This document shows, piece by piece, positions 1-64,000 of a stretch of 64,000 bases of DNA. The stretch is taken from sequence record MT764208.1; one strand, 5' to 3'. Both the position numbers and the translations under genes were made by a program. Source of the DNA: Escherichia phage JEP8. The notes below the pieces were generated by a model. The model saw nothing but the letters and a program-made list of their open reading frames with translations. It ran no database searches and had not been told where the DNA came from. Numbering within the stretch: the first letter of the stretch is position 1; every line of letters begins with the position of its first letter.

Positions 1-657
1 CGCGATCATATAAGATACGGTTTCACTTGCCAGCCATACAGCCTTACGGCGAGTGAAGCTCAGTTTGTAATCACCGAAGTCAGTAGCAACCAGTTTCATG
101 TTGTCTTTACGAATAAAGAAATGGAAGTCGGCGGTTCCGGTATATTCGCCCATGTCAAGACAAAACATCTCATTAGGATTGTTTTTGTCAATCTCTTCCC
201 AGCCTTTGATCATCAGACGACCATCAATCGGTAGAAATTCAAGGCGGTCCACTTTAAGCTGATTGCTCATTTTCATAAGCTGTTTCAGATCGTCGTTGCT
301 CAATTCGTAATCTACATCGCTTGCAGGTGGAGTAACTCGGCCTTTCGGTGATACGATAGCGGCAGCACTAGCACCAGGATAGTTAATTTTCAGTCGATCG
401 TTAGACACACGAATGTTTCCAGTGCGGTTATCAACCGTAATATCTGCTTCATCGCCTACCAGATTCAGAATACCCAAGAAAGAGTTAAGATCGTAAATCC
501 CAATTTCGTGTTCCAGTTCTTGATTCAGAGTCGCTTCACCATATACAACGTTTGTCATGTTTTTGGTGATCAGCACATTTCCTTTTTTCAGGATGATACC
601 TGGGTTAATAGCGGAAAAGTTTTTCAGGGTAGCAATGGTTTCTTTAGTCAGTTTCAT
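1..657 (-). CDS. 45: Sliding clamp gp45, C-terminal end cut by window edge
   Basis: Not in ORF track (no stop in window). Minus-strand translation from ATG at 655-657 reads MKLTKETIATLKNFSAINPGIILKKG...IYDLNSFLGILNLV, matching T4 gp45 as recalled; lies next to gp46 as in T4. Confidence 0.8.
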   Translation of the reverse strand, partial: MKLTKETIATLKNFSAINPGIILKKGNVLITKNMTNVVYGEATLNQELEHEIGIYDLNSFLGILNLVGDEADITVDNRTGNIRVSNDRLKINYPGASAAAIVSPKGRVTPPASDVDYELSNDDLKQLMKMSNQLKVDRLEFLPIDGRLMIKGWEEIDKNNPNEMFCLDMGEYTGTADFHFFIRKDNMKLVATDFGDYKLSFTRRKAVWLASETVSYMIA

Positions 658-687
658 CAAATCACCTTTATCATGTTAATCAATTAA

Positions 688-1065
688 TTACGGGTTCACT
701 TCGTGCTCATTTTGAATCTTTAGCATTCTTTCGATAAATTTTTTCTCGGCTTCCTTATCGGATGAGTGAGTATACTTCAATCCAATGTAAGCTGTCAAGT
801 ATTGTTGCAGAGCATAGACAGTAACAGGATTCTTTGCGGTCTTTTTTCCGTCGAGATATACCAGATCACCACGAACATCAAACGCAAGTTTACGACGAAT
901 CACATCATCAACAAATTTATCTAGGACAAAATACCACTCAATACACTCTATCCCGTGACGGTAGTTCATTACATCATTATCTTTGATATAATCAAACGGA
1001 ATATGACATAATTTACTATTTTGTAGGATGAATAGCATTTGTTCTTTTAAGCTCATACGTTTCAT
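688..1065 (-). CDS. Hypothetical protein (rpbA/45.2 position)
   Basis: ORF track 688-1086; start moved to ATG after SD GGGAAG (MKRMSLKEQ...). No recognisable motif. Confidence 0.45.
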   Translation of the reverse strand: MKRMSLKEQMLFILQNSKLCHIPFDYIKDNDVMNYRHGIECIEWYFVLDKFVDDVIRRKLAFDVRGDLVYLDGKKTAKNPVTVYALQQYLTAYIGLKYTHSSDKEAEKKFIERMLKIQNEHEVNP

Positions 1066-1069
1066 TCTA

Positions 1070-1447
1070 TCACTTCCCATCAGCAATTGCGATCAGACGA
1101 GTTACTACTACGCTAGCGGCTTCAATCAGCAGTTCATCAGTGTCAATCTGATAACTTTTTTCGAGAATATCTTTACCTCGAATAGTTTTAGCGCCTTTAG
1201 CAATTGAATCATCGTAATACTTGCGCATTGCAGCGATCCATTCTTTTTGCACCATATCATCAATATGCGCGTACAGTTCAAAGCGTGCTTGCTGCGGGAT
1301 AACCTTCATTTTAGCTTTCTCGCTTTCTGGCATTTGTAGTACCCACGCTTTACGGATCTTGTTCATTGCTCGGTCAAATTCGAGACTGGTTTTCTTGTTC
1401 TGAATGTCTGCTACAGTAATTTTAGCCAGGTTTGCGGAAGTAGTCAT
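1070..1447 (-). CDS. Hypothetical protein
   Basis: ORF track 1070-1462; start moved to ATG 9 nt after GGAG (MTTSANLAK...). Confidence 0.45.
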   Translation of the reverse strand: MTTSANLAKITVADIQNKKTSLEFDRAMNKIRKAWVLQMPESEKAKMKVIPQQARFELYAHIDDMVQKEWIAAMRKYYDDSIAKGAKTIRGKDILEKSYQIDTDELLIEAASVVVTRLIAIADGK

Positions 1448-1477
1448 AATATTAATCTCCAAAATAAAATCAGTATA

Positions 1478-1708
1478 TCACGTTCTAAAGTTTGTTGCAA
1501 CCCCAGCATCAGGGTAATCAAGTTTATCAAATTTGGGGACCAGCATAAACTCATGATGACGACAAGACAACATTTTTGTTATGTCTTCATCGCTGTATAT
1601 GCTGTTTTTCATATCCCCCATACTAACTACATATTCTTCACCGGAATATAGATTGATTAATGTATACAATTCTAACTCCGGCTGCGTTACTCTGTCAAAT
1701 GTTAACAT
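1478..1708 (-). CDS. Hypothetical small protein
   Basis: 76-aa ORF whose ATG overlaps the gp46 stop; possible translational coupling. Confidence 0.35.
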   Translation of the reverse strand: MLTFDRVTQPELELYTLINLYSGEEYVVSMGDMKNSIYSDEDITKMLSCRHHEFMLVPKFDKLDYPDAGVATNFRT

Positions 1709-3392
1709 TCATTTCAGTGAATCGCCCACGTTTAACCATCTTGAGATGACGGCTAAAATCATCAGGGTTATGGTCACGATGGCTGATAATATACACGTTA
1801 TCATCTAACTTGTCAATGATGGAATCAAGTGCTTTTACGCCTTGAACGTCAGTAGCCCCATCATAGATTTCATCGAGTACCAACAAAGAAATATTAGTAC
1901 CAGATACTTTACCAGCAACATCACGCCATGTAAAGAGCATCGCAAGATCAATACGTGCTTTTTCGCCTTGACTGAATGATGTATACGAAAACGATTCACG
2001 CCCCCGTGATTTGATTGTTTCGTTAAACTCTTCATCTAACGTAAAGATATAATCCGCTTCCATGATCTCCAGATAATAAGCAATTCGATCATTGAAATAT
2101 GGAATATATTTCTTGACGATAGACGCCTTAACACCGGAATCCTTCAACATTTCTGTTACAAATCCGCGATGATATTTTTCAAGAACTAGTTTTGATTTTT
2201 CATTGGTAATCTCTACCAGTTCGTGTTCCAGTTTAGCAAGTTCTTCGGAATTGTCAACCCTTTCTTTTTGTAATTCCTGAATTGCTTTCTGGATCTGTTT
2301 AGCCCGACCTACAGATGCCGTTAAATTAGCTCTCTGTGACTCTATAGCGCGTTTAATTTCCAAGACCTTAGTTTGTGCTGTCTGGAAAGAATTGGCTTTC
2401 TCTGCGTATTCTACGCGCTTCTCGTCAATCAGAGACAGCTTATGTTCTGCTTGTGCTTTTTGCTCGCGCACCGCTTGATCATTACCCTGAATGATCGGTT
2501 GTGTACACGTAGGACAGACACCGCCTTTCTCGTGCATATGGATAACACGATCAAAGTTCTGGATCTGTGCCCCAATCTGTGCGATAGCCGTATTAATTTT
2601 AGCCAATGCCGCGCTGGGATCTTCCGGCATAACAACAGCCAATAGCTCATCGGTCAAGCGAGTTTCTTCGGCTTTAAATGCTTTAGCCGATTCCACCTCT
2701 TTATCATACATATTCTGTAAACGCTGGAGATTCTCGGCACTCGCCTTGCTAGCGTCTTCTATGTACTTTTTATGAGTGTTGATTTGTTGCTGAACGTGAT
2801 TAGCTTTCATTTCCTGCATTTGGATATTCTGGGTAATCTCGCGCACATACGCTTTATTCAGTTTATCCATTTCGCCTAGCGTAGCAATATCAAGCAAATC
2901 CTCGACCAGCTTACGGCGACCCGCTGCCGGAAGACTCATAAACGGAACATAACCCGCAGTGCCTAAAACAACAATCTGCTTAAAGCTGGCTAGGTTCATG
3001 CCTATGATACCTTCAAAATATTCCTGAAAGTCTTTGGTGCTTGCGCTCTCATCGATCTTTTGACCGTCGCGATGCACTTCGAATACTTCCGGCTTTTGTC
3101 CACGTTTAATATAAAATTCTTTCCCGTCCAGTTCAAACCAGACTTCGACTAACAGTTTCTTTTTGTTGACGCTGTTAATCAATTGGCCTTTCTTGATACT
3201 ACGAAACGGTTTACCAAACAATACAAAGCAAAGCGCCTCGATCATTGTTGATTTACCAGCACCGTTAACACCAGTGATCAGTGTCTTTTTGAATCCGTCT
3301 AGCTGAATCTCAACAGGTTCAGCACCCACGCTCATTATATTTTGATAGCGCAAGGTTTTAAAATTTAACTTTGCCATTAAGCCACTCCGCAA
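1695..3392 (-). CDS. 46: Recombination endonuclease subunit gp46 (SbcC/Rad50-like ATPase)
   Basis: 565 aa; Walker A GVNGAGKST, long coiled-coil middle, C-terminal LVLDEIYDGATD; adjacent to gp47 as in T4. Confidence 0.9.
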   Translation of the reverse strand: MRSGLMAKLNFKTLRYQNIMSVGAEPVEIQLDGFKKTLITGVNGAGKSTMIEALCFVLFGKPFRSIKKGQLINSVNKKKLLVEVWFELDGKEFYIKRGQKPEVFEVHRDGQKIDESASTKDFQEYFEGIIGMNLASFKQIVVLGTAGYVPFMSLPAAGRRKLVEDLLDIATLGEMDKLNKAYVREITQNIQMQEMKANHVQQQINTHKKYIEDASKASAENLQRLQNMYDKEVESAKAFKAEETRLTDELLAVVMPEDPSAALAKINTAIAQIGAQIQNFDRVIHMHEKGGVCPTCTQPIIQGNDQAVREQKAQAEHKLSLIDEKRVEYAEKANSFQTAQTKVLEIKRAIESQRANLTASVGRAKQIQKAIQELQKERVDNSEELAKLEHELVEITNEKSKLVLEKYHRGFVTEMLKDSGVKASIVKKYIPYFNDRIAYYLEIMEADYIFTLDEEFNETIKSRGRESFSYTSFSQGEKARIDLAMLFTWRDVAGKVSGTNISLLVLDEIYDGATDVQGVKALDSIIDKLDDNVYIISHRDHNPDDFSRHLKMVKRGRFTEMNVNI

Positions 3393-3621
3393 TCACACAT
3401 TCCATAATATTAAATGCTAACACATCTTCATCAATGTTGTAAACACTTGCAGCCTTCACTTTAACTAGTGTGTCTCTGCGATCTGGCAACATGATCACAT
3501 AATCCAGTGTCGCCGGATCATATGTCATAAAGGGATCAATGTAAATCCCTTTATTCAATGCCAGATATTCGCGAAGACCTTCTATAACCCTGTGTCTAAG
3601 GTAGGTCATCGATAGAATCAT
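3358..3621 (-). CDS. Hypothetical protein
   Basis: 87-aa ORF between gp46 and gp47 (T4 46.1/46.2 position). Confidence 0.4.
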   Translation of the reverse strand: MILSMTYLRHRVIEGLREYLALNKGIYIDPFMTYDPATLDYVIMLPDRRDTLVKVKAASVYNIDEDVLAFNIMECVIAEWLNGKVKF

Positions 3622-4214
3622 TTTAGTTTATGTTCCTCTAAAAATTCTTCAATTTCACCTTGCAGGTCTTCCGCTTGCTGTTCCAGAATATCGCGAAATT
3701 CACCTACAGTCAAGCGGTGATCACATTTCACCAGTCTATGCGGGAGAATATACCCCTTGTACATTGTCTCTGACGCTTCCAGGAATACCCCGCTATGCAT
3801 GACAGAGATCCAACCTGTTAGAGTCAATGGAGTATTCGGAAAATAATATTTGCTGGATTGTTTCCACTGGACGAAAGCACCATATACAATCGGATTATAT
3901 TCACCAACCACACTCTTAATAATAGCTTCTACTTTGTCTTTTACAAATACGCCCATATCCATATTGATCATCAATTCTTGTGGATGTATCACTTTAAGAT
4001 AACGATGATAACCATCATCATAATACAGCTTAACCACTGGCTGACCCCACGTAGATGAAATATTCGCTTTCAGATAACCATAAATCGGATTCTTGTAATG
4101 TGATTGTTTTATCGTGTAGTTATGCAACAGCGTAATAAAATGTTGCATTACCAATTTATCTGGATCAGCCGCGACCATAGTCGTATTCATAATATGTTCC
4201 CCCTTCAATCTCAT
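3618..4214 (-). CDS. Hypothetical protein
   Basis: 198-aa ORF; start uncertain (overlaps upstream ORF by 50 nt). Confidence 0.45.
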   Translation of the reverse strand: MRLKGEHIMNTTMVAADPDKLVMQHFITLLHNYTIKQSHYKNPIYGYLKANISSTWGQPVVKLYYDDGYHRYLKVIHPQELMINMDMGVFVKDKVEAIIKSVVGEYNPIVYGAFVQWKQSSKYYFPNTPLTLTGWISVMHSGVFLEASETMYKGYILPHRLVKCDHRLTVGEFRDILEQQAEDLQGEIEEFLEEHKLK

Positions 4215-4482
4215 ATTGTTTCAGGTCTTCTAAAAGTTCATCCATTGCTTGTTTCAGCACATGACGCAGCGTAAAGTAATAGCTTTCATCAAATTCTATT
4301 TCATCGCGAGGAATAGAGCGAAACTTACACTTAACGGTAGTGTCAGTGAGTCGCTTTTCGAGCATCATCCGAACTTCTTCATGCTCTTTGGAATACCATA
4401 CATCAACGGAGATCCCCTTACGGCGAGCAAACATAGGCAACGCTGCATTAAATTCCATTACTTTTTGTGCAAGTGTTTTCAT
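4165..4482 (-). CDS. Hypothetical protein
   Basis: 105-aa ORF, co-oriented and tightly packed. Confidence 0.4.
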   Translation of the reverse strand: MKTLAQKVMEFNAALPMFARRKGISVDVWYSKEHEEVRMMLEKRLTDTTVKCKFRSIPRDEIEFDESYYFTLRHVLKQAMDELLEDLKQYEIEGGTYYEYDYGRG

Positions 4483-4730
4483 CGTACAGACTCCATAGAC
4501 CCACGAGCAATAACATTCTGGGTAATATCAGCAACCTTACGGGATACGATGGTTGCTAGTTCCAGTCTAGTGATATTGTCTCGGTCGAAAGGAATTTCAT
4601 CATGTGTCCACATCCCGTAATTAGAACGGAAGGATAGCATATGTTGACCATTCCGAACAACCTCAAAAACTCGGATCTTAGTAAACTTCTCTAAACTTGC
4701 GTTAAATTCTTTCAGTGTGTCGGTAATCAT
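4479..4730 (-). CDS. Hypothetical protein
   Basis: 83-aa ORF with SD GGGAGG before ATG. Confidence 0.5.
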   Translation of the reverse strand: MITDTLKEFNASLEKFTKIRVFEVVRNGQHMLSFRSNYGMWTHDEIPFDRDNITRLELATIVSRKVADITQNVIARGSMESVR

Positions 4731-4756
4731 AATAACCTCCCATCAATTTTTTAGAG

Positions 4757-4785
4757 AGTATAACGGGGATTTCTCCCCGCGTCAA
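4757..4785 (-). promoter_or_regulatory. PeSL-like early promoter (TTGACG - GGGG..CCCC hairpin spacer - TATACT)
   Basis: Minus strand reads TTGACG cggggagaaatccccgt TATACT; 17-nt spacer forms a hairpin. Confidence 0.55.
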
Positions 4786-5811
4786 CTAACTTTTTGCGCT
4801 ATTTACTTCGGCTAAAAGCTCATCGGAGATACGCTTAACTGCCGCAAGTTCTTCCGGTTCTAGGTTTTGTTCTTCCAGATATTCATAGACCATCTGAATA
4901 GTGCTTTTAACTTCAATAACACCTGTTTCCTGTGATGCGCTACTCTCCAGCTTATGGACCACTTTTAGCTTGTGTACAACGGCCTCTAACGCGCTTTCTA
5001 ACTTAGTTAACCCATTATCAGCGACCGTTGCAATTAGGCGCACACTAAGCCCTTTAAAGCGTTCTACATCGATTTTATCATCTGACGGGTAAGTGATACG
5101 CACATGATAAGTTTTGTCATTCTGGATAAACTCCTTTTTGTGTGTATCTGTATCGAATACCCAAAAACCACGCGGATCATTTTCGTCGCCAGCCGTTAGT
5201 GTGTATGGTGTACCGATATACGTTACGTTACCGCCATCACTGATAGTATGAAAGTGACCGGAAAACACTTCACGGTATTTCTTGAGGAAGTCCGCGCTAT
5301 AACCTTCGGATTTTAACCCTTTATAGAAATAGTAGCCGGACAATTCCCAATGGCCTACACAATATTCGCTGAATGAATTTTGAATAAACTCTAAAACCTC
5401 GGATTTATTGTCATCACAAAACCACGGGAACAGGTCGAATGATACCCCATCAAAGGTAACTGTTTCCGGCTTATCAATAACCTTAATGCAATCATACTGG
5501 CTTAACACTTCGCGCGGTGCGTTAGGCTGGATCTTATTGCGTTTAAACATATCATGATTCCCGACCGTGATATAACAGGTGATTCCTGCCTCTTCCAGTA
5601 ATGGGATGACCTTAGTACGGTTAAATTTCATGGTTTCATGTGTGATAGCCTTGCGACAATCAAACCAATCCCCTGTTTGAATCCATATCTTAATACCATT
5701 TTCTTTAGAATAATCAACAGCTTTCTTGATCGTGTCTAAAATATACTCATGCACCCACGGATCATCGCCACCGATACCAGTATGCAGATCACCCAAAAGC
5801 AAAATTTTCAT
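4786..5811 (-). CDS. 47: Recombination endonuclease subunit gp47 (SbcD/Mre11-like nuclease)
   Basis: 341 aa; calcineurin-like phosphoesterase motifs GDLH, GDWFD, GNHD, GHFH; SD GAGGAAGAG; pairs with gp46. Confidence 0.9.
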   Translation of the reverse strand: MKILLLGDLHTGIGGDDPWVHEYILDTIKKAVDYSKENGIKIWIQTGDWFDCRKAITHETMKFNRTKVIPLLEEAGITCYITVGNHDMFKRNKIQPNAPREVLSQYDCIKVIDKPETVTFDGVSFDLFPWFCDDNKSEVLEFIQNSFSEYCVGHWELSGYYFYKGLKSEGYSADFLKKYREVFSGHFHTISDGGNVTYIGTPYTLTAGDENDPRGFWVFDTDTHKKEFIQNDKTYHVRITYPSDDKIDVERFKGLSVRLIATVADNGLTKLESALEAVVHKLKVVHKLESSASQETGVIEVKSTIQMVYEYLEEQNLEPEELAAVKRISDELLAEVNSAKS

Positions 5812-5855
5812 AGTCTCTTCCTCTCTTCGTTTTCGATGCTCTCACTATATCATAG

Positions 5856-5890
5856 AAAAATAAAAAGGGAAACCCCTTTCGGAGTCTCCC
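5856..5890 (-). terminator. Rho-independent terminator (minus strand)
   Basis: Minus-strand hairpin gggagactcc-GAAA-ggggtttccc followed by TTTTTATTTTT, just after ORF 5902-6189. Confidence 0.55.
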
Positions 5891-5901
5891 TTATAAAGCC
5901 A

Positions 5902-6189
5902 TTACAGCATACTTAATACCGTTTGCCGTGTACTAATCCACATAGCAGAAAGCAGTTCTGGCGTGTGTGGCTGTTTGTAGATATCACGTAACTTTCCGAT
6001 AGCGTAGATATACGCATCACGGTTATCATCGATGATAGCTTGTTCAGCCCACCGCTTAAGGCGTGCAATCTCTCGCGAGTTCTTACGCAAGATCTTTTCC
6101 GCTTTCTTAGCGGCTTTAGCCTCTAGTTCTGCTTGTACTTTGTCTACTTCATTCACTGCAATCTTGTCATGCTGTTCATCGTAAGTCAT
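5902..6189 (-). CDS. Hypothetical protein
   Basis: 95 aa, charged/coiled-coil-like; SD GAGG before ATG. Confidence 0.5.
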   Translation of the reverse strand: MTYDEQHDKIAVNEVDKVQAELEAKAAKKAEKILRKNSREIARLKRWAEQAIIDDNRDAYIYAIGKLRDIYKQPHTPELLSAMWISTRQTVLSML

Positions 6190-6190
6190 G

Positions 6191-6424
6191 TTATTTTACC
6201 TCTGGGATATAATCAATTATTAAAGAAAATTCATCTTCTGATACATTATAGCTATGTGAGATTGTACCCGTCAAGACCTCAAGATCCGGTGATTTGATAT
6301 TGCACGGATCGATAATCACCGGAACGCCGCAATCTCTCAAAAATAATTTGGCGAAATACGGCACGAGGTCAGTTTCAAACTCTGCTTCTTCCAGCAAACG
6401 GGAAATGTTAATTTTCAATCTCAT
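6191..6424 (-). CDS. Hypothetical protein
   Basis: 77-aa ORF overlapping the 3' end of gene 55 by 17 nt. Confidence 0.4.
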
Positions 6425-6941
6425 AAAATTGGTCCAGGCTAGGCAATTCCTCAGTCAATACATCTTCAACCTTTGGCGCTTTCGGTTTATTGACCGATTC
6501 CTCGTAGTTGTTGATTTTATCGTAAATGTCCTGTATGAATGCCTCATCAGCAATCTGGCACATATCAGCGTCGCGTTCGTCATATACATGATGCACAAAA
6601 TATTTGTATTTTGCGGCTGTCGCTGTTCTCTCTTTTTTAATGCGCTGTACAAAAGCATTAAAGCACGCTTGCGTGATGTAAGCATGAGGATTTTTATACT
6701 TTGTCTCGTCAAAATTAATCAAACCCTTGACCGCCGCTTCGATTCCGTCGTCGATCATTTCTTCGCGCCATGTTTGACTATAACCAGAAAAGTTAAAACG
6801 ACGTGATAGATTTTTAGAGATTTGCATAATTGCTAGGCCGATTTGATCGCTCATTGGAACTTGCCGACCTTCTGCTGCAATTTGTTGTTTCCAACGGCAA
6901 ATTTCTTCGTAAAGCTCTTTATTGTTTACATAATCAGACAC
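6408..6941 (-). CDS. 55: Late-transcription sigma factor gp55
   Basis: 177 aa; long stretch FNFSGY...[28 protein letters not shown] matches T4 gp55 as recalled. Apparent GTG start after SD GAGGG (no in-frame ATG upstream). Confidence 0.9.
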
Positions 6942-6981
6942 TTCGCACCCTCGCTATTATTTAGGAAATAACCCTTTCGGG

Positions 6982-8451
6982 CTATTCCCCATTACCATTA
7001 TACTTTCTTTGCTTAGTTATCCACACTCTAACCATCTCTACTGATTCACCGTCAGACGGATCAAGAGTTTTTCCTTTTTTCTTCATGCGATACTTAAATC
7101 CGTTAAATCTTGCATTCTCTTGCTCGTTAAAGTCGAACATCTTTTTAAATGATTTTCTCCCTTTACGCTCACCACATTCTAGCGGAATCATTCGGTCTGT
7201 TATTACATTGGCATTAGGTAGAAACGTTTTTAGATAATCCACCAACGCCCAATCAGGAACATATAGATTAACATTCTCCTTGCTCTCGTTGTCTCTCAGG
7301 TTACAACGCAAACATAATTGAAATGCTGGTTCCAGATAATCAGACACATGACGCGCTTTCAAAAACTCGTTTGTCGGGAGATCACAACTATTAGCAAGAC
7401 CTTTTAAAATATCAATCTCCCATCGTTGAGGGTTAAAGCTGAACATCACAGCAACATTTTTATGATGAATGTAAGAGTTAAGACCATAAGATCCGTAAGG
7501 TATCCGCTCACCAATACCATTTGTGCACGCTTCACGGTCCCGATTCACGGTATAAATGAAGTCATCGCCACATTCATTTTTAACCATATCAACAAGACGT
7601 TCAAAGGTATTGTTTGTTTCTGACTGGTGACGCGACCAGCGTTCGGAGTCAGTCATAAGGATGATGTTAACTCTATCTGTATTTTTATACTCTTTGAAAT
7701 ATAGTCTGGATTCTAGCGCACTCGGAACAAAATCGCAATTTGCATAGTATCGTAGATACTTCCCACTATATGTATCAAAGAGATTTGCACATGCTATCGT
7801 AACCTTTTTAAAGTCTCCCCACGTACCGTGTTTGTTATCGTTCAAGAAAACAATTTTCGACCCATTCTTCCGGTGTCCTTCGTTATGTTTTACCATAACG
7901 TTGATTTTCTTCTCTAATAACGCCTCATAAAGCCCTCTAAGAGAAGAATCGATCATATCAGTACCATCCTTTGCACTTTCTATCTTTTCTTTGATAGCGG
8001 CCTTCTCAGAGTCTTTTAGAACTAAGTTCTGTAGGCATTCCGATTCGTCGGCGATTGGTTCGCAATGCTTCGTGATAAGTTCAAGATTAGACTTAAACGG
8101 ATACTCATTAAATTCAACCAGTTGAGGAACTTCATCAATGTAAAGAGCATATTCACCAAACATTTTTGAACGTTCCATATTAGATAACGCTGTATGTGTA
8201 ATGAATATCACATCAGCACCGTCTTTAACTGATTGCATTATCGACGCTTGCACTGTCTTAAGGCTTCTTAGTCTTGTGCTATCGATCAAGACAGCACGAC
8301 CGCCCATTCTTTTAAACTTATTGTAAGATTGTTCACTTAAAACACGAGATGGCGAAGCAATAACCGCTTTTTCTTTTGTCTCTAGGACGTGGGAAAGTAT
8401 AGCATCAGTTTTCCCCGCCGCTGGCAATGCGATTAATGTTTCAATCTTCAT
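6982..8451 (-). CDS. P-loop NTPase of unknown function (helicase-like N-terminal motifs)
   Basis: 489 aa; Walker A-like ALPAAGKT, then IASPSR, Walker B-like ALYIDEV. Occupies the position immediately upstream of gene 55; no alpha-glucosyltransferase-like gene present. Confidence 0.6.
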   Translation of the reverse strand: MKIETLIALPAAGKTDAILSHVLETKEKAVIASPSRVLSEQSYNKFKRMGGRAVLIDSTRLRSLKTVQASIMQSVKDGADVIFITHTALSNMERSKMFGEYALYIDEVPQLVEFNEYPFKSNLELITKHCEPIADESECLQNLVLKDSEKAAIKEKIESAKDGTDMIDSSLRGLYEALLEKKINVMVKHNEGHRKNGSKIVFLNDNKHGTWGDFKKVTIACANLFDTYSGKYLRYYANCDFVPSALESRLYFKEYKNTDRVNIILMTDSERWSRHQSETNNTFERLVDMVKNECGDDFIYTVNRDREACTNGIGERIPYGSYGLNSYIHHKNVAVMFSFNPQRWEIDILKGLANSCDLPTNEFLKARHVSDYLEPAFQLCLRCNLRDNESKENVNLYVPDWALVDYLKTFLPNANVITDRMIPLECGERKGRKSFKKMFDFNEQENARFNGFKYRMKKKGKTLDPSDGESVEMVRVWITKQRKYNGNGE

Positions 8452-8738
8452 TAGAAACCCTTACGTCGTGCTTTCTGGCATTTCTTGATCATTTTATCAG
8501 AAATTTCGCGCTTAGGTGCAAGCTCTTTCACACCGAAAGCACTAATGCCAAATTCAGAGAGAATATATTCAACCAACAATTCACGCACACGCGCTTTACC
8601 GATATTCACGCCGTTATTTTTCAGATATGTCTGGCCTTCGACTTGCATCAGATCTAAATCAGCGTCGGTAATATTGATTTCTTCCATGCGCCCAAATCGA
8701 GAGTAAACCATGTGTGCGATTGCATTGTGTACTAACAT
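8451..8738 (-). CDS. Hypothetical protein
   Basis: ORF track 8451-8756 starts at TTG; moved to ATG after SD GAGGAA (MLVHNAIAHM...). Confidence 0.45.
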   Translation of the reverse strand: MLVHNAIAHMVYSRFGRMEEINITDADLDLMQVEGQTYLKNNGVNIGKARVRELLVEYILSEFGISAFGVKELAPKREISDKMIKKCQKARRKGF

Positions 8739-8759
8739 AATATATTCCTCACTCAAGAA

Positions 8760-8867
8760 TTACTTAATGATACTTACTTTACCAGATCCATGACAATGAG
8801 CGCAACACCCATCACCACGTAATCCTGTTCCGTTACAGTGTTTACACTTCTTCAACGGTAAAGTCAT
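8760..8867 (-). CDS. Mini-protein with two DnaJ-type CxxCxGxG zinc-finger repeats (35 aa)
   Basis: Below ORF-track cutoff. Translation MTLPLKKCKHCNGTGLRGDGCCAHCHGSGKVSIIK; repeats CKHCNGTG and CAHCHGSG. No clear SD. Confidence 0.35.
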   Translation of the reverse strand: MTLPLKKCKHCNGTGLRGDGCCAHCHGSGKVSIIK

Positions 8868-8907
8868 TATAGCAAATAAAGCAATAATGAACACCGAAAC
8901 TAAATTC

Positions 8908-9177
8908 TCAATAATCATAAATCGCCCTCAGTTCTTTATAGCCTCCAATGTGCTCGTTGTCAATGAATATCTGGGGGTATACAAACCGGAGGCTCTTTGA
9001 GTTCAGCCTCCCCGCCAGTTCTTCAATCATATCACGGTCGGGAATAATGTCAACCCCGACCTGCTTGAATACTGGTTTAAGTGTATACGGAATACCCAGA
9101 TCATCCAGTAGCTTCATTGCACTAATACAACCATAACAATGATAAGCCTCTTTAGGTATACCGTATATCTCGATCAT
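8908..9177 (-). CDS. nrdH: Glutaredoxin-like protein (NrdH-like)
   Basis: 89 aa; CxxC active site (CYGC) near N-terminus; located next to the nrdG/nrdD cluster. Confidence 0.7.
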   Translation of the reverse strand: MIEIYGIPKEAYHCYGCISAMKLLDDLGIPYTLKPVFKQVGVDIIPDRDMIEELAGRLNSKSLRFVYPQIFIDNEHIGGYKELRAIYDY

Positions 9178-9650
9178 TTCTCAGCCTTTAATCTTTCTAG
9201 TTCTTCTTCCAGTTCCTTGATCCGTTGGTCACGTTCAAAGTCACGCTGTAACTTAGTGGCGAATACTCGTTTAAACTGATTGTAATCATCGATTTTAAAC
9301 ACTTCTTCTTCGCCATAGCGACGCACAGAAACTTCGTAGTTATTGAAGAATTGTTGCATCATTGCTTCGGATGATAGTTCTGCTGATACTACTTTAAAAT
9401 ATTGATCTTCGGTAGGTGAAAACCAATTACAAGCATAAAGATAAACCTTTTCATTGTCTGGACACTGATAAGCCTTACCATCGATTTCAATCACAGAAAC
9501 ATATTCAGGTATACTGGATGAATCAATAGCTAAGACTTTAAACGCACGGTCCCCGATAAACTCGGAGATCACACGATTCGCATCACTGGTTGCAAATGCT
9601 TTACGCGCTTGTTCGTTTTTCCACTGATAGGTCATACCAACAACAAACAT
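9174..9650 (-). CDS. Paralogous family member A (GKTY/DGK/ERK-F-F module)
   Basis: 158 aa; GMTYQW, IEIDGKAY, EDQYFKVV; charged C-terminal tail (ELEEELERLKAEK). Confidence 0.55.
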   Translation of the reverse strand: MFVVGMTYQWKNEQARKAFATSDANRVISEFIGDRAFKVLAIDSSSIPEYVSVIEIDGKAYQCPDNEKVYLYACNWFSPTEDQYFKVVSAELSSEAMMQQFFNNYEVSVRRYGEEEVFKIDDYNQFKRVFATKLQRDFERDQRIKELEEELERLKAEK

Positions 9651-9651
9651 A

Positions 9652-10476
9652 TTACCAACCTCGCTCTTTACCGATCAAAAATTCAACTTCACGACGTTTA
9701 ATATCTTCTTGAAGGTCTTTAATCTTCTGGCGATCTTGCATGATTTCGTCCATCTTGTCAAGTGCTGTAATGAAATCATCGAAACGTTCAAAGGTTTTAC
9801 CTTCATTTGCTTCGCCAAATTTAACCATTGTCAGGCCGTAACGACTACTAAACAGACGTTTCAACTGTCCAACGATCTTAGAATCAGTAGTGACGACTTC
9901 CAATTCTTCTACTTCTTGAAAGAATTTTCTATCAGAATCAATAAACCAGCTAATTCCTTTATGGTCTTTATCTTCGGTTGCACTCATTAGAGTATGGTCT
10001 TTACCATCAATTTCAATTACATCAATTTGCCCACATGGACTAACCTTTTTAACAGTAAAAGGTCTATAATTTATTGCTCGTGCAATAACATAATTAAGGT
10101 TTGATACGTTTTCAGCATAATGGCAGAAGTCGGTCATAGCATTCGCATCTTTCCAAGTATAAGTTTTACCAACTTCCCATTTCTGGGGAACTTCTTCGAC
10201 TTCACGAAAGAATTTTCTATCGAATGGACTAAAGAAATATGTTGCAGTCCAAATGTCTTTTCCTGTAGCAGTTTTCGCCGTATGATAAACACCGTCTAGC
10301 TCTATTGCATCAATCCAACCGTTACCCTCGATCTCGATGATGGTAAATGGCTTGTCACCAATAGCTGCACTAATATCGCTGTTAAGTGGAGAAAGAACAC
10401 CTTCTCCGTTAGTAATAAACTCAGTTTTAGCGTTTTCGTCTTTCCAAGTGTAAGTTTTACCAATTTCCCATTTCAT
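9652..10476 (-). CDS. Paralogous family member B (two tandem modules)
   Basis: 274 aa; MKWEIGKTYTWKD...IELDGVYH...DRKFFREV then KWEVGKTYTWKD...IEIDGKDH...DRKFFQEV. Confidence 0.6.
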   Translation of the reverse strand: MKWEIGKTYTWKDENAKTEFITNGEGVLSPLNSDISAAIGDKPFTIIEIEGNGWIDAIELDGVYHTAKTATGKDIWTATYFFSPFDRKFFREVEEVPQKWEVGKTYTWKDANAMTDFCHYAENVSNLNYVIARAINYRPFTVKKVSPCGQIDVIEIDGKDHTLMSATEDKDHKGISWFIDSDRKFFQEVEELEVVTTDSKIVGQLKRLFSSRYGLTMVKFGEANEGKTFERFDDFITALDKMDEIMQDRQKIKDLQEDIKRREVEFLIGKERGW

Positions 10477-10488
10477 AATATATTCCCC

Positions 10489-10974
10489 TTAACCGATTTT
10501 ATCAAGTTCGTTTAATGCTTTCTCTGCTTCCTGTATAGCTTGCACTCTTTCCGGCATTTTGTCAAGAAAATCTTTCAACTCTTCAAAACTGGAGATATGA
10601 CGCAAGGCATTAGCACCGATAGCCGCATGTGATTTGCATTCAAAGCGGATTTTATAATTATCCATAGCCAATTTGAGAAGATCAATTAGATCATGTTCAT
10701 GACCAGGCAATAAAACTTCTTTGAAGCACGCTCGGTCGTCATCGGAAAACCATATATTATCACCAACATCGATAGAACTAATATAATCCCCTTCGTGATT
10801 ATAGATTGAACGTACATTACCCCAACGGTCTACCGTAGCGACAGTAAATGGTTTATCTAGATATGTAAACACACCATCAATATTAGGTTTTTGTTCGTAA
10901 CGCCAACAATCACGCAAAATACGCTTTTCGTCCTCACCAACCAACTTATATGTCTTCCCTTCTTCCCATTTCAT
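10489..10974 (-). CDS. Paralogous family member C
   Basis: Start moved to MKWEEGKTYKL (SD GAGAGATGA); DRACFKEV motif; coiled-coil tail. Confidence 0.6.
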   Translation of the reverse strand: MKWEEGKTYKLVGEDEKRILRDCWRYEQKPNIDGVFTYLDKPFTVATVDRWGNVRSIYNHEGDYISSIDVGDNIWFSDDDRACFKEVLLPGHEHDLIDLLKLAMDNYKIRFECKSHAAIGANALRHISSFEELKDFLDKMPERVQAIQEAEKALNELDKIG

Positions 10975-10978
10975 AATA

Positions 10979-11506
10979 TCATCTCTCATTTTTGATACGT
11001 GATTCTAATTGGATCATACGGTCGCGCGTTTGCTTATATTCGCGGATAGCACCGATTCGGCTAGGCATACCATCCAGTACGCTCTTAATACCTTCTAGGG
11101 TAGTGATTTTAGCAATGCTATTATGCAATCCTGTCTTATCGATCAACTGAATGTCGTAGGCTTCCATAAGCAGACCCAGACGTTCTAAAGTTAGGTCTTC
11201 TTCTTTTTCTTCCGATTCTGGAATCTTAGGTTCAATAGTAACTTCGGTAAAGAAACGACGCTCACCAGCCCAAAACCACACACCGGAACAGCCAATAGGG
11301 GATTCTTTTAACGTCATAGAGTCGAAATCACTACCAATAATAGTAATTTCTCTAACATCACCATCATCGTCAATGTCTTCTACCATAAACGGGCGACCAG
11401 CCAACAAGTCCACAATACATCTGTTAATAGACGACGAAAATTTAGTCAGTTCGGCTTTCGACGCTTCGCATTCAATCTTGTAAGTTTTACCAACTTCCCA
11501 TTCCAT
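10979..11506 (-). CDS. Paralogous family member D
   Basis: Start moved to MEWEVGKTYKI (SD GAGGTGA); ERRFFTEV motif; charged tail. Confidence 0.6.
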   Translation of the reverse strand: MEWEVGKTYKIECEASKAELTKFSSSINRCIVDLLAGRPFMVEDIDDDGDVREITIIGSDFDSMTLKESPIGCSGVWFWAGERRFFTEVTIEPKIPESEEKEEDLTLERLGLLMEAYDIQLIDKTGLHNSIAKITTLEGIKSVLDGMPSRIGAIREYKQTRDRMIQLESRIKNER

Positions 11507-11516
11507 AATAATCACC

Positions 11517-12020
11517 TCAAATAATTTTCACTGGAATACTATTAACAATCTTGTATTGTACTTGATTGTCAGACCCCCGCCACGGCTTCTTCGTTGGCAT
11601 ATCTTTAATATAACGCCCATCGATGAACATGTCAACTGATTCTACAATTTTTCTTTGCTCATCATTCAATTGGTCAAGGGTATAACCGGACCATAGCCAA
11701 ATATCTTTATTTGGCATCCATGATTTTACTTCATCGATGATCCGCTGTACACCCTTTAAATTGCGTTTATACAGTGGATCGCCACCTAAGAATGTTAGCC
11801 CCTGAATAAAATCAGGACTAAGCAGATCCAGAATCAATCCCATTGTATCATCGGTGAATGGTTCCCCGTTCTTAGGATTGAGTATACTGGAATTAAAACA
11901 ACCATCACATGCGTGTGAACATCCGGTAACGTAAAGGGAGACTCTCACTCCCTCACCGTTAACCATATCACAATCTTTAATATCGGCATAGCGTAGTTTG
12001 CCGTATGTATCAGAACTCAT
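11517..12020 (-). CDS. nrdG: Anaerobic ribonucleotide reductase activating protein (radical SAM)
   Basis: ORF track starts at TTG; ATG at 12018-12020. Radical-SAM cluster motif CSHACDGC (Cx3Cx2C); adjacent to nrdD. Confidence 0.85.
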   Translation of the reverse strand: MSSDTYGKLRYADIKDCDMVNGEGVRVSLYVTGCSHACDGCFNSSILNPKNGEPFTDDTMGLILDLLSPDFIQGLTFLGGDPLYKRNLKGVQRIIDEVKSWMPNKDIWLWSGYTLDQLNDEQRKIVESVDMFIDGRYIKDMPTKKPWRGSDNQVQYKIVNSIPVKII

Positions 12021-12162
12021 ATTCAATTACCCCGAACTCGTTTACAATCTGCGCTTTATAGTAACCACCGCGAGATGCCAATAGATAAGCTGGTCTTAGG
12101 TATTCGTATTCACGGATTTCTACTTGTGCGTTTTCAGTTTCCCAAATCAGTAAAGTCCACAT
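12010..12162 (-). CDS. Small hypothetical protein (50 aa) overlapping nrdG start
   Basis: Below ORF-track cutoff; ATG preceded by the cassette RBS GGAGAATCAAAT; translation MWTLLIWETENAQVEIREYEYL... Confidence 0.3.
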   Translation of the reverse strand: MWTLLIWETENAQVEIREYEYLRPAYLLASRGGYYKAQIVNEFGVIEYEF

Positions 12163-12204
12163 ATTTGATTCTCCTGTAAAGTTGTATCTCGTCTTGATGA
12201 ATAT

Positions 12205-12233
12205 AGTATAGGGGATCTCGCGATCCCCGTCAA
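12205..12233 (-). promoter_or_regulatory. PeSL-like early promoter
   Basis: Minus strand TTGACG ggggatcgcgagatcccc TATACT (hairpin spacer). Confidence 0.55.
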
Positions 12234-12237
12234 GAAT

Positions 12238-12765
12238 TTATTTTAAATTTTTTCGAATGTATTCAGACCATTCCTTCCCTGTCATTTCGGACCCGTTCTG
12301 GAAACTGAAATATTCATAAGGCATCGAGTCAAGATAAAACAGGATCATACATCGCGCCATATAATACCAATCACGATTAAAGTAAACTACGTTATCACCA
12401 GTGCCATCAACCCCTTTATCATAACCATCGCGGGTACGGGCTACCCATTGAATAGTATCAGTTTTCTCACGGATAGTAACAGGTTCCCAATATCCAGCAC
12501 ATCCAGCATGACCACACGAACAAGTAAGGAAGTATTGGCCTTTTGCTTTGTTGTCATCCCATTCACGATGGATTGGTTCGACCTCGTGAAACAGTACCAA
12601 ACAATCATGATTATGCAACACTGGCTTACCATCAATCAATGCATGGAATGTATACAAACGACCAGTAGACAAATAGCTATCCTCACGCTCAACCAGTTCA
12701 ATAGCAATCTTTTTAGCTCGTTCTTTGTGTCGTTGTGCTTTACGCTTACGGTTTAATGATTTCAT
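12238..12765 (-). CDS. Hypothetical protein
   Basis: Start moved to MKSLNRKRK (SD GAGGTGAAT); basic N-terminus, Cys/His-rich middle (CSCGHAGCAGYW). Confidence 0.5.
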   Translation of the reverse strand: MKSLNRKRKAQRHKERAKKIAIELVEREDSYLSTGRLYTFHALIDGKPVLHNHDCLVLFHEVEPIHREWDDNKAKGQYFLTCSCGHAGCAGYWEPVTIREKTDTIQWVARTRDGYDKGVDGTGDNVVYFNRDWYYMARCMILFYLDSMPYEYFSFQNGSEMTGKEWSEYIRKNLK

Positions 12766-12782
12766 ATTCACCTCACACATTA

Positions 12783-13325
12783 TCAAAGGTCGCGATATAG
12801 TACATTATGAAAATGAGAACTTGCATTACCAATATTGTAGATAATAAATTCTTCATCCGGCGCTTGCGCTACAAATTGAGTATGAGCAACCGCCACAACC
12901 TTAAAAATACGATCCGTGATCTTGTGTTTAATTTCTGCCCCTACTTCCATAGGAACATATTCATTTGTTTCTGTTTCAGTCGCAAAACAGCCATCTTCTT
13001 CATAAGCACGAACAAATCGGTCGCAATCAGTACGCTTAACAAATTCAAGAGTATATAATTCTCGTGAATTGTCGGTATAGACCAATACAGAATTATTATG
13101 ATAGCGAATCACATACAGGTTATTATCATCGTCAATTACGCAAAAGCTACGGATTCCTTCGCCTTGACTCCAGCAGATATTAACCACCGTTCCTCTAATA
13201 AAAAAACTTTCCTTTAAATTAAAACTAGTCAATGTGCTAGCGTGCATTTTAACAACAACACCATCGCCAATTTCCAGTTTACGAAGTTTAACTTCTTTGC
13301 TCAGTACACAAAACATCATCATCAT
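12783..13325 (-). CDS. Hypothetical protein
   Basis: 180 aa; SD GAGAGGA before ATG. Confidence 0.5.
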   Translation of the reverse strand: MMMMFCVLSKEVKLRKLEIGDGVVVKMHASTLTSFNLKESFFIRGTVVNICWSQGEGIRSFCVIDDDNNLYVIRYHNNSVLVYTDNSRELYTLEFVKRTDCDRFVRAYEEDGCFATETETNEYVPMEVGAEIKHKITDRIFKVVAVAHTQFVAQAPDEEFIIYNIGNASSHFHNVLYRDL

Positions 13326-13354
13326 GTTGTCCTCTCGTTGTTTTCGATGTGAGC

Positions 13355-13382
13355 ATTATACATTAGCTAATCAAGTTGTCAA
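13355..13382 (-). promoter_or_regulatory. Early promoter (TTGACA-16-TATAAT) with conserved leader
   Basis: Minus strand TTGACA acttgattagctaatg TATAAT, then leader CACATCGAAAACAACGAGAGGA. Confidence 0.5.
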
Positions 13383-13392
13383 CACCCCAAAA

Positions 13393-13420
13393 CGAAAAAG
13401 CCGACCCTTTCGGATCGGCT
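13393..13420 (-). terminator. Rho-independent terminator downstream of nrdD
   Basis: Hairpin agccgatccgaaagggtcggct followed by TTTTTCGTTTT on the minus strand. Confidence 0.6.
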
Positions 13421-13425
13421 GAAAA

Positions 13426-15288
13426 TTACATGTGCTTAACGCGGTTTACCATCTCGGAGTGTTTCCCGTGGTTAAATGGACGCAGATCAACAGATCCAAG
13501 ATATCCACTAACGCGACGGATAACATTCATCTTTTCCAGATTGTCATTGCCGCAATCAGGGCAAACAAAACCAGACTCGGTCGCTCTCATTTCCTTATTA
13601 GATCCACATACATGACATACATCAGAAGGAGTATTAACACCGAAGTAGTGCAATTTATCCATTGCATAGTCTACTACAGTTTCAAGACCTTTCAGGTTGT
13701 TTTTCATGTCTGGGAACTCAACATAAGAGATCATGCCACCGGACGCCAGCCAGTGATAATCTTTCTCAAAGTCGATTTTCTCAAATGGTGTGACTTTCCG
13801 GTCTACGTCAAGGTGGAATGAGTTGGTGTACCAGTCTTTATCGGTAGCACCCTTAACAATACCAAATTGCTCTCTGTCCAGTCGATTAAATCGATAGCAA
13901 AGGCTCTCGGCTGGCGTACCGTAAAGACTAAACCCAAGTCCGGTTTCATCCTTCCATTTTTCAGTATAATGACGCAAGATCTTAAGAATATGTTTACCGT
14001 ATCGCTGCGCATCTTCCGAATCAAACGGATGAACACCAAACAGGACGCTCAATACCTCATGTAAACCAATATATCCAAGAGAGATACTAGCGCGACCATC
14101 TTTCAACACTTCCAAAATTTCATCGTTTTGATGAATACGGAAAAATGCACCTTCTGTATACAGCACCGGAGCAACATTGGCTTTAGCGCCTTTTAAAGCG
14201 TCTACGCGACTCATGAGCGCATCAAAGCAAATAGGCATACGATTGGCTAGCTCTTGTTCGAATAGCTCAATTCTGCGCATTACAGACGCTTTACCAGCAC
14301 GACGCGCGGCAATAAGGGCAATACGCGGAAGATTCAGAGTCACAACACCTAAGTTATTACGTCCGTCTAATACTTCTTCTCCTTTCTCATTATGCCACAC
14401 ACCCAGGAAGCTACGACAACCCATCGGGCTAACCGGAACACTAGATCCGGTGATACTACGGTTATTCTTCGCAGAGATATAATCAGGGTAAAGACGCTTA
14501 CTAGAACATTCCAATGCAAGTTGCTTAATGTCGTAGTTCGGATCTTCCGGTTTAAGGTTTAATCCTTCTTCTAAGAACATCACCAGCTTAGGAAACACCG
14601 GAGTGATACCATCTTTACCTAAACCTTTAGTTCGAACGTTCAGGATCGCTTTCTGAATCAGTTTTTCTTCCCAGCTAGTACCCATACCAAAGGTTAAAGT
14701 CACAAAAGGCGTTTGACCGTTGGTGGAGAACAAAGTGTTGATTTCATATTCCAACGCTTGATACCCGTCTAAAGTTTCTTTTTCTGTCTTCTCTTGTGCA
14801 TAGAGAGTATCAGCTTTGATTCCGTAGGTTTCGGCATCAGCAAGGTGTTTATGATATGTTTTCTCAACATACGGTGCTAACACCTGATCGATGTTTGCGA
14901 TTGTGGTCCCTCCATATTGATGACTTGCCACCTGTGCGATAATTTGAGCGGTCACAGCACATGCAACACCGATCGATTTAGGACTTTCGATTTGTGCGCT
15001 ACCCAATTTAAAACCATTCTCTAACATGTCTTTGAGATTAACAAGACAGCAGTTAGTAAACGGCATAGCGGGTGCATAATCCATATCATGATAATGAATA
15101 TCACCGTCTACATGCGCTTTATAGATGTGCTCAGGTAACACGGTTTTAGCAATCTGTTTAGACACAGCACCAGCAATCAGATCTCGACGTGTCGGGAATG
15201 TTCGCGCGTCTTTGTTCGCGTTCTCTTTACTTACTTCGTTTTCTTTACCCGTTGCGATCTCTGTAATGTCTTTGATTAGTTTTTCCAT
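13426..15288 (-). CDS. nrdD: Anaerobic ribonucleoside-triphosphate reductase
   Basis: 620 aa; C-terminal glycyl-radical motif RVSGYLG and Zn-ribbon cysteines (CHVCGS...CPDCG); uninterrupted ORF. Confidence 0.92.
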   Translation of the reverse strand: MEKLIKDITEIATGKENEVSKENANKDARTFPTRRDLIAGAVSKQIAKTVLPEHIYKAHVDGDIHYHDMDYAPAMPFTNCCLVNLKDMLENGFKLGSAQIESPKSIGVACAVTAQIIAQVASHQYGGTTIANIDQVLAPYVEKTYHKHLADAETYGIKADTLYAQEKTEKETLDGYQALEYEINTLFSTNGQTPFVTLTFGMGTSWEEKLIQKAILNVRTKGLGKDGITPVFPKLVMFLEEGLNLKPEDPNYDIKQLALECSSKRLYPDYISAKNNRSITGSSVPVSPMGCRSFLGVWHNEKGEEVLDGRNNLGVVTLNLPRIALIAARRAGKASVMRRIELFEQELANRMPICFDALMSRVDALKGAKANVAPVLYTEGAFFRIHQNDEILEVLKDGRASISLGYIGLHEVLSVLFGVHPFDSEDAQRYGKHILKILRHYTEKWKDETGLGFSLYGTPAESLCYRFNRLDREQFGIVKGATDKDWYTNSFHLDVDRKVTPFEKIDFEKDYHWLASGGMISYVEFPDMKNNLKGLETVVDYAMDKLHYFGVNTPSDVCHVCGSNKEMRATESGFVCPDCGNDNLEKMNVIRRVSGYLGSVDLRPFNHGKHSEMVNRVKHM

Positions 15289-15334
15289 TGTATCACCTAT
15301 GAAAAAGCGGGATTTTCTCCCGCTCGTTGATAGT

Positions 15335-15829
15335 TTATTTTACCAGTTCTGCTAATTCTTTTTCTTTAGCTTCCAGTTCAGCTTTAAGCTGTTTAATCTC
15401 TTGTCGCTTCTTATTAGCGGCTTCCTGCTTACTATTGCGGATAATCTGATCTAGATACAACTCCCAATCCTGAATATTTTTGATAATATAACCGTCAACA
15501 TTAATTGGTCGGATATTTAGTACAGCTTCCAGTTTAGTCGCAAAAACTTTAATTGCTGGTGTGAAGTATTCATATTCGTTATCTTCAAACCAATAACCTA
15601 GACTTGCATTCTCAATACGAAGACGAAGTTCAAGATCAAGGTCTTTATCTTCGGTGTAAAGATCTTGCACATGCCCCATCGAACTAACAACAACTTTAAA
15701 ACGAATTTTATCAACACCACCAAACACATCAGTAAGGATACCAGCAATTGAGCTATTAGCGCAAGATTGGTCGCTGAATGCGTCAAGGTTTTCTTTAGTT
15801 ACAGTATACCAAACATCTTGTACCCACAT
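15335..15829 (-). CDS. Paralogous family member E (divergent)
   Basis: 164 aa; NEYEYFTPAI motif and coiled-coil tail (KQLKAELEAKEKELAELVK); SD GAGAGGA. Confidence 0.5.
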   Translation of the reverse strand: MWVQDVWYTVTKENLDAFSDQSCANSSIAGILTDVFGGVDKIRFKVVVSSMGHVQDLYTEDKDLDLELRLRIENASLGYWFEDNEYEYFTPAIKVFATKLEAVLNIRPINVDGYIIKNIQDWELYLDQIIRNSKQEAANKKRQEIKQLKAELEAKEKELAELVK

Positions 15830-15859
15830 AATATAATCCTCTCGTTGTTAAGTGGGAGT

Positions 15860-15887
15860 ATTATAGCATACTCCCTTCGCATGTCAA
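15860..15887 (-). promoter_or_regulatory. PeSL-like early promoter
   Basis: Minus strand TTGACA ...gggagtatgc TATAAT actccc; hairpin spans the -10. Confidence 0.5.
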
Positions 15888-17062
15888 GCACTAACTTTTT
15901 TCTTTACTGCTTTCACCTTCTGGCGAATTGCTCGAATCTCTTCGATCTCTTTTTCAGTCTCTTTAACAATTTCTTTGCGATTCTGAATATCTGTATCGAG
16001 ATTATCATCAAGTTTAGGCAGCATGTCAATCAAGAACTTTTTAAAGTCTTTCAGGTTTCGGATAACAGCACCTTCACCCATTACCGCCACCCCTACACCA
16101 TCCGGCAGATCACCAAACAGCTTAACCAGTTCAGACAGATGATCATGATCTTCTAGTGCTTCTTCCGGTTCAGATGGCAGTTCAACAAAGTTATAACGTT
16201 CATCATTGCTGATCAAGTGATACCAGCAAAGCCCAAAAGATTTAGGAGTATATTCTACACCATCAACTTCAACCGCGTCAACACTTCCGAAAGAATCTAC
16301 TTTAGTTGCCTTAAATCCGTGTTCCAGCTTTTGAACAATTTCAATAACATGACTGGATACGGTTTCCGTATTAAACCAATGAGGCAAATTATGTGGATTT
16401 GGCTTGTAGCGTTCGCCTACTTTAAATCTCTGACCACGCTCTTGCATACGGACATATTCAACTCGCGTGATTTCCGCGAAGTATTCAAATTCGCCACCGT
16501 CAAACACACAAGCCCATTGATCACAAAAACGATCTGCCTTAACAGTTTCACCTTTCGCGGTGATCATGGTAGCTGATCCGTGCAATTCTTCTTCAACTAA
16601 AAAGCCATATTCGACAAAATCAACAAGTTTCATAGCTTCTTTGTGATCTGGATCATGCTCTCCCCAGAATCGCTTAAATTCTTGCAAACCTTCTGGGGTA
16701 AACGAATAACATTTACCTTTTTCAAAGTAAGTCGGCATTGCATCCTCTTTCTTGTTCATCGCTTCGTATGCCTCTTTTGAGATGCGTTTAAAGTATTTAC
16801 GCTCATTGTGCATAATCATAGTAGCCCAATAATCAACAATATCATTAGCGGAATAAACTACATCTCCAGCTTCAATAGTAATAACATGACCGTGGTCATC
16901 TTTTTCTAATACTTTAAAGCCCTTTTCTACGATTTCAGCAACCCGAATATGACCACGGCGCGAAGCATCGGTCAGAATAATTGAATAGCGAGAAAAGTCT
17001 AGAAACTCATCTTTACCACCTTCACGGAATGCATAGTAATGACCTTCAAAGAATTTAGCCAT
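15884..17062 (-). CDS. Paralogous family member F (multi-module, 392 aa)
   Basis: ERKYFKRI and ERYNFVEL motifs, VDAVEVDGVEY; C-terminal coiled-coil. Confidence 0.6.
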   Translation of the reverse strand: MAKFFEGHYYAFREGGKDEFLDFSRYSIILTDASRRGHIRVAEIVEKGFKVLEKDDHGHVITIEAGDVVYSANDIVDYWATMIMHNERKYFKRISKEAYEAMNKKEDAMPTYFEKGKCYSFTPEGLQEFKRFWGEHDPDHKEAMKLVDFVEYGFLVEEELHGSATMITAKGETVKADRFCDQWACVFDGGEFEYFAEITRVEYVRMQERGQRFKVGERYKPNPHNLPHWFNTETVSSHVIEIVQKLEHGFKATKVDSFGSVDAVEVDGVEYTPKSFGLCWYHLISNDERYNFVELPSEPEEALEDHDHLSELVKLFGDLPDGVGVAVMGEGAVIRNLKDFKKFLIDMLPKLDDNLDTDIQNRKEIVKETEKEIEEIRAIRQKVKAVKKKVSA

Positions 17063-17093
17063 AATATAATCCTCTCGTTGTTTAGATGTGAGT

Positions 17094-17122
17094 ATCTTAC
17101 TACTCCCGTTTCATCATGTCAA
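17094..17122 (-). promoter_or_regulatory. PeSL-like early promoter
   Basis: Minus strand TTGACA tgatgaaacgggagtag TAAGAT actccc. Confidence 0.55.
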
Positions 17123-17685
17123 GCGTTAAATGACTTTTGGATCTCTTTCAGTTCAGCTACTTTATCGGCGCTGAATTTAGCGTAGGTATCATGTCGAATA
17201 ATTTCACTTTCAAGAAAGGTTTCCAGCCGAGATCTATTTTCAATAAGGAACTCTTTCAGGTCTTCCGCGTTCTTGATAAAGATTTTATTGTCAGTAATGT
17301 CATCTTCAATCGCAAAGGAGATAGAGCGAACTTTACCAAACAAGTTAATCAGATCTTCCAGAGATTCTTCTTTCTTAACTGGTTTCATTTCTTCAAACTG
17401 CTTTTTAGTGATGCGTTTAAAGTATTTGCGCTCGCTTGCATCAATCATGATTGACGCACCCTCATAATCATGAGTTTCTACCAAATACACTTTACCCATA
17501 ACATTAACCGTAAGAACTTTAAAGCCCCTGTGAAGCACACCATACAGGAACTTGTTATGTTGTGGATAGCGTTTAACAAATTCCTCTGCGGACTCAGCAT
17601 TACGGAAAGTGTAATAACGACCTCGTTCAAAAACAGCATCATTTGAAGACTTAGCTGGATACAATTTATACGTTTTCTGTACCAT
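17119..17685 (-). CDS. Paralogous family member G
   Basis: Start moved to MVQKTYKLY (SD GAGGA); ERKYFKRI motif; coiled-coil tail. Confidence 0.6.
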   Translation of the reverse strand: MVQKTYKLYPAKSSNDAVFERGRYYTFRNAESAEEFVKRYPQHNKFLYGVLHRGFKVLTVNVMGKVYLVETHDYEGASIMIDASERKYFKRITKKQFEEMKPVKKEESLEDLINLFGKVRSISFAIEDDITDNKIFIKNAEDLKEFLIENRSRLETFLESEIIRHDTYAKFSADKVAELKEIQKSFNA

Positions 17686-17699
17686 AATATAATCCTCTA

Positions 17700-17972
17700 T
17701 CATTTCACTAATTGAACAGCACGGAACAGAATGCGCTCACACGGAAGCAGCATAAATTCCCAACGCGGATCAAAGTCTTTAGCGGTGTATGTTTTCCCAT
17801 CAACCGAGATTTCACTTACATAACCAACAGGTGACACTTTAAGAACAGTAAATCCATTCTTGATGACTTCGTAGGTATCTTTCACTCCTTCGTATTCATC
17901 ATCTAAGAAGTCTTTACGTGCTTGCTCAGATTTAAAAACATAGGCAACACCGGATTTAAACATCTTACGCAT
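17700..17972 (-). CDS. Paralogous family member H (single module, 90 aa)
   Basis: Start moved to MRKMFKSGVAYVFK after RBS GGAGAATCAAC; ISVDGKTYTAKDF motif. Confidence 0.5.
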   Translation of the reverse strand: MRKMFKSGVAYVFKSEQARKDFLDDEYEGVKDTYEVIKNGFTVLKVSPVGYVSEISVDGKTYTAKDFDPRWEFMLLPCERILFRAVQLVK

Positions 17973-18003
17973 TGTTGATTCTCCTTCTTGATTAGATGGG
18001 AGC

Positions 18004-18032
18004 ATTTTACTACTCCCATTTCTTATTGTCAA
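18004..18032 (-). promoter_or_regulatory. PeSL-like early promoter
   Basis: Minus strand TTGACA ataagaaatgggagtag TAAAAT; lies inside the TTG-extended ORF-track ORF, supporting the shorter CDS. Confidence 0.55.
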
Positions 18033-18035
18033 CTA

Positions 18036-18509
18036 CTATCTTAAACTTTTTATGAATTGTTTCTTATACTTCTTCGTGATCTCTTCTCTTGTATCAGCGT
18101 CGCAGTAATCGAAACCTTCTGCGTCCATAATAGCAACCATCTCCGCGCGGGTCAAGCGTGAAAATAGTTTTACTTTATCAACGGCATATTGAGGATGTAA
18201 ATGATTGTTGGTGTAGTCTCCTTTGATGTAATTAACATAGTTTGTAGCCCAAACAACGAAATCAGCACCTAAAGCACCAACACCAAACCGCTTAAAGTCT
18301 CCGGTCAACGATCCTTCTAGGCGGTTGCAACACGAATGAAGCAATCCCCTTACGCGGCCTTGCCCTTTCCCATCTAGATCATGATCATGGTCAAGATGGT
18401 TTTTGCTCATATCCTCAAAAAGTGGCAATTGACAAAGGGGGCAAATGCCCCCCTGTTTTTCGAATAGTTCTTGTTTGTACTCTTTAGCACTCTTAGCAGT
18501 CAGTAACAT
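18036..18509 (-). CDS. 49: Endonuclease VII (Holliday junction resolvase) gp49
   Basis: 157 aa from ATG (MLLTAKSAKEY) after SD GGAGGGTGA; Zn-binding CPLC...HLDHDHDLDG...GLLHSCCN resembles T4 endo VII. Confidence 0.85.
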   Translation of the reverse strand: MLLTAKSAKEYKQELFEKQGGICPLCQLPLFEDMSKNHLDHDHDLDGKGQGRVRGLLHSCCNRLEGSLTGDFKRFGVGALGADFVVWATNYVNYIKGDYTNNHLHPQYAVDKVKLFSRLTRAEMVAIMDAEGFDYCDADTREEITKKYKKQFIKSLR

Positions 18510-18533
18510 AAATTCACCCTCCAAAGAAGGTAT

Positions 18534-18815
18534 TTAACCATTAATCTTGTTTTTGACTACAAAGGATCTGAACTCATCAAAACCACCTATATAATCACCA
18601 TTATAGAAAATCTGCGGCATGGTGGCAATAACTTCTACCCCTGAGCGATCCTGAATGTCGGCAATGATAGAATCAATCTTTACCGGACGACCGTTTTCGT
18701 CTACACCATCATTAACCGGAATGTAGATGTAAGGGATCTTACGCGATTCACAAAGGCGCTTTGCATTCTGGCAATACTTACAGTTGTAACCTTCAAAACC
18801 AAAAATTTCTACCAT
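18534..18815 (-). CDS. nrdC: Glutaredoxin/thioredoxin NrdC
   Basis: 93 aa from ATG (MVEIFGFEGYNCKYCQNAKRL...TMPQIF...IGGFDEF); CxxC redox motif; resembles T4 NrdC. Confidence 0.8.
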   Translation of the reverse strand: MVEIFGFEGYNCKYCQNAKRLCESRKIPYIYIPVNDGVDENGRPVKIDSIIADIQDRSGVEVIATMPQIFYNGDYIGGFDEFRSFVVKNKING

Positions 18816-18823
18816 GTTATACC

Positions 18824-19636
18824 TCAATCTACGTTAGTTACATAAACTTCTTGCGTATCAGAAGACTTACCACCTGAACGATCTAGGCAATAGGTCTTAT
18901 TCAACAGGACGCAGTTTAAATCATTCCGCTTGATAAAGTCAAGGAGATGATCATTTACCTTTCCCTTATGATGTGTGACATTACTGATACCAAACTGAAA
19001 ACCACGCGCCATAATAGATTCTACCCACTGATAGAATTTAATCTCTTCCTCGTTACTCCAGAACTTATTGTATTCCGCAGAAGTGATAAGGTACGGCGGG
19101 TCCAAATAAACGAAATCACCTGGCAAGATCTCGATCTCGTCATAGCGACCAGACGTAAAACTGATTCGACCGTCTTTGTTTTCTTCCTTAAAATTCAGGA
19201 CACGCTCTACCGCGTTTTCGTTAAAAGTCCGGCGACCAAAATTAGCATTAAATTCTCCCTTTCGGTTATGGCGGTTAATGTTGCTAAAACTGTGCTGAAT
19301 CAACACAAACAGAGATAGCGGATCTGGATTCTCGTTATACTTCTTACGGAATATCATGTAAGCGTCTTTATCATCACGAGACAAATCATTTTCGGCAATA
19401 ATACGCTTGATCGTAGAAACCGGATCAGGACACTCGTCAATCGCTTTGTACGCGTCAATTAAGCGGTGATCATAGTCATTAGCCAGCACATCACCTTCGA
19501 CGTACAGAGACACGCTCAAGCCGCCACAGAAGGCATCAACAAAGCGGTTATAGCGCTTAGGGAAATACTTACTAACACCGGGCAATAGCTTTTCCTTATT
19601 GCCAGTATAGGGAATTAAACCTAATGCTTTCTTCAT
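18824..19636 (-). CDS. dam: DNA N6-adenine methyltransferase Dam
   Basis: 270 aa; PYTGNKEKLLP...FVDAFCGGLSVS...DFVYLDPPYLIT...YNKFW match T4 Dam as recalled; DPPY catalytic motif. Confidence 0.88.
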   Translation of the reverse strand: MKKALGLIPYTGNKEKLLPGVSKYFPKRYNRFVDAFCGGLSVSLYVEGDVLANDYDHRLIDAYKAIDECPDPVSTIKRIIAENDLSRDDKDAYMIFRKKYNENPDPLSLFVLIQHSFSNINRHNRKGEFNANFGRRTFNENAVERVLNFKEENKDGRISFTSGRYDEIEILPGDFVYLDPPYLITSAEYNKFWSNEEEIKFYQWVESIMARGFQFGISNVTHHKGKVNDHLLDFIKRNDLNCVLLNKTYCLDRSGGKSSDTQEVYVTNVD

Positions 19637-20067
19637 TATCCCTTCCTCAAATAAGTTCGCTCAATCTCTACCAGTTCGAAAAAATCTTGCCAGTCGCAAG
19701 GAAAATTGCAGTTTCCGAAATGATCCTCTTTGTAAAGTTCTTTACCGGATGGCAGCTTAATATCTGTTACGCTGTAGTATCCGCAACAATCGCAATCACC
19801 ATCTGTATATTCTGTTTTGGTAGGAATATCCATCATTGCCAGATACAAAGGTACATCGTCTTGCTCAAAGTTCATGTAACCTTCATGGTCGAATGAAACA
19901 AAGTTATCATCGCCACCGAAAGGGATATAATGGTCATAATCGGTTACAGGTTGACCGTGCAATTCCCATTCTACAATTTTAACATTACCGCTAAACTTGA
20001 TGCCCATAATTTCAACAAGAAAATGAGTATCGTCAATGTAAATCTTACTAGGAGTTGGATAACCCAT
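19636..20067 (-). CDS. Hypothetical Cys-rich protein
   Basis: 143 aa; DGDCDCCGYY...GNCNFPCDW. Confidence 0.5.
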   Translation of the reverse strand: MGYPTPSKIYIDDTHFLVEIMGIKFSGNVKIVEWELHGQPVTDYDHYIPFGGDDNFVSFDHEGYMNFEQDDVPLYLAMMDIPTKTEYTDGDCDCCGYYSVTDIKLPSGKELYKEDHFGNCNFPCDWQDFFELVEIERTYLRKG

Positions 20068-20077
20068 TATATAATCC

Positions 20078-20374
20078 TCATATCTCAGAGAATAGAATCT
20101 CTGTTAGCTTCACTGACTGCTCTCTGAATGTTAGCGTATACTCGAAAGGAAAGTCAACACCCAACTTCAAAAGAGAATAGCCTACCGCCTCTTTATGCTT
20201 ATCGGTTAGGGCGATCCTAACCAATTCCCGTTGAATCTCTTTAGGCGGTGAATGGATAGTAACACGGGTATCATGTAATGTCCAGTCACCATTTCGAATT
20301 AAGATTAACGGTTTATCATCATTGAAGATCACCGACCCCTTTCCGGTCGGTGAATGTTTTATATTAATCATCAA
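20078..20374 (-). CDS. Hypothetical protein
   Basis: 98-aa ORF, co-oriented. Confidence 0.45.
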   Translation of the reverse strand: MMINIKHSPTGKGSVIFNDDKPLILIRNGDWTLHDTRVTIHSPPKEIQRELVRIALTDKHKEAVGYSLLKLGVDFPFEYTLTFREQSVKLTEILFSEI

Positions 20375-20585
20375 ATTCTAAGAAATATTCTGGAACGATA
20401 TAACCGTTAAAGTCATTGCACTTATAAAAATGTGGTGCATTCAATGCTGGATGAGCATTAGTAAAGAGTTTACCCTCTAGAAACAGAATGTAATTAATCG
20501 GTCTAATACCGACAGAATCAGGATCTAAACCTTTTTCTTTCAGTTCAGCCAGCGTTAAAACTCGTCCAGATCGTAACTTAGCCAT
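20364..20585 (-). CDS. Hypothetical protein
   Basis: 73-aa ORF. Confidence 0.4.
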   Translation of the reverse strand: MAKLRSGRVLTLAELKEKGLDPDSVGIRPINYILFLEGKLFTNAHPALNAPHFYKCNDFNGYIVPEYFLEFDD

Positions 20586-20871
20586 GATTTACCCCCAATT
20601 CATCAAGATTATGTCGCAGCATTTCAGAGTATTTTTCTACTTCCTTGATCTTAGTGTGGATCTCCACGATCTCATCTTCACTATCAGATAGTTTAATGGC
20701 AATCGCGAGCGTGCTTTTACCAGCTTTCATAGTCTCTTTCCGTTCAACCAATAGATCCGCGTGTTTCAATAGCAATTCTTCACGTCGAACATAAGCGACG
20801 GTCAAAGCCTCATCAGCGATTTCTAAAGCATTTTCAGCGACACCAACAACCATTTTACGAGTAGACAGCAT
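20578..20871 (-). CDS. Hypothetical protein
   Basis: 97-aa ORF, helical/charged. Confidence 0.45.
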   Translation of the reverse strand: MLSTRKMVVGVAENALEIADEALTVAYVRREELLLKHADLLVERKETMKAGKSTLAIAIKLSDSEDEIVEIHTKIKEVEKYSEMLRHNLDELGVNHG

Positions 20872-20885
20872 AAATTCACCTCACA

Positions 20886-21194
20886 TTATTTCACGTTAAC
20901 GCCGTCATCAATCCAGCCGACGCTATTTTGTTTAACAGTTTTACCATAGGATGCATACTTAATCAAGCATGGTTTAACATCATTATCAAATCTTCCTAAA
21001 CGTACTCCCAAATCAGGAATATCCATGTATGCGGCTTTATATCCCCATGTGCCGTATTCAGAATCAATCTCAACCGGACGGCCTTTAAAAGCATACACTA
21101 CACCGTGACGGTCAACGATAACATAGCGATAGCCAGCCGGAAGATACACAGTTTCGCCGTAAACTTTAACTGGAGTAGCAGAAGAGATAAACAT
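20886..21194 (-). CDS. Hypothetical protein
   Basis: Start moved to MFISSATPVKVYG after SD GAGGA. Confidence 0.45.
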   Translation of the reverse strand: MFISSATPVKVYGETVYLPAGYRYVIVDRHGVVYAFKGRPVEIDSEYGTWGYKAAYMDIPDLGVRLGRFDNDVKPCLIKYASYGKTVKQNSVGWIDDGVNVK

Positions 21195-21220
21195 AATATA
21201 ATCCTCACATCGTTCATTTG

Positions 21221-21257
21221 ATGCGGTCATTATATGATAACCGCATTTTCATGTCAA
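21221..21257 (-). promoter_or_regulatory. PeSL-like early promoter
   Basis: Minus strand TTGACA tgaaaatgcggttatca TATAAT; gcggt/accgc hairpin spans the -10. Confidence 0.45.
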
Positions 21258-21264
21258 CAGTTTT

Positions 21265-21603
21265 TTAAAAATCTTCTTCCGGTTTATATCGACCGTCATC
21301 GACTGGTTTTGGACTGAATCCTTTATGCGTGCGCGGCTTCGCTTCCGGTTTACCAGCAATCATCAAACCAAAACATTTCAGCCCCTTATAACACATAACA
21401 ATATCAACCACGGTCCACGTTATAGGCCATACGATTGCAGCAATACAAAATGCTCCTGTATCGACCTCTTTGGTGTCCTTGTCGAATCTGGCGTACAAGC
21501 AGAATACTAGATACGAGATCATTGCACCAGTAGTCCAGATATAAAGCACATTAACAATATCTTGTGTTGTCACATTATCCTCCTTACATGTCTTGCAGTG
21601 CAT
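21265..21603 (-). CDS. Hypothetical membrane protein (start uncertain)
   Basis: Two hydrophobic segments (LYIWTTGAMISYLVFCLYA, AFCIAAIVWPITWTVVDIV). Confidence 0.4.
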   Translation of the reverse strand: MHCKTCKEDNVTTQDIVNVLYIWTTGAMISYLVFCLYARFDKDTKEVDTGAFCIAAIVWPITWTVVDIVMCYKGLKCFGLMIAGKPEAKPRTHKGFSPKPVDDGRYKPEEDF

Positions 21604-21862
21604 AAAAGCATTTTTCTTCATAGTCATAGAAAATGTCAAAGTATGCTTTTTCCACATACTCGCCATTAATCCAAGCGGCAGTAACAATCAGAGTGGTCCA
21701 GTTAGATCCGCTCTCAACGGTAAAGGTTTTAATACCCAGCTTCGCTGCCAAGTCGAACGCAAACCGGACGCAACCACGGCAGGAAGTGATATTGGAAGTT
21801 TTGATTTTAAAGCCACCGCGAGTTTTAGAAATTTCTACTTTAGCGAAAGACAGGTTGCTCAT
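21584..21862 (-). CDS. Hypothetical protein
   Basis: 92 aa from ATG (MSNLSFAKVEI...) after cassette RBS AGGAGAATCAAA. Confidence 0.5.
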   Translation of the reverse strand: MSNLSFAKVEISKTRGGFKIKTSNITSCRGCVRFAFDLAAKLGIKTFTVESGSNWTTLIVTAAWINGEYVEKAYFDIFYDYEEKCFYALQDM

Positions 21863-21904
21863 TTTGATTCTCCTTAAGAAAGTGTGTTTCGTTTTGATGT
21901 GTGT

Positions 21905-21933
21905 AGTATAGGGGATCACCGATCCCCTGTCAA
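21905..21933 (-). promoter_or_regulatory. PeSL-like early promoter
   Basis: Minus strand TTGACA ggggatcggtgatcccc TATACT; perfect 17-nt hairpin spacer. Confidence 0.6.
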
Positions 21934-21941
21934 CAACTTTT

Positions 21942-22205
21942 TTATGATTTTAGTGAATTAACCACCACATCAAAATGATGTACAGAGTACACCTTATTAA
22001 ACACATATTCATCGTGTTTAGGAATCGCCCCTAATCGCTCTATTTCGCTCGCTAACACGATAAAACGTTTATCCGGTGCATTTACCTTATATGCTTCAAC
22101 AACGCACGGAAAACGCGTTTTAGCGAGTTCGGGATAGTTTTCTGACTCCATCAGGACAATGAATACCCTATTACATTGATTGTAGAATCCGGTTTTTGAT
22201 TTCAT
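21942..22205 (-). CDS. Hypothetical protein (start uncertain)
   Basis: ORF track 21942-22271 begins with GTG; likely ATG at MKSKTGFYNQ. Confidence 0.35.
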   Translation of the reverse strand: MKSKTGFYNQCNRVFIVLMESENYPELAKTRFPCVVEAYKVNAPDKRFIVLASEIERLGAIPKHDEYVFNKVYSVHHFDVVVNSLKS

Positions 22206-22509
22206 CAAGTTTTCTTCTCTGTGAAATTCGTGCAATCTTCCTTTCATGATTTCGTTGGTTCTTGTCTTCACAGTTTACCCACTCAACAAGGTCTTTACCT
22301 AACTCGAAAGCCCATTCTCGGTCCTGCTTTACGTTTTGTAGGTATGGACTTTCCGACACTCGAAGAAGTGATCTTGTCGTAACAAGAATGATCTCAGGAA
22401 TGTTCGGATGTTCCTTTCCATATACAATAGGACGCGAGTCACTATCAATACCCTGTAAGAAGGTGTATCCTGAATCACTTAGAATCATATACTTTTTCAT
22501 TTCACACAT
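22171..22509 (-). CDS. Hypothetical protein
   Basis: 112 aa from ATG after SD GAGGAA. Confidence 0.45.
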   Translation of the reverse strand: MCEMKKYMILSDSGYTFLQGIDSDSRPIVYGKEHPNIPEIILVTTRSLLRVSESPYLQNVKQDREWAFELGKDLVEWVNCEDKNQRNHERKIARISQRRKLDEIKNRILQSM

Positions 22510-22766
22510 CACAGTTTCCTCAACCAGTTATTAAAGCGAGCAAACCATGACGCTTTTCGTGCTTCTTTTACTTTATGTGCACGCAAACCACTGAAACACC
22601 ATTCATAATCATCACTGAAATATGATTCAACAGGAACACCCGCATTTCGTAGTTCTCTGGTCTTTATCATGAATCCTTGACATAAGGGGCGACCTTCAAC
22701 AATGATAGGAAGTTTAACTTTTTCCATGAAAGTATACCCAGCACGGTCAATAATTTCAATTTTCAT
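22509..22766 (-). CDS. Hypothetical protein
   Basis: 85 aa; SD GGAGATAA. Confidence 0.45.
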   Translation of the reverse strand: MKIEIIDRAGYTFMEKVKLPIIVEGRPLCQGFMIKTRELRNAGVPVESYFSDDYEWCFSGLRAHKVKEARKASWFARFNNWLRKL

Positions 22767-23010
22767 TTACATTATCTCCATAGATCTTTCCATCAATATC
22801 AATTTCACCAGCACGAACATCTAGGATAAGATGCGGTAGGTGAATGCAGTTTTCCCACCCTACTCGCTTCATTTCTGAAACAGTGACGTAAGCCCACCCG
22901 TTCGCTGTAATAAAGTCTACTTCAACCTTGAGAGGAAAGCAAGACTTTTCTATGTCTTCAAATCCGATAATGTGTTTTGTCGTTGAATATGGAATATATC
23001 CGGTGATCAT
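22756..23010 (-). CDS. Hypothetical protein
   Basis: 84 aa; SD AAGGAGA. Confidence 0.45.
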   Translation of the reverse strand: MITGYIPYSTTKHIIGFEDIEKSCFPLKVEVDFITANGWAYVTVSEMKRVGWENCIHLPHLILDVRAGEIDIDGKIYGDNVNEN

Positions 23011-23441
23011 TTTGTGATCTCCTTATACTCAACACACCATAAGCGGGTAGCCCATGATAAACGCTCATAACGCTGGCAGAAATCGGACCATAGATATTGT
23101 GTACCGTCTTGCATGGTTGAAATATGCGTTTTCTCACCTACTTTCACGAAAGAAGTATTCGATTTTGTGATCTCGACCGGAGTATATCCGAAAGCGGGTT
23201 CCAAGCCAACATCTGAACTAAATGCCAATTTAACAGAATTTGTTTTTCTGACCGCTGTCCGGTTTCCTTCTGGGTACAGCACAGCAGGTTTAGCGCCTAA
23301 GCGGATAAACTCAGTGTTTTTAATAAACAGAATATCATGATAACCGTCATATTCCGACACTTCCATAGTAACAGGAAAATCGACATGTTCTAAACCTGGT
23401 AGATCTCGCATATCATGAAAGGTCGCCATCAACTTTTTCAT
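23007..23441 (-). CDS. Hypothetical protein
   Basis: Start moved to MKKLMATFHDM after SD GAGGAA. Confidence 0.45.
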   Translation of the reverse strand: MKKLMATFHDMRDLPGLEHVDFPVTMEVSEYDGYHDILFIKNTEFIRLGAKPAVLYPEGNRTAVRKTNSVKLAFSSDVGLEPAFGYTPVEITKSNTSFVKVGEKTHISTMQDGTQYLWSDFCQRYERLSWATRLWCVEYKEITK

Positions 23442-23451
23442 TCTATATTCC

Positions 23452-23649
23452 TCACTCTTCTGTTTCATTTCTTTTATATGGTACTATAACAGGATTAATA
23501 CAGCAAGCACCAATTACGTTATGAGCACCACAATTTAAGCATTTATAATCATGGAACTTATTAAGGAATCGACCAAACTCATAACCGACTAGCGCCGCAT
23601 GTACTTGAGTCTCGATCTCATCCATATCAGCCAATGTTTTAACCTTCAT
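23452..23649 (-). CDS. Hypothetical small Cys-containing protein
   Basis: Start moved to MKVKTLADMDEI after SD GAGGA; contains CLNCG...CC. Confidence 0.4.
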   Translation of the reverse strand: MKVKTLADMDEIETQVHAALVGYEFGRFLNKFHDYKCLNCGAHNVIGACCINPVIVPYKRNETEE

Positions 23650-23659
23650 AATATAATCC

Positions 23660-23950
23660 TCAAATTGTAGTTTTGCGAAGATGGTCATTACATGCTTTTA
23701 ATGCATCGGTCGCGGTGTCATAGCGAGTATTATCATAGCACCAATAACCATCTGTCAACTGATAAATTAATCCATCCTTTTTAGCTTCGATGAAAGACAA
23801 TTCTTTGAAAGTTTCTACTTTCTTTGCTGATACTCCACGGTCACGTCGCTTATACAGTTTAGCTAAAATGCGTTCAGCTTGTTCCTCTTTATCTCCAGAC
23901 AGATCCCAGATGATGTTTCGGATATGCTTGATTAATTGTTCAGTGGTCAT
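23660..23950 (-). CDS. Hypothetical protein
   Basis: 96 aa after cassette RBS AGGAGAATCAAAG. Confidence 0.5.
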   Translation of the reverse strand: MTTEQLIKHIRNIIWDLSGDKEEQAERILAKLYKRRDRGVSAKKVETFKELSFIEAKKDGLIYQLTDGYWCYDNTRYDTATDALKACNDHLRKTTI

Positions 23951-23969
23951 CTTTGATTCTCCTTAGTTG

Positions 23970-23997
23970 GTATGCGTGCATTATAGCATTGTGATTA
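23970..23997 (-). promoter_or_regulatory. Early promoter (TTGACA-16/17-TATAAT) with conserved leader
   Basis: Minus strand TTGACA ...TATAAT then leader and GGAGAATCAAAG. Confidence 0.5.
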
Positions 23998-24051
23998 TCT
24001 TTGTCAACACCCAAAAACAAAAAAGGCTACCCCGAAGGATAGCCCATAAAA

Positions 24052-24831
24052 TTACACGCGAGCACCGTAGATCGTGCCTACTTTATCCCAGCGAGGGGCA
24101 TTGCCAGTAACAGCCTTACCAGCCGCTCCGCCATTATATTCCGATCCCCGTCCACGGATATTACATTTACCACCAGCGCCACCAGCATCACCACCGTTAC
24201 CGCCATTATATACACCGTTGACAGACCCTTTACCTGGCGCGGAAATAGTACCAGCAGTAGCACCCTGTTCCATTTTAGCAGACCCACCAGCAGCGCCAAA
24301 TGGACGACCGCCGCCACCTCCAAAAGTCAATTTCATTTGTGGAAAAGGAGACCAGTATCCTCCGCCACCACCACCACCGCCACCGCAAATAGCGCCGTTA
24401 TTTGTGATGCGTAAGCGTGTGCCTATACCGTTGTTAATTGCATTACCACCAGCACCACCAGCGGAGTTATTGCCACCATTACCACCACGCCCCCAAACAT
24501 GAACACCTGCATTAATGATCAATGTTACATATTCGTTTGTTAACGAGCTAGGGAAGTCAAGACAAGGAACGCCAGTAGATTGGGAAACAATATTACCCGT
24601 GATAGTAATTACTACCGGAGTAGATCCTTGTGCTTTCATCCAGTTAATAAGAGTGTCTTTATTGTAAGAGTTACTAGCACCAATGCTATAATGAATCTCT
24701 TTAGAGCGTCCGACCATTGCCGACATATACGCCGGACGACCTAAGCGTACAGCTTGCATTGCGGCGCTCATCCACCGTTGACCAGTCTCGGACACCGCAG
24801 ATGATCCTACCCATCCAGAAGATATTGCCAT
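24052..24831 (-). CDS. Glycine-rich protein resembling T2/T6-type gp38 tail-fibre adhesin
   Basis: 259 aa; N-terminus MAISSGWVGSSAVSETGQRWMSAAMQAVRLG..., then glycine-rich blocks (GRGGNGGNNSAGGAGGN, GGGGGGGGGYW, GGGGGRPFGAAGG, GGNGGDAGGAGG). Resemblance to gp38 is from memory, not a search. Confidence 0.55.
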   Translation of the reverse strand: MAISSGWVGSSAVSETGQRWMSAAMQAVRLGRPAYMSAMVGRSKEIHYSIGASNSYNKDTLINWMKAQGSTPVVITITGNIVSQSTGVPCLDFPSSLTNEYVTLIINAGVHVWGRGGNGGNNSAGGAGGNAINNGIGTRLRITNNGAICGGGGGGGGGYWSPFPQMKLTFGGGGGRPFGAAGGSAKMEQGATAGTISAPGKGSVNGVYNGGNGGDAGGAGGKCNIRGRGSEYNGGAAGKAVTGNAPRWDKVGTIYGARV

Positions 24832-24845
24832 AAAATTTCCTCACA

Positions 24846-24868
24846 AGAAAAGCCCCAATTAAGGGGCA
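24846..24868 (-). terminator. Rho-independent terminator (minus strand)
   Basis: Hairpin gccccttaattggggc followed by TTTTCTTGT, directly upstream of the gp38-like gene. Confidence 0.5.
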
Positions 24869-24885
24869 TTGATTGATAATATTAC

Positions 24886-25107
24886 TTAGATGACCTCTGC
24901 TTCACCATCCAGGAAGAAAGACCATGTTTTGTTAGGATAGCGAAGCGCCCATGATTCAGCAGTTTTAACACCAGCTTCGAACAATTGACGGCTGGTTACT
25001 TTAGCCATACCATCTTCGATGGCAACGTTTTCAATAATCATCGGGTACTTAGCGCCACGCATGAAACCGAAACCAGCGGAAGATTTGATAATTTTAACAG
25101 TTGCCAT
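24886..25107 (-). CDS. Hypothetical protein
   Basis: 73 aa after cassette RBS AGGAGAATCAAAA. Confidence 0.5.
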   Translation of the reverse strand: MATVKIIKSSAGFGFMRGAKYPMIIENVAIEDGMAKVTSRQLFEAGVKTAESWALRYPNKTWSFFLDGEAEVI

Positions 25108-25148
25108 TTTTGATTCTCCTAGAAAGTGTATCTCGTTTCGATGTGTGT

Positions 25149-25177
25149 ATTATGCAATAACACCGGAACGCTGTCAA
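25149..25177 (-). promoter_or_regulatory. Early promoter (TTGACA-17-CATAAT) with conserved leader
   Basis: Minus strand TTGACA gcgttccggtgttattg CATAAT then CACACATCGAAACGAGATACAC leader. Confidence 0.5.
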
Positions 25178-25195
25178 CACTTTCTAAGAAAAATT

Positions 25196-25480
25196 TTAAA
25201 CTAATCGAATGTAGCCCAAAATTTCAGCACTTTTAGCCAGATCTAAAATTTCCCATTCAAGATCGCCGTAGTCATAATTTGCAACCATCAACTGACCATT
25301 TTTCATGCAGCAATCATGAGAGAAAATTTGCCCCGCATAAACTACGATAGTGATAAACTTTCCTGATTCTGGCGGTGTGGAAGACAAAGCGACCATATGA
25401 CCATTCAGCTTAGTCACCAGTGATGGAACAATAAAATTCGGGCTTACCTTAATACCGTTAAATTCGTTTGTGTCTTTCAT
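25196..25480 (-). CDS. Hypothetical protein
   Basis: 94-aa ORF. Confidence 0.45.
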   Translation of the reverse strand: MKDTNEFNGIKVSPNFIVPSLVTKLNGHMVALSSTPPESGKFITIVVYAGQIFSHDCCMKNGQLMVANYDYGDLEWEILDLAKSAEILGYIRLV

Positions 25481-25827
25481 GCCAGACCTCGCAAAACACT
25501 AATAGCATAATCATGCTGGTTATTCATAATATCAATTGCATTGTGATAACGAGCTAAACCATCAAGGATAAATTCTTGTTTATCCTGTTTCAGTTTGGTA
25601 TCACGCGCAGCCATAAGAGCATCGAGAACAGGTCCAAAGTGATTATCTAATTCATCTTCGGTTGCAATGTTTCCTATTGCCTCGTCGATCCGTGATTCTA
25701 ATGCTTGCTTTTCGTTGATCACTTGCTGGGTATATTCCAACACATCAAGAATATCGCGGGTAACGTCGCCGTGATAAGGTATTCCCGCATGAAGATGATC
25801 AATTAATCGCTGAATATCGATGTTCAT
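25477..25827 (-). CDS. Hypothetical protein
   Basis: 116-aa ORF, helical. Confidence 0.45.
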   Translation of the reverse strand: MNIDIQRLIDHLHAGIPYHGDVTRDILDVLEYTQQVINEKQALESRIDEAIGNIATEDELDNHFGPVLDALMAARDTKLKQDKQEFILDGLARYHNAIDIMNNQHDYAISVLRGLA

Positions 25828-26162
25828 TTGTAACCCTCCTCTGAAAGCACATCCCAGATCGTTGAGTCAAGGTGCATTAAATTCCACATAATAGAGTCAT
25901 AACTACCGAAGCCAGAAGTAAAAATTACATCACACTGGCGATAGGTCTTATGAAAATCGGTGGCTGTCTCTGCATCAATCGGCATATCGTCACCAGAAAG
26001 CACCAGACATTTAAGAATCATAACTCTGTTAGCCGTTGGCGCTTGCTTAGTCTTTTCAGCATATTTTTCGATGATCCGTTTTGCCTTTTCTTCTTTGATA
26101 CGTCCAGACCAAATCCGGTTTCGGTATTGATTCATAATAATTTCAATCACATCATTTTGCAT
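25824..26162 (-). CDS. Hypothetical protein
   Basis: 112-aa ORF. Confidence 0.45.
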   Translation of the reverse strand: MQNDVIEIIMNQYRNRIWSGRIKEEKAKRIIEKYAEKTKQAPTANRVMILKCLVLSGDDMPIDAETATDFHKTYRQCDVIFTSGFGSYDSIMWNLMHLDSTIWDVLSEEGYK

Positions 26163-26361
26163 TCTTCACGGTCTCCATAATTGTTTTGTAAGCCAGTTTA
26201 AGATGATCACCGAAAAACTTTGCAGTGTTACCCTTCGGATCGCGGAGCATGGTTTCTACGATCTCATCGGCAGTAACAATTTCTCCTTTCTTTGCTGCAT
26301 GTTCTACCATATACTTCAAAGTTTCTTCGGAAGCAAGTGCTGCGGCTACTGGATTAATCAT
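26152..26361 (-). CDS. Hypothetical protein
   Basis: 69 aa after cassette RBS AAGGAGAATCAAA. Confidence 0.45.
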   Translation of the reverse strand: MINPVAAALASEETLKYMVEHAAKKGEIVTADEIVETMLRDPKGNTAKFFGDHLKLAYKTIMETVKNAK

Positions 26362-26390
26362 TTTGATTCTCCTTTGTTGTCGATGTATGC

Positions 26391-26419
26391 ATTATGCTAT
26401 ACCCTATTCCGGTTGTCAA
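26391..26419 (-). promoter_or_regulatory. Early promoter (TTGACA-17-CATAAT)
   Basis: Minus strand TTGACA accggaatagggtatag CATAAT. Confidence 0.5.
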
Positions 26420-26430
26420 CACCTAAAAAC

Positions 26431-26460
26431 GAAAAAGCCACCCTTTCGGATGGCTTTTGA
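26431..26460 (-). terminator. Rho-independent terminator (possibly bidirectional)
   Basis: Hairpin agccatccgaaagggtggct flanked by A-run and T-run. Confidence 0.55.
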
Positions 26461-26688
26461 TTATATTTTATTCTAATCCATTTGTATAGTAGTGTTTGAA
26501 TCGACCTTTGCTAAACTCGTTAAACATAGTAACCAATTTACCACCACTTTCCAATGATAGCACTTCCTCGTCTTAGACGGGTCTTCCGATTCGGCAGTAA
26601 TTGAACACGCGAAAGTATGAGGAAGCCAAATAGTTGTGTTAATGCTAGTATTCTTTTACTTCTGGTATGCATCCCACAGTGACTAACA

Positions 26689-27087
26689 TTAAGCCAGTCG
26701 AGTGAGTTTATAAATTGTTTTAAAGCATAGAGCTTTGATATCGTCTAAAACGCTCTGTAACGAGCTATCAACATCATTATAAATCTCACTAGCCATTTGC
26801 GTTAACTCTTGCAAATAGGCAATTTCGCTCATCTCCTTGCGGACGACCAACGTTGGCTGATAACGACCAGTGATCCCAATATTGGTTTCAGTGAAATCAT
26901 CAACCAATTCTTGCATTTCAAGATAGAACTCTTCTAGAGCCTTATGTTTTGCATAAGATCCAGGACCAGTTACTCCAAAATGCGCAGAATGCATATAAGT
27001 AACACTCATCAGACATTCACCGATAAAGCGGTCAACTTTATTAGCTTTCCCCTCTTCGGACGTCTTTAGAAAATCAATGAATTTCAT
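26689..27087 (-). CDS. Hypothetical protein
   Basis: Start moved to MKFIDFLKTSEEG after SD GGAGAA. Confidence 0.45.
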   Translation of the reverse strand: MKFIDFLKTSEEGKANKVDRFIGECLMSVTYMHSAHFGVTGPGSYAKHKALEEFYLEMQELVDDFTETNIGITGRYQPTLVVRKEMSEIAYLQELTQMASEIYNDVDSSLQSVLDDIKALCFKTIYKLTRLA

Positions 27088-27376
27088 GTTCTTTATTCTC
27101 CATATTATGCAACATAACAAACTGTTGTGCGGCATATTCCCCCATAATAAAACACTGCTTAGAATCCATACATTTACTACGAGCATACATCTTCATAATA
27201 TGGGCATGAAATTTCTGGCTGGTTTCAATGGAAGGAGATATTTTGTTTACATATACTATCATTGCACCGTCGAAATAATCAGTAAAGTCACCAGTTGGAT
27301 CATATTGATCAGCACTGACGCTTCCGACCGCAGTAAAGCATATTGCCGCTGTTAGAGTTTTACGAATAAATGACAT
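27074..27376 (-). CDS. Secreted/periplasmic protein with signal peptide
   Basis: 100 aa; N-terminal MSFIRKTLTAAICFTAVGSVSA looks like a cleavable signal peptide. Confidence 0.5.
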   Translation of the reverse strand: MSFIRKTLTAAICFTAVGSVSADQYDPTGDFTDYFDGAMIVYVNKISPSIETSQKFHAHIMKMYARSKCMDSKQCFIMGEYAAQQFVMLHNMENKEHEIH

Positions 27377-27445
27377 AAGTCATTCCCCCAGATTTAAAAA
27401 TATTCAGTTATATTTATAATCTGGGGCTTTATTTATGATTAACTC

Positions 27446-28042
27446 TTAGTTGGTAGTACCATCAATAAAATGTTTACGGCACACAGAAACATATTTATCC
27501 TCTGCACCAACTTCGATTTGAGCACCATCGCGAATAACATTACCCTCTTTATCTACACGAAGGACCATTGTTGCTTTCTTGCCACAATGACAAATACCCT
27601 TCATTTCGACCAGTTTATCAGCAAATGCCATTAATGCCGCAGATCCTTCAAATAGATTGCCCTGAAAGTCAGTGCGAAGGCCATAGCACAGTACAGGGAT
27701 ATTTGCATCATCAACAAGCGCACACAAGCCTAAAACATGCTCTTTAGTCATAAATTGGGCTTCATCTACAAAAACTGCATCTGGACGCCATCGATCCGGT
27801 CTACGCTTACCTAACGATTCACGATAAACCAAGTCGAAAAGATCATCCGATTTAGTGAAGGTGATCGCTGGAGCACTTAGGCCAATTCGGGAAACAACTT
27901 CACTTTCTGAATCTCGATTATCAATCGCTGGCTTAAGAATTAATACTCGCATATCACGTTCGGTATAGTTATAAGCACTTTGTAACAGGGAAGTTGATTT
28001 GCCAGCGTTCATAGATGCATAGTAGAAATATAATTGCGCCAT
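27446..28042 (-). CDS. tk: Thymidine kinase
   Basis: 198 aa; Walker A MNAGKST, FVDEAQF, C-terminal Zn cysteines (CHCGKKA...VCRKHF); typical TK1-family layout. Confidence 0.9.
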   Translation of the reverse strand: MAQLYFYYASMNAGKSTSLLQSAYNYTERDMRVLILKPAIDNRDSESEVVSRIGLSAPAITFTKSDDLFDLVYRESLGKRRPDRWRPDAVFVDEAQFMTKEHVLGLCALVDDANIPVLCYGLRTDFQGNLFEGSAALMAFADKLVEMKGICHCGKKATMVLRVDKEGNVIRDGAQIEVGAEDKYVSVCRKHFIDGTTN

Positions 28043-28335
28043 TAATTAATCTCCAAAAATCCAGCAAGACCTAAACCGATATAAACCCAGATACAAAGGA
28101 AAAAGAAGCAAACACCCATAGCAAAGATAAATCCGCGTAGTGTCTTTGGATAACCTACCCAATATTCCCGACCATCTTCTAACCGGATCAGCTTATTTCC
28201 TTGAGAGTCCATATCAATTACAACATGTTTATTTCTGGATTGTAACAGATACTGCTTGACAATCTCAATACCCGCCATAATAACAATAACGAAAATAAAA
28301 GTCCACACAACAAGATTAATGATAGTCTCAAGCAT
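28042..28335 (-). CDS. Membrane protein (two TM segments)
   Basis: 97 aa; hydrophobic N- and C-terminal helices. Confidence 0.5.
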   Translation of the reverse strand: MLETIINLVVWTFIFVIVIMAGIEIVKQYLLQSRNKHVVIDMDSQGNKLIRLEDGREYWVGYPKTLRGFIFAMGVCFFFLCIWVYIGLGLAGFLEIN

Positions 28336-28570
28336 TTTCTATCACCTCCACCCAATCAGGTGTTTCCTGAAAGACTCCTTCGCCTTCATGATGGTCGCAA
28401 CCTTTATTGCTGCAATACATCCACCAATCCCACATTCCCCACGGTAAACGATGCATATCGTCGTTACAGCAAGTGAAGATGATAGGCCAACCACATCTAC
28501 CACAACGGCAGTTTTCCTTCATGTGAGCGGTATTAGGCTTCTTCATAGATGACTCCAATATAATCGACAT
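28328..28570 (-). CDS. Cys-rich small protein
   Basis: 80 aa; CRCGRCG...CCNDD...CSNKGCDHHEG. Confidence 0.4.
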   Translation of the reverse strand: MSIILESSMKKPNTAHMKENCRCGRCGWPIIFTCCNDDMHRLPWGMWDWWMYCSNKGCDHHEGEGVFQETPDWVEVIENA

Positions 28571-28737
28571 TTACATTTAGGGCAATGCGGTTCTTTAATA
28601 TAATACCCGTCTGTCTTCGGAACACTAACAGGAGCGGTTTTTATATTGTATTCAGTGAAACAACGAAAACAAGTTACGTTTTCTACAGACTGACGTTTCA
28701 CCCAATCACCGGAATATAGATCATTTTTATTTGTCAT
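28543..28737 (-). CDS. Zinc-ribbon small protein
   Basis: Start moved to MTNKNDLYSG after SD GGTGG; CFRCF...CPKCKC. Confidence 0.4.
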   Translation of the reverse strand: MTNKNDLYSGDWVKRQSVENVTCFRCFTEYNIKTAPVSVPKTDGYYIKEPHCPKCKCRLYWSHL

Positions 28738-29182
28738 ATTCAACCACCACAATGTTAATGTCTGGAGTAGCAATATTAATGATCTCTTCTACACATTCCC
28801 ACTCAAGGCCACCGATACCGCAACCGATTTTAGGAATATAGAAAGGCTGTATAGCACCCTCAAAAACATCATTGAGAGACTCAAATCCTTTCAGGATAGC
28901 ACCATATTCAGCATTTGGACCCGGTCGGAATTGGGTATAGAGATTCACCCCGCACCAGTTATAACCATTAACTTGATGCGTCCAGATACTAAACCCACCC
29001 AACTTTTCTACCTTACCGCGAGAAGTTTGCTTGTCAATCTCTAACGCTTGCGGGAACTCTTTCGCGATCTTCGCAGCAATACCAGCGCCCATAGTATGAA
29101 AACAATTACAACCATGAATTAAATGACCGTTTCCTTGTTTAAACAGGGCGATGAGATCGCCCTTTACAGTATCAATAATCAT
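28727..29182 (-). CDS. Macro-domain protein (ADP-ribose binding/processing)
   Basis: 151 aa; HGCNCFHTMGAGIAAKIAKEF and IGCGIGGLEW are typical macro-domain signatures. Confidence 0.65.
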   Translation of the reverse strand: MIIDTVKGDLIALFKQGNGHLIHGCNCFHTMGAGIAAKIAKEFPQALEIDKQTSRGKVEKLGGFSIWTHQVNGYNWCGVNLYTQFRPGPNAEYGAILKGFESLNDVFEGAIQPFYIPKIGCGIGGLEWECVEEIINIATPDINIVVVEYDK

Positions 29183-29197
29183 AATATAAACCTCTCA

Positions 29198-29557
29198 TTA
29201 GTCACGGGAAGACAACCCAGCCATAAAACGGCTTAACAGTGTGTCGCGATAAGCAAAGCATAATTGCTTATCAGGGGCAGTATCACACAGGTTGCGTTTT
29301 GTTTTAGCAAAGCTGGCAATACTCAGATCCCATGCTCGATTTTTTCGTTTTTCGTCTCGACCTTGTTTATATGCTTCATCAAGTTCGAGCGCGATAAAAT
29401 CACTACACATGTTATCATCATCACAGAAAGTTTTAATGATCTTTTTGTTGATCTCAAATCCTTTGTATTCGAACTTTGGATAAGGGCGCTCATTACTAGC
29501 AAGCGCACCAGCCGAGAACATCATAACAATCATAGCAATTATTGTCAACTTTTTCAT
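29198..29557 (-). CDS. Secreted Cys-containing protein (signal peptide)
   Basis: 119 aa; N-terminal MKKLTIIAMIVMMFSAGALA; four cysteines in the mature part. Confidence 0.5.
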   Translation of the reverse strand: MKKLTIIAMIVMMFSAGALASNERPYPKFEYKGFEINKKIIKTFCDDDNMCSDFIALELDEAYKQGRDEKRKNRAWDLSIASFAKTKRNLCDTAPDKQLCFAYRDTLLSRFMAGLSSRD

Positions 29558-29564
29558 ATATTCC

Positions 29565-30155
29565 TCAATAGCGTTTAGTCTTAAGAATGCCTTTACTCTT
29601 TAGATGGTTAGCCTTTTTTAGTACGTCATCAGCATAACCTAATCCGGCTTTATAGTTCCATCCAGCATTGTAAGAAGCTAGCGCGAGTCTGATATTACCG
29701 TTTCGAATATCCAGCCAGTATGCTAACTCATCCATCGCGTAGAATGCAGAAACCTCGCGATTCATGATAAAGTTGATAGTCTGGCGATCACTCATTTTAA
29801 CACCGCGCTTTGCATTTTTCGCTTTCACCGTTTTAAGGTAATTTTGAAATAATCCATAAGCATGATGATTTTTCTTTGGTGCTAAGTTTGCACCCGCGCT
29901 TGATTCTTGCCATGCGATACCCGCCAGGATGTGACCTAAACCCTTTCCGTTATAGCGAATATTCGGATGGTACTTTTTCAACTTACCGCTTTTCTCGAAT
30001 TGCTCGCCGTATTGATAGGCGAAATGTAAATTATCTAGTTGGTGTGCTGTAAAGTTGTCTATCGGCGCTTTTTTGATCGGTGCGCTAGTCGATGCGTGTG
30101 TAGCACCAACGGCTAGTGACAGACTCAATACTATCGCTTTTAGAACTTTTAACAT
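29565..30155 (-). CDS. Secreted lytic transglycosylase-like protein (SLT domain)
   Basis: 196 aa; signal peptide MLKVLKAIVLSLSLAVGATHA; SLT motifs AWQESS, YGLFQ, ASYNAG. Confidence 0.6.
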   Translation of the reverse strand: MLKVLKAIVLSLSLAVGATHASTSAPIKKAPIDNFTAHQLDNLHFAYQYGEQFEKSGKLKKYHPNIRYNGKGLGHILAGIAWQESSAGANLAPKKNHHAYGLFQNYLKTVKAKNAKRGVKMSDRQTINFIMNREVSAFYAMDELAYWLDIRNGNIRLALASYNAGWNYKAGLGYADDVLKKANHLKSKGILKTKRY

Positions 30156-30240
30156 TAATTTCTCCTGTTTGGCTTAACTTTCTGATTTCATAATATAGCC
30201 CTATCACCAGAAAGTCAAGCATTAACTCAACCAATTTCCA

Positions 30241-30663
30241 TTATTGGTCTACCTTCAAAACAACCGCCGACATTTTACCCGCCAGTCGTTTTGGATTCTC
30301 TATAATCATTCGGCAGCATAGACCGTGATATGGCTTACCCTCTTCGATTAGATCTACTGTCATCCCGATCCACATGTTACCGTCAGTAATTTCTAATCGA
30401 TTAGGTCGGTCTTCCATTTTCAGGAAGTCGAAGATCTCCGGCAAACGAGTTTCTATCTTATTGAATAGTTCCATTGTCTTATGTTCATCGATATGACGAT
30501 CGGTTAGACGGTCGATCATATGCGGACTAAAGCGAATGAAAATATACTCGCCGTAACCATCATTCAAGCACTTTTCTTTGATCTGCGCATTGGTTTTGCG
30601 CATTTCGGTTTCGAAGAATCTACGCAGCTTACTACGGCGAACATGTACGTTAATTGTTTCCAT
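30241..30663 (-). CDS. Hypothetical protein
   Basis: Start moved to METINVHVRR after SD AAGGA. Confidence 0.45.
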   Translation of the reverse strand: METINVHVRRSKLRRFFETEMRKTNAQIKEKCLNDGYGEYIFIRFSPHMIDRLTDRHIDEHKTMELFNKIETRLPEIFDFLKMEDRPNRLEITDGNMWIGMTVDLIEEGKPYHGLCCRMIIENPKRLAGKMSAVVLKVDQ

Positions 30664-30667
30664 TTTA

Positions 30668-31003
30668 TTATCCTTTCTTAAACAAATTGCGAAGCCAGTA
30701 TACAAACGGGATTTCTTTAAACTTGAACTTGTCAATAGTTAATTCTTTAGTAGCAAGATGAATACCATAAGCATCATGTGTAACTATATGCCATTTTCTA
30801 TAGTCCAAATGTGAACAACCGTCTGGATCTAGGTTAATAAGAGTTTCTCGCTCACTAGGATTATTTTTCCACAATTTTGTAATAGGATCGCACATAATTC
30901 GACCTAGCGTACCATGAATAATCTCACAACGGTAAAGTTTTCCAGCAGTGAGATAGGCGCACCCGTCATAGTCGGTATAAACAAACACTTCTTTAACACT
31001 CAT
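30668..31003 (-). CDS. Small paralog 3 (C[SA]HL motif family)
   Basis: Start moved to MSVKEVFVYTDYDG after SD AAGGAG; DGCSHLDYRKWHIV. Confidence 0.45.
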   Translation of the reverse strand: MSVKEVFVYTDYDGCAYLTAGKLYRCEIIHGTLGRIMCDPITKLWKNNPSERETLINLDPDGCSHLDYRKWHIVTHDAYGIHLATKELTIDKFKFKEIPFVYWLRNLFKKG

Positions 31004-31031
31004 TTTAATACTCCTTTGTTTCGATGGGGGT

Positions 31032-31060
31032 ATATTACTACCCCCGATCATGTGTGTCAA
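31032..31060 (-). promoter_or_regulatory. PeSL-like early promoter
   Basis: Minus strand TTGACA cacatgatcgggggtag TAATAT; gggggta..taccccc hairpin. Confidence 0.5.
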
Positions 31061-31306
31061 CTACTTTTTCAAGATTTTTTTGATCACATTCCAAAGACCT
31101 TTATTCTCAGGTTGTTTTGGTTCTTCGATCAGTGTCCATGTTCGACCGTCTAAGTGTGCACAATTTTTAAGACAAATAAAAATCTGGTGTCCCTTATCAT
31201 CACGGATATAACCACTATTCGCAAATCTTTCATGTGGTGTATATTCATACAGTGTATTTGGTGTAATATACTTGCGGTTACTATAAGGTGTCATCACATA
31301 CATCAT
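31061..31306 (-). CDS. Small paralog 2 (C[SA]HL motif family)
   Basis: Start moved to MMYVMTPYSN after SD GGGAG; CAHLDGRTWTLI. Confidence 0.45.
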   Translation of the reverse strand: MMYVMTPYSNRKYITPNTLYEYTPHERFANSGYIRDDKGHQIFICLKNCAHLDGRTWTLIEEPKQPENKGLWNVIKKILKK

Positions 31307-31497
31307 GGTACTAACTCCCATTTATCACCGCGAAGATGAGAACATCCACCATCAAGAAGGATCGTAATACGAAACCCCGCATCATCTTCAATATACCCGA
31401 TAGTCGGTGGATGTTCGTCGTCTCGTGCCGGGGTAAAATCATACATCTTCCCCGGTGTGATATCATTGCCTTTATTGCTATTGGTATAAACTTGCAT
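31303..31497 (-). CDS. Small paralog 1 (C[SA]HL motif family)
   Basis: 64 aa; GGCSHLRGDKWELV. Confidence 0.45.
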   Translation of the reverse strand: MQVYTNSNKGNDITPGKMYDFTPARDDEHPPTIGYIEDDAGFRITILLDGGCSHLRGDKWELVP

Positions 31498-31518
31498 TTT
31501 CTTAATCTCCTATATTAA

Positions 31519-32217
31519 CTAACCACGGGTATAGTGTTCCAGAACAACTGTCAGATGAATATATTCTAATAGATCTTTCCAAAAGTCAACATCTGGTTCT
31601 TCCGGCATACCGTTTTTCTTTGCCTCTTCACGAGCGAGTTTAACACGCTCGTAGAGATCTTTCAATTCTTCCCGCACATTATCAAAGGTTCTTTCTCCTA
31701 ACTTACACGCTAAAATCGAAGAACGTCTCGCGAGCGGGAATTGTATATCACCTGTCTGATAGATTTCAAGTAGCTGATAACCAACACGCAGAGCATGAGA
31801 AAGATCTTTCCAGTTACTGAAATACTTTTCAGATTTGGCTACCTGTTTCTTGAGATAACCAGACAAACCCCACATACCAACATGATAGAATTTATCGCGA
31901 TGTGTTCGGATGTATTCCCATTCTCTGGAGGATTCAACCAACATGTTACTAGGCGCGTGCACCATGTCAATAGCACCGATATCGCCTTTACATGCCAGAT
32001 TGATAAACCGTTTTAGACTGAACATATTAACGTCAATATCGTCTTTGGTGTTCTTGATACCTTGACCGCTAGTGCTTTGGTCATAGTGTTCTTTCATCGA
32101 TCCTAAGATAATTTCTTTCGCAGTCGGAACAAAGATACCACGATAATCTTTATCGGAATTTTCAGTATCAAGGCCGTATAAGTGAGACCCGAAGACCATT
32201 TTAACCATTGTATGCAT
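31519..32217 (-). CDS. Predicted nucleotidyltransferase (Pol-beta-like fold)
   Basis: 232 aa; N-terminal VFGSHLYGLDTENSDKDYRGIF fits the G[GS]x9-13 D-x-[DE] signature; SD GAGGG. Confidence 0.55.
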   Translation of the reverse strand: MHTMVKMVFGSHLYGLDTENSDKDYRGIFVPTAKEIILGSMKEHYDQSTSGQGIKNTKDDIDVNMFSLKRFINLACKGDIGAIDMVHAPSNMLVESSREWEYIRTHRDKFYHVGMWGLSGYLKKQVAKSEKYFSNWKDLSHALRVGYQLLEIYQTGDIQFPLARRSSILACKLGERTFDNVREELKDLYERVKLAREEAKKNGMPEEPDVDFWKDLLEYIHLTVVLEHYTRG

Positions 32218-32303
32218 AATTAAACCCTCAGTTGATTAAGAGATTGCATCATACCATCATAAAAATAAAAAGCCAACCCTTTTCGGATTGGCTTGATGAA
32301 AAA

Positions 32304-32720
32304 TTAGAGAGATTCGGTAAAGGTACGAGCGATAACATCACGTTGCTGGTCTGGAGTCAGACTATTGAAGCGCACTGCGTAACCAGAAACGCGAATTGTA
32401 AGCTGCGGGTACTTCTCAGGATGTTCAACAGCGTCCAGCAACATTTCTCGTAACAATACATTAACATTCAAATGCTGACCACCTTCGACAACCGGAGCAC
32501 CATTATCTACAATGACAGGACGGAAGCTAGTTGTGTGCAGTGCCAGCGAATCGACGTCTTCTGCGGTGATCACATGGTCTTCTGCGAAAGTTTTACTAAC
32601 AATTACTTTAGCACCGATCAGTGCTTTCGGTTCGGATACCAGAATCATAGGCGCGAAGTGTCCACCAATAATAGTACCTTTATGCTCACCTTTCATGATT
32701 TGAATTGCTTTAAATTCCAT
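32304..32720 (-). CDS. grcA: Autonomous glycyl-radical cofactor (GrcA/YfiD-like)
   Basis: 138 aa; C-terminus [11 protein letters not shown]...[39 protein letters not shown] nearly identical to E. coli GrcA as recalled; glycyl-radical motif RVSGYAV. Confidence 0.85.
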
Positions 32721-32855
32721 AATTCACCTCTTATAGATCAGGACGTTCGTCATTAACTTTTCCAACCAAAACACCATAGAGTTTATCAGGTTGGACTTTA
32801 CGATTCTTTTTAATTGTAGCACGAAATCGACGAGCTACGCTATCTTTATTTTTCA

Positions 32856-33341
32856 TTAGTTGATACCTAAGCCAATGAAAATAGGTTGGTCTTCTACATT
32901 ACCCATCCCAACACTAAGTCGATTCACTTCTAAAAACTGCAATACGCTGTCAGTAAATCCGCGCATGGTAGTATCTAGGATAAAAATTGTTTTGTCAAGA
33001 CTACGACCTCGCCATGTGATCGGATTCAGGAAAGTTCGGATCGACGTACAATCTACATTTGAAATATTTACATTTTCACCGCGACCGCGATCTCGGATCG
33101 TTTTGGCATGTTCCCGCGTCGTTGAAACGATAAAGACACTATAGCCTTTTCTAGTATAATGGTCATATAACTTGATTGTAGCGTCTGTATGCCCTGTCTG
33201 ACGTCCTAAATTGATTGAGACGATGGAATCTAGGTCATCAGCAAAATTGCGTCGCTTACGACGTTCTATGATGCCATTTACGGCAGATACACACGCAGCA
33301 TAAATCAAATCTTTACTTTCTAATTTTACATCAATATTCAT
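32856..33341 (-). CDS. Hypothetical protein
   Basis: 161 aa; SD GGAG. Confidence 0.5.
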   Translation of the reverse strand: MNIDVKLESKDLIYAACVSAVNGIIERRKRRNFADDLDSIVSINLGRQTGHTDATIKLYDHYTRKGYSVFIVSTTREHAKTIRDRGRGENVNISNVDCTSIRTFLNPITWRGRSLDKTIFILDTTMRGFTDSVLQFLEVNRLSVGMGNVEDQPIFIGLGIN

Positions 33342-33403
33342 GGTAAAGTCTCCAGTGAACGGGGAGAGATCCTTAGATTGTCTCCCCGTTGATGGTTAAT
33401 ATT

Positions 33404-33793
33404 TTATTTTGGATCTGGGTATTTGCTGTGTGGTAATTGTAGATGAGGACCATCTTTAAAACTAGTCCAATCCCCACCCCATTCAACAGGAACACCCAAT
33501 TCTCGACCAGCTTGTTTAAATGCATCAGCGATCATGCGGTAATATTTCATGTTCCATGTATCTTTATCTTTCGGATACGCTACAACGTCAACCGCGAAAC
33601 CGTGAAGATGACGAGATTTCATAGTCTTAGATTTACCTTCCGCAACATATTTCTTTTGCGTTTCTAGACTACGCACACCTTCCGTAATACCAAAATCGAC
33701 CGGAGTCAGTTCTAATGCACGATGAACGACTTTTACCAGGTCTGGATGTACACCAACAAGCCGATCTTTGCTTCTTTGAGATAATCTAAACAT
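33404..33793 (-). CDS. Endolysin, L-alanyl-D-glutamate peptidase (peptidase M15, T5-like)
   Basis: 129 aa; VHPDLVKVVHRALELTPVDFGITEGVRS...SRHLHGFAVDV...WGGDW resembles T5-type endolysin; HxxxxxxD and H motifs for Zn binding. Confidence 0.75.
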   Translation of the reverse strand: MFRLSQRSKDRLVGVHPDLVKVVHRALELTPVDFGITEGVRSLETQKKYVAEGKSKTMKSRHLHGFAVDVVAYPKDKDTWNMKYYRMIADAFKQAGRELGVPVEWGGDWTSFKDGPHLQLPHSKYPDPK

Positions 33794-33821
33794 TATTCAC
33801 CCCCTTTGTGAGTGATAATAT

Positions 33822-34013
33822 TTAGATTCCTGCAATCCTGCATAGAGTTCTTGTATTAGCACCAATCAGGATAGCATTGACTACAACCATTCCCCAATCA
33901 ACCCACGGATTATTATAAATGCTAAATCCGTTTGTTATGCCAAATACAAGCATTCCGGTACACATACTCAGAGCAATAATCAACATCACGGTAAAACCAA
34001 ATGCAAATTTCAT
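33822..34013 (-). CDS. Small membrane protein
   Basis: 63 aa, two hydrophobic helices. Confidence 0.45.
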   Translation of the reverse strand: MKFAFGFTVMLIIALSMCTGMLVFGITNGFSIYNNPWVDWGMVVVNAILIGANTRTLCRIAGI

Positions 34014-34014
34014 A

Positions 34015-34281
34015 TTATTTTCCTTTTCTCTGTTTACGTTTATAAAAGTAATACATTACCTCATCGCGTCCGGTGATCCAACATGCTAGGGCAGTAAACA
34101 GGTTTACAATTCCCAACACACCTACTGACGCGGCGCTGTCAACAGACATAGGAACAGTAAAGGCCATAGCTAACATAGCAATGCCACAAATGACATTAAG
34201 CACCATTATAATAAGACCGAAGAAAACCATTGTCAATCCTCCCAAATAAGAAAACCAACAATCACGCCAGTGATAAGACAT
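34015..34281 (-). CDS. Small membrane protein
   Basis: 88 aa, hydrophobic, basic C-terminus. Confidence 0.45.
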   Translation of the reverse strand: MSYHWRDCWFSYLGGLTMVFFGLIIMVLNVICGIAMLAMAFTVPMSVDSAASVGVLGIVNLFTALACWITGRDEVMYYFYKRKQRKGK

Positions 34282-34412
34282 GATGCGCCGCTAATAAGAC
34301 AACCAGCACCAAGTGATTCCCACCAGATCAGAGAAGCGACAATAACGCAAATTCCCCAGACTACCGCAATCACAACATAGGCAAGGGTCGCCCAAAACAT
34401 ATATTTGTTCAT
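34233..34412 (-). CDS. Small membrane protein (59 aa)
   Basis: Below ORF-track cutoff; ATG overlaps the upstream stop in ATGA; MNKYMFWATLAYVVIAVVWGICVIVASLIWW... Confidence 0.4.
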   Translation of the reverse strand: MNKYMFWATLAYVVIAVVWGICVIVASLIWWESLGAGCLISGASCLITGVIVGFLIWED

Positions 34413-34597
34413 AATAAACCCAACTCACCAAACAAATAAGAAAAAAGCCATATCAACAGAAACGAGGCAATTGATCCGACAAGCAAAATGATATTAGAGA
34501 ATCCACCGTCTACCCAGGCAACAAAACAGAATACGCTAGTATAGAAGCATAAACCCATTACAAAGCATACTATAAGCAACCATAGATAAAACGTCAT
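34409..34597 (-). CDS. Small membrane protein
   Basis: 62 aa, hydrophobic. Confidence 0.45.
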   Translation of the reverse strand: MTFYLWLLIVCFVMGLCFYTSVFCFVAWVDGGFSNIILLVGSIASFLLIWLFSYLFGELGLL

Positions 34598-34658
34598 AGA
34601 AAGTCCTCCAGCGAGATAAATTAGTGCGGGTAGTGGAATGTACTACCCGCTTTGTTAA

Positions 34659-34817
34659 TCAACGCAGAGCTTCTTCTAGCGCGATCCCAAACCATCCACA
34701 AACAACGCCCATACAGACAGCTACAAGAAGATTCATTCTCTCTTTAGGGATCATTGCAATCATAACAACAACCATACAGAAAGCCATTACCATTGATGTT
34801 AACATTTGTTCAACCAT
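34659..34817 (-). CDS. Small membrane protein (52 aa)
   Basis: Below ORF-track cutoff; SD AAGGTG; MVEQMLTSMVMAFCMVVVMIAMIPKE... Confidence 0.4.
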   Translation of the reverse strand: MVEQMLTSMVMAFCMVVVMIAMIPKERMNLLVAVCMGVVCGWFGIALEEALR

Positions 34818-34819
34818 TA

Positions 34820-35152
34820 TCACACCTTTAAAGTCATAGACGCATAAACATTAATGCCAGGCCAGTTAGGATCGCAATTATACTCAACATCCCACAAATA
34901 AAGCGGTTTAGATGTATCAGCCAAGTTTTTAAAATCTTCTACCCACATTTCAAGGCTATATGATGGATAAACTAGGCTATCATATCCGCCGTAACGTTGG
35001 CCTACTGGTCGGTCAGTAAAAACTACCTCAAGATCCGGTAATTCTTTTTCAAGGATAACCGCCAGCGCATAAATCAGACGGTCTTCCTTGTTACGCTGCC
35101 GAAGGACCGTTGTCAGTTGGTTTTTCTGGTTCACTAGCAAGCACCTCCACAT
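34820..35152 (-). CDS. Hypothetical protein (start uncertain)
   Basis: ORF track 34820-35158 begins with GTG; overlaps the upstream ORF. Confidence 0.35.
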   Translation of the reverse strand: MWRCLLVNQKNQLTTVLRQRNKEDRLIYALAVILEKELPDLEVVFTDRPVGQRYGGYDSLVYPSYSLEMWVEDFKNLADTSKPLYLWDVEYNCDPNWPGINVYASMTLKV

Positions 35153-35411
35153 TTTCACAGAATGAAATTTTCACAGACACAATTTTACCATAAGTGAAGA
35201 ATGAATATACATTATCGATATATTCAACGTCACCTACAATCACATCAAACTGCGGATCAGCAACCGCCGCAACATATTCTACCAGTTCATCAAGAGAATG
35301 CAACTTAATTTCATCAATTCGGCTGTATTTGGTTGCATCTTTGATTTTAAAACCACGTTCTTTCAGCTTATCAATTAGAATTTCACGCGGAGTTTCAAAC
35401 AGTTTGCTCAT
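35091..35411 (-). CDS. Hypothetical protein
   Basis: 106 aa; SD GAGGA. Confidence 0.45.
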   Translation of the reverse strand: MSKLFETPREILIDKLKERGFKIKDATKYSRIDEIKLHSLDELVEYVAAVADPQFDVIVGDVEYIDNVYSFFTYGKIVSVKISFCENVEVLASEPEKPTDNGPSAA

Positions 35412-35432
35412 AATATAATCCTCACATTAAAT

Positions 35433-35633
35433 CTAAAATTTGTTAACGACGAATTGCATAATTAGACTAATCATAAACATTGCAAACCAAGTATAAATGC
35501 AACAGATAAAAGCTACATACAATTCAATCTGGTCAGAGAATACACCGGGTAAAAGCATTAGCAAAATAACAACAGTAAAGACGCTAGCGATACCCGCAAC
35601 AAAACCAATATCATTTTTACTAATCGTCATCAA
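35433..35633 (-). CDS. Small membrane protein
   Basis: 66 aa, two hydrophobic helices. Confidence 0.45.
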   Translation of the reverse strand: MMTISKNDIGFVAGIASVFTVVILLMLLPGVFSDQIELYVAFICCIYTWFAMFMISLIMQFVVNKF

Positions 35634-35827
35634 GTCACCGTTTTGTAAAGAAACACAATAAAATCCAAGACAAGAAAGACAGTGTAAATGATCATCGTCA
35701 AGACAGTAAACACTGTCAAATTTTCATCGTTAGTTAATTCATAGTCGCCCATCCATACAATAACAAGATATAGCATTGAAAGAATGGAAGCACCTACTAA
35801 GTTAAAAAACATATTCTTTAGCGTCAT
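35630..35827 (-). CDS. Small membrane protein
   Basis: 65 aa; ATGA overlap with upstream gene. Confidence 0.45.
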   Translation of the reverse strand: MTLKNMFFNLVGASILSMLYLVIVWMGDYELTNDENLTVFTVLTMIIYTVFLVLDFIVFLYKTVT

Positions 35828-35828
35828 G

Positions 35829-36011
35829 TTAACAATCCTCGCGGCTTAAGTCAACAGCAATTGCATACAGAATAATGAATATACTAGCAGATCCGAGAAT
35901 CAATGCACCGTCACATTTTGAAACTCGCTCATCAAAATGCAACATTATCCATCCGAGGATGTTAAAGGCGCACACCGCGCCTATGTTATCTAACCAATTA
36001 ATCTTTTTCAT
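35829..36011 (-). CDS. Small membrane protein
   Basis: 60 aa, hydrophobic. Confidence 0.4.
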   Translation of the reverse strand: MKKINWLDNIGAVCAFNILGWIMLHFDERVSKCDGALILGSASIFIILYAIAVDLSREDC

Positions 36012-36019
36012 AATATACC

Positions 36020-36346
36020 TTAGAAAGAAACAGTTTTCAAGAAATCCAGATTTTCAGTACCGAATACAGAAAAGTAGTGTTTTCCTTTTTCGGTTTTAGA
36101 GAAAGCGATTGTCTTCTCTACATGGTGACGGAAGCCAGACAGACGATCACCCAGGTCAAGGCGGCAAGCGTAAGTAGTGCCGTTTTCGAAAGTAACCTCG
36201 ATTTGAGTTTTGTCGTATTCGCTTTCATAGGCTTTTGCTGCCGCTTCCAGTGCTTTACGCTCGAAGTCTTCGAAGTGGAATACTTCGTTTGCGTTAGCGA
36301 ATACAGAAGATTCAGAGAAGATAACTTTAACAGATACTGGTTTCAT
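36020..36346 (-). CDS. Hypothetical protein
   Basis: 108 aa, soluble. Confidence 0.5.
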   Translation of the reverse strand: MKPVSVKVIFSESSVFANANEVFHFEDFERKALEAAAKAYESEYDKTQIEVTFENGTTYACRLDLGDRLSGFRHHVEKTIAFSKTEKGKHYFSVFGTENLDFLKTVSF

Positions 36347-36387
36347 TTGATACTCCTTAGTAGTTCGTGTTTCGTTTCGATGGGTGT

Positions 36388-36416
36388 ATTATGCTATACA
36401 CCCTCTCGTGTGTCAA
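36388..36416 (-). promoter_or_regulatory. PeSL-like early promoter
   Basis: Minus strand TTGACA cacgagagggtgtatag CATAAT; gggtgta..tacaccc hairpin spans the -10. Confidence 0.5.
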
Positions 36417-36424
36417 CAACTTTT

Positions 36425-36613
36425 TTAGTCTTTTTTCATAATTTCTAGAGCAGTTTCTACAGCACCTTTCCAACCCTCCCACATAATGGACATAGTAATG
36501 AAGTTAAAGCACCCGCAGGAATCAGCCTTTTTAGAAATAAACCATTCTGCAAACTCTTCGCTCATACCATGCTCTTTAGCGGATTCGCGTAATTGTTCAA
36601 TTTGGTCTTCCAT
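36425..36613 (-). CDS. Hypothetical protein
   Basis: 62-aa ORF. Confidence 0.4.
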   Translation of the reverse strand: MEDQIEQLRESAKEHGMSEEFAEWFISKKADSCGCFNFITMSIMWEGWKGAVETALEIMKKD

Positions 36614-36622
36614 AGTATCACC

Positions 36623-36823
36623 TCAACACTTAACGTTATTCAAACGATTTTGAAAGTACATATAGCAAGCATAATTTTGTTTTGGCTGTACCGTATCAGA
36701 TAAGCACGCTTTTACAGCCTCGCGGTCCGATGGGTCTACGCCCTCAGCGTTAAGCAATGCTAAGATCTGATAATAGCGTACTCTCAGTTGCGTTAATGGT
36801 TTCTCTCCCATAAAACCCTCCAA
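36623..36823 (-). CDS. Hypothetical protein
   Basis: 66-aa ORF. Confidence 0.4.
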   Translation of the reverse strand: MEGFMGEKPLTQLRVRYYQILALLNAEGVDPSDREAVKACLSDTVQPKQNYACYMYFQNRLNNVKC

Positions 36824-37051
36824 TTAAAGTTGTTCTGCAATGTATGCGGTGCATTTACGGAGTTTAGCCATCGCACCACCTTTCATGTCGCTTGCACCTA
36901 CAAGGTTCATAATCTCTAAGCGGTCAGCCGGATTCAGTCTAGTAGCCCAGATCTGGTTAGCCAGTTCCATTTTACCCATCTGCGGTTCCATCTCTAACAG
37001 TTCGCGCTCAAATTCGATAATTTCTTTTGCTGCGTCTTTAAAGTTAATCAT
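36824..37051 (-). CDS. Hypothetical protein
   Basis: 75-aa ORF. Confidence 0.45.
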   Translation of the reverse strand: MINFKDAAKEIIEFERELLEMEPQMGKMELANQIWATRLNPADRLEIMNLVGASDMKGGAMAKLRKCTAYIAEQL

Positions 37052-37080
37052 TTTGGTCCTCCCGTTTCGTTGATGGTTAT

Positions 37081-37109
37081 ATTGTAGGGGAGTTATCCTC
37101 CCCTGTCAA
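37081..37109 (-). promoter_or_regulatory. PeSL-like early promoter
   Basis: Minus strand TTGACA ggggaggataactcccc TACAAT; perfect hairpin spacer. Confidence 0.55.
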
Positions 37110-37117
37110 CACTTTTA

Positions 37118-37303
37118 TCAGAAATATGCAATATAGTTTGCCAGTCCTACAGAGTCATCATTCGGCATTGCTTTTACTGCCAGTTCAAACCCTGCTTCAA
37201 CTTTCTGTTTAGCGGATTCTTCGTTATAACCCCAGATTACCAGAATAGCTACTACGTTTTCTTTGCTTACTGCTTTAAGTGCTTTAGTGATGCGACGTGC
37301 CAT
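37118..37303 (-). CDS. Hypothetical protein
   Basis: 61 aa after cassette RBS GGAGAATCAAATT. Confidence 0.45.
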   Translation of the reverse strand: MARRITKALKAVSKENVVAILVIWGYNEESAKQKVEAGFELAVKAMPNDDSVGLANYIAYF

Positions 37304-37349
37304 AATTTGATTCTCCGTTTAAGAAAGTGTGTTTCGTTTCGATGGGTGT

Positions 37350-37378
37350 ATTATGCTATAGGCCGGATCTGGTGTCAA
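37350..37378 (-). promoter_or_regulatory. Early promoter (TTGACA-17-CATAAT)
   Basis: Minus strand TTGACA ccagatccggcctatag CATAAT then conserved leader. Confidence 0.5.
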
Positions 37379-37403
37379 CAACTTTTTTAAAAAAATTTTA
37401 GGC

Positions 37404-37431
37404 AATAAAAAAGCCACTCCGAAGAGTGGCT
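37404..37431 (-). terminator. Rho-independent terminator
   Basis: Hairpin agccactcttcggagtggct followed by TTTTTTATT on the minus strand. Confidence 0.55.
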
Positions 37432-37576
37432 TATAGGGAAGGTAGCGAATCTTCCTTGTCTCCAACCTGCTAGCGGACTAGCAAGTGAATGCTTTAGCGT
37501 ACCGGATCGCCCACATACGCTGTAATAAATGCGGCTAGGTGACGTCCAAATCATTCTAACCGCGCTGTCTTTAGTT
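37432..37576 (-). ncRNA. Candidate small structured RNA (late-promoter to terminator, no ORF)
   Basis: About 150-190 nt without an ORF of 12 aa or more; bounded upstream by minus-strand TATAAATA (37583-37590) and downstream by the terminator; four or five predicted hairpins; GC-richer than flanks. Confidence 0.25.
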
Positions 37577-37581
37577 CACTA

Positions 37582-37800
37582 TTATTTATATCGCTTTCTC
37601 TCGCGACGTTTTTGATCTTCTTCCTTGATAGAGTTAAATGCATCAAAAAGACACATGACACTGATAATGAACATAACCGTATTTTCTACGATATCCCACG
37701 GCTTCGCATCAGTACAGATCCCCCAAACGGTAAGAAATGCAAATAAGGCAGAAGAGATCACAAGCATGATACTTGCTAAGATATAAAAAGTCATTTTCAT
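37582..37800 (-). CDS. Small membrane protein
   Basis: 72 aa; hydrophobic with basic C-terminus (KRRERKRYK). Confidence 0.45.
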   Translation of the reverse strand: MKMTFYILASIMLVISSALFAFLTVWGICTDAKPWDIVENTVMFIISVMCLFDAFNSIKEEDQKRRERKRYK

Positions 37801-37991
37801 GGTTTTACCTCAATTCTTCGATATTCATCACACATCCACGCAGTAAGCAAGAATCCCAACACATAAGCAACAAAATACGTTAATGCTTCTTCTGGTTCGG
37901 TGCTATGCGCCATCATCAGACCAGCGAGAAAGGTCTTAACAATTACATTTAAAATAATTAGCCACGCAAATAATTTCATCGTTTGCCCCAT
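37797..37991 (-). CDS. Small membrane protein
   Basis: 64 aa; ATGA overlap with upstream gene. Confidence 0.45.
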   Translation of the reverse strand: MGQTMKLFAWLIILNVIVKTFLAGLMMAHSTEPEEALTYFVAYVLGFLLTAWMCDEYRRIEVKP

Positions 37992-38200
37992 TTCGGACGA
38001 GTCTGTTCAAACTTATACATTACGTAACAATCTCGAATCATCCACGTAACAAGAGCACCAGTCAACACAGACAACACACAGAAGAAGTAAAACGGTCCGG
38101 TTGCATTATCAACATGAGCAAGCCATGTAAAGAAAACACATGCAAGGAATGTAAAGAACATCATAAAGCACAAAAAAGCGAAATATTTTATACTACTCAT
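37976..38200 (-). CDS. Small membrane protein
   Basis: ORF track starts at TTG; ATG at MSSIKYFAFLCFMMFF... Confidence 0.45.
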   Translation of the reverse strand: MSSIKYFAFLCFMMFFTFLACVFFTWLAHVDNATGPFYFFCVLSVLTGALVTWMIRDCYVMYKFEQTRPKWGKR

Positions 38201-38307
38201 ATCGCCACCATACAACAGATCATAAGAAAACCCAACGCAATAAGAATTGCATCAAATTTAGTGAACTCCGGTCCACCTATCAACATCATTCGTTCCTGTT
38301 CAGTCAT
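38197..38307 (-). CDS. Small membrane protein (36 aa)
   Basis: Below ORF-track cutoff; ATGA overlaps at both ends; MTEQERMMLIGGPEFTKFDAILIALGFLMICCMVAI. Confidence 0.3.
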   Translation of the reverse strand: MTEQERMMLIGGPEFTKFDAILIALGFLMICCMVAI

Positions 38308-38546
38308 AGATCACAGATCCATCTAAAAGCACCACATACAGCGATCAGGAGTGTAGGAACACTTGAGAAGAAAACCAACGTACAAAAATCATCTAGTGTA
38401 ATACCGGAATAACTACCGACTGCAATCACACCGATGATCAGACACAGAAAGAAAACAAATGCAATCAGAAACAAAGTATTGCTAAACAGTTTAGTGATCA
38501 TTAGACACCCCACGACGATCAATTTCAAAAACTTTTTTATCATCAA
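38304..38546 (-). CDS. Small membrane protein
   Basis: 80 aa, three hydrophobic segments. Confidence 0.45.
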   Translation of the reverse strand: MMIKKFLKLIVVGCLMITKLFSNTLFLIAFVFFLCLIIGVIAVGSYSGITLDDFCTLVFFSSVPTLLIAVCGAFRWICDL

Positions 38547-38694
38547 CGAAGCATGTCACAACTGCCTCGTTGACTTCCGCAAATTGTTGTGTTACCCACT
38601 TAAGGTCAGATCGAAACAATGTTCTATTAATAACAAATGTTTTACCGCTCTTATCCTTACCCATAAATTTTGCTTTAACCATATCCAATTCCAT
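38491..38694 (-). CDS. Hypothetical protein
   Basis: 67 aa; SD AAGGTGA. Confidence 0.45.
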   Translation of the reverse strand: MELDMVKAKFMGKDKSGKTFVINRTLFRSDLKWVTQQFAEVNEAVVTCFVDDKKVFEIDRRGVSNDH

Positions 38695-38703
38695 ATTATC
38701 ACC

Positions 38704-38862
38704 TTATTTGCTAATCGCTAAACCTAATCCGAAGAGAGCACCCGAGGCTACAGTATACCCGAAAGTTTCAAAGGCAGTAAAGACATCTAAGCCACCAGCT
38801 AACAGAGTTGCAGTAAACAGAGTACCAGCTACGAACATAAAAGTTTTACCGATAAATTTCAT
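38704..38862 (-). CDS. Small membrane/secreted protein (52 aa)
   Basis: Below ORF-track cutoff; cassette RBS GGAGAATCAAAAA; MKFIGKTFMFVAGTLFTATLLAGG... Confidence 0.4.
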   Translation of the reverse strand: MKFIGKTFMFVAGTLFTATLLAGGLDVFTAFETFGYTVASGALFGLGLAISK

Positions 38863-38898
38863 TTTTTGATTCTCCTTTCGTTTCGTTTCGATGGGAGT

Positions 38899-38927
38899 AT
38901 CTTACTACCCCCGTTTCATGTTGTCAA
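38899..38927 (-). promoter_or_regulatory. PeSL-like early promoter
   Basis: Minus strand TTGACA acatgaaacgggggtag TAAGAT then conserved CGAAACGAAACGAAAGGAG leader. Confidence 0.5.
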
Positions 38928-38933
38928 CTATTT

Positions 38934-39308
38934 TTAAGAATATTTTACTTCGTCTACAATGTCTTTCATGACATTGATTTCCATTCCGGTCAGAACACGT
39001 TGGAACATGTGCTGCACATACGCTTTCAGATATTCATTTGATGGCTTGCTATCGAAAGTCTTTTTAGTGTAGTAGTCATCACCGAAAGCTACTGTAATTA
39101 CATTTTCGTCGTCGTTCCAAGCGATATAAGCAAATTTGCCGTTATCCCAGAAGCGAGCACTAATTGCTACTTTTGTTGAATCGAATCCTACTTCGCTGTG
39201 AGATTCAAGAACTACTTGCGTGCCAGTTTCTTTATGAATGTAGTAGCGGGATACTAAGTCAAAGTTACGGGTGTAGTGACATTCGAATTTATCTTTAAAC
39301 ATCATCAT
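38934..39308 (-). CDS. Hypothetical protein
   Basis: 124 aa; cassette RBS GGAGAATCAAAAA. Confidence 0.5.
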   Translation of the reverse strand: MMMFKDKFECHYTRNFDLVSRYYIHKETGTQVVLESHSEVGFDSTKVAISARFWDNGKFAYIAWNDDENVITVAFGDDYYTKKTFDSKPSNEYLKAYVQHMFQRVLTGMEINVMKDIVDEVKYS

Positions 39309-39342
39309 TTTTTGATTCTCCTAAGTGTGTTTCGATGTGTGC

Positions 39343-39371
39343 ATTATGCTATAGTCGTTTATGGTTGTCAA
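39343..39371 (-). promoter_or_regulatory. Early promoter (TTGACA-17-CATAAT)
   Basis: Minus strand TTGACA accataaacgactatag CATAAT. Confidence 0.5.
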
Positions 39372-39381
39372 CACATAAAAA

Positions 39382-39407
39382 CAAAAAACCCCGAAAAATT
39401 TTCGGGG
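39382..39407 (-). terminator. Rho-independent terminator downstream of gp57B
   Basis: Hairpin ccccgaaaatttttcgggg followed by TTTTTTGTTTTT on the minus strand. Confidence 0.6.
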
Positions 39408-39414
39408 TATAAAA

Positions 39415-39879
39415 TTACAGTTTGGTCGTCCACTCCAGGTCTAGATCTTCGACATACTCATGAGATCGGACAATCTCTAAATCGAACTCTAGGTCAGTGC
39501 CAAATTTACGCGCACCAACATCATAAGAAAGCGTGATATGCGGTACATATTCAGGATAATCCCACGTCGCACCTAAAGCAGTTCCGATATCGTGTCTGAA
39601 TTGCATGTAGTCGCTTTCAAATGCCAGCACAAGTGCATTAGTACCGGATTGAGTTTCAAACACTTTAAGATGACACAGAGAGCCTAAGAACTTTTCCCCT
39701 TCTTCTGGGATAAACGGAACATAGACACGAGAATATAAGATAGTGCTATGCAGTTTATCACGAGGAACGGCATTAGGCAGATCGTAGAACTCCTGCAATT
39801 TTTCAATGCGGTCTAGTGTATCCTCAGTGAATTTAACAGCCGCATATGTACCTTTAACGGATTCTCGAAACGGGGTCAT
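39415..39879 (-). CDS. 57B: gp57B-like protein
   Basis: 154 aa from ATG after SD GGAGG; size and position relative to 57A/gene 1 match T4 57B. Confidence 0.6.
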   Translation of the reverse strand: MTPFRESVKGTYAAVKFTEDTLDRIEKLQEFYDLPNAVPRDKLHSTILYSRVYVPFIPEEGEKFLGSLCHLKVFETQSGTNALVLAFESDYMQFRHDIGTALGATWDYPEYVPHITLSYDVGARKFGTDLEFDLEIVRSHEYVEDLDLEWTTKL

Positions 39880-39881
39880 AA

Positions 39882-40142
39882 TCAAGCCTCCGTGATCAGT
39901 TCTACTTCCTCTTTATCGTCTTCCGCTGCTTCGTCTTTAGGGAGAAGTGCTTTCACTTCTTCGACAATAGCATCAAGGGAAACAGTGCCGTTTTCGTCTG
40001 GCTGAATACCCAGAATGCGTACCAGTTCCATCAATACACGCTCACGATCTTTCAGTTGGCCTTCTAAGAATGCGGCCTTTTCTTGAGTGTCAAACAGACG
40101 TACTTTCAGGACATTAATCATTTGTTCATGCTGATTGGACAT
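39882..40142 (-). CDS. 57A: Tail-fibre assembly chaperone gp57A
   Basis: 86 aa from ATG after SD AGGAGATG; small acidic coiled-coil protein; position before gene 1 as in T4. Confidence 0.7.
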   Translation of the reverse strand: MSNQHEQMINVLKVRLFDTQEKAAFLEGQLKDRERVLMELVRILGIQPDENGTVSLDAIVEEVKALLPKDEAAEDDKEEVELITEA

Positions 40143-40174
40143 ATTCACATCTCCTACTTGTTGATAACTTTTTA

Positions 40175-40831
40175 TTAAATGTTCGCGAGAATCGCGCTTT
40201 CAAATTCTTCTAATGTGCCATTATTTATAATGATGGTTTCACCGTCAATAGGCAAAATTCCTTTTTCGGTGGAGTGAGTCGATACAATACCAGTATCACG
40301 CTGAATATGCAACACCTTAGCACCCATAGCACGCATGAGAGCAATTTCAATAGGCTGACGCACATCAACCACTACAAAATACCCTTCTTCATTTTTGCGC
40401 TTCATAAACTCATCCACAAAGAGATTACACCAATAAAGCGGATTGATCAAGTTAACCATTATATCAGTACCGAGAGTGGTTAACATGAGACGAATAGACC
40501 AGACGTTATTATGTTTTTCGCCGATCTCATTAACAACCTTGTAAATCTCAGCCAGACGATCACAAGTAAAGGAGCTACCGCCATACTTCGAATCTAGCAT
40601 AAGCAGACACTGAATAAACCACTTATGCGCGGTATAGGTATCAATACCTAGATCGGCTTCTCTGTCACGCCCTAACCCGTCAAAGTCAAGATAAGTCAGA
40701 CCTAAGTCTGGTTGACATTCGCATAAGATTTCTTTGATCGGTGCTGCCAGTTGATAACTGTGTCCATCAATGATTAACGCGGCAGTGTCTTTTCCTACTC
40801 GCTTTTTACCACAAAGTGCAATCAATTTCAT
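40175..40831 (-). CDS. 1: Deoxynucleoside monophosphate kinase (gene 1)
   Basis: 218 aa; P-loop CGKKRVGKDT; LTTLGTDIMVN and VDVRQP resemble T4 dNMP kinase as recalled. Confidence 0.85.
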   Translation of the reverse strand: MKLIALCGKKRVGKDTAALIIDGHSYQLAAPIKEILCECQPDLGLTYLDFDGLGRDREADLGIDTYTAHKWFIQCLLMLDSKYGGSSFTCDRLAEIYKVVNEIGEKHNNVWSIRLMLTTLGTDIMVNLINPLYWCNLFVDEFMKRKNEEGYFVVVDVRQPIEIALMRAMGAKVLHIQRDTGIVSTHSTEKGILPIDGETIIINNGTLEEFESAILANI

Positions 40832-40846
40832 TATATAAGCCTCTTA

Positions 40847-41437
40847 TTATTTTCTAAAAACAGGGTGCATAGCTTTAATACCTTCCACCCGCTGACGATC
40901 CGCCGCCTGAATTGCTGGGCGAGGAACGATCAGTTGACCATCACGTTCAATGCTCATTGTTTTAAAGGGAAGAATTGCAGTACACACCAGAGATTCATGC
41001 ATATCATCGGTGTATGTTAACTCAAGTTCCCCCAATTGTGAACACCAACAACCATAAAAGTTAAAGGTGCAAACAATGTTACGGCGTTCATTGTCCATCA
41101 TGTGGACTTGAACGGCTTCCGGCATTGAATCCTTCCACGCTGTGGAGTTACCGTTATTGTAGTCTACTATAGAAAGCATCCATGTGTAAAGGTTTAGATA
41201 GCTTTCCAAATGCTCATCGACAATAAACCGGACTACCAACGGGTCAAACTCCACATGACTAGACGGATAATCAGCAACCGCCAAACCATATTGACCAGCA
41301 ACTTGCTTAGTCGGTGGAATGGTTATAGCAGGAAGTGTAACACCTTGAGCATTTAAAGTAAAGCCTTTTGTTAGCTGTCCATCTGGAATATTGATCTGCC
41401 AGTTACTAGGGTTAGCATAGTTAAAGAGATTAGACAT
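40847..41437 (-). CDS. 3: Tail completion/sheath stabiliser protein gp3 (by synteny)
   Basis: 196 aa between gene 1 and gp2, the T4 gp3 position. Confidence 0.55.
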   Translation of the reverse strand: MSNLFNYANPSNWQINIPDGQLTKGFTLNAQGVTLPAITIPPTKQVAGQYGLAVADYPSSHVEFDPLVVRFIVDEHLESYLNLYTWMLSIVDYNNGNSTAWKDSMPEAVQVHMMDNERRNIVCTFNFYGCWCSQLGELELTYTDDMHESLVCTAILPFKTMSIERDGQLIVPRPAIQAADRQRVEGIKAMHPVFRK

Positions 41438-41626
41438 TACTGATTCCTCAAATGAAAATATTTATTAACAATTGTCGCTTTGCGACGTGCCGTAGGCACT
41501 GACTAATTTTTAACCGAAACAAATTTTTATTATTCTAAAGATCTTTCTTCGTTTTGGTTATGTTTTAACCAATAACTATATTTTTATACAGTAATAAATA
41601 AAACGGGTACTATACGAGGACTTCTT

Positions 41627-41881
41627 ATGACAGAAGACATTTTGTTAAAACTCTATGATCGTTTGGATAACGAATTAGCAACATTGCGGGGTGAAGTTCT
41701 CTATTTGTCTAAATGCAATACAGATCTGCTTAAGCAGATTGCAGAAAGGGATGATCAAATAAAATCCCTTTCAGGTGCATTACGTGATCGCGACAAGGCA
41801 TTAGAGATTTTACAGCGTGTTACCAATAAGGAAGAATTAAAAGACTTCTTACATGGTTATGCTCATGCCATCGATCTATAA
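41627..41881 (+). CDS. Small coiled-coil protein on the opposite strand between gp3 and gp2
   Basis: 84 aa; SD GAGGA 6 nt before ATG; near-late-promoter AATAAATA about 30 nt upstream; ends at a bidirectional terminator. Confidence 0.5.
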   Translation: MTEDILLKLYDRLDNELATLRGEVLYLSKCNTDLLKQIAERDDQIKSLSGALRDRDKALEILQRVTNKEELKDFLHGYAHAIDL

Positions 41882-41907
41882 TAAAAAAGCCCGTCATTGA
41901 CGGGCTT
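41882..41907. terminator. Bidirectional terminator between convergent ORF 41627-41881 and gp2
   Basis: Palindrome gcccgtca-t-tgacgggc flanked by A-run (plus) and T-rich sequence. Confidence 0.55.
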
Positions 41908-41911
41908 AATC

Positions 41912-42733
41912 TTATGCATCCTTCCAAACTTTCCTTGCGTCGTATTTCTTGCCTTTTGACATAAACTGATATGTAGGCATATAGATAATATTGCTCCAGT
42001 CTTTCGGGCTAATCTCAACAAGTTTTGTTTTAATGTGTCCCGGTAGATATGCTTTGATCATATGGTCACTACCACGCATACCTTTTACATCGCTCCATTT
42101 GATTTTTAAGCGTGTTTTATTGCTCAAGGTAGGAGTAGATGCATATTGCTTTAAAAGTGCCTCTAAAAACTGCTGACGGGCTTTAGGAGTTACATAGTGT
42201 AAGTTAAGACCCAACATTACAGTATTACCCGCCTTTGTCTTAGAATCACCCAGACAAATGATCAGCGGGAAAACATCCCAATATGGCAAAGTGTCTTTAT
42301 ACTTCGCATCATACATAAAGGTATAGATTCGCCCTACTTGCGGTTTTACAATCTGGTGTCCCTTTATTCCCGCTTTTATTGTTTTAGTAAACCACTCCTG
42401 TGATTTTTCTTTAGGGCGACTCTTTGATACAGCACGCATAGACGCACGAAAATCATTAATCATCATCATTGCGCGTTGCTGCTTATTGAGACCCTTTGCG
42501 CCTTTCCCTTTTAGTTTTTCAACTTCTATTGCTGTTTTAATTTCGCTGGCATAACGAGACATACTTTTAGTGAAAGTCGCATAGGCTATTCCCTTAGAAT
42601 CTGCAAATGCTTTAGCTGTCATGCCTTTGGCTTTTGCTTTCGCAAATTCTACACCCAATTCGACCCACTGTTTAGACTTTCGTTTTTGGGGAGACGGCTT
42701 TTCGTCTTCGGTGATTATTTCAAATACGCTCAT
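41912..42733 (-). CDS. 2: DNA end protector protein gp2
   Basis: 273 aa (T4 gp2 about 274 aa), basic; position between gp3 and gp4. Confidence 0.7.
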   Translation of the reverse strand: MSVFEIITEDEKPSPQKRKSKQWVELGVEFAKAKAKGMTAKAFADSKGIAYATFTKSMSRYASEIKTAIEVEKLKGKGAKGLNKQQRAMMMINDFRASMRAVSKSRPKEKSQEWFTKTIKAGIKGHQIVKPQVGRIYTFMYDAKYKDTLPYWDVFPLIICLGDSKTKAGNTVMLGLNLHYVTPKARQQFLEALLKQYASTPTLSNKTRLKIKWSDVKGMRGSDHMIKAYLPGHIKTKLVEISPKDWSNIIYMPTYQFMSKGKKYDARKVWKDA

Positions 42734-42744
42734 AATATTATCCT

Positions 42745-43221
42745 CTATTTGTTAAGCCCTTTAAAGCCAAACACTTTCTTTAATGCATGTTCGGTTATGA
42801 TCTTAAACTCCATGTTATGCTTTTGGCACAAATCAACCGCAGCTTTCCACTTTTCCGTGTTTACAGTATATGTGTAACACTCTTGCATGTATCTTTGCTT
42901 AGTCTTAGTGGTTATTCTTTTTGGCCTTTCCGGTGGCCGTGTCTCTTTTGCCGGTTTAACTTCCCACAAGAACTCTTTACCATCTACAAATTTCACCCAA
43001 AAATCCATATGATACTTTCTGGATCGTTTATCTGCGCTAGACCAGTAAGGTATAATCACACACTCAGAGTTCCATTTAGACACGCTAGGACTACGGTCCA
43101 AAAATTTCATTATGTGCAATTCCCAGCTTGATCTATAAGTGATTTTATGCAAGTTGTTTCCTTTGTACTTCTCAGGATTTTCTGGCTTGAACTTGCCCTT
43201 ATAAGTGTTAGATCCTCCCAT
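42745..43221 (-). CDS. 4: Head completion protein gp4
   Basis: 158 aa; MGGSNTYKGKFKPENPEKYKGNN...ITYRSSWEL...KPAKETRPPE resembles T4 gp4 as recalled. Confidence 0.8.
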   Translation of the reverse strand: MGGSNTYKGKFKPENPEKYKGNNLHKITYRSSWELHIMKFLDRSPSVSKWNSECVIIPYWSSADKRSRKYHMDFWVKFVDGKEFLWEVKPAKETRPPERPKRITTKTKQRYMQECYTYTVNTEKWKAAVDLCQKHNMEFKIITEHALKKVFGFKGLNK

Positions 43222-43236
43222 TTTAGCACCCTTTAT

Positions 43237-43244
43237 TATAAATA
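43237..43244 (+). promoter_or_regulatory. T4-type late promoter TATAAATA upstream of gp53
   Basis: Exact TATAAATA about 33 nt upstream of the gp53 ATG, followed by CATAATACTATT. Confidence 0.6.
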
Positions 43245-43276
43245 CATAATACTATTTATCAATTGAGGGTGCTAAA

Positions 43277-43831
43277 ATGCTCTTTTCTTTCTTCCCTGCC
43301 ATTGAATACAACGGCAAGATGATTACTGACATTGTGCGCAATTACCGCGCATATTTCAACGCAATAATTTCTGATTATAACATACAAACATATTACATTC
43401 AAGGTAGTCCACGACCGGAACAAGTTGCATATGAAGTATACGGAAACCAACAACTTTATTGGATCTTGCTGATGCTTAATGACGTATACGATCCGTTCCA
43501 TGACTGGATCACCGATCAAGAGACAGCATATGAATCAGCCGAACAACGATATGCAAACGTAGGAGGAAATCAAGTATTATACCACGTTGATATTGACGGA
43601 AACAAGTATTGGAATCTTACCGAATATCCGAAAGGATCAAGCAATTGGTATGATAAAGGGGATATTCATCATCGTCATTTGCAGTTTCAAGGTGCATTAT
43701 CGGCGGTAGACACACTGGAAGATGCGATCCTCCGCAATGAGGAACGACGCAAGATCAAGATCATAGATCCTACACAAATTAAACAATTTATTAACGCATT
43801 CATTCGAGAAATGGAAAAGGCTGATGTGTAA
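43277..43831 (+). CDS. 53: Baseplate wedge protein gp53
   Basis: 184 aa; MLFSFFPAIEY...YYIQGSPRPEQVAYEVYGNQQLYWILLM resembles T4 gp53 as recalled; precedes gp5. Confidence 0.85.
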   Translation: MLFSFFPAIEYNGKMITDIVRNYRAYFNAIISDYNIQTYYIQGSPRPEQVAYEVYGNQQLYWILLMLNDVYDPFHDWITDQETAYESAEQRYANVGGNQVLYHVDIDGNKYWNLTEYPKGSSNWYDKGDIHHRHLQFQGALSAVDTLEDAILRNEERRKIKIIDPTQIKQFINAFIREMEKADV

Positions 43832-43842
43832 GGTGATTAATT

Positions 43843-45642
43843 ATGCTAATGTTTAATAACTCCGTTAAATGGTTTACCGGAATTGTAGAAAACAGGGAAG
43901 ACCCATTAATGCTGGGGCGTGTTCAGGTTAGGATTCATGGTATACATCCCTCGCTATCCGCGCACGGTGACATTCAAGGTCTTCCAACCGAAGATCTATT
44001 ATGGATTACGCCAGTACAAGATATTACAAGCGCGGCGATCTCCGGTATAGGTCAAAGCCCTACTGGTATTGTTGAAGGTTCAATGGTATTTGGTTTGGCT
44101 TTAGATGAACGTTATTTAAACTGCGTTATTCTTGGTACTATTGCCGGACAATATACAGAGAAACCACTCACTACAGAAGGTTTTTGCGACCCTTCTGGTG
44201 CATATCCTCGTTATATTGGTAATGATGTTAATATTCTTGCTCGTGGCGGTATTAACCCAGAAACCGGGCAAACAACAAAACCTGATAGTGTCTATATTCG
44301 AGATGAAAACACTGGAGTTGCAGTAAATCCAGACGACGAGCCATTAGACCAAATTCCGGTTGATGATAATCCTGATTTTACAATAGAAAAAATGCTGCGG
44401 GGCGATGAGGGATATCGCGAGAAATGGTATCTTGATTCAGAAGGATATCCGACAATAGGCATCGGGCATTTGATCATTTATAAGAAAACCAGTGATCTTG
44501 ATATTATCAATAATGAACTTTCTAAGCTGGTAGGGCGTGAAGTTACAAACGGAAGACTTACCGCCGAAGAAGTTAGTAAAGTATTTGCCGACGATATAGA
44601 AAAGACTCGTCGTGATATGCGCAAACATCCACGAATTGCACCTGTCTATAATAAATGTAATGCCTCACGTCGTATGGCATTAGAAAATATGGCGTTTCAA
44701 ATGGGTGTTGGTGGATTGGGTAAATTTAAGAATAGTCTTGCTGCGATGTTAGCGGAAGAATGGAAACAAGCCTATGATGGATTACGTCAATCGGTATGGG
44801 CTAACCAAACTCCAGGACGATCCAGCCGTGTTTCTAAAATTATTCTTACTGGCAACTTAGAATCATATGGCGTAATTGCTCCAAAGAAAGAGGAATCAAT
44901 TTCTGATGATCCGCGAGCACGTTTGAGAAATGCCCGTATTGCTGCCTATAAGACGCAGAGAGCAGAAGAAGACCCAGAAGCACCGTTTACCCCACAAGAC
45001 ACACGAATCATGTTTAAAGAGCCTAAGAGTTCGTATTCTGCAAGGTATCCTTATAACCATGTGTACGAGTCAGAGAGCGGTCATATTATCGAGATTGATG
45101 ATACTCCTTCTCATGAGCGATATCATCGTAAACATCCTTCGGGTACATTTGAAGAAACCAGACCGGACGGAACGAGGGTAGAAAAGATTGAAGGCGATGA
45201 TTATCTGATCGTTAAACAAGGCCGGAAAGTAAACGTTAAGGGTAATTTGCAAGTTGTTGTTGAAGGTGACGCGCAAGTTTATTATATGGGTAATGTGATG
45301 CAAACCGTTGATGGTAACGTCACTGAATTTATTCGTGGTAATGTTAATCAGACCGTTGAAGGTACTGCTAACATGCATGTTGTAGGTGATGTTACCGCTC
45401 AGCTTGACGCTAATTTGACGGCTAACGTCAAGGGTAATGCTGAATTAATGATCGAGGGTAACACTACCGAAACAATTAAAGGTAACTATGATTTAACCGT
45501 TGAGGGTAATTTTAATATGACCGTCAATGGCACTAAATCAGATCAGGTTAATGGTGACTGGTCCCGTAATTGTGGTGCAAGCGTTAAAGATATTGCATCT
45601 GGTACAGTTAAAATTGATGGTAGCCGTATTGATCTTGGGTGA
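43843..45642 (+). CDS. 5: Baseplate hub/central spike protein with lysozyme domain gp5
   Basis: 599 aa; N-terminal OB-like part, T4-lysozyme-like segment (YLDSEGYPTIGIGHLI), C-terminal VxGxxxxxV beta-helix repeats. Confidence 0.9.
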   Translation: MLMFNNSVKWFTGIVENREDPLMLGRVQVRIHGIHPSLSAHGDIQGLPTEDLLWITPVQDITSAAISGIGQSPTGIVEGSMVFGLALDERYLNCVILGTIAGQYTEKPLTTEGFCDPSGAYPRYIGNDVNILARGGINPETGQTTKPDSVYIRDENTGVAVNPDDEPLDQIPVDDNPDFTIEKMLRGDEGYREKWYLDSEGYPTIGIGHLIIYKKTSDLDIINNELSKLVGREVTNGRLTAEEVSKVFADDIEKTRRDMRKHPRIAPVYNKCNASRRMALENMAFQMGVGGLGKFKNSLAAMLAEEWKQAYDGLRQSVWANQTPGRSSRVSKIILTGNLESYGVIAPKKEESISDDPRARLRNARIAAYKTQRAEEDPEAPFTPQDTRIMFKEPKSSYSARYPYNHVYESESGHIIEIDDTPSHERYHRKHPSGTFEETRPDGTRVEKIEGDDYLIVKQGRKVNVKGNLQVVVEGDAQVYYMGNVMQTVDGNVTEFIRGNVNQTVEGTANMHVVGDVTAQLDANLTANVKGNAELMIEGNTTETIKGNYDLTVEGNFNMTVNGTKSDQVNGDWSRNCGASVKDIASGTVKIDGSRIDLG

Positions 45643-45650
45643 GGTAACTA

Positions 45651-46217
45651 ATGGTTGAAATTCTTCCGATGAGTTCAAAATTGGAGGATATCAGCGAGCG
45701 AGAAATCTTTGAGGTGGTGTTCTCTTATAAAGCAACGCCACCGGATGCAAATACCACATACACGATTAAAGAGTTTAAGATCAGCGAGTATCGCCCTAAT
45801 AAGGGCGTTACCGTTGAAGAAACTAAAATATCTGGTGAGTATCGGGATAGTTTTTCGCTTGGCACGGATTCTCTTAAATATATAACGAAAGATAGAATTA
45901 AAAAATCTGCCGGAAGTTTTGATGATTTACCAGATCCAACTACCGCAGATCTATATTATTTTAACGCTCCTACACGTCTACAGGAGGTTTATACTTATAA
46001 AGTCACCCTAACCTATATCCAATCTGTTTCAGAGTCTTCTGGTGGTTCTGGTGAAGGAAATAGTGGTGGTTCCAATAGCCGAGAGGGTGCTGGTGAAACT
46101 AATCCGCCTCCGGTAGTAACCGAACACACAATAGAGAAAGTTTATACTCAAACCGTTTTTGGAAATTGGGATGTGTGGTCGCAGCAACTAAGAGATTATG
46201 TACATAGGGGTGTTTAA
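45651..46217 (+). CDS. Hypothetical protein (gp5.1 position)
   Basis: 188 aa directly after gp5; Gly/Ser-rich linker SSGGSGEGNSGGSNS. Confidence 0.5.
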   Translation: MVEILPMSSKLEDISEREIFEVVFSYKATPPDANTTYTIKEFKISEYRPNKGVTVEETKISGEYRDSFSLGTDSLKYITKDRIKKSAGSFDDLPDPTTADLYYFNAPTRLQEVYTYKVTLTYIQSVSESSGGSGEGNSGGSNSREGAGETNPPPVVTEHTIEKVYTQTVFGNWDVWSQQLRDYVHRGV

Positions 46218-46283
46218 TGGCTGGCGGGTGTCGATGCCCCGCCGTCATAAATAGTTATATAATGATTTAATATGAGGTGTTTT

Positions 46284-47024
46284 ATGATTAAAGTGCATGA
46301 CGATTTCAAAGAACTTTATAATGTATGCTCTGAACGTTTTTATTATGATGAAACGAGCGGAACAATTAGACGAAAATATGATTGTAAGAGCAATCATTAT
46401 AAAGCGGGTGATGTAGTAGGATATAAAAGAAAACAAAAAAGAACAAATAGTGAAGATGATGTGTGCTATCTGTTTACTAAGATTGATGGAGTTTCTTATT
46501 CAATTCAACAAATTGTCTTCTTGCTTACCGACGGATATATACCAAATTGCATCGATCATATTAACAGAGACACACTAGATAATCACCGTGAAAATCTTCG
46601 TGATGCATCGCGAAGCGGAAATGCTCGCAATAAGTGCAAAGTATATAAAAATGGTTTCGCCTCTTCCGATTACATTGGTGTGTCTAAGCGGGGTTCTGGA
46701 TTTAGGTGTCGTATTAGAATAAACCATGTTATTGCATATGATGAAACGTTCGAAAATGAAACATCTGCTGCATATGCATATAACGTAGAATGTATAAAAT
46801 TAGGTGTCAGTGAGTATACCAACTTTAATAAATTTGAAGACGAAGAATCTGTTAGGAAACTTTACGAAAAAGAGAAAGAAAATAAAGAGTTTCAAGAATA
46901 TTGGAAGGGAACACATAAACAGGGTAAAAGATGGGGTGCTAAAGTTAAGAGTGTGCGTTTGGGTACATTCGAAACAAGGGAAGAAGCTAGACTAGCTATA
47001 ATTCGCTACAAAGAGGGGTTTTGA
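46284..47024 (+). CDS. Free-standing HNH homing endonuclease with AP2-like DNA-binding domains
   Basis: Start moved to ATG 46284 after SD GAGGTG; HNH motif [26 protein letters not shown]; two AP2-like segments ([19 protein letters not shown]; [22 protein letters not shown]). Inserted between gp5.1 and gp5.4. Confidence 0.75.
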
Positions 47025-47317
47025 TGGCTGGTTTATCATATGACAAAGCAAAAACTACTGGACATGGTAATTACGGTCCGACAATAATTAATGCAACTCA
47101 ATCTAAGGTATTTGTTGAGGGTATCCCTGTATTAGTCGAAGGAGACCCAATTACACCACACACAAAAACAACAAAGCCTTATGATACACACGGGGGAACT
47201 ACGGTCGCCAGTACCCCGAAAGTATTTGTTACCGGAAAGAAAGCAATTCAAATGGCAGATCGTATTAGCTGTGGCGATACCGTCGCTATGGCATCACCGA
47301 AGGTATTCATAAAATGA
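47021..47317 (+). CDS. 5.4: PAAR-repeat spike tip protein gp5.4
   Basis: 98 aa; size, position before gp6 and repeated G..V..G.P segments fit gp5.4/PAAR. Confidence 0.7.
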
Positions 47318-49218
47318 CAAAGCAAAAGATTACACAAATTCCTGATATTTTTAATGCTGCTACATTCGATGAAATTAAAAGCGCATTAACAGACTGGATG
47401 AGAAACCAGGAAGAATTTAAAGATTTTGATTTTAATGGTGCTGGTATTAACGTATTGATGGACTTGCTCGCATATAACACTCTGTATATTCAGCAATTCG
47501 CTAACGCCGCGCTATATGAATCTTTTATCAGAACTGCAATTAAGCGTAGTTCAGTTGTTCAAGCCGCGCAAGATTTAGGATATTTGCCAGCAAGTAAAAC
47601 TAGTGCATCGACTACAATTATGTTGCACGTAACACATCCTCGAAATCCGGCAAGTATTCGAATCCCACGAGGAACTAAATTTATTGCAAGTGTGGACCGC
47701 CAGACGTCTTATACGTTTGTTACTACAGAAGACGTTGTGAGCGTTTTAGGTTCAAATGGTTTATATACGCCTATGCTTAAAGTCGCGCAAGGTCGTATTG
47801 TTCGTACAGAAATGTTATTTGATCCGAAGAAACAAATTCTGATCCGCGATCCAGATATTGACCGCGCTCAGGTTAAGTTGTGGGTAGACGGTGCTGAATG
47901 GAAAGACTGGACGCGAGAAAGTATTGTTAATGCAACTGGCGCTAGTAATATTTTCTATATGCGTGAAACCGTAGACGGTCATACCGAAATCTTCTTTGGT
48001 GAAGGTGAATCAACTTTATCTGCTGCTGGCGGTGCACTGGAAGCAAATTATATTGGTGGACTTAAGCCGTCAACTGGTGCTAATATCGTAATTGAATATA
48101 TTAGCACTAAAGGCGCGGAAGCAAACGGATCTGTCAATTTCACATACGCGGATACCCTTGCATCTATCTCTATTGTTAAAATTATTGAGAATCCGACAAA
48201 TGATCGTGATTATGTCGGTGCAGATGGTGGTGGTGATCCTGAATCAATCGAACGTATTCGTGAACTTGCTCCGGTAATGCGTGAATCTCAGCGTCGTTGT
48301 GTTACTGCTTCCGACTATGAGGCTTTTGTGTCTAGCCGTTTTGGTAGTATTGTTCAGGCGGTACAATGTTTCACCGACCGAGAAAAACCGGGTTATGCTT
48401 TTGTTGCGGTTAAGCCTAAATCTGGCTTGCGCTTGACAACTGTTCAAAAAGAAGATATGCGGGATTATCTGGCAAAATATAATCTTGCCCCTATCACGCC
48501 GAGCATCATTGACCCTAACTATCTGTATATTAAACAGAATATTAAAGTTTCCTATTCAATCAATGACTTGTCAGAATCAGAGCAGTGGTTGCGCGGTGCG
48601 GTTATTGATCAGATTGATGCATATTATACCGACGAAGTGGAAATTTTTAACCAGACCTTTAGTAAGTCTAAAATGCTTGCGCGTATTGACAAAGCTGATG
48701 TATCTGTGATAGGTTCTAGTGCAGAAATCGAGATGGTGCGAGAGATCGACAACTTCTATAAAGCACCGATGGCTGGAATCAAGTTTTTAAACCAGTATAA
48801 GAGCGGAATCAAGTCTAGTTCATTCAACTTCGAAAAGGACGACAAGCAATATCCGATCCATTATGTAAGTACAGAAATGAACAAAGAATCCGGTTTAGCT
48901 AAATTGCTGGTTGGACCTTTCCCTGTTGGTTCTGCAATCGCTTTACCGCACTATTCCGGCACTGATTTTGATAAAGAGGTTATCGACGGTGCAGACCTAT
49001 ACTTTGAGGTTGGAGAGGTTCAGCATTATGAAGACCTTATTTCATGGGATCTGGGTAAACTGAATATCAATAGCGATCGCTTTACGGGTTCATATATTGA
49101 GTTGACAGCTAAACCGATTGCTGATAACATCTTTACTAAAGACGGTTCTTTGATCGTGTTTGAAAACGATCTCCGTCCTCAGTACACAACTATTAGTCTG
49201 GAGGCAATTGCTCAATGA
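47314..49218 (+). CDS. 6: Baseplate wedge protein gp6
   Basis: 634 aa; N-terminus [54 protein letters not shown] resembles T4 gp6 as recalled. Confidence 0.88.
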
Positions 49219-52200
49219 TTAAAGCGCCTAGTGTAACTAGCTTGACAATAGAAAAATTGTCTGCTAATCAGGCGTATATCACATGGGATGACGTAGGCGA
49301 AAACTTCTTTTATTTTGTGGAGTTAGCCGAAACCAGAACACGAGACGGGGAGATCATCCCCGTCGATGAGTTAAGCTGGGTAAACCTGGGATATACTGCC
49401 GAACAAAACTGGTTTGAGGATAAAAACCTTTTTCCAGAATATTATTACAAATTTCGTGTAGCAGTAGCCGCAGAAGGATTTGAACAAAGTAAATGGATTG
49501 AAACCGAAGAGTTTCAGACATTTAAAACAAACGCATATAATTTTTCTATGATGCGAGAGTTCAACCTTGCAAACGAGTTTGTTAAGCAAAAGTTTACATA
49601 TGATAATCGTGATTATATTAAATTCAATACTGATTTAATTCAAGCATCATTGATGAAGGAAGATTTTGTCTTTAGTCCTGAATATGCAAACATGACAAAT
49701 ATCTCAAACTACATTGTAGTTGATGAGAACTTTCATGAAATACAGGATCACATAGAAAAAGTTTGTATTGATATAAACCGCACTATGTTAGCGGAAATGA
49801 ACGGTGTTTTGTACCTTTTCGAACGGTTCCAGCCGATCGTGAAAGTGTCAAATGATAAAGGTCAATCATGGAAAGCATACAAGGCTTTTAATGACCGTGT
49901 AGGAAATCCGGTTTCCCGCACATGCGTTTATCAGTCTAAAACCACTACTTACGTTTTAGGATATGACCGAATCTTTTACGGACGACAAGCTAGAGATACT
50001 CGATGGAGCGCGGACGATGTTCGATTTAGTGATGATACGATCACTTTTGCAAAGGTTGGTGACGAGAACGATTTAGGCTTTGACGTTGAGGTCTTTGGTG
50101 TGTTTTCCAGATTAACAGGGGACACCACAAAATACGCCGAAGCTATGGCGTGCAGTGATGACTATTTGTGGGTTGGTGCTAAAGATGTTATTCGCCGGAT
50201 TCGTCTTAAGAATACTCCAGTTGATACCGTACAGGGTTCGCCTACGTTTGGCGAAAAAATATTCGACCCTGATGTTATCCGAGTAACAGGAAATGATAAA
50301 GCTGTCATTCAGAAAATGGATGTGATCGACGGTAAATTGCTTGTGTTTGTTACTGGTGAAGTTAAACAGCGTTATCAAGATCCAACTAAACCAGAAAACG
50401 TTGTTCCGTCAGATGATGCGGGTGTATACTTAATCGAGAGTGATGGTCTGTCTTTTCAGAGAGTATTTGGCAACACTCCGCAGGAAAGGGAATATATTCA
50501 GCATGGGTTCAGTAATATGTCAACCAATGGTGATGAGGTGTTCATAAGCCATTATAATCATCACTTCGAAAGCATTTTACCTGATCCAGAAACTGCCGCG
50601 AAATATGAATTAAGCGAAGCCGTAAAATATTCTCAGGAGCCAACTTATCTAACTGATAAGAAAATACATCAAACTACTTTCAGAGCAAGTTATGATGATT
50701 TGCGTATCTGGGAGTTAGGACCGCAAGCGTATTATAATGAGGCTGATTATACATGGATGCGTCGAAACGGTGTTCGTGTGTGGATCACAAATGATAATCG
50801 CCCGTTGGTTGTTTATCCAGAGGTTATCTATACTCAAGAAGTTGATACGTCTGGCATTCTTGACCAAAATAGGGTTAACCGAGAAGTTTATGATAAGGGG
50901 ACCGTGACCTGTTATCTGAACAATGTTAAATTTGAAGGATTCAAACAATATGCATCCGGTGTAATGTTCCATAAAAACACGGGAGAGATCATAGGATTCT
51001 ATCAATTTAATTACCGTGTTCGTGATCAAGTTGGTGTATACTGGAAGCCAACAAATGTAGCATTTGTTGCTGAATTGCAAAATCAGGTTCGAGAGGTTCC
51101 CTGGGTTCCGGTTCACTACGATCGAGAGCAAGATCCAGATTTGCGACCTTTACTGAATAAGATGACACCGGATAGCTTTTTACTTGAGAACGAAAATTTC
51201 AGAAAATTCTCTGAATATTATCTGCAATTCTTAAGTGATGGTTCAGGAACATATTATAATAAACTAAAAAATCTGATTAAAAACAAATATCCACGCGAGC
51301 AAGATGCATATGAGTATCTTTGGTCAGAAATGAACAAACGAAACATCTATGCAGACAAAAACAAGCGAGATGCGGTAGTAAGATTCTTTGAATCCCGCAA
51401 ATCAGATTTTTATTCCACTAAGGGCGTGGAGGCTTCTTATAAGTTCCTGTTTAAGTTACTGTATAATGAAGATGTGGAAATTGAGGTTGAATCGCAAGCC
51501 GGACTAGAGTATGATATTGTCGTTAGTTCAACGAACATTGACGAGGATATCGTAGGTCGCACGATCTATACTCAAACCGGACGGGCTAACGTGACGTATC
51601 TTGAAAGGGAATATGAAGGTGGTCGCCTACGCTGGCGAGTAACCATTCATAACCTGATCGGGCGGTTCGAAGAAGGTCAAGTGATCAAATCAGAGAAAAC
51701 AGCGTTTGAAGGGATGATCCTTGTTGGTGTACGTGGTAAAGAGTTGTTGAGTAGTTCAATCGACTATATCAACCGCTCACGAAGCCAATACACCATGAAG
51801 ATTAAAAGTGCATTGCCAGTTTCTCGCTATGCAAATGATGTAATGCGATTCGTTCATCCTGTCGGCTTTGGGTTTATCGGTGTTACCCTGCTTACGATGT
51901 TCATTAACAGCGGGTTAAGCATGAAACACACAGAGACGATAATTCAATCTCTAAAAAATTATAAGTTTGACAGCGGATTGCCTAGCGTGTATCCTGATCG
52001 GGTGGCAGACCTTGACGTTGACGGAAACATTAAGAAAGACCCGCTTACCGGAAAAGCATTATACTTAACGTCACCGACAATGGGCGAAGAGTTCCCCGTT
52101 CCTCCTGAATATGATCAGGAGAACAGCGAATTGTTCCACGGACTTAAAGCAAGCGAACGAAGATTTGCAATGAGTCCACTGTTTGACCAGTCGGCGGTAA

Positions 52201-52301
52201 CATTCTCTATGTTCCGTGAACTTGTAGATAAACGGTTGAAGGATAATATAGGGAATCCACGAGATCCGAAGAATCCGACACAGAGGAAAATTAATGGCTA
52301 A
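49215..52301 (+). CDS. 7: Baseplate wedge protein gp7
   Basis: 1028 aa; N-terminus [39 protein letters not shown] resembles T4 gp7; size matches. Confidence 0.88.
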   Translation: MIKAPSVTSLTIEKLSANQAYITWDDVGENFFYFVELAETRTRDGEIIPVDELSWVNLGYTAEQNWFEDKNLFPEYYYKFRVAVAAEGFEQSKWIETEEFQTFKTNAYNFSMMREFNLANEFVKQKFTYDNRDYIKFNTDLIQASLMKEDFVFSPEYANMTNISNYIVVDENFHEIQDHIEKVCIDINRTMLAEMNGVLYLFERFQPIVKVSNDKGQSWKAYKAFNDRVGNPVSRTCVYQSKTTTYVLGYDRIFYGRQARDTRWSADDVRFSDDTITFAKVGDENDLGFDVEVFGVFSRLTGDTTKYAEAMACSDDYLWVGAKDVIRRIRLKNTPVDTVQGSPTFGEKIFDPDVIRVTGNDKAVIQKMDVIDGKLLVFVTGEVKQRYQDPTKPENVVPSDDAGVYLIESDGLSFQRVFGNTPQEREYIQHGFSNMSTNGDEVFISHYNHHFESILPDPETAAKYELSEAVKYSQEPTYLTDKKIHQTTFRASYDDLRIWELGPQAYYNEADYTWMRRNGVRVWITNDNRPLVVYPEVIYTQEVDTSGILDQNRVNREVYDKGTVTCYLNNVKFEGFKQYASGVMFHKNTGEIIGFYQFNYRVRDQVGVYWKPTNVAFVAELQNQVREVPWVPVHYDREQDPDLRPLLNKMTPDSFLLENENFRKFSEYYLQFLSDGSGTYYNKLKNLIKNKYPREQDAYEYLWSEMNKRNIYADKNKRDAVVRFFESRKSDFYSTKGVEASYKFLFKLLYNEDVEIEVESQAGLEYDIVVSSTNIDEDIVGRTIYTQTGRANVTYLEREYEGGRLRWRVTIHNLIGRFEEGQVIKSEKTAFEGMILVGVRGKELLSSSIDYINRSRSQYTMKIKSALPVSRYANDVMRFVHPVGFGFIGVTLLTMFINSGLSMKHTETIIQSLKNYKFDSGLPSVYPDRVADLDVDGNIKKDPLTGKALYLTSPTMGEEFPVPPEYDQENSELFHGLKASERRFAMSPLFDQSAVTFSMFRELVDKRLKDNIGNPRDPKNPTQRKING

Positions 52302-53289
52302 TGAAAATAGTGTGATCTATCGCTCAATAATTACTAGTAAATTTAGAACGGAAAAACTTCTGAATTTCTATAATTCTGTAGGCGATGAGGCAAATCAAAT
52401 TACAATTTATGGAACGTTTGGACGTTCGGAGCCGTGGTCAGAAAACGAAAAAGAGGTGGGCTTTGCCCCACCTTATCCGACCGATTCAACGGCTGGCGTT
52501 GTTGATATGTGGACCCATATGATGGGGGCGGTTAAGATTAACAAATCACTTCTTGATGCGGTTATCCCTCGTAAAGATTGGGGTGATACCGGACAGGATA
52601 ACCCGCGCACGTTCTTTATCAATGACGTTGTTGTTGTAAACTCAGCACCATATAACCGTACAGATGTTGGTAGCGGTTGGATGGTGTATCGAGTGACAGA
52701 TGTTCCTGATCGCGGTTATTGTTCTATTTCAAGCATTGACGCAAAAGTAGAGTGTTTGAAATTGGGTGGAAAATGGACCCCTACGCATGAATCAATCGCG
52801 CCACCAGTAGGGAAAGGCGATTCTATTGATATGGGTGACGGATATCGTTGGGAATATTTGTACACAATTCCACCTGATGCGGCGATCAACCGTTGCACCA
52901 ATGAACATATTGTTGTACCGTTCCCCGATGAACTGCGACAAGATCCGGCGCGTTGGGGCTATGACAATGTGATCACCTGGTATAATGACTATAATCTGCT
53001 TTATCGGCTGAAAGTAGTAACTTTGCGTTTTCAGGCTTATATGGACTCTGCGCAATTCCCAACTACCGCGTTAGTGGGTAATACTGGTTTCCGTCAGTTA
53101 AGCATTATCCTTAACCCATTGGAAAAGAAAGCACGCCCTAGCGATCCAGACGTTAAAGCGGTTAAAGATCAGTACCGTCCGCAAGACTTAGAGCCACACT
53201 CAGGAGAAATGATCTACATGGAAAACCGACAACCTATCGTTCGGTCATTAGATCAAACAGAACTTGTTTCTGTATTGTTTGAGTTCTAA
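52294..53289 (+). CDS. 8: Baseplate wedge protein gp8
   Basis: 331 aa; SVIYRSIITSKFRTEKLLNFYNS...FGRSEPWSENEKEVGFAPPYPTDS resembles T4 gp8. Confidence 0.88.
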   Translation: MANENSVIYRSIITSKFRTEKLLNFYNSVGDEANQITIYGTFGRSEPWSENEKEVGFAPPYPTDSTAGVVDMWTHMMGAVKINKSLLDAVIPRKDWGDTGQDNPRTFFINDVVVVNSAPYNRTDVGSGWMVYRVTDVPDRGYCSISSIDAKVECLKLGGKWTPTHESIAPPVGKGDSIDMGDGYRWEYLYTIPPDAAINRCTNEHIVVPFPDELRQDPARWGYDNVITWYNDYNLLYRLKVVTLRFQAYMDSAQFPTTALVGNTGFRQLSIILNPLEKKARPSDPDVKAVKDQYRPQDLEPHSGEMIYMENRQPIVRSLDQTELVSVLFEF

Positions 53290-53303
53290 GTGTATGATTT
53301 AAA

Positions 53304-53336
53304 AGCCAATTCGAGAGAGTTGGCTTTTCTGTTTTT
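53304..53336 (+). terminator. Rho-independent terminator after gp8
   Basis: Hairpin agccaattcgagagagttggct followed by TTTTCTGTTTTT. Confidence 0.6.
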
Positions 53337-53340
53337 GGTG

Positions 53341-53369
53341 TTGACAATCTTGTCTGGTAAAGGTATAAT
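53341..53369 (+). promoter_or_regulatory. Consensus sigma70 promoter (TTGACA-17-TATAAT) inside the late module
   Basis: TTGACA atcttgtctggtaaagg TATAAT, then leader GCTCACATCTAAACAACGGAGGATAAATT-ATG (same leader family as the minus-strand cassettes). Confidence 0.7.
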
Positions 53370-53398
53370 GCTCACATCTAAACAACGGAGGATAAATT

Positions 53399-53632
53399 AT
53401 GGCACGTCGTAAATTTACAGATAATTGTGAAGCAATTCAGGTATCCCCTTGCGGTTGGGATGTGATCGCGAACGGTGAAAAGATCGGAGAGATCATCGAT
53501 CATACTCATTCATCATTAGCCGATTACACCGATGAACTATGGGAGGGTATCAACTTCATGAATGACACTAAACGATTCAAGACTATCGACGAAGCTATCT
53601 ATTTTGTGTATAATCCAACTTTCGGTATGTGA
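53399..53632 (+). CDS. Hypothetical protein, cassette ORF 1
   Basis: 77 aa (MARRKF...); SD GGAGGA. Confidence 0.55.
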   Translation: MARRKFTDNCEAIQVSPCGWDVIANGEKIGEIIDHTHSSLADYTDELWEGINFMNDTKRFKTIDEAIYFVYNPTFGM

Positions 53633-53643
53633 GGAACTAGAAA

Positions 53644-53976
53644 ATGGCACGCGTAAATATTAAATTGCATTACACAATGAATAAAGCTAAGTTCCCAATG
53701 CAAAAGCATTACTATGGTCTACGTGCACAAGATCCTAAACTCTATGGTACTCATTGGTTTTGTAAACATGATAACCAATGGCACACATACGAAGAAATGC
53801 ACGAGATGATGAAACAGGGTATTGAATTTAGTTATTCTAATTATGACCATCGTATAACTTGCATTCGAAAATTGAAACGATGGATTCGTAAGAATCCGCA
53901 ATTTAAAAACTTTGTGTTCTTTATGTCTCATGTTTATTTGGGGCATAGCGTTACCGTCACAGCAAAGGTTAAATAA
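53644..53976 (+). CDS. Hypothetical protein, cassette ORF 2
   Basis: 110 aa (MARVNI...), His/Tyr/Trp-rich; SD GAGGAA. Confidence 0.55.
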   Translation: MARVNIKLHYTMNKAKFPMQKHYYGLRAQDPKLYGTHWFCKHDNQWHTYEEMHEMMKQGIEFSYSNYDHRITCIRKLKRWIRKNPQFKNFVFFMSHVYLGHSVTVTAKVK

Positions 53977-54815
53977 TGGCACGACTTTCTAAACAAGAAC
54001 AAAAATTACACGACCGAGCAATGGAGTTGATTAATTCAGATCGCCCATTGACATATGAAGAAAAAGAATTTTGCTATAATAACTATCATGGCGATGGGCT
54101 AGGTGGTTCCGGTGCATTCTTTACCCCAGAAGGGCTTGCATGGGATTTTACCATCGATGCACATTGCACAGGAAAAGTATTGGATCTTTGTGCTGGGATC
54201 GGTCGCTTATCTTTTTGTATGTTACATCGTTGTAAGCCAGAAAAGATCGTATGCGTCGAACTCAATCCAGAATTTGCGCGGATTGGCAAGCGACTATTAC
54301 CGGAAGCAGAATGGATCACCAGCGATGTATTCGAATTTGAGTCAAACGAAAAATTCGATGTTGTAATTAGCAATCCACCTTTCGGGAAAATCAATACAAC
54401 CGACACAAAGGATGTATTTGAGTACACTGGCGGCGAATTTGAATTTAAGGTTATGACGCTAGGGCAAAAGTTTGCCGATGTTGGCTATTTTATTGTTCCT
54501 GTGGGTTCCGCTGGTTTTGCTTATTCCGGCAGACCTTATTATGACGGGACCATGAAGTCTAATAAATATCTAAAATGGAGCAAACAAACTGGTTTGGTGA
54601 CTTATGCCGGATGTGGGATCGATACATCAATCTATCGCGATGAATGGCACAGTACCAACGTTTTAACAGAAGTGGTTGAGGTTCGGTATTACGAGAAAGA
54701 AGCCGTAGAAGCGCCTAAATCGCGTCCTAACGAACAAATAGAAGAAAGTAAGGAGATTACCTTACCGAAACAGGAAAGCGAGTCTGGGACGCTCTCAGAT
54801 TTGTTTGACATTTAA
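53976..54815 (+). CDS. SAM-dependent amino-methyltransferase (putative DNA N6-adenine/N4-cytosine MTase), cassette ORF 3
   Basis: 279 aa (MARLSK...); motif I VLDLCAGIGRLS then motif IV NPPFG (gamma-class order); target cannot be resolved from sequence. Confidence 0.6.
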   Translation: MARLSKQEQKLHDRAMELINSDRPLTYEEKEFCYNNYHGDGLGGSGAFFTPEGLAWDFTIDAHCTGKVLDLCAGIGRLSFCMLHRCKPEKIVCVELNPEFARIGKRLLPEAEWITSDVFEFESNEKFDVVISNPPFGKINTTDTKDVFEYTGGEFEFKVMTLGQKFADVGYFIVPVGSAGFAYSGRPYYDGTMKSNKYLKWSKQTGLVTYAGCGIDTSIYRDEWHSTNVLTEVVEVRYYEKEAVEAPKSRPNEQIEESKEITLPKQESESGTLSDLFDI

Positions 54816-54819
54816 TTAT

Positions 54820-54846
54820 AAGCCGTCCTTGTGGGCGGCTTTTTTG
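54820..54846 (+). terminator. Rho-independent terminator after the MTase cassette
   Basis: Hairpin aagccgtccttgtgggcggctt followed by TTTTTTG. Confidence 0.55.
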
Positions 54847-54855
54847 TATGTATTT

Positions 54856-54863
54856 TATAAATA
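54856..54863 (+). promoter_or_regulatory. T4-type late promoter TATAAATA upstream of gp9
   Basis: Exact TATAAATA 28 nt upstream of the gp9 ATG. Confidence 0.6.
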
Positions 54864-54890
54864 ATACATCATAACATGAGGAATTAAACA

Positions 54891-55745
54891 ATGGCACAAG
54901 TTCCAAAGAAAAGAATAGACACAGGTACTGTCGGCAATCCATCGACTGGCGATATCTTATATGATGGCGGCAATAAAATTAACGATAACTTTGATTCAAT
55001 ATATGACGCATTTGCTGATCAGCGGTTTAAAGACGTAGACCACGGTGTGGGAAGAATGGTTATTCATGCAACCGGATACTATCAGAAGCATCCACGTCAA
55101 AGCTACGCTGGTTCCGCTGTTGAGATTGGGAGTCTACACGATATCGATACAACTCAAGGCGCACTTATTGCTATTCTACCTAAAGCAAAGGTCGGCGAGG
55201 GTGTTGTATTCATAAATAGTAACGGTAGCCTTTCAACGACGACACCGCTCAATATTCGAACTCAAGCAGGTGATTCTATTAGCGGTTATTCCGGTGATGC
55301 TACAATAACACAACCATTTTCAAAAGTCACTGTTTGGTGTACTGCCGTTGAAGGTAGTCGCGTAACGTGGCGATTGGGTATCGAAAGTATGTTTACCGAT
55401 ACAACAACGCCATTAGATAAAACAGTTAACGTAACTGGAGTAGCAACAAACGTTGCTATTGCCGCAAAAACAGAATACGTTTCCATCAAATTATTAACTA
55501 CCGCTAGCAATACATCCGGTTCAAAAATGCGTTCAAGTGAAACGCTACTGATGATTGATTCTAAAGCCGGAAAAGTTTATGCGACGGAATATGCAGTTTT
55601 GCAGAAGACAGAAGATGAACTATACACGGTTCGTTATTTCATCGGTTCCGGCGATAAAGTATATGCAGAGTATAAGGCTACTGGCGAAAATATTCGTTTA
55701 GCAGTTAAAGCCGTAGACACTATTAAAATCGGGGTTGCTACATGA
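54891..55745 (+). CDS. 9: Baseplate wedge / long-tail-fibre attachment protein gp9
   Basis: 284 aa; IDTGTVGNPSTGDILYDGGNKINDNFDSIYDAF resembles T4 gp9. Confidence 0.88.
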   Translation: MAQVPKKRIDTGTVGNPSTGDILYDGGNKINDNFDSIYDAFADQRFKDVDHGVGRMVIHATGYYQKHPRQSYAGSAVEIGSLHDIDTTQGALIAILPKAKVGEGVVFINSNGSLSTTTPLNIRTQAGDSISGYSGDATITQPFSKVTVWCTAVEGSRVTWRLGIESMFTDTTTPLDKTVNVTGVATNVAIAAKTEYVSIKLLTTASNTSGSKMRSSETLLMIDSKAGKVYATEYAVLQKTEDELYTVRYFIGSGDKVYAEYKATGENIRLAVKAVDTIKIGVAT

Positions 55746-57544
55746 AACAATTAATTAATATCGGTAACGTTGTTGATGACGGTACAGGTGATTATCTAAG
55801 AAAAGGTGGTCAAAAGATTAATGACAACTTTTCTGAACTTTATAATAAGCTGGGGGATGGTGATATCCCTCATGCATCCGGCGCATGGAAAACTCACACA
55901 CAACCAGTATTAAAACCAAATTTTGGTGATGCATGGGCGATTAATACAACGAACAACGCTGTTTCTGTTGAATTGCCTAAAGGAAGCGCGAGTGATTATA
56001 ATAAAACAATTAAACTTCGTGATGTTTGGCGCTCATGGGCTGCACATAACGTAACGTTGAAGCCAGCACAAGGTGATACCATTAAGGGATCTCCAATCGA
56101 CCGTGAGTTGTATAAAGATTTCATGGATGTTGAATTGGTTTATTGTGCGCCTGGACGTTGGGAATATGTCGAAAATAAACGAGTAGATACTATCACCACT
56201 TCCGATTTAAGCACAGTCGCCAAAGAAGTTTATATTGCAACCGAAGGACAAACAGACTTCCCCAATGTGTTTGGTTCCAATACTTACAATATTCGAAATG
56301 TTGAAGTGTATTATCGCGGTAACTTGCTTTATTATGGCAAGGATTTAACCGATGATTCTAACTATGGTTCAATCGGTGAAAACGGTGATATTGTTCCGCT
56401 GGACGGTAAAAGCATTAAATTACGCTTCCCTTGTTCGGCTGGTGATACCATTCAAATCATCACTTATATGGACGGTATCGCATCTTTCCGGTCAAGCTAT
56501 ATTACTCATACAATCCGCGTTTATGAAACAGGAATGACCACTTTGGAATCCATCCCTGGTGAAGTTTGGGTTGGTGAACTGGCTAATAAGAAAGAATTTA
56601 CTAATGCGGAATTAGGCGTAAGTAAGAGAGATCTTATTAATCCAAATTCATTTGAATTGCTGATCAACGGCACACAAATGATTAAAGCGGGTGATGCTGA
56701 TTTACCTTCCTTTATTTGTGAAGGCGCTGACGGTGAAACGGAAGAAACCTGCGTACTTGCTGGCGGTCAATGGGTGGAATCTGGGGAAGATTATTCATTG
56801 ATGTTCGACGAAAACAGCGTGGTGACTGGTATTAAATTATCTAAAGCACTAGATAACCGAGATACTATCACAATTCGCTGGTTTAATAATGATATCGGAA
56901 CATTAATGGAATGGGACGGTGTAGGCGGTATTAAAGAAAAAGCAGATAAAATCTATCTTAATAACGAAGATGAAGTTACTCTGACAAATCGAATTGAATA
57001 TACCGATTTCCAGAATCCAAGCCAAGCAACTAAACGCCCAATGGAAGATTATACAGGTCGTGTGATGGATATCTATTCCATATTCGATATTTTCTATCCT
57101 ATAGGCACAATTTATGAAAATGCGCATAACCCAGCTAACCCAGCGACATATATGGGATTTGGTACATGGGTACGTTATGCAGAAAAAGAATTTTTAGTTG
57201 GTTGGTCTTCTGACGCAAGCGATCAAAACTTCGCACTAAACAACAACGATCTTGATACACATGGTCAACCTACACACACCGCAGGTGGTAACGGTGGTGA
57301 TGTTGCATACCAGATCAAGAAAAATATGATTCCTGAATTACAGAGCGACGTTCGAGTTCTTGTAAAAGATGATAACGGAAATATTATCATTGGTGGTTGT
57401 CAGGTAGACCCTGATGCAGTAGGTCCAGCGTTTACCAAATATCGCGAAGATAATGTTAAAGTTAATCAGGGAAATACCGACCCATCAATGATTGGTATTC
57501 TTCCTCCATACAGAACTGTCTATCGTTGGCTAAGGGTAGGTTAA
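55742..57544 (+). CDS. 10: Baseplate wedge / short-tail-fibre attachment protein gp10
   Basis: 600 aa; MKQLINIGNVVDDGTGDYLRKGGQKINDNF and C-terminal YTKYRED...YRWLRVG resemble T4 gp10. Confidence 0.88.
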   Translation: MKQLINIGNVVDDGTGDYLRKGGQKINDNFSELYNKLGDGDIPHASGAWKTHTQPVLKPNFGDAWAINTTNNAVSVELPKGSASDYNKTIKLRDVWRSWAAHNVTLKPAQGDTIKGSPIDRELYKDFMDVELVYCAPGRWEYVENKRVDTITTSDLSTVAKEVYIATEGQTDFPNVFGSNTYNIRNVEVYYRGNLLYYGKDLTDDSNYGSIGENGDIVPLDGKSIKLRFPCSAGDTIQIITYMDGIASFRSSYITHTIRVYETGMTTLESIPGEVWVGELANKKEFTNAELGVSKRDLINPNSFELLINGTQMIKAGDADLPSFICEGADGETEETCVLAGGQWVESGEDYSLMFDENSVVTGIKLSKALDNRDTITIRWFNNDIGTLMEWDGVGGIKEKADKIYLNNEDEVTLTNRIEYTDFQNPSQATKRPMEDYTGRVMDIYSIFDIFYPIGTIYENAHNPANPATYMGFGTWVRYAEKEFLVGWSSDASDQNFALNNNDLDTHGQPTHTAGGNGGDVAYQIKKNMIPELQSDVRVLVKDDNGNIIIGGCQVDPDAVGPAFTKYREDNVKVNQGNTDPSMIGILPPYRTVYRWLRVG

Positions 57545-57545
57545 T

Positions 57546-58190
57546 ATGATTTCGAAAACACGTTCAAAAGCTAGTGTATTTTCCAGCGATGCGGCGTTTA
57601 TTTCATACGATCCAGGATCGAAAGATCCTGTTATCGGTGGTTCTCGTCCTATTGGTGGTGTTAATGTCGATCAATCAAGAAAAGGTTCCTATGTAAGCAA
57701 CGTTCAATCTGCAATTGATGACCTTTATTCATTGTCAATGATCCGAATTGGTGATGTGTTGGTTACAACCAACTCAACTCCACCACAAGCCGCAGGACAG
57801 ATTGAAACTCTGTCATTTTCTGGTTCTGTTAACAATCAGCATAATCCAGACGCAAACAAAGTATTAATTGATGTTTTGGGTTATCCATTTATTGTTGATG
57901 TTGGGTCTTCCGGTGTTTCTCTATGTGAAAAAGTAACGGAAAAATTTACCGAACTAATGAATAAAAACATTATGTTCAAAGAAGTAAAAAGAAAAGGAAG
58001 TAGCAACGACCAATTAGAAATTCATTATATCGATTCTCTTGAACATCCACCAACCGATATTAACAAGTACGGAATTACAATTACAGGAAATGTTGATTCT
58101 CCTGCTCGTGTTGGTTATGGTTCATGGTCTCGAATGGGTACAGAAGAGAAATTTGGAACTACCCTATATTATTTCAAACGTATTGCATAA
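57546..58190 (+). CDS. 11: Baseplate wedge protein gp11
   Basis: 214 aa (T4 gp11 219 aa); position between gp10 and gp12. Confidence 0.8.
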   Translation: MISKTRSKASVFSSDAAFISYDPGSKDPVIGGSRPIGGVNVDQSRKGSYVSNVQSAIDDLYSLSMIRIGDVLVTTNSTPPQAAGQIETLSFSGSVNNQHNPDANKVLIDVLGYPFIVDVGSSGVSLCEKVTEKFTELMNKNIMFKEVKRKGSSNDQLEIHYIDSLEHPPTDINKYGITITGNVDSPARVGYGSWSRMGTEEKFGTTLYYFKRIA

Positions 58191-58201
58191 GGTGATGTAT
58201 A

Positions 58202-59602
58202 ATGGCAAACAATACTATTAACCATGTAAAAGACGATGCTCAATACGTCAAGTTTAACCCTGTAAATGATTGGCCTCAAAGCATTACCAACGTACAAGCG
58301 GCTTTAGCCGCTATTAATGGCTTTGCCGTAAATGGATTACCAGACGCTACGGAAGATACAGCCGGGATCGCTGCAATCGCAACTCAGGAAGAAGTAAACG
58401 ACGGGACAGTAGACAATAAGATCGTGACTCCAAAAACACTGGCTGTTAAAATGTCACGTCCAGATGCCACAAAAGAAGTAAAAGGCATTACCCGATTTGC
58501 CACGATGGAAGAATCGCTGCAAGAGAGCAACGAGAACATGGCAATCGGTCCAGACACACTAAACCATTACTTCACCACTAAAAAGGCGTCAGAGAGCGTT
58601 CAGGGGACTATTAAGATATGTTCTCTTGAGGCGGCAAAGATTGGCAGTGATGACACAATGGCAGTAACACCGAAAAAGATGCACACTGCCATTGCACAGA
58701 TTGTACCTGGATTAATTCCAGATCAAAACACAGCAACCGAAAGCGCACAGGGTTTAGTTCAGTTAGCAACCAATGCGCAAGTTTTACAAGGCCAGATTCG
58801 AGAAGGTTTTGCAATTAGTCCTTATGCATTTGCAAATGCTCGCGCCAATGAGAATCAGGCGGGTACTGTTAAGATCGCCAGTCAGTCACAGATGAATGCT
58901 GGTTCAGATGATACTGTAGTTGTTTCTGCTAAGAAGTTTGCAAGCACTAAGGCAACAACGTCTCAATACGGTATTGTTAAACTACGAGACACCGTAGGAA
59001 GTGAGGCTAACGCTGCACTATCAGCAAATGCTAAGGTTCTTCCTAGCACTGGCGGTACGGTAAGCGGAAACGTCTATAAAGGTTCAAACTCAGACGGCAA
59101 CCAGTTTGTTACTAAAAATGAATTAGCAAATCACGCAATGCCAATTGGTGGTATTATCCTTTCTGGATTCAATGCCGATCGAGGTGACTTTCTGATCTGT
59201 AATGGTCGTTCACTGAATAAAAATCAATATCCGCAATTATTTTCTGCGATTGGTTATACATTTGGTGGTTCAGGTGACAATTTTAACATTCCTGATATGC
59301 GCGGTTTAGTTGCTCGTGGTTGCGATCATGGAAGAAACCTTGATCCAGGTCGTCGATTTGGTTCTTATCAAGAAGATGCAATGCAGAGAATTACTGGTAA
59401 ATTCCCTGTAGCTGACCGCTGGCGCGGTTGGTATGGTGGCGCATTTACTGCCCAGCGCGGTCAATGGAGCACGAACTATAAAAACGGTGGTGGTGATGAT
59501 TGGGGTACTACTGTTAACTTTGACTCAGGAAGATCCGTAAGAACGGCTAACGAGACTCGCGTCAAGAGTCTGGCATTAAACTATATCATAAGGGTGCGCT
59601 AA
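58202..59602 (+). CDS. 12: Short tail fibre protein gp12
   Basis: 466 aa; N-terminus and C-terminal LNYIIRV resemble T4 gp12; shorter than T4 (527 aa). Confidence 0.85.
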   Translation: MANNTINHVKDDAQYVKFNPVNDWPQSITNVQAALAAINGFAVNGLPDATEDTAGIAAIATQEEVNDGTVDNKIVTPKTLAVKMSRPDATKEVKGITRFATMEESLQESNENMAIGPDTLNHYFTTKKASESVQGTIKICSLEAAKIGSDDTMAVTPKKMHTAIAQIVPGLIPDQNTATESAQGLVQLATNAQVLQGQIREGFAISPYAFANARANENQAGTVKIASQSQMNAGSDDTVVVSAKKFASTKATTSQYGIVKLRDTVGSEANAALSANAKVLPSTGGTVSGNVYKGSNSDGNQFVTKNELANHAMPIGGIILSGFNADRGDFLICNGRSLNKNQYPQLFSAIGYTFGGSGDNFNIPDMRGLVARGCDHGRNLDPGRRFGSYQEDAMQRITGKFPVADRWRGWYGGAFTAQRGQWSTNYKNGGGDDWGTTVNFDSGRSVRTANETRVKSLALNYIIRVR

Positions 59603-61371
59603 TGATTGAACAATTAAACATCCACGAGATCCCACATGTTGACGGTGTACCAAGCGAAGGACAGCACCGTATTAACTGGATCAAGAATGGCGAATGTTTA
59701 AGCGCAGCAACGACACAGACTGGCAATGACGGGACGCTTAACCGCGCCCCGGTTGCAATTCAAGAAAACGTTGCACGCGTAAACGAAAACGCAAAATCAA
59801 CCGTTGCTAAAGTTAACGAGGTTGTAACGGCGGTTAACGATATTAAAACAACTTTAGGGGTAATTTCTGACGGAAGTATCATTGATGTGGTTAACCAGAC
59901 TGTCGCAAAAGTTGAATCCGTCGAAGAGAACTTAGGAGAAACAGCAAGAACTCTACAAACAACGGTAGACGCTGTATCAGAACTTAACATCAAGATTGGT
60001 GATCGCCCCGCTGCCGATCCGAGCACAAGAACAATCTATGATGACATTTCTTTCATCAAACAAGAAATGGGTTCTTATCCTAACTTTAATATCAATGGTT
60101 CCCCTGATGCTGGCAGTTCCGGTTCTGGCATCAAATACCGAGTTATTCAGAATACCGCAGCATTAAATGACCACGGTCGCCGAATCATTCAGCTTGAAAA
60201 CGACTGGCAAGATTCTGACGTAGGCGAGTTAACAAGACAAGTTAACAAAATGCGCAGTGAGATCGGCGACACGTCTCTTGCAACACAAGAAAATGTGTAT
60301 GTTCGTCTCCGCACCAACGCAAGAAACATTGCTAACTTATCAAACGAAGTTCTAGAAGTCAAGAAAGCAATTTTGTTTGATTCAATCCCTGATATCGGGA
60401 CTAAAGTCACTACGCTGGGAACTAATTATGAACGTCTAAACAATGATGTTAATGGTGTAGATTCCGGTATTCGTCCTCGTCTTCTGGCTGTCGAGAATAA
60501 GATCGGAACGCCTCAATCGGCTGGAAGCATTGACTATCGATTAACCAACACAGAGCGAGAATTTTTAGATCTTAAACAGGTTGTTGGTGTAAGCGGTGCT
60601 GACGGTTTGCGCGGTGAAGTTGTTCGACTTTCCAATGAGATTGGCACTGACAGCGATCGACATACTCTAGCCGGACGTATTAAAGTTGTAGAAAACACTC
60701 AGGGTCGGTTAGAAGCAAGCGTACAGGACATGGAACAGCTTGTAGGTGATCGCGAATCAGGTTTGACCGCTGGCGTTATTAAACTATCAAGTGATATCTA
60801 TGGCGATGATGGTTCAGAAGATCCATTTACTCAGAAAGGCGTGATTAAAATCGTCAAAGAGCTACAAACATCTAACGGAAACAAAGTAGATGATGTACCT
60901 GATGACGGTTTCCATTATCTGCGTAAGCGCGGAGAATGGGTGCAAGTTGCATATGCTGCTGGAGCATTTAAAAATACCGCAGATATTACGGTTGAACTTG
61001 ACGAACAGGATGTTTATAAACCGATTCCGCTAAACGATATGACCGAAGAAGTTCCTGCGCGTGGAATGGTTAAGAGCGAATCTCTTGTTACGGTTAACGA
61101 CAAAGGCTTATTCCGTTGTGATTTCCGTTGTTCTGTAAATGCGGCACATAACGCTACTTTCGTAGTCGGTATTGCTAAAAATGGTCTGATTGTACATGAG
61201 GTACGAAATGGTCATTATGGAGCTGATGATTTAATTAGCTATTCTACCAGTGCTTTCCTAAATATTGAAAAGGGCGACCGGATCGATATTCGCATTAAGG
61301 GCGTATCCGAAGAAGCATTAGCGCAACAGCTACAAATTAAAGAGTTCCTCTTTGGGATTTCTCCGGTATAA
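59602..61371 (+). CDS. wac: Fibritin (whisker/neck fibre, wac) with extra C-terminal domain
   Basis: 589 aa; N-terminus IPHVDGVPSEGQHRINWIKNGE resembles T4 fibritin; coiled-coil middle; foldon-like DDGFHYLRKRGEWVQV followed by about 130 more residues. Confidence 0.8.
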   Translation: MIEQLNIHEIPHVDGVPSEGQHRINWIKNGECLSAATTQTGNDGTLNRAPVAIQENVARVNENAKSTVAKVNEVVTAVNDIKTTLGVISDGSIIDVVNQTVAKVESVEENLGETARTLQTTVDAVSELNIKIGDRPAADPSTRTIYDDISFIKQEMGSYPNFNINGSPDAGSSGSGIKYRVIQNTAALNDHGRRIIQLENDWQDSDVGELTRQVNKMRSEIGDTSLATQENVYVRLRTNARNIANLSNEVLEVKKAILFDSIPDIGTKVTTLGTNYERLNNDVNGVDSGIRPRLLAVENKIGTPQSAGSIDYRLTNTEREFLDLKQVVGVSGADGLRGEVVRLSNEIGTDSDRHTLAGRIKVVENTQGRLEASVQDMEQLVGDRESGLTAGVIKLSSDIYGDDGSEDPFTQKGVIKIVKELQTSNGNKVDDVPDDGFHYLRKRGEWVQVAYAAGAFKNTADITVELDEQDVYKPIPLNDMTEEVPARGMVKSESLVTVNDKGLFRCDFRCSVNAAHNATFVVGIAKNGLIVHEVRNGHYGADDLISYSTSAFLNIEKGDRIDIRIKGVSEEALAQQLQIKEFLFGISPV

Positions 61372-61380
61372 GAAATTAAA

Positions 61381-61403
61381 GGGGCGTTAAGCCCCTTTTT
61401 CGT
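61381..61403 (+). terminator. Rho-independent terminator after wac
   Basis: Hairpin ggggcgttaagcccc followed by TTTTTCGTTT. Confidence 0.6.
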
Positions 61404-61417
61404 TTATAGGTGATATT

Positions 61418-62350
61418 ATGTCAGGATATGTAACAAATAACCCAAGAGAATTAAAAGACGCTATTCTGCGTCGTTTAGGCGCACCAGTAATTAACGTAGA
61501 AGTAACAGAAGACCAGATTTACGATTGTATTCAGAGAGCACTAGAACTCTATGGGGAATATCATTTCGATGGTGTGAATAAAGGATATAAAGTATTTCGT
61601 GTTAGTGCAGAGCAAGCGCAACACGGGGTATTTGATTTAAGCGATTCTGGGGTATTCGCAGTAACTAAAATAATTAGAACAAACGTAGGTAGCGCGGCTA
61701 CGATGGATGGCACTGCCGTTTATCCGTGGTTTACTGACTTTCTGTTGGGTTTAGCTGGTGTAAATGGCGGTTTAGGATCTGGATGTAGTAAATTTTATGG
61801 TCCAAATGCAATGGGCGGTGATCTAGGATATTTCGAACAGCTTATGAGCTATCGAGCCACTATGCAAAATATGCTTAATCCACTGCCAGACTATTGGTAT
61901 AATAGCGCAAACGGACAACTTAAGATTACAGGAAACTTCCGAGAAGGTGATCTCATTGTTGTTGAATTATATGTTAAAAGCTATGTAGACGTTCCTGATA
62001 TGATCGGCGCGGTTGCTGGTTATGCTCATGCTGGAGGATGTTCTACCGCTGGCGGGATTAGCGCCGTTTATGATAATCCAACTGCTGGTTTAAGCGGGAT
62101 TGTTGCTGGCATGGGACCGATCAGTGAGAACAAGCAGGGCGCATATAATAACCGTTGGGTTAAAGACATGGCAACCGCTTTCACTAAGGAGGTGTGGGGG
62201 TCCATCATGGCTAAACATCAAGGTCTGCAATTACCAGGTGGTGTCACTGTTGATGGTATCCGAATCATTGAAGAAGCACGCGCCGACATTGAGAAATTGC
62301 GACAAGAACTAGAATTATTAGATCCTCCGTTCGGCATCCTCATGATTTGA
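61418..62350 (+). CDS. 13: Neck protein gp13
   Basis: 310 aa (T4 gp13 309 aa); SD GGTGA; position before gp14. Confidence 0.8.
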
Positions 62351-62356
62351 TTTATT

Positions 62357-62372
62357 GGGGGAGTATTCCCCC
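62357..62372 (+). promoter_or_regulatory. Intercistronic stem-loop between gp13 and gp14
   Basis: GGGGG-agtatt-CCCCC hairpin immediately upstream of the gp14 SD (GGAG); no strong U-tract. Confidence 0.35.
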
Positions 62373-62386
62373 ATTTGGAGTAACAT

Positions 62387-63127
62387 ATGTTTAACAACAC
62401 TCTTTTTGCTCGCCTTGAATCGCAAAAGGATTATGAGAATACACGACAAACAGAGATTCTTAATCCTTATGTGAACTTTCACAAATATACAAATACTCAG
62501 ACGTTAGCCGACGTTATGGTCGCCGAAGCTATACAGATGCGAGGTGTAGAATTATATTACATCCCTCGTGAATTTGTCAAGCCAGATATGATCTTTGGTG
62601 AGGATGTTCAAAGCAAATTTACTAAAGCATGGAAATTTGCGGCTTATATTAACTCATTTGATGGGTATGAAGGAGCGGGTAATTTCTTCTCTAGTTTCGG
62701 GTATCAAGCTAATGACGAACTAACTTTTACGGTTAACCCCAACCTATTCAAACATCAAGTAGATGATCAAGAGCCAAAATCAGGTGACTTGATTTATATT
62801 CCAATGAGTAATGATCTATTTGAAATTAATTACGTCGAGCCATATCAGCCGTTTTTTCAGGCTGGCAAAAATGCCATGCGTAAAATTATTGCAGAGAAAT
62901 TCGTGTATAGCGGCGAGGAATTGCGACCAGAATTACAACGCAATGAGGGCATTAATGTTGATGAGTTCGCAGATCTGGATCTTGCACCGATCACTAATCT
63001 GGACGGGTTAACAGATATCAACTTAGATCAGTACAAAGAAGATAAGCAATTCAGAAGCGAAGGACAAGATTTTATTGATCCGTTTGATCCTATTAATGGC
63101 ACTGGTTCACCTTTGGCTAATTTTTGA
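62387..63127 (+). CDS. 14: Neck protein gp14
   Basis: 246 aa (T4 gp14 256 aa); position between gp13 and gp15. Confidence 0.8.
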
Positions 63128-63987
63128 TAAATACTCATAAACAAGGGGGTCAAATGTTTGGATGGCACTACAATTCGTCACTACGAAGATATATTGTATT
63201 GCTGGGTAATTTATTCTCCGGCGTACAAATTAAAAGGGTGCGTAGCGACGGTGAGCGTTTTATTAAAGTTCCTATCACCTACGCAAAGAAAGAAAAATTC
63301 ATGATGAGTCTGGACAAATATAACAATATCTCAAGTGAGGAAGACGTAGCAAAGGTAGAAACTATTTTACCACGTATGTGTCTTTCTTTGATTGATATGA
63401 CATACGCCCAGAACTTTAAAACCAATATTGCAAATAAGACAGTACCAAAATATACAGCGGATGGAATCAGGAGCGTAACACAATATAATCCTGTACCATA
63501 TAAGTTTACTTTCGAGTTAGGGATTTATACGCGTAACGAAGATGATATGTTTCAGATAATTGAACAGATTCTTCCTTACTTCCAGCCTCATTTTAACTGT
63601 AAGATTAAAGAACTACACGGTAATGATGTATGGATTGATCGAGATATTCAGGTCACAATTAGTTCTATTACTCCAGATGAACAGGTAGGCGAAGATAAGT
63701 TTTCTCGTCGTCGTCTTGAGTGGACCATTATGTTTGAGTTCATCGGGTTTATCTATCCTCCAGCTACCGACGTTAAGGGGGAAATTAGAACGATTTATCT
63801 TGATTTTCATGCCAATTCTCGTGAATTGAATCCTAGCGGTAATTTTGAATCAGTGGATCACGAGGTCGTTAAACGTGATGTTGAGCAAGAAGAATGGGAC
63901 GGAACTATCAAAGAATCATATTCTAGTGATATTCCAATACCAGTTGCGCCGACTCCACCGGGTCCACGTATTGTAAGAGAATTTTAA
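63124..63987 (+). CDS. 15: Tail sheath stabiliser / tail completion protein gp15
   Basis: 287 aa; [27 protein letters not shown]...[16 protein letters not shown]...[19 protein letters not shown] resembles T4 gp15. Confidence 0.88.
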
Positions 63988-64000
63988 GAGGTATTTTATT

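What the first reader, a model, noticed from the sequence alone, without database searches (positions are those of the whole stretch)
53290..54890. Host-type early promoter cassette (two MAR-proteins plus an amino-methyltransferase) inserted between late genes gp8 and gp9
gp8 is followed by a terminator, then a perfect TTGACA-17-TATAAT promoter with the same leader family as the minus-strand cassettes, three ORFs all beginning M-A-R (77 aa, 110 aa, 279-aa methyltransferase with VLDLCAGIG and NPPFG), a second terminator and a TATAAATA late promoter restoring gp9 expression. An immediately expressed methyltransferase inside the baseplate operon looks like an insertion; with Dam (18824-19636) it is a second putative DNA methyltransferase, possibly for anti-restriction self-protection. 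The two small partners are unassigned.
Basis: seen in the sequence. Interest (0 to 1): 0.72.

Follow-up and report, generated by a model that had tools for sequence, protein, structure and literature searches.

The report
Clamp-hooked DNA methyltransferase early-gene insertion
A known early-gene insertion between two baseplate genes of an RB49-like phage carries a methyltransferase whose last residues copy the sliding-clamp hook of the phage's own DNA polymerase, which suggests it methylates phage DNA while that DNA is being replicated.

Summary
In this Krischvirus (RB49/phi1-type) window, gp8 is followed by a terminator, a perfect TTGACA-17-TATAAT promoter, three ORFs starting M-A-R, a second terminator, TATAAATA and gp9. 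Outgroup T4-like phages have only 9-63 nt between gp8 and gp9, against 1,601 nt here, so it is a real insertion. The cassette itself is not new. The promoter/stem-loop unit is a published 'PeSL', and the ORFs are RB49 ORF140-143.

What appears to be new is this. The methyltransferase (N6-adenine type: FFTP, VLDLCAGIG, NPPF) ends in a disordered linker plus TLSDLFDI. The cognate DNA polymerase gp43 ends in SLTDLFDI, the position of the gp45 sliding-clamp hook in T4. Homologs in lambdoid and Pseudomonas mobile elements, which rely on the host replisome, end instead in the host beta-clamp motif (...QLSLFDAA; 46 of 120 match strictly). In RB16 and KP27 the gene sits inside the primase-helicase cluster.

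The best reading is a clamp-tethered DNA adenine methyltransferase that acts during replication. Binding, target site and anti-restriction role are all untested.

ORF1 and ORF2 are a separate mobile pair, not partners. A relative has the methyltransferase alone, and rV5-like phages have the pair alone.

The parts
52294..53289 (+). gene 8, baseplate wedge subunit (late gene upstream of the insertion)
   Evidence: Pfam Phage-Gp8 E 2.4e-143; phrog_977
53301..53328 (+). Intrinsic terminator / stem-loop of the PeSL, which ends gp8 transcription
   Evidence: 12-bp stem plus T-tract; dG -15.6 kcal/mol, z -3.84; annotated as a terminator in GEC-3S and TB34
53341..53369 (+). Sigma-70 early promoter of the PeSL (-35 at 53341-53346, -10 at 53364-53369, 17-nt spacer)
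   Evidence: 12 of 12 match; same architecture as the minus-strand PeSLs; PeSL class described in PMC2839356
53370..53398 (+). PeSL leader with Shine-Dalgarno (GCTCACATCTAAACAACGGAGGATAAATT)
   Evidence: Leader family GCxCACATCGAAAC...GGAG shared with PeSLs at 13382, 26419, 39371 and others
53399..53632 (+). ORF1 (77 aa; = phi1 ORF140, 85 aa elsewhere; W78* here). Function unknown. Part of a mobile ORF1-ORF2 pair
   Evidence: phrog_16603 E 2e-54; 61 phage records, including Vequintavirus at 76-77% identity; TGG>TGA relative to Phi1
53644..53976 (+). ORF2 (110 aa; = phi1 ORF142). Function unknown. Narrow family
   Evidence: phrog_12630 E 2e-68; two alleles in Krischvirus plus Vequintavirus homologs at 58-60%; only 4 representatives among 1.8e9 proteins; AF2 model poor, pLDDT 62
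53976..54689 (+). Methyltransferase catalytic core (residues 1-238; = RB49/phi1 ORF143). Motif X FFTP at 54117-54128, motif I VLDLCAGIG at 54177-54203, motif IV NPPFG at 54372-54386
54690..54788 (+). Low-complexity acidic linker of the methyltransferase (residues 239-271), predicted disordered
   Evidence: pLDDT about 55; sequence and length highly variable among homologs while the terminal motif is kept
54789..54815 (+). C-terminal peptide TLSDLFDI plus stop codon: putative gp45 sliding-clamp-binding motif
   Evidence: Cognate gp43 ends in SLTDLFDI in Phi1 and in the nearest relative 011D4; among real Phi1 genes only gp43, gp55, gp8 and this protein end this way; short helix predicted at residues 273-275; T4 gp43/gp33/gp55 C-termini are gp45-binding epitopes (PMC2988020, PMC6212786)
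54820..54841 (+). Intrinsic terminator that ends the early transcript
   Evidence: 9-bp stem with 6 GC pairs plus T-tract; dG -15.9, z -4.39; annotated in GEC-3S and TB34
54856..54863 (+). T4-type late promoter TATAAATA for gene 9
   Evidence: Exact match 28 nt upstream of the gp9 ATG; same arrangement conserved in divergent relative L018
54891..55745 (+). gene 9, baseplate wedge tail-fibre connector (late gene downstream of the insertion)
   Evidence: Pfam T4_gp9_10_N 1.4e-40; phrog_967

Best explanation
The 1.6-kb segment is a self-contained early transcription unit inserted into the late baseplate operon of the Krischvirus lineage. It consists of a PeSL (terminator plus strong sigma-70 promoter plus leader), three ORFs and a terminator. 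A TATAAATA late promoter behind it restarts gene 9.

Its conserved cargo is a small gamma-class (motif X-I-IV, NPPF) N6-adenine methyltransferase. Early after infection, host RNA polymerase transcribes it together with the replication genes. A disordered acidic linker presents the C-terminal peptide TLSDLFDI, which mimics the C-terminus of the phage DNA polymerase gp43 (SLTDLFDI). That peptide docks into the hydrophobic pocket of the phage sliding clamp gp45. The enzyme is thereby held on clamp-loaded, replicating phage DNA and methylates adenines as the DNA is made. The most plausible purpose is to protect unmodified-cytosine phage DNA from host restriction-type defences.

ORF1 and ORF2 are an unrelated mobile two-gene module that landed behind the same promoter.

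Shown: the anatomy, the insertion, family membership, the tail identity and the clade-specific tails. Inferred: early timing, clamp binding, DNA substrate, adenine-N6 chemistry and the protective role.
For: (1) Anatomy and insertion. Outgroup gp8-gp9 gaps are 9, 63 and 9 nt.

(2) PeSL promoter and terminator activity has been shown experimentally for other copies (PMC2839356).

(3) The methyltransferase tail TLSDLFDI matches gp43's SLTDLFDI in Phi1 and 011D4. A scan of all 1,579 ORF C-termini in Phi1 finds such endings only in gp43, gp55 (a known clamp client), gp8 and this protein among real genes.

(4) The shared residues upstream of the last 14 nt use different codons. At 68% overall identity (P0002) the linker has diverged but the tail is TLTDLFDI. 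This points to selection on the peptide.

(5) T4 gp43, gp33 and gp55 C-termini are interchangeable hydrophobic-acidic gp45-binding epitopes on flexible linkers. The T4 ligase-gp45 interaction was found from the same kind of similarity.

(6) The tail type tracks the clamp in use. The lambdoid-phage copy, located after the O and P replication genes, ends in QQLDLFGEAA. Among 120 homologs, 46 carry a strict Q[LM]x[LM]F, typically ...QLSLFDAA, which fits the beta-clamp consensus QL(S/D)LF. Linkers range from 22 to 172 aa while the motif stays fixed.

(7) Replication context. In RB16, KP27 and L022 the gene lies between primase 61 and helicase 41. In Pseudomonas it lies next to an ATP-dependent DNA ligase.

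(9) The family is found in T4-like genera with unmodified cytosine. Only about 60 of roughly 650 Escherichia/Enterobacteria T4-like records carry it. How such phages escape restriction is a stated open question (PMC2993671).
Against: - No binding, methylation or phenotype data exist.
- HPLC/MS nucleoside analysis of TB34, which carries the cassette, reported 'no detectable modified DNA' (PMC13390438). However, that paper never mentions adenine or m6dA, even for Dam-encoding phages, so low-frequency site-specific m6A was not assessed.
- Many family members have no tail: 94 of 240 in the census, plus Aeromonas AS-zj, phiM12 and GAP32. The tail is therefore not needed for activity.
- The RB16/KP27-type tail (LFTFxIE) resembles its own gp43 tail (SLN(T/D)LFGD(D)W) only in the LF core.
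- The last 14 nt are identical to the gp43 3' end and contain TTGACA, which in gp43 is the -35 of a downstream PeSL. A DNA-level, recombination origin for 'FDI*' is therefore possible.
Confidence: 0.6

Rival explanations
1. It is an ordinary untethered orphan DNA methyltransferase. The polymerase-like tail would be a by-product of PeSL-mediated recombination, with the 3' end of the gene captured from the gp43/PeSL junction, and would have no clamp-binding function.
For: The last 14 nt (TGTTTGACATTTAA) are identical to the gp43 3' end and embed TTGACA, the -35 of the PeSL downstream of gp43. PeSLs are proposed recombination hot spots. Many homologs work without any tail.
Against: The similarity extends upstream of the identical DNA and uses different codons (S/T-L-T/S-D-L). 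Relatives whose 3' DNA lacks TTGACA still carry clamp-type tails (TLDFVDFSEI, SLSMFDI). Distant homologs independently carry the host beta-clamp motif on linkers of 22-172 aa. No other PeSL-adjacent gene in Phi1 ends this way.
Confidence: 0.2
2. It is an RNA or protein methyltransferase (PrmC/HemK-, RsmC/RsmD- or METTL5-like) that modifies the host translation machinery early in infection, as several GenBank records annotate it ('release factor glutamine methyltransferase').
Against: NCBIfam scores are far below their cutoffs: PrmC 37.6 against 199, RsmC 29 against 295. The invariant N-terminal FFTP motif X and the Eco57I Pfam hit above threshold are traits of gamma-class DNA methyltransferases. 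The longest structural alignments are to DNA methyltransferases. Clamp-binding tails only make sense on DNA. The gene neighbours are replication genes.
Confidence: 0.12
3. ORF1, ORF2 and the methyltransferase form one three-component system, with the small proteins acting as specificity, regulatory or inhibitor subunits of the methyltransferase.
For: They are co-transcribed from one promoter, tightly packed or overlapping, and share the ATGGCACG start. RB16 and KP27 also have two small overlapping ORFs upstream of the methyltransferase.
Against: Relative L018/L019 has the methyltransferase alone between gp8 and gp9. The ORF1-ORF2 pair occurs without the methyltransferase in Vequintavirus. The small ORFs of RB16 are not homologous to them. 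ORF1 is truncated here and split in RB49. ORF2 has a mosaic divergent allele while the methyltransferase stays above 95% identical.
Confidence: 0.08

Closest known systems
PeSL (promoter-early stem-loop) regulatory cassettes of phi1/RB49 (Arbiol et al. 2010, PMC2839356)
   Same: A stem-loop terminator, AT/T-rich tract, consensus sigma-70 promoter, conserved leader, SD and ATG. It flanks non-core ORFs. The paper notes that a few PeSLs lie inside virion modules next to genes of unknown function.
   Different: Nothing in the regulatory unit differs. The paper text does not mention this particular cassette, gene 8, gene 9 or the methyltransferase.
gp45 sliding-clamp clients of T4: C-termini of gp43, gp33 and gp55, and the internal loop of T4 DNA ligase
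   Same: A short hydrophobic-acidic peptide on a flexible linker at the extreme C-terminus, near-identical to the cognate polymerase tail. This is the same logic by which the ligase-gp45 interaction was discovered (PMC6212786).
   Different: The client would be a DNA methyltransferase, which is not among the described gp45 ligands. Binding has not been measured.
Eukaryotic DNMT1-PCNA (PIP-box) replication-coupled maintenance methylation
   Same: Works like it: a DNA methyltransferase recruited to newly replicated DNA by a short clamp-binding motif (from my own knowledge).
   Different: Unrelated enzyme (C5-cytosine against N6-adenine), unrelated motif, and a viral or bacterial clamp. There is no evidence of hemimethylated-site preference.
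Gamma-class N6-adenine DNA methyltransferases (M.TaqI, Eco57I family, HsdM, YtxK-like lmo1582)
   Different: Much smaller (core about 238 aa). There is no recognisable large target-recognition domain. Sequence identity is only 14-19%. PF02384 N6_Mtase scores below threshold (16.7 against 20.4).
Bacterial beta-clamp-binding motif clients (QL[SD]LF; Dalrymple et al. 2001)
   Same: Homologs of this methyltransferase in lambdoid and Pseudomonas mobile elements end in ...QLSLFDAA or ...QLDLFGEAA at the extreme C-terminus.
   Different: The window protein itself carries the phage-clamp (gp43-like) version, not the beta-clamp motif.
T4-type Dam (window 18824-19636)
   Same: A phage-encoded orphan adenine methyltransferase in the same genome.
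   Different: A different class (DPPY, alpha-type order), with no C-terminal clamp-like tail (…YVTNVD).

Membership tests
PeSL regulatory cassette (Arbiol 2010) | Consensus sigma-70 promoter (-35/-10) | tested here: met
   TTGACA-17-TATAAT, 12 of 12
PeSL regulatory cassette (Arbiol 2010) | Stable stem-loop adjacent to the promoter, acting as a terminator for upstream transcription | tested here: met
   53301-53328, dG -15.6, z -3.8, followed by a T-tract. In vivo termination was not tested here.
PeSL regulatory cassette (Arbiol 2010) | Repeated family in the genome, with a conserved leader, SD and start codon at the 3' end | tested here: met
   Shared upstream T-tract/GGTG and leader GCxCACATCGAAAC..GGAG..ATG with many minus-strand copies
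Gamma-class N6-adenine DNA methyltransferase | SAM-binding motif I (xLDxxxGxG) | tested here: met
   VLDLCAGIG, residues 68-76; C72-G76 invariant in 56 sequences
Gamma-class N6-adenine DNA methyltransferase | Catalytic motif IV (N/D)PP(Y/F), located after motif I | tested here: met
   NPPFG, residues 133-137, invariant
Gamma-class N6-adenine DNA methyltransferase | Motif X (FxTP) N-terminal to motif I | tested here: met
   GAFFTP, residues 46-51, invariant. The link between motif X and gamma-class enzymes is from my own knowledge.
Gamma-class N6-adenine DNA methyltransferase | Curated family model above threshold | tested here: inconclusive
   Pfam Eco57I scores 27.4 against GA 25.3 (met). N6_Mtase scores 16.7 against 20.4 (not met). 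MTS scores 38.6 against 23 (met, but that family is RNA/protein type).
Gamma-class N6-adenine DNA methyltransferase | Methylates adenine N6 in DNA at a defined target | not testable with these tools
   Needs enzymology or SMRT/nanopore methylome data. The TB34 nucleoside study did not address m6dA.
gp45 sliding-clamp client (T4 gp43/gp33/gp55 type) | Hydrophobic-acidic peptide at the extreme C-terminus, similar to the cognate gp43 tail | tested here: met
   TLSDLFDI against gp43 SLTDLFDI: the last 5 residues are identical and 6 of 8 positions are identical. The ending is rare in the proteome.
gp45 sliding-clamp client (T4 gp43/gp33/gp55 type) | Variable, unstructured linker joining the motif to the folded domain | tested here: met
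   pLDDT about 55 for residues 240-272. The linker diverges while the tail is kept.
gp45 sliding-clamp client (T4 gp43/gp33/gp55 type) | Physical binding to gp45 | not testable with these tools
   No complex prediction or binding assay is available here.
PrmC/HemK release-factor glutamine methyltransferase (annotation in several GenBank records) | Equivalog model TIGR03534 above its cutoff | tested here: not met
   37.6 bits against a cutoff of 199.1. The match covers only the SAM/NPP core, residues 64-137.
RsmC 16S rRNA m2G methyltransferase (RB49 record note) | Equivalog model NF007023 above its cutoff | tested here: not met
   29.2 bits against a cutoff of 295
Three-gene methyltransferase system with ORF1/ORF2 | Conserved co-occurrence of the three genes | tested here: not met
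   The methyltransferase occurs alone in L018/L019. ORF1-ORF2 occur alone in FV3.

The most novel reading that the evidence does not exclude
This methyltransferase family would be the first viral or bacterial example of replication-coupled DNA methylation achieved by tethering the enzyme to the sliding clamp. The C-terminal hook would be swapped to match whichever clamp the mobile element uses: a gp43-like peptide for the phage gp45 clamp in T4-like phages, and QLSLF for the host beta clamp in lambdoid phages and integrative elements. That would be a prokaryotic analogue of DNMT1-PCNA. It would let unmodified-cytosine T4 relatives, and incoming mobile DNA, be methylated the moment they are copied.
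Probability: 0.45. Interest if true: 0.78.

Novelty: new variant of a known kind. Interest (0 to 1): 0.6.

Why it matters
The cassette itself is ordinary and already annotated. The clamp-hook tail is what matters.

It offers a concrete, cheaply testable answer to two questions. First, how does a very small methyltransferase with no obvious DNA-recognition domain find and keep up with replicating phage DNA? Second, how do T4 relatives that lack hydroxymethylcytosine protect their DNA? The 2010 T4-genomes review flags the second question as open (PMC2993671).

It would also add a DNA-modifying enzyme to the tool-belt of the T4 clamp and of the bacterial beta clamp. It gives a sequence rule (the C-terminal motif) for predicting which orphan methyltransferases of phages, prophages and integrative elements act at the fork. 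Finally, it corrects the 'release factor glutamine methyltransferase' label that is spreading through GenBank records of this genus.

Tried and rejected
1. Tested whether the two small ORFs upstream of the RB16/KP27 methyltransferase are homologs of ORF1 and ORF2. BLASTP found nothing, so a conserved three-gene module is rejected.

2. Tested whether Phi1 ORF189 (238 aa, annotated 'DNA methyltransferase') is a tail-less paralog. It is unrelated and has an FPPC-type motif.

3. Tested whether the repeated ATGGCACG start motifs bound the recombinant ORF2 patch. They do not; the divergent patch (about 53670-53900) lies inside ORF2.

4. Tried to assign ORF2 by homology and structure. Only Krischvirus and Vequintavirus relatives exist. 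The AF2 model is poor (pLDDT 62), so no fold search was run. Pfam and NCBIfam find nothing for ORF1 or ORF2.

6. Looked for another protein sharing the LFTFxIE tail in the available RB16, KP27 and L022 sequence. None was found. Only gp43 and one homing endonuclease have LF[GD]-type ends.

7. Considered the TB34 'no detectable modification' result as evidence against DNA methylation. I set it aside because that paper never addresses adenine.

8. TATAAATA is not enriched window-wide. Its role rests on its position and its conservation only.

9. The Desplats 2002 RB49 paper (PMC135041) is not held. Three literature searches found no prior clamp-tethered prokaryotic methyltransferase, but the library is incomplete.
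Full report
WHAT THE WINDOW IS. The region is 97-99% identical to about 57 complete genomes of the genus Krischvirus (RB49, phi1, JSE, GEC-3S, TB34 and others). The best match is vB_EcoM_011D4 at 99.3%. All parts of the finding are annotated in those records as ORF140/(141)/142/143.

CHECK OF THE OBSERVATION. Everything described is in the sequence.
- gp8 (52294-53289) and gp9 (54891-55745) are securely identified.
- Between them lie a 12-bp-stem terminator (53301-53328) and the only perfect TTGACA-17-TATAAT in the 4-kb scan (53341-53369).
- Three ORFs follow, each starting ATGGCACG (M-A-R), at 53399, 53644 and 53976.
- A second terminator lies at 54820-54841, and TATAAATA at 54856-54863.
- Both hairpins fold far better than shuffles (z -3.8 and -4.4).
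- The 'leader family' is real. A scan for near-consensus promoters finds 27. This is the only one on the plus strand, and it shares the whole architecture (stem-loop, T-tract, GGTG, promoter, GCxCACATCGAAAC...GGAG...ATG) with many minus-strand copies.

These units are the PeSLs (promoter-early stem-loops) of Arbiol et al. 2010. That study demonstrated promoter and terminator activity for other copies. It noted that a few PeSLs lie inside virion modules next to genes of unknown function.

IS IT AN INSERTION? Yes. In Aeromonas phage ZHF (Tulanevirus), T2 and a Klebsiella Slopekvirus-type phage, gp8 and gp9 are 9, 63 and 9 nt apart. Here they are 1,601 nt apart. A divergent metagenomic relative (L018/L019; methyltransferase 65% identical) has gp8, terminator, TTGACA-17-TATAAT, methyltransferase, terminator, TATAAATA, gp9, with no ORF1 or ORF2. 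The methyltransferase is therefore the conserved cargo at this site.

THE TWO SMALL PROTEINS. ORF1 (phrog_16603) and ORF2 (phrog_12630) have no Pfam or NCBIfam match. They occur as an adjacent pair, without a methyltransferase, among early small genes of rV5/FV3-like Vequintavirus phages. An exhaustive search finds only 4 representative clusters for ORF2. ORF1 is truncated here by W78* relative to Phi1 and is split in the RB49 record. ORF2 has a mosaic divergent allele. They behave as an independent, dispensable mobile module. Their function remains unknown, and the ORF2 model was too poor to use.

THE METHYLTRANSFERASE. The 279-aa protein has, in order, an invariant GAFFTP (motif X), VLDLCAGIG (motif I) and NPPFG (motif IV). 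Pfam gives MTS, Methyltransf_25 and Eco57I above their thresholds. NCBIfam's PrmC and RsmC models are hit only over the SAM/NPP core and score far below their cutoffs. The 'release factor glutamine methyltransferase' label in several records is therefore not justified.

THE NEW POINT: A CLAMP HOOK. Phage copies carry a C-terminal extension that prophage-edge enterobacterial copies lack. In Krischvirus the extension ends in TLSDLFDI. The DNA polymerase gp43 of Phi1, and of the nearest relative 011D4, ends in SLTDLFDI.

I scanned the C-termini of all 1,579 stop-to-stop ORFs of Phi1. Among real genes, only gp43, gp55, gp8 and this methyltransferase end in such a peptide. gp55 is a known clamp client, and the gp8 ending is probably a coincidence.

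[quoted passage not shown] The T4 ligase-gp45 interaction was predicted from the same kind of similarity to EKASLDFLFG and then confirmed (PMC6212786).

At the DNA level only the last 14 nt are identical, and upstream the shared residues use different codons. A 68%-identical homolog keeps TLTDLFDI behind a diverged linker.

FAMILY-WIDE PATTERN. A homolog in a lambdoid phage sits immediately after replication genes O and P and ends in QQLDLFGEAA. Of 120 homologs around it, 46 have a strict Q[LM]x[LM]F in the last 16 residues, typically ...QLSLFDAA. Most of the rest are near variants. QL(S/D)LF at C-termini is the bacterial beta-clamp-binding consensus (PMC9690074).

In a census of 240 family members:
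- 76 are beta-type.
- 23 have another [LM][FW] ending.
- 9 end in xFTF[RTV]IE (RB16, KP27, Phynn type).
- 5 are Krischvirus gp43-type.
- 6 end in ...ARMAL.
- 17 are other, and 10 are fragments.
- 94 are tail-less.

Beta-type extensions range from 22 to 172 aa while the terminal motif stays fixed. The tail therefore changes with the clamp available to the element. It is absent in several clades, including Aeromonas AS-zj, phiM12 and jumbo GAP32. It is an add-on, not a requirement.

The RB16/KP27 tails share only the LF core with their own gp43 tails (SLN(T/D)LFGD(D)W). The argument is weaker there.

CONTEXT. In RB16, KP27 and the T4-like contig L022 the gene lies between primase 61/61.1 and helicase 41, a few kb from gp43. 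In Pseudomonas the QLSLFDAA copy lies next to an ATP-dependent DNA ligase in an integrative element.

The family is present in T4-like genera that lack the hydroxymethylcytosine pathway. Only about 60 of roughly 650 Escherichia/Enterobacteria T4-like records carry it. Phi1 has no gene 42, glucosyltransferase, alc or denB.

MOST LIKELY MECHANISM. Host RNA polymerase fires the PeSL promoter immediately after infection. The transcript ends at 54841, which insulates the late baseplate operon in both directions, and gp9 is re-expressed late from TATAAATA. The methyltransferase accumulates with the replication proteins, hooks onto gp45 through its polymerase-like tail, and methylates adenine in newly made phage DNA.

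The anatomy, insertion, family and tails are shown. The timing, clamp binding, DNA/N6-adenine chemistry and protective function are inferred.

The main counter-evidence is the absence of any experiment, and a 2026 nucleoside survey that found 'no detectable modified DNA' in TB34. That paper does not discuss adenine methylation at all.

NOVELTY. The cassette, its PeSL and the 'putative methyltransferase' are already known. I found no description of a clamp-tethered phage or bacterial DNA methyltransferase in three literature searches, but the library is incomplete. I therefore rate it a new variant of known kinds: an orphan gamma-class methyltransferase combined with a clamp-client motif. It works like DNMT1-PCNA but is not related to it.

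Noticed in passing
Phi1 NC_009821.1 117297-118013 (locus L016 46398-47114, minus strand); outside this window: Krischvirus has a third annotated 'DNA methyltransferase', ORF189 (238 aa). It is unrelated to ORF143 and carries an ...IIFAFPPCTNLAVSG... motif suggestive of a C5-cytosine-type enzyme.
   Followed up: partly
Phi1 L013 about 15911-15990 (minus strand); 011D4 L035 about 1860-1975: The last codons of DNA polymerase gp43 (TTT GAC ATT TAA) contain TTGACA. With a 16-nt spacer and TATAAT, this forms the -35 of the PeSL promoter for the next gene. A clamp-binding peptide and a promoter element therefore overlap in the same bases.
   Followed up: partly
window 53266-53289: gp8 itself ends in ...LVSVLFEF, a hydrophobic-acidic C-terminus picked up by the same tail scan as gp43, gp55 and the methyltransferase. 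This is probably coincidental for a baseplate protein.
   Followed up: no
window 53630-53632: ORF1 carries TGA where Phi1 has TGG (W78*). This removes 8 residues and the ORF1/ORF2 overlap. In the original RB49 record ORF1 is split into ORF140w and ORF141w.
   Followed up: yes
window about 53670-53900: Compared with RB49, ORF2 contains an internal patch of only 47-80% nucleotide identity inside an otherwise 97-100% identical cassette. Two ORF2 alleles (about 100% and about 72% amino-acid identity) circulate within Krischvirus.
   Followed up: yes
window 37296-37378 (minus strand): The only other ATGGCACG in the window is also the start of a PeSL-driven ORF (ATGGCACGTCG..., MARRITKA), sharing 11 nt with the ORF1 start (MARRKFTD). 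This hints that PeSL homology can extend into the first codons.
   Followed up: partly
loci L003-L009 (Citrobacter, Enterobacter chromosomes), gene at 8001-8717/8729: The closest bacterial homologs (53-61% identity, about 238 aa, tail-less) are the very last gene at a prophage or island edge, directly abutting host genes. In Enterobacter they lie downstream of a lambda-like tail-tip protein. One variant occurs on 887 Citrobacter contigs.
   Followed up: partly
proteins P0162, P0171, P0174, P0192, P0196, P0215, P0237: A minority of methyltransferase homologs carry a different conserved basic C-terminal tail (...VERKARMAL) on 49-92-aa extensions. Its partner is unknown.
   Followed up: no
RB16 locus L014 13782-14312: The putative homing endonuclease 'RB16 1' ends in ...RKELFGEI, an LF[GD]-type C-terminus like gp43's. 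It could be another clamp client or chance.
   Followed up: no
literature, PMC13390438 (TB34 OX001802.1 against SAP OZ034687.1): Two Krischvirus isolates that are 99.96% identical reportedly differ completely in DNA modification (canonical C against glucosyl-hmC) with no known pathway genes. Both carry this cassette.
   Followed up: no
window 62551-62580 (minus strand): A second perfect consensus promoter (TTGACA-18-TATAAT) lies on the minus strand in the late structural region. It has no PeSL stem-loop, no leader and no nearby start codon, so it is probably a chance match inside coding sequence.
   Followed up: no

What the first reader, a model, noticed from the sequence alone, without database searches (positions are those of the whole stretch)
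59602..61371. Fibritin with an internal foldon-like motif and an extra C-terminal C1q/TNF-like domain
The N-terminus and coiled-coil body match fibritin, but the protein is about 100 aa longer than T4 wac. After a foldon-like segment (DDGFHYLRKRGEWVQV) comes a roughly 130-aa tail with a beta-rich pattern (GLFRCDFRCSVNAAHNATFVVGIAKNG...GDRIDIRIKG) reminiscent of C1q/TNF jelly-roll domains. This could add a ligand-binding function to the whiskers.
Basis: partly seen in the sequence, partly recalled or inferred. Interest (0 to 1): 0.55.

Follow-up and report, generated by a model that had tools for sequence, protein, structure and literature searches.

The report
RB49-type whisker protein with TNF-like knob
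This is the neck-whisker protein (fibritin) of an RB49-like E. coli phage. It keeps the T4-style trimerising "foldon" and then ends in an extra, confidently predicted C1q/TNF-type globular knob. The extension has been in the literature since 2005, so only the name of its fold appears to be new.

Summary
ORF 59602-61371 (+) encodes a 589-aa protein lying between gp12 and gp13. It aligns to T4 fibritin over residues 6-431 (E 9e-50), carries a foldon-like motif at aa 429-451, and ends in a 138-aa all-beta domain (aa 452-589).

The gene is not new. It is 99.7% identical to phage ECD7 wac and 95.5% identical to RB49 wac. The "RB49-type" expanded fibritin C-terminus was described by Letarov and colleagues, who report it is needed for trimer folding.

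New details found here:
- The foldon is retained rather than replaced.
- The knob core (aa 476-577) is a JSE-type allele patched into an RB49-type gene.
- The knob is under purifying selection (dN/dS about 0.17).
- Its alleles do not co-vary with gp36 or gp37.
- The knob family and the long RB49-type gp36 occur in the same phage groups.

A ligand-binding role remains untested. The most likely function is a trimerisation cap plus a docking head at the whisker tip.

The parts
59602..61371 (+). wac (fibritin, neck whisker/collar fibre) CDS, 589 aa plus stop. Its start overlaps the last base of gp12.
   Evidence: 99.7% nt identity to ECD7 wac and 95.5% to RB49 wac. PHROG 1056 'fibritin neck whisker' E 8.7e-186.
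59602..59751 (+). Conserved N-terminal domain (aa 1-50). In T4 this part attaches the fibre to the neck.
   Evidence: Aligns to T4 fibritin N-terminal fragments 2ibl/1ox3, E about 2e-15. Role taken from PMC3797505.
59752..60885 (+). Segmented coiled-coil shaft (aa 51-428). It includes aa ~357-382, which align to T4 helix alpha11, the part that contacts the gp35 kneecap in T4.
   Evidence: HMMER alignment to T4 fibritin 5-435, E 9e-50. The T4 alpha11/kneecap contact comes from bioRxiv 10.64898/2026.03.06.709160. The equivalence to this protein is inferred.
60886..60954 (+). Internal foldon-like beta-hairpin motif (aa 429-451, VDDVPDDGFHYLRKRGEWVQVAY).
   Evidence: Last part of the Pfam Fibritin_C match 368-451. 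Aligned to T4 456-480. Strands at aa 438-442 and 445-450 in the model, with low monomer pLDDT of 51-66.
60955..61368 (+). C-terminal C1q/TNF-like jelly-roll domain, the 'knob' (aa 452-589).
61029..61330 (+). Recombinant patch (aa 476-577, the jelly-roll core). It is JSE/KFS-EC/MIZ4-type sequence inside an otherwise RB49-type gp12-wac-gp13 region.
   Evidence: Informative sites: 119 of 121 RB49-type up to aa 475, then 69 of 70 JSE-type, then 26 of 26 RB49-type again in gp13.
61378..61405 (+). Intrinsic-terminator-like hairpin plus T-run, 7 nt after the wac stop codon.
   Evidence: sequence. The same element is annotated as a terminator in phages G2248 and Makalu_003.

Best explanation
This is the fibritin (gpwac) of a Krischvirus (RB49-like) phage. 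It is a trimeric coiled-coil fibre attached to the neck by its N-terminus. It keeps a T4-type foldon hairpin at aa 429-451 and then ends in a 138-aa C1q/TNF-type jelly-roll domain.

Proposed mechanism:
1. The three C-terminal domains associate into a bell-shaped trimeric knob, as C1q, TNF, BclA and collagen NC1 domains do.
2. Together with the foldon hairpin, the knob sets the chain register and nucleates folding of the coiled coil from the C-terminal end.
3. In the virion the knob forms a globular head at the free tip of each whisker or collar fibre, beyond the shaft segment that in T4 contacts the long-tail-fibre kneecap.
4. There it supplies an extra docking surface for the phage's own long tail fibre. 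The best candidate partner is the enlarged RB49-type gp36 next to the knee. This would help fibre attachment and retraction.

Shown here: gene identity, domain layout, the predicted fold, purifying selection and allele mosaicism. Taken from the literature: the C-terminal region is required for trimer folding. Inferred: the trimeric state of the knob, its position at the tip, and the tail-fibre partner.
For: - Identity and layout.
- Folding role: Letarov & Krisch state that only T4 and JS98 fibritins trimerise with the small foldon alone, and that RB49 fibritin needs sequences in its expanded C-terminal domain (PMC3797505). C1q/NC1/BclA-type heads nucleating trimeric stalks is established knowledge of those families.
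- Constraint: dN/dS is 0.17-0.18 between allele lineages. The C-terminal strands (aa 544-589) are almost invariant across Krischvirus. That fits a conserved trimer core.
- Tail-fibre link, part 1: in T4 the whisker binds the gp35 kneecap and collar fibritins clamp gp37.
- Tail-fibre link, part 2: RB49-type gp36 is 496 aa, and its C-terminal half has near-full-length homologues (94% coverage or more) only in Krischvirus, Serratia phages WSPA/4S/92A1 and Muldoon/PS2, and Cronobacter VP8.
- Tail-fibre link, part 3: of these groups, 92A1 has a homologous knob (hhalign 95%, E 2e-8) and WSPA a weaker tblastn match. Muldoon fibritin has the same foldon-plus-135-aa layout. This agrees with the wac/gp36 covariance reported by Letarov et al. 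2005, which I could not read and know only through citations and from memory.
Against: - No multimer model could be made, so the trimeric knob is inferred.
- Within the genus the knob alleles do not track the tail fibre. ECD7 and RB49/Phi1 share 99.8-100% identical gp36 and near-identical gp35, yet their knobs are only about 82% identical.
- gp37 aa 151-350 varies independently of the knob.
- In T4 the resolved whisker-kneecap contact is helix alpha11 (aa 361-386), not the C-terminal tip. A tip contact is therefore not established even for T4.
- The co-occurrence with long gp36 could simply reflect shared ancestry of these phage groups.
Confidence: 0.6

Rival explanations
1. Accessory adhesin or lectin. 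The knob binds a host-surface or environmental glycan. The whiskers would then add reversible pre-adsorption, or sense surroundings directly, as tail-fibre tips with the same fold do.
For: - The closest structural neighbours include receptor-binding fibre tips: cyanophage A-1(L) gp33, whose stem-CBD construct binds host cells, cyanophage A4 tail fibre, TM4 gp23 receptor-binding domain, lactococcal phage 1358 RBP bound to GlcNAc, PRD1 P5, and a Photorhabdus TNF-like lectin.
- The jelly-roll core alone has been exchanged between lineages.
- Variable positions are more frequent outside strands (25 of 54) than in strands (25 of 80).
- Letarov & Krisch raise host recognition as a possible role for some fibritin types.
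Against: - dN/dS is 0.17-0.42 with no sign of hypervariability. The knob is 80-100% identical across 57 phages, while gp37 falls to about 43% in a 200-aa segment over the same set.
- Host range in RB49-like phages maps to gp38 point mutations, and those phages share the RB49-type knob.
- Knob alleles do not co-vary with gp37.
- Whisker tips sit far from the baseplate.
Confidence: 0.2
2. Pure folding cap. The knob is only a larger trimerisation and registration module that took over from a weakened foldon. It has no binding partner, so it is an ordinary structural extension.
For: - Published biochemistry reports that RB49 fibritin needs the expanded C-terminus to trimerise.
- There is strong purifying selection on the C-terminal strands.
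- No allele-level co-variation was found with any tail-fibre protein tested.
- The patch exchange works on an RB49-type shaft, so no co-adaptation is evident.
Against: - A 27-aa foldon is sufficient in T4, so a 138-aa domain is more than folding needs.
- The foldon motif is itself conserved alongside the knob: 73-100% identity in aa 426-455 in Krischvirus homologues sharing at least 62% overall identity.
- The knob family occurs in the same phage groups as the enlarged gp36.
Confidence: 0.15
3. The model resembles TNF/C1q only because it is a generic jelly roll (capsid-like or CBM-like) and is not related to that superfamily. Alternatively, the AF2 model is wrong because the alignment is shallow (21 rows, mostly close relatives).
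For: - No PDB sequence hit with the single sequence or with a profile.
- Pfam C1q and TNF are not hit, and BclA_C is below its cut-off.
- The five models range from pLDDT 67.9 to 84.9.
Against: - Foldseek, a second method, agrees on PDB and BFVD.
- The sub-threshold BclA_C match covers nearly the whole domain in two divergent homologues.
- The domain sits at the C-terminal end of a trimeric stalk, as in those families.
Confidence: 0.05

Closest known systems
RB49-type fibritin (gpwac of phages RB49, ECD7, JSE; GenBank AAP04366.2, ASJ80238.1)
   Same: Same gene, same 589-aa length and same position between gp12 and gp13. 99.7% nt identity to ECD7 and 95.5% to RB49. Residues 1-455 are 97-100% identical to the RB49-like cluster P0003. 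The expanded C-terminal domain is already listed as one of about eight fibritin C-terminal types.
   Different: The knob core (aa 476-577) is the JSE/KFS-EC-type allele, about 82% aa identity to RB49 over aa 448-589. The window matches no deposited genome better than about 98% over 25 kb. It also lacks the segC gene that ECD7 carries between gp13 and gp14.
T4 fibritin (gpwac; PDB 1AA0, 2BSG, 3J2O) and its foldon
   Same: N-terminal neck-binding domain, segmented coiled coil (aligned 6-431, E 9e-50), and the foldon signature P..DG..Y.RK.GEWV.
   Different: T4 ends with the foldon at residue 487, while this protein continues for 138 aa. Published work says the foldon-like motif alone does not fold RB49 fibritin. 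Only 1 of the 4 T4 alpha11 residues reported to face the kneecap is identical in the alignment.
BclA C-terminal domain, ExsFA/BxpB and the C1q/TNF superfamily (gC1q, Caprin-2, cerebellin, collagen VIII/X NC1, TNF ligands)
   Different: The stalk is an alpha-helical coiled coil plus foldon, not collagen. Sequence identity is 9-20%, all Pfam matches are below curated cut-offs, and the trimer was not modelled. No calcium or ligand site was assessed.
Phage fibre tips with TNF-like heads: cyanophage A-1(L) gp33 stem-CBD (8KE9), cyanophage A4 tail fibre (9K09), Sf6/HS1 tail-needle knob (3RWN), PRD1 P5, TM4 gp23, lactococcal 1358 RBP
   Same: A trimeric helical or fibrous stalk ending in a TNF-type head. 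The two cyanophage hits align over 137 residues, more than the bare C1q domains. P22-like needles likewise come with alternative tips, one of them a TNF-like knob.
   Different: Those heads sit on tail fibres, needles or vertex spikes that meet the host. This one sits on neck whiskers and collar fibres, whose known partners in T4 are the phage's own tail fibres.

Membership tests
Fibritin / gpwac (T4-like neck whisker protein) | Conserved ~50-aa N-terminal neck-attachment domain | tested here: met
   Residues 7-84 align to T4 fibritin N-terminal fragments 2ibl/1ox3, E about 2e-15.
Fibritin / gpwac (T4-like neck whisker protein) | Long segmented coiled-coil shaft homologous to T4 fibritin | tested here: met
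   Residues 6-431 align to T4 5-435, E 9e-50. PHROG 1056 match is full length, E 8.7e-186. Heptad periodicity was not analysed separately.
Fibritin / gpwac (T4-like neck whisker protein) | Fibritin_C region including the foldon signature | tested here: met
   PF07921 E 3.3e-30, 104.5 bits against a cut-off of 21, aa 368-451 covering profile positions 2-92 of 93.
Fibritin / gpwac (T4-like neck whisker protein) | Gene position between gp12 (short tail fibre) and gp13 (neck protein) | tested here: met
Foldon as an autonomous trimerisation domain | The ~27-aa hairpin alone is sufficient to trimerise and fold the fibre | not testable with these tools
   Sequence signature present. The literature says the foldon alone is not sufficient for RB49 fibritin (PMC3797505). 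The monomer model gives low confidence here (pLDDT 51-66).
RB49-type fibritin C-terminal domain (Letarov classification) | Significant sequence homology of the C-terminal domain to RB49 gpwac | tested here: met
   tblastn of aa 448-589 gives 82.4% identity to RB49, E 1e-73, and hits all 57 Krischvirus records. An exhaustive HMMER search finds only this family plus two outliers.
C1q/TNF-like jelly-roll superfamily | About 130-150-aa two-sheet jelly-roll beta sandwich with TNF/C1q topology | tested here: met
C1q/TNF-like jelly-roll superfamily | Homotrimeric bell-shaped head with N- and C-termini at the base | not testable with these tools
   Only monomer prediction is offered. The trimer is inferred from the trimeric coiled coil and foldon directly upstream.
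C1q/TNF-like jelly-roll superfamily | Sequence-profile membership (Pfam C1q, TNF or BclA_C at gathering score) | tested here: not met
   BclA_C scores 18.6 bits (E 0.0018) here and 27.9 bits (E 2.4e-6) in P0018, against a cut-off of 38. C1q and TNF were not reported. No PDB sequence hit with the single sequence or with a profile.
Phage receptor-binding (adhesin) tip domain | Elevated variability or diversifying selection, and association with host range | tested here: not met
   dN/dS 0.17-0.42. Knob 80-100% identical across the genus, while gp37 drops to about 43% in a 200-aa segment. Host range maps to gp38.
Phage receptor-binding (adhesin) tip domain | Direct binding to a host surface ligand | not testable with these tools
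   Needs binding assays with a trimeric stem-knob construct.

The most novel reading that the evidence does not exclude
The knob at the whisker tip is a lectin-like sensor. It would bind a host or environmental glycan (or another small ligand, as the Sf6/HS1 knobs bind glutamate). Ligand occupancy would compete with, or release, the hold of the whiskers on the retracted long tail fibres. That would give RB49-like phages a ligand-gated rather than purely ionic or pH-gated switch for fibre deployment. The exchange of the jelly-roll core between lineages would then reflect switching of the sensed ligand.
Probability: 0.12. Interest if true: 0.65.

Novelty: already known. Interest (0 to 1): 0.3.

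Why it matters
Fibritin controls when T4-type phages deploy their long tail fibres, and its foldon is widely used as an engineering tag. Three points add to the published picture of "alien sequences replacing" the C-terminus:
- RB49-type fibritin keeps the foldon.
- A C1q/TNF-type head follows it.
- The core of that head is still being exchanged between co-circulating lineages.

This gives a concrete structural hypothesis for how RB49-like whiskers fold and what they might touch. These phages are candidates for therapy, so the control of their adsorption has practical interest. The gene, its extension and its role in folding are already described, and TNF-like heads on phage fibres are common. 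The result is therefore a refinement rather than a discovery.

Tried and rejected
1. Sequence route to the fold. phmmer of aa 456-589 and an 11-sequence profile against PDB sequences found nothing. Pfam gave only sub-threshold BclA_C.

2. Exhaustive HMMER of aa 448-589 against 1.84 billion representatives returned only P0003, P0019 and P0024. P0024 is a six-fold repeat protein whose score is summed over repeats at 22% identity, so I treated it as uninformative.

3. The word-indexed search with the knob alone gave only two 110-aa "proteins". These are artefacts of a 100-N scaffold gap inside wac, not stand-alone knobs.

4. The afdb50 fold library was unavailable.

5. Allele-level co-variation as a route to the binding partner was negative for all four tail-fibre proteins:
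   - gp36 is 99.8-100% identical between phages with different knob alleles.
   - gp35 and gp34 show no matching pattern.
   - A three-genome hint for gp37 aa 151-350 disappeared over about 50 genomes: Phi1 is 99.5% in that segment with an 82% knob, and PHB13 is 63% with a 100% knob.

6. Homing-endonuclease co-conversion as the cause of the knob patch. The JSE-type tract (aa 476-577) is separated from the gp13/gp14 endonuclease site by RB49-type sequence, so this is not supported.

7. tblastn with the distant metagenomic knobs P0019 and P0020 found no cultured phages beyond Krischvirus.

8. I considered submitting a linker-joined three-copy construct to approximate a trimer model.

9. Letarov et al. 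2005 (PMC545706) could not be read. What it says about RB49 is taken from later papers by the same authors and, for the wac/gp36 covariance, from memory.
Full report
**What is there.** The ORF at 59602-61371 (+) is real and encodes 589 aa. It lies in the T4-type late-gene order gp10, gp11, gp12, wac, gp13, gp14, gp15. Its ATG overlaps the last base of gp12. A terminator-like hairpin at 61378-61398 follows the stop codon. By megablast the gene is 99.7% identical to wac of Escherichia phage ECD7 and 95.5% identical to wac of RB49. It is present at full length in 57 Krischvirus records, mostly annotated "fibritin neck whiskers". The window as a whole matches no deposited genome better than about 98% over 25 kb, so it is an undeposited RB49-like phage.

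**Checking the observation.**
- T4 fibritin aligns to residues 6-431 (E 9e-50), and the N-terminal fragments align with E about 2e-15.
- Pfam Fibritin_C covers aa 368-451 almost end to end (E 3.3e-30).
HMMER aligns aa 425-449 to T4 456-480, the foldon, with P, DG, Y, RK and GEWV conserved.
- After it come 138 residues (452-589) with no counterpart in T4. This accounts for the 102-aa length difference.

**The fold of the tail.** I aligned aa 425-589 with 20 database homologues ranging from 88% down to 16% identity and predicted the structure. Mean pLDDT is 84.9 and pTM 0.77. Ten-residue blocks score 85-96 from model residue 31 onward, and the domain is all-beta. The foldon hairpin is only 51-66, as expected for an obligate trimer modelled as a monomer.

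- then EDA, TL1A, cerebellin, C1q A/C, collagen VIII NC1, many TNF ligands, PRD1 P5, TM4 gp23, lactococcal phage 1358 RBP and the Sf6 needle knob

Foldseek on PDB independently returns ExsFA/BxpB, C1QL, collagen X NC1, BclA and the phi812 spike knob. On viral models it returns many phage "C1q domain" and collagen-repeat proteins.

By sequence the link is weak. There are no PDB hits with the single sequence or with a profile. Pfam gives only sub-threshold BclA_C matches that nevertheless span the domain: 18.6 bits here and 27.9 bits in P0018, against a cut-off of 38. I therefore accept "C1q/TNF-like jelly roll" as a fold assignment on a predicted model. It is not demonstrated family membership by sequence.

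**What is already known.** Letarov & Krisch (PMC3797505) list RB49 as one of about eight fibritin C-terminal types. They state that only T4 and JS98 fibritins fold using the small foldon alone, and that RB49 fibritin needs sequences in its expanded C-terminal domain. Efimov et al. [quoted passage not shown] The primary 2005 paper could not be read. Full-text searches combining fibritin with C1q or TNF-like terms found no paper assigning this fold to a fibritin. The extension and its folding role are therefore known. The fold name, and the fact that the foldon is retained rather than replaced, seem to be refinements.

**Distribution.**
- An exhaustive HMMER search with aa 448-589 found only three representative clusters: the RB49-like one, a 591-aa metagenomic fibritin (P0019, 32% identity), and a repeat protein that I discount.
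- Among cultured phages, tblastn finds the knob in 57 Krischvirus records and weakly in Serratia phages 92A1 and WSPA.
- 92A1 is confirmed by profile comparison (95% probability, E 2e-8).
- Serratia phage Muldoon fibritin (595 aa) has the same foldon-plus-135-aa beta-rich layout. Its similarity is only marginal (E 0.0018; sequence).

**Evolution of the knob.** Region-by-region identity showed a sharp step. The RB49-like cluster P0003 is 97-100% identical over aa 1-455 but 81% identical over aa 456-589. At the DNA level, informative sites show three blocks:
- RB49-type through gp12 and wac up to aa 475 (119 of 121 sites)
- JSE/KFS-EC/MIZ4-type from aa 476 to 577 (69 of 70 sites)
- RB49-type again in gp13 (26 of 26 sites)

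This is a patch of about 0.3 kb that replaces just the jelly-roll core. A metagenomic scaffold has its assembly gap at this same junction, which suggests that the two alleles co-occur.

Selection is purifying. dN/dS is 0.17-0.18 for the knob between allele lineages, against 0.08-0.09 for the shaft. It is 0.37-0.42 between close pairs. Across the genus the knob (77-87% identity) is no more variable than the shaft (57-80% in the more distant members). Strands at aa 544-589 are almost invariant, and variable positions concentrate at aa 460-482 and 507-535.

**Looking for a partner.** In T4, a 2026 preprint resolves whisker helix alpha11 (aa 361-386) in the groove of the gp35 kneecap, and collar fibritins clamping gp37. 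By alignment, alpha11 corresponds to about aa 357-382 here. The knob would therefore lie roughly 70 residues plus the foldon beyond that contact.

At the family level the evidence favours a gp36 link. RB49-type gp36 is 496 aa (T4 gp36 is about 221 aa, from my own knowledge). Its C-terminal half has near-full-length homologues (94% coverage or more) only in Krischvirus, Serratia phages WSPA/4S/92A1 and Muldoon/PS2, and Cronobacter VP8. Of these groups, 92A1 and WSPA have detectable knobs and Muldoon has the same fibritin layout. The fibritins of 4S, PS2 and VP8 were not examined. This agrees with the wac/gp36 covariance reported by Letarov and colleagues.

At the allele level the evidence is negative:
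- ECD7-group and RB49-group phages differ by 18% in the knob but have 99.8-100% identical gp36 and near-identical gp35.
- A three-genome hint for gp37 aa 151-350 vanished across about 50 genomes.

Family-level co-occurrence is thus supported and fine-scale co-adaptation is not. The co-occurrence could be shared descent.

**Mechanism.** The best-supported reading is a trimeric C1q/TNF-type cap. Together with the retained foldon it nucleates and registers the coiled coil. That role is supported by published biochemistry and by analogy with BclA and collagen NC1 heads. The cap also forms a globular head at the free fibre tip that most probably docks on the phage's own long tail fibre.

For example, the A-1(L) gp33 stem-CBD construct binds host cells. 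It is weakened by three findings:
- purifying selection on the knob
- independence of the knob alleles from gp37
- host range in RB49-like phages mapping to gp38

A pure folding-cap reading and a "wrong or generic jelly roll" reading are less likely.

**Verdict.** The functional suggestion is untested. The feature itself is already described in the literature and annotated in public genomes. Interest is modest (0.3). What remains worthwhile is experimental: trimer modelling, cryo-EM of RB49-like necks, truncation and allele-swap genetics, and binding assays.

Noticed in passing
window 61372-62400, compared with L001 (ECD7) 7771-10145, L006-L008: The window has only a 36-nt spacer between gp13 (61418-62350) and gp14 (62387-63127). 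ECD7 carries a segC homing endonuclease there, KFS-EC and MIZ4 carry an 816-nt ORF (a homing endonuclease in MIZ4), and JSE has one after gp14. This is a polymorphic endonuclease site next to wac. The knob patch is not contiguous with it.
   Followed up: partly
window 53976-54815 (+): A 279-aa SAM-dependent methyltransferase ORF (Pfam MTS E 1e-9, also Eco57I/N6_Mtase-like matches) lies in the baseplate gene cluster just upstream of gp9. In ECD7 it is annotated 'prmC release factor glutamine methyltransferase'. Its target is unknown.
   Followed up: partly
L014 3829-3928 (metagenome scaffold TONG22-1 scaffold_107): A 100-N scaffold gap with duplicated flanks sits inside wac at aa ~473, exactly at the RB49-type/JSE-type junction. 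It created the spurious 110-aa proteins P0001 and P0002. It probably reflects two knob alleles co-existing in one sample.
   Followed up: yes
window 60652-60876 (wac aa 351-425): This is the most divergent shaft segment within Krischvirus (56-64% identity in several clusters against 72-80% elsewhere). It contains the stretch that aligns to T4 helix alpha11, which binds the gp35 kneecap. Yet gp35 is 92-100% identical per 50-aa window among ECD7, RB49 and JSE.
   Followed up: no
L002 28373-31315, L003, L004 (gp37 of ECD7, RB49, JSE): gp37 is strongly mosaic. 50-aa windows range from 34% to 98% identity between these three phages, with different segments pairing different phages. In JSE the last ~100 aa of gp36 also diverge (80-84%).
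   Followed up: partly
BFVD hit A0A1J0MHA5 (Klebsiella phage KPV15): A 159-aa uncharacterised protein of a T4-like Klebsiella phage matches the foldon-plus-knob model over its whole length (TM 0.75, 24% identity). It may be a stand-alone small trimeric knob protein.
   Followed up: no
window 61378-61405 (+): A strong terminator-like hairpin (AAAGGGGCGTTAAGCCCCTTT followed by a T-run) sits immediately after wac. It would separate wac from the gp13 transcription unit.
   Followed up: partly
L006-L009 1-900 (gp12 of JSE, KFS-EC, MIZ4, G2248) versus window 58443-59340: In the ungapped comparison the 5' two-thirds of gp12 in the JSE-like lineage shows only 21-49% nt identity to the window, while RB49-like phages are 96-100% identical. 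The cause is either an indel offset or a different short-tail-fibre type linked to the divergent wac shaft. This was not resolved.
   Followed up: no
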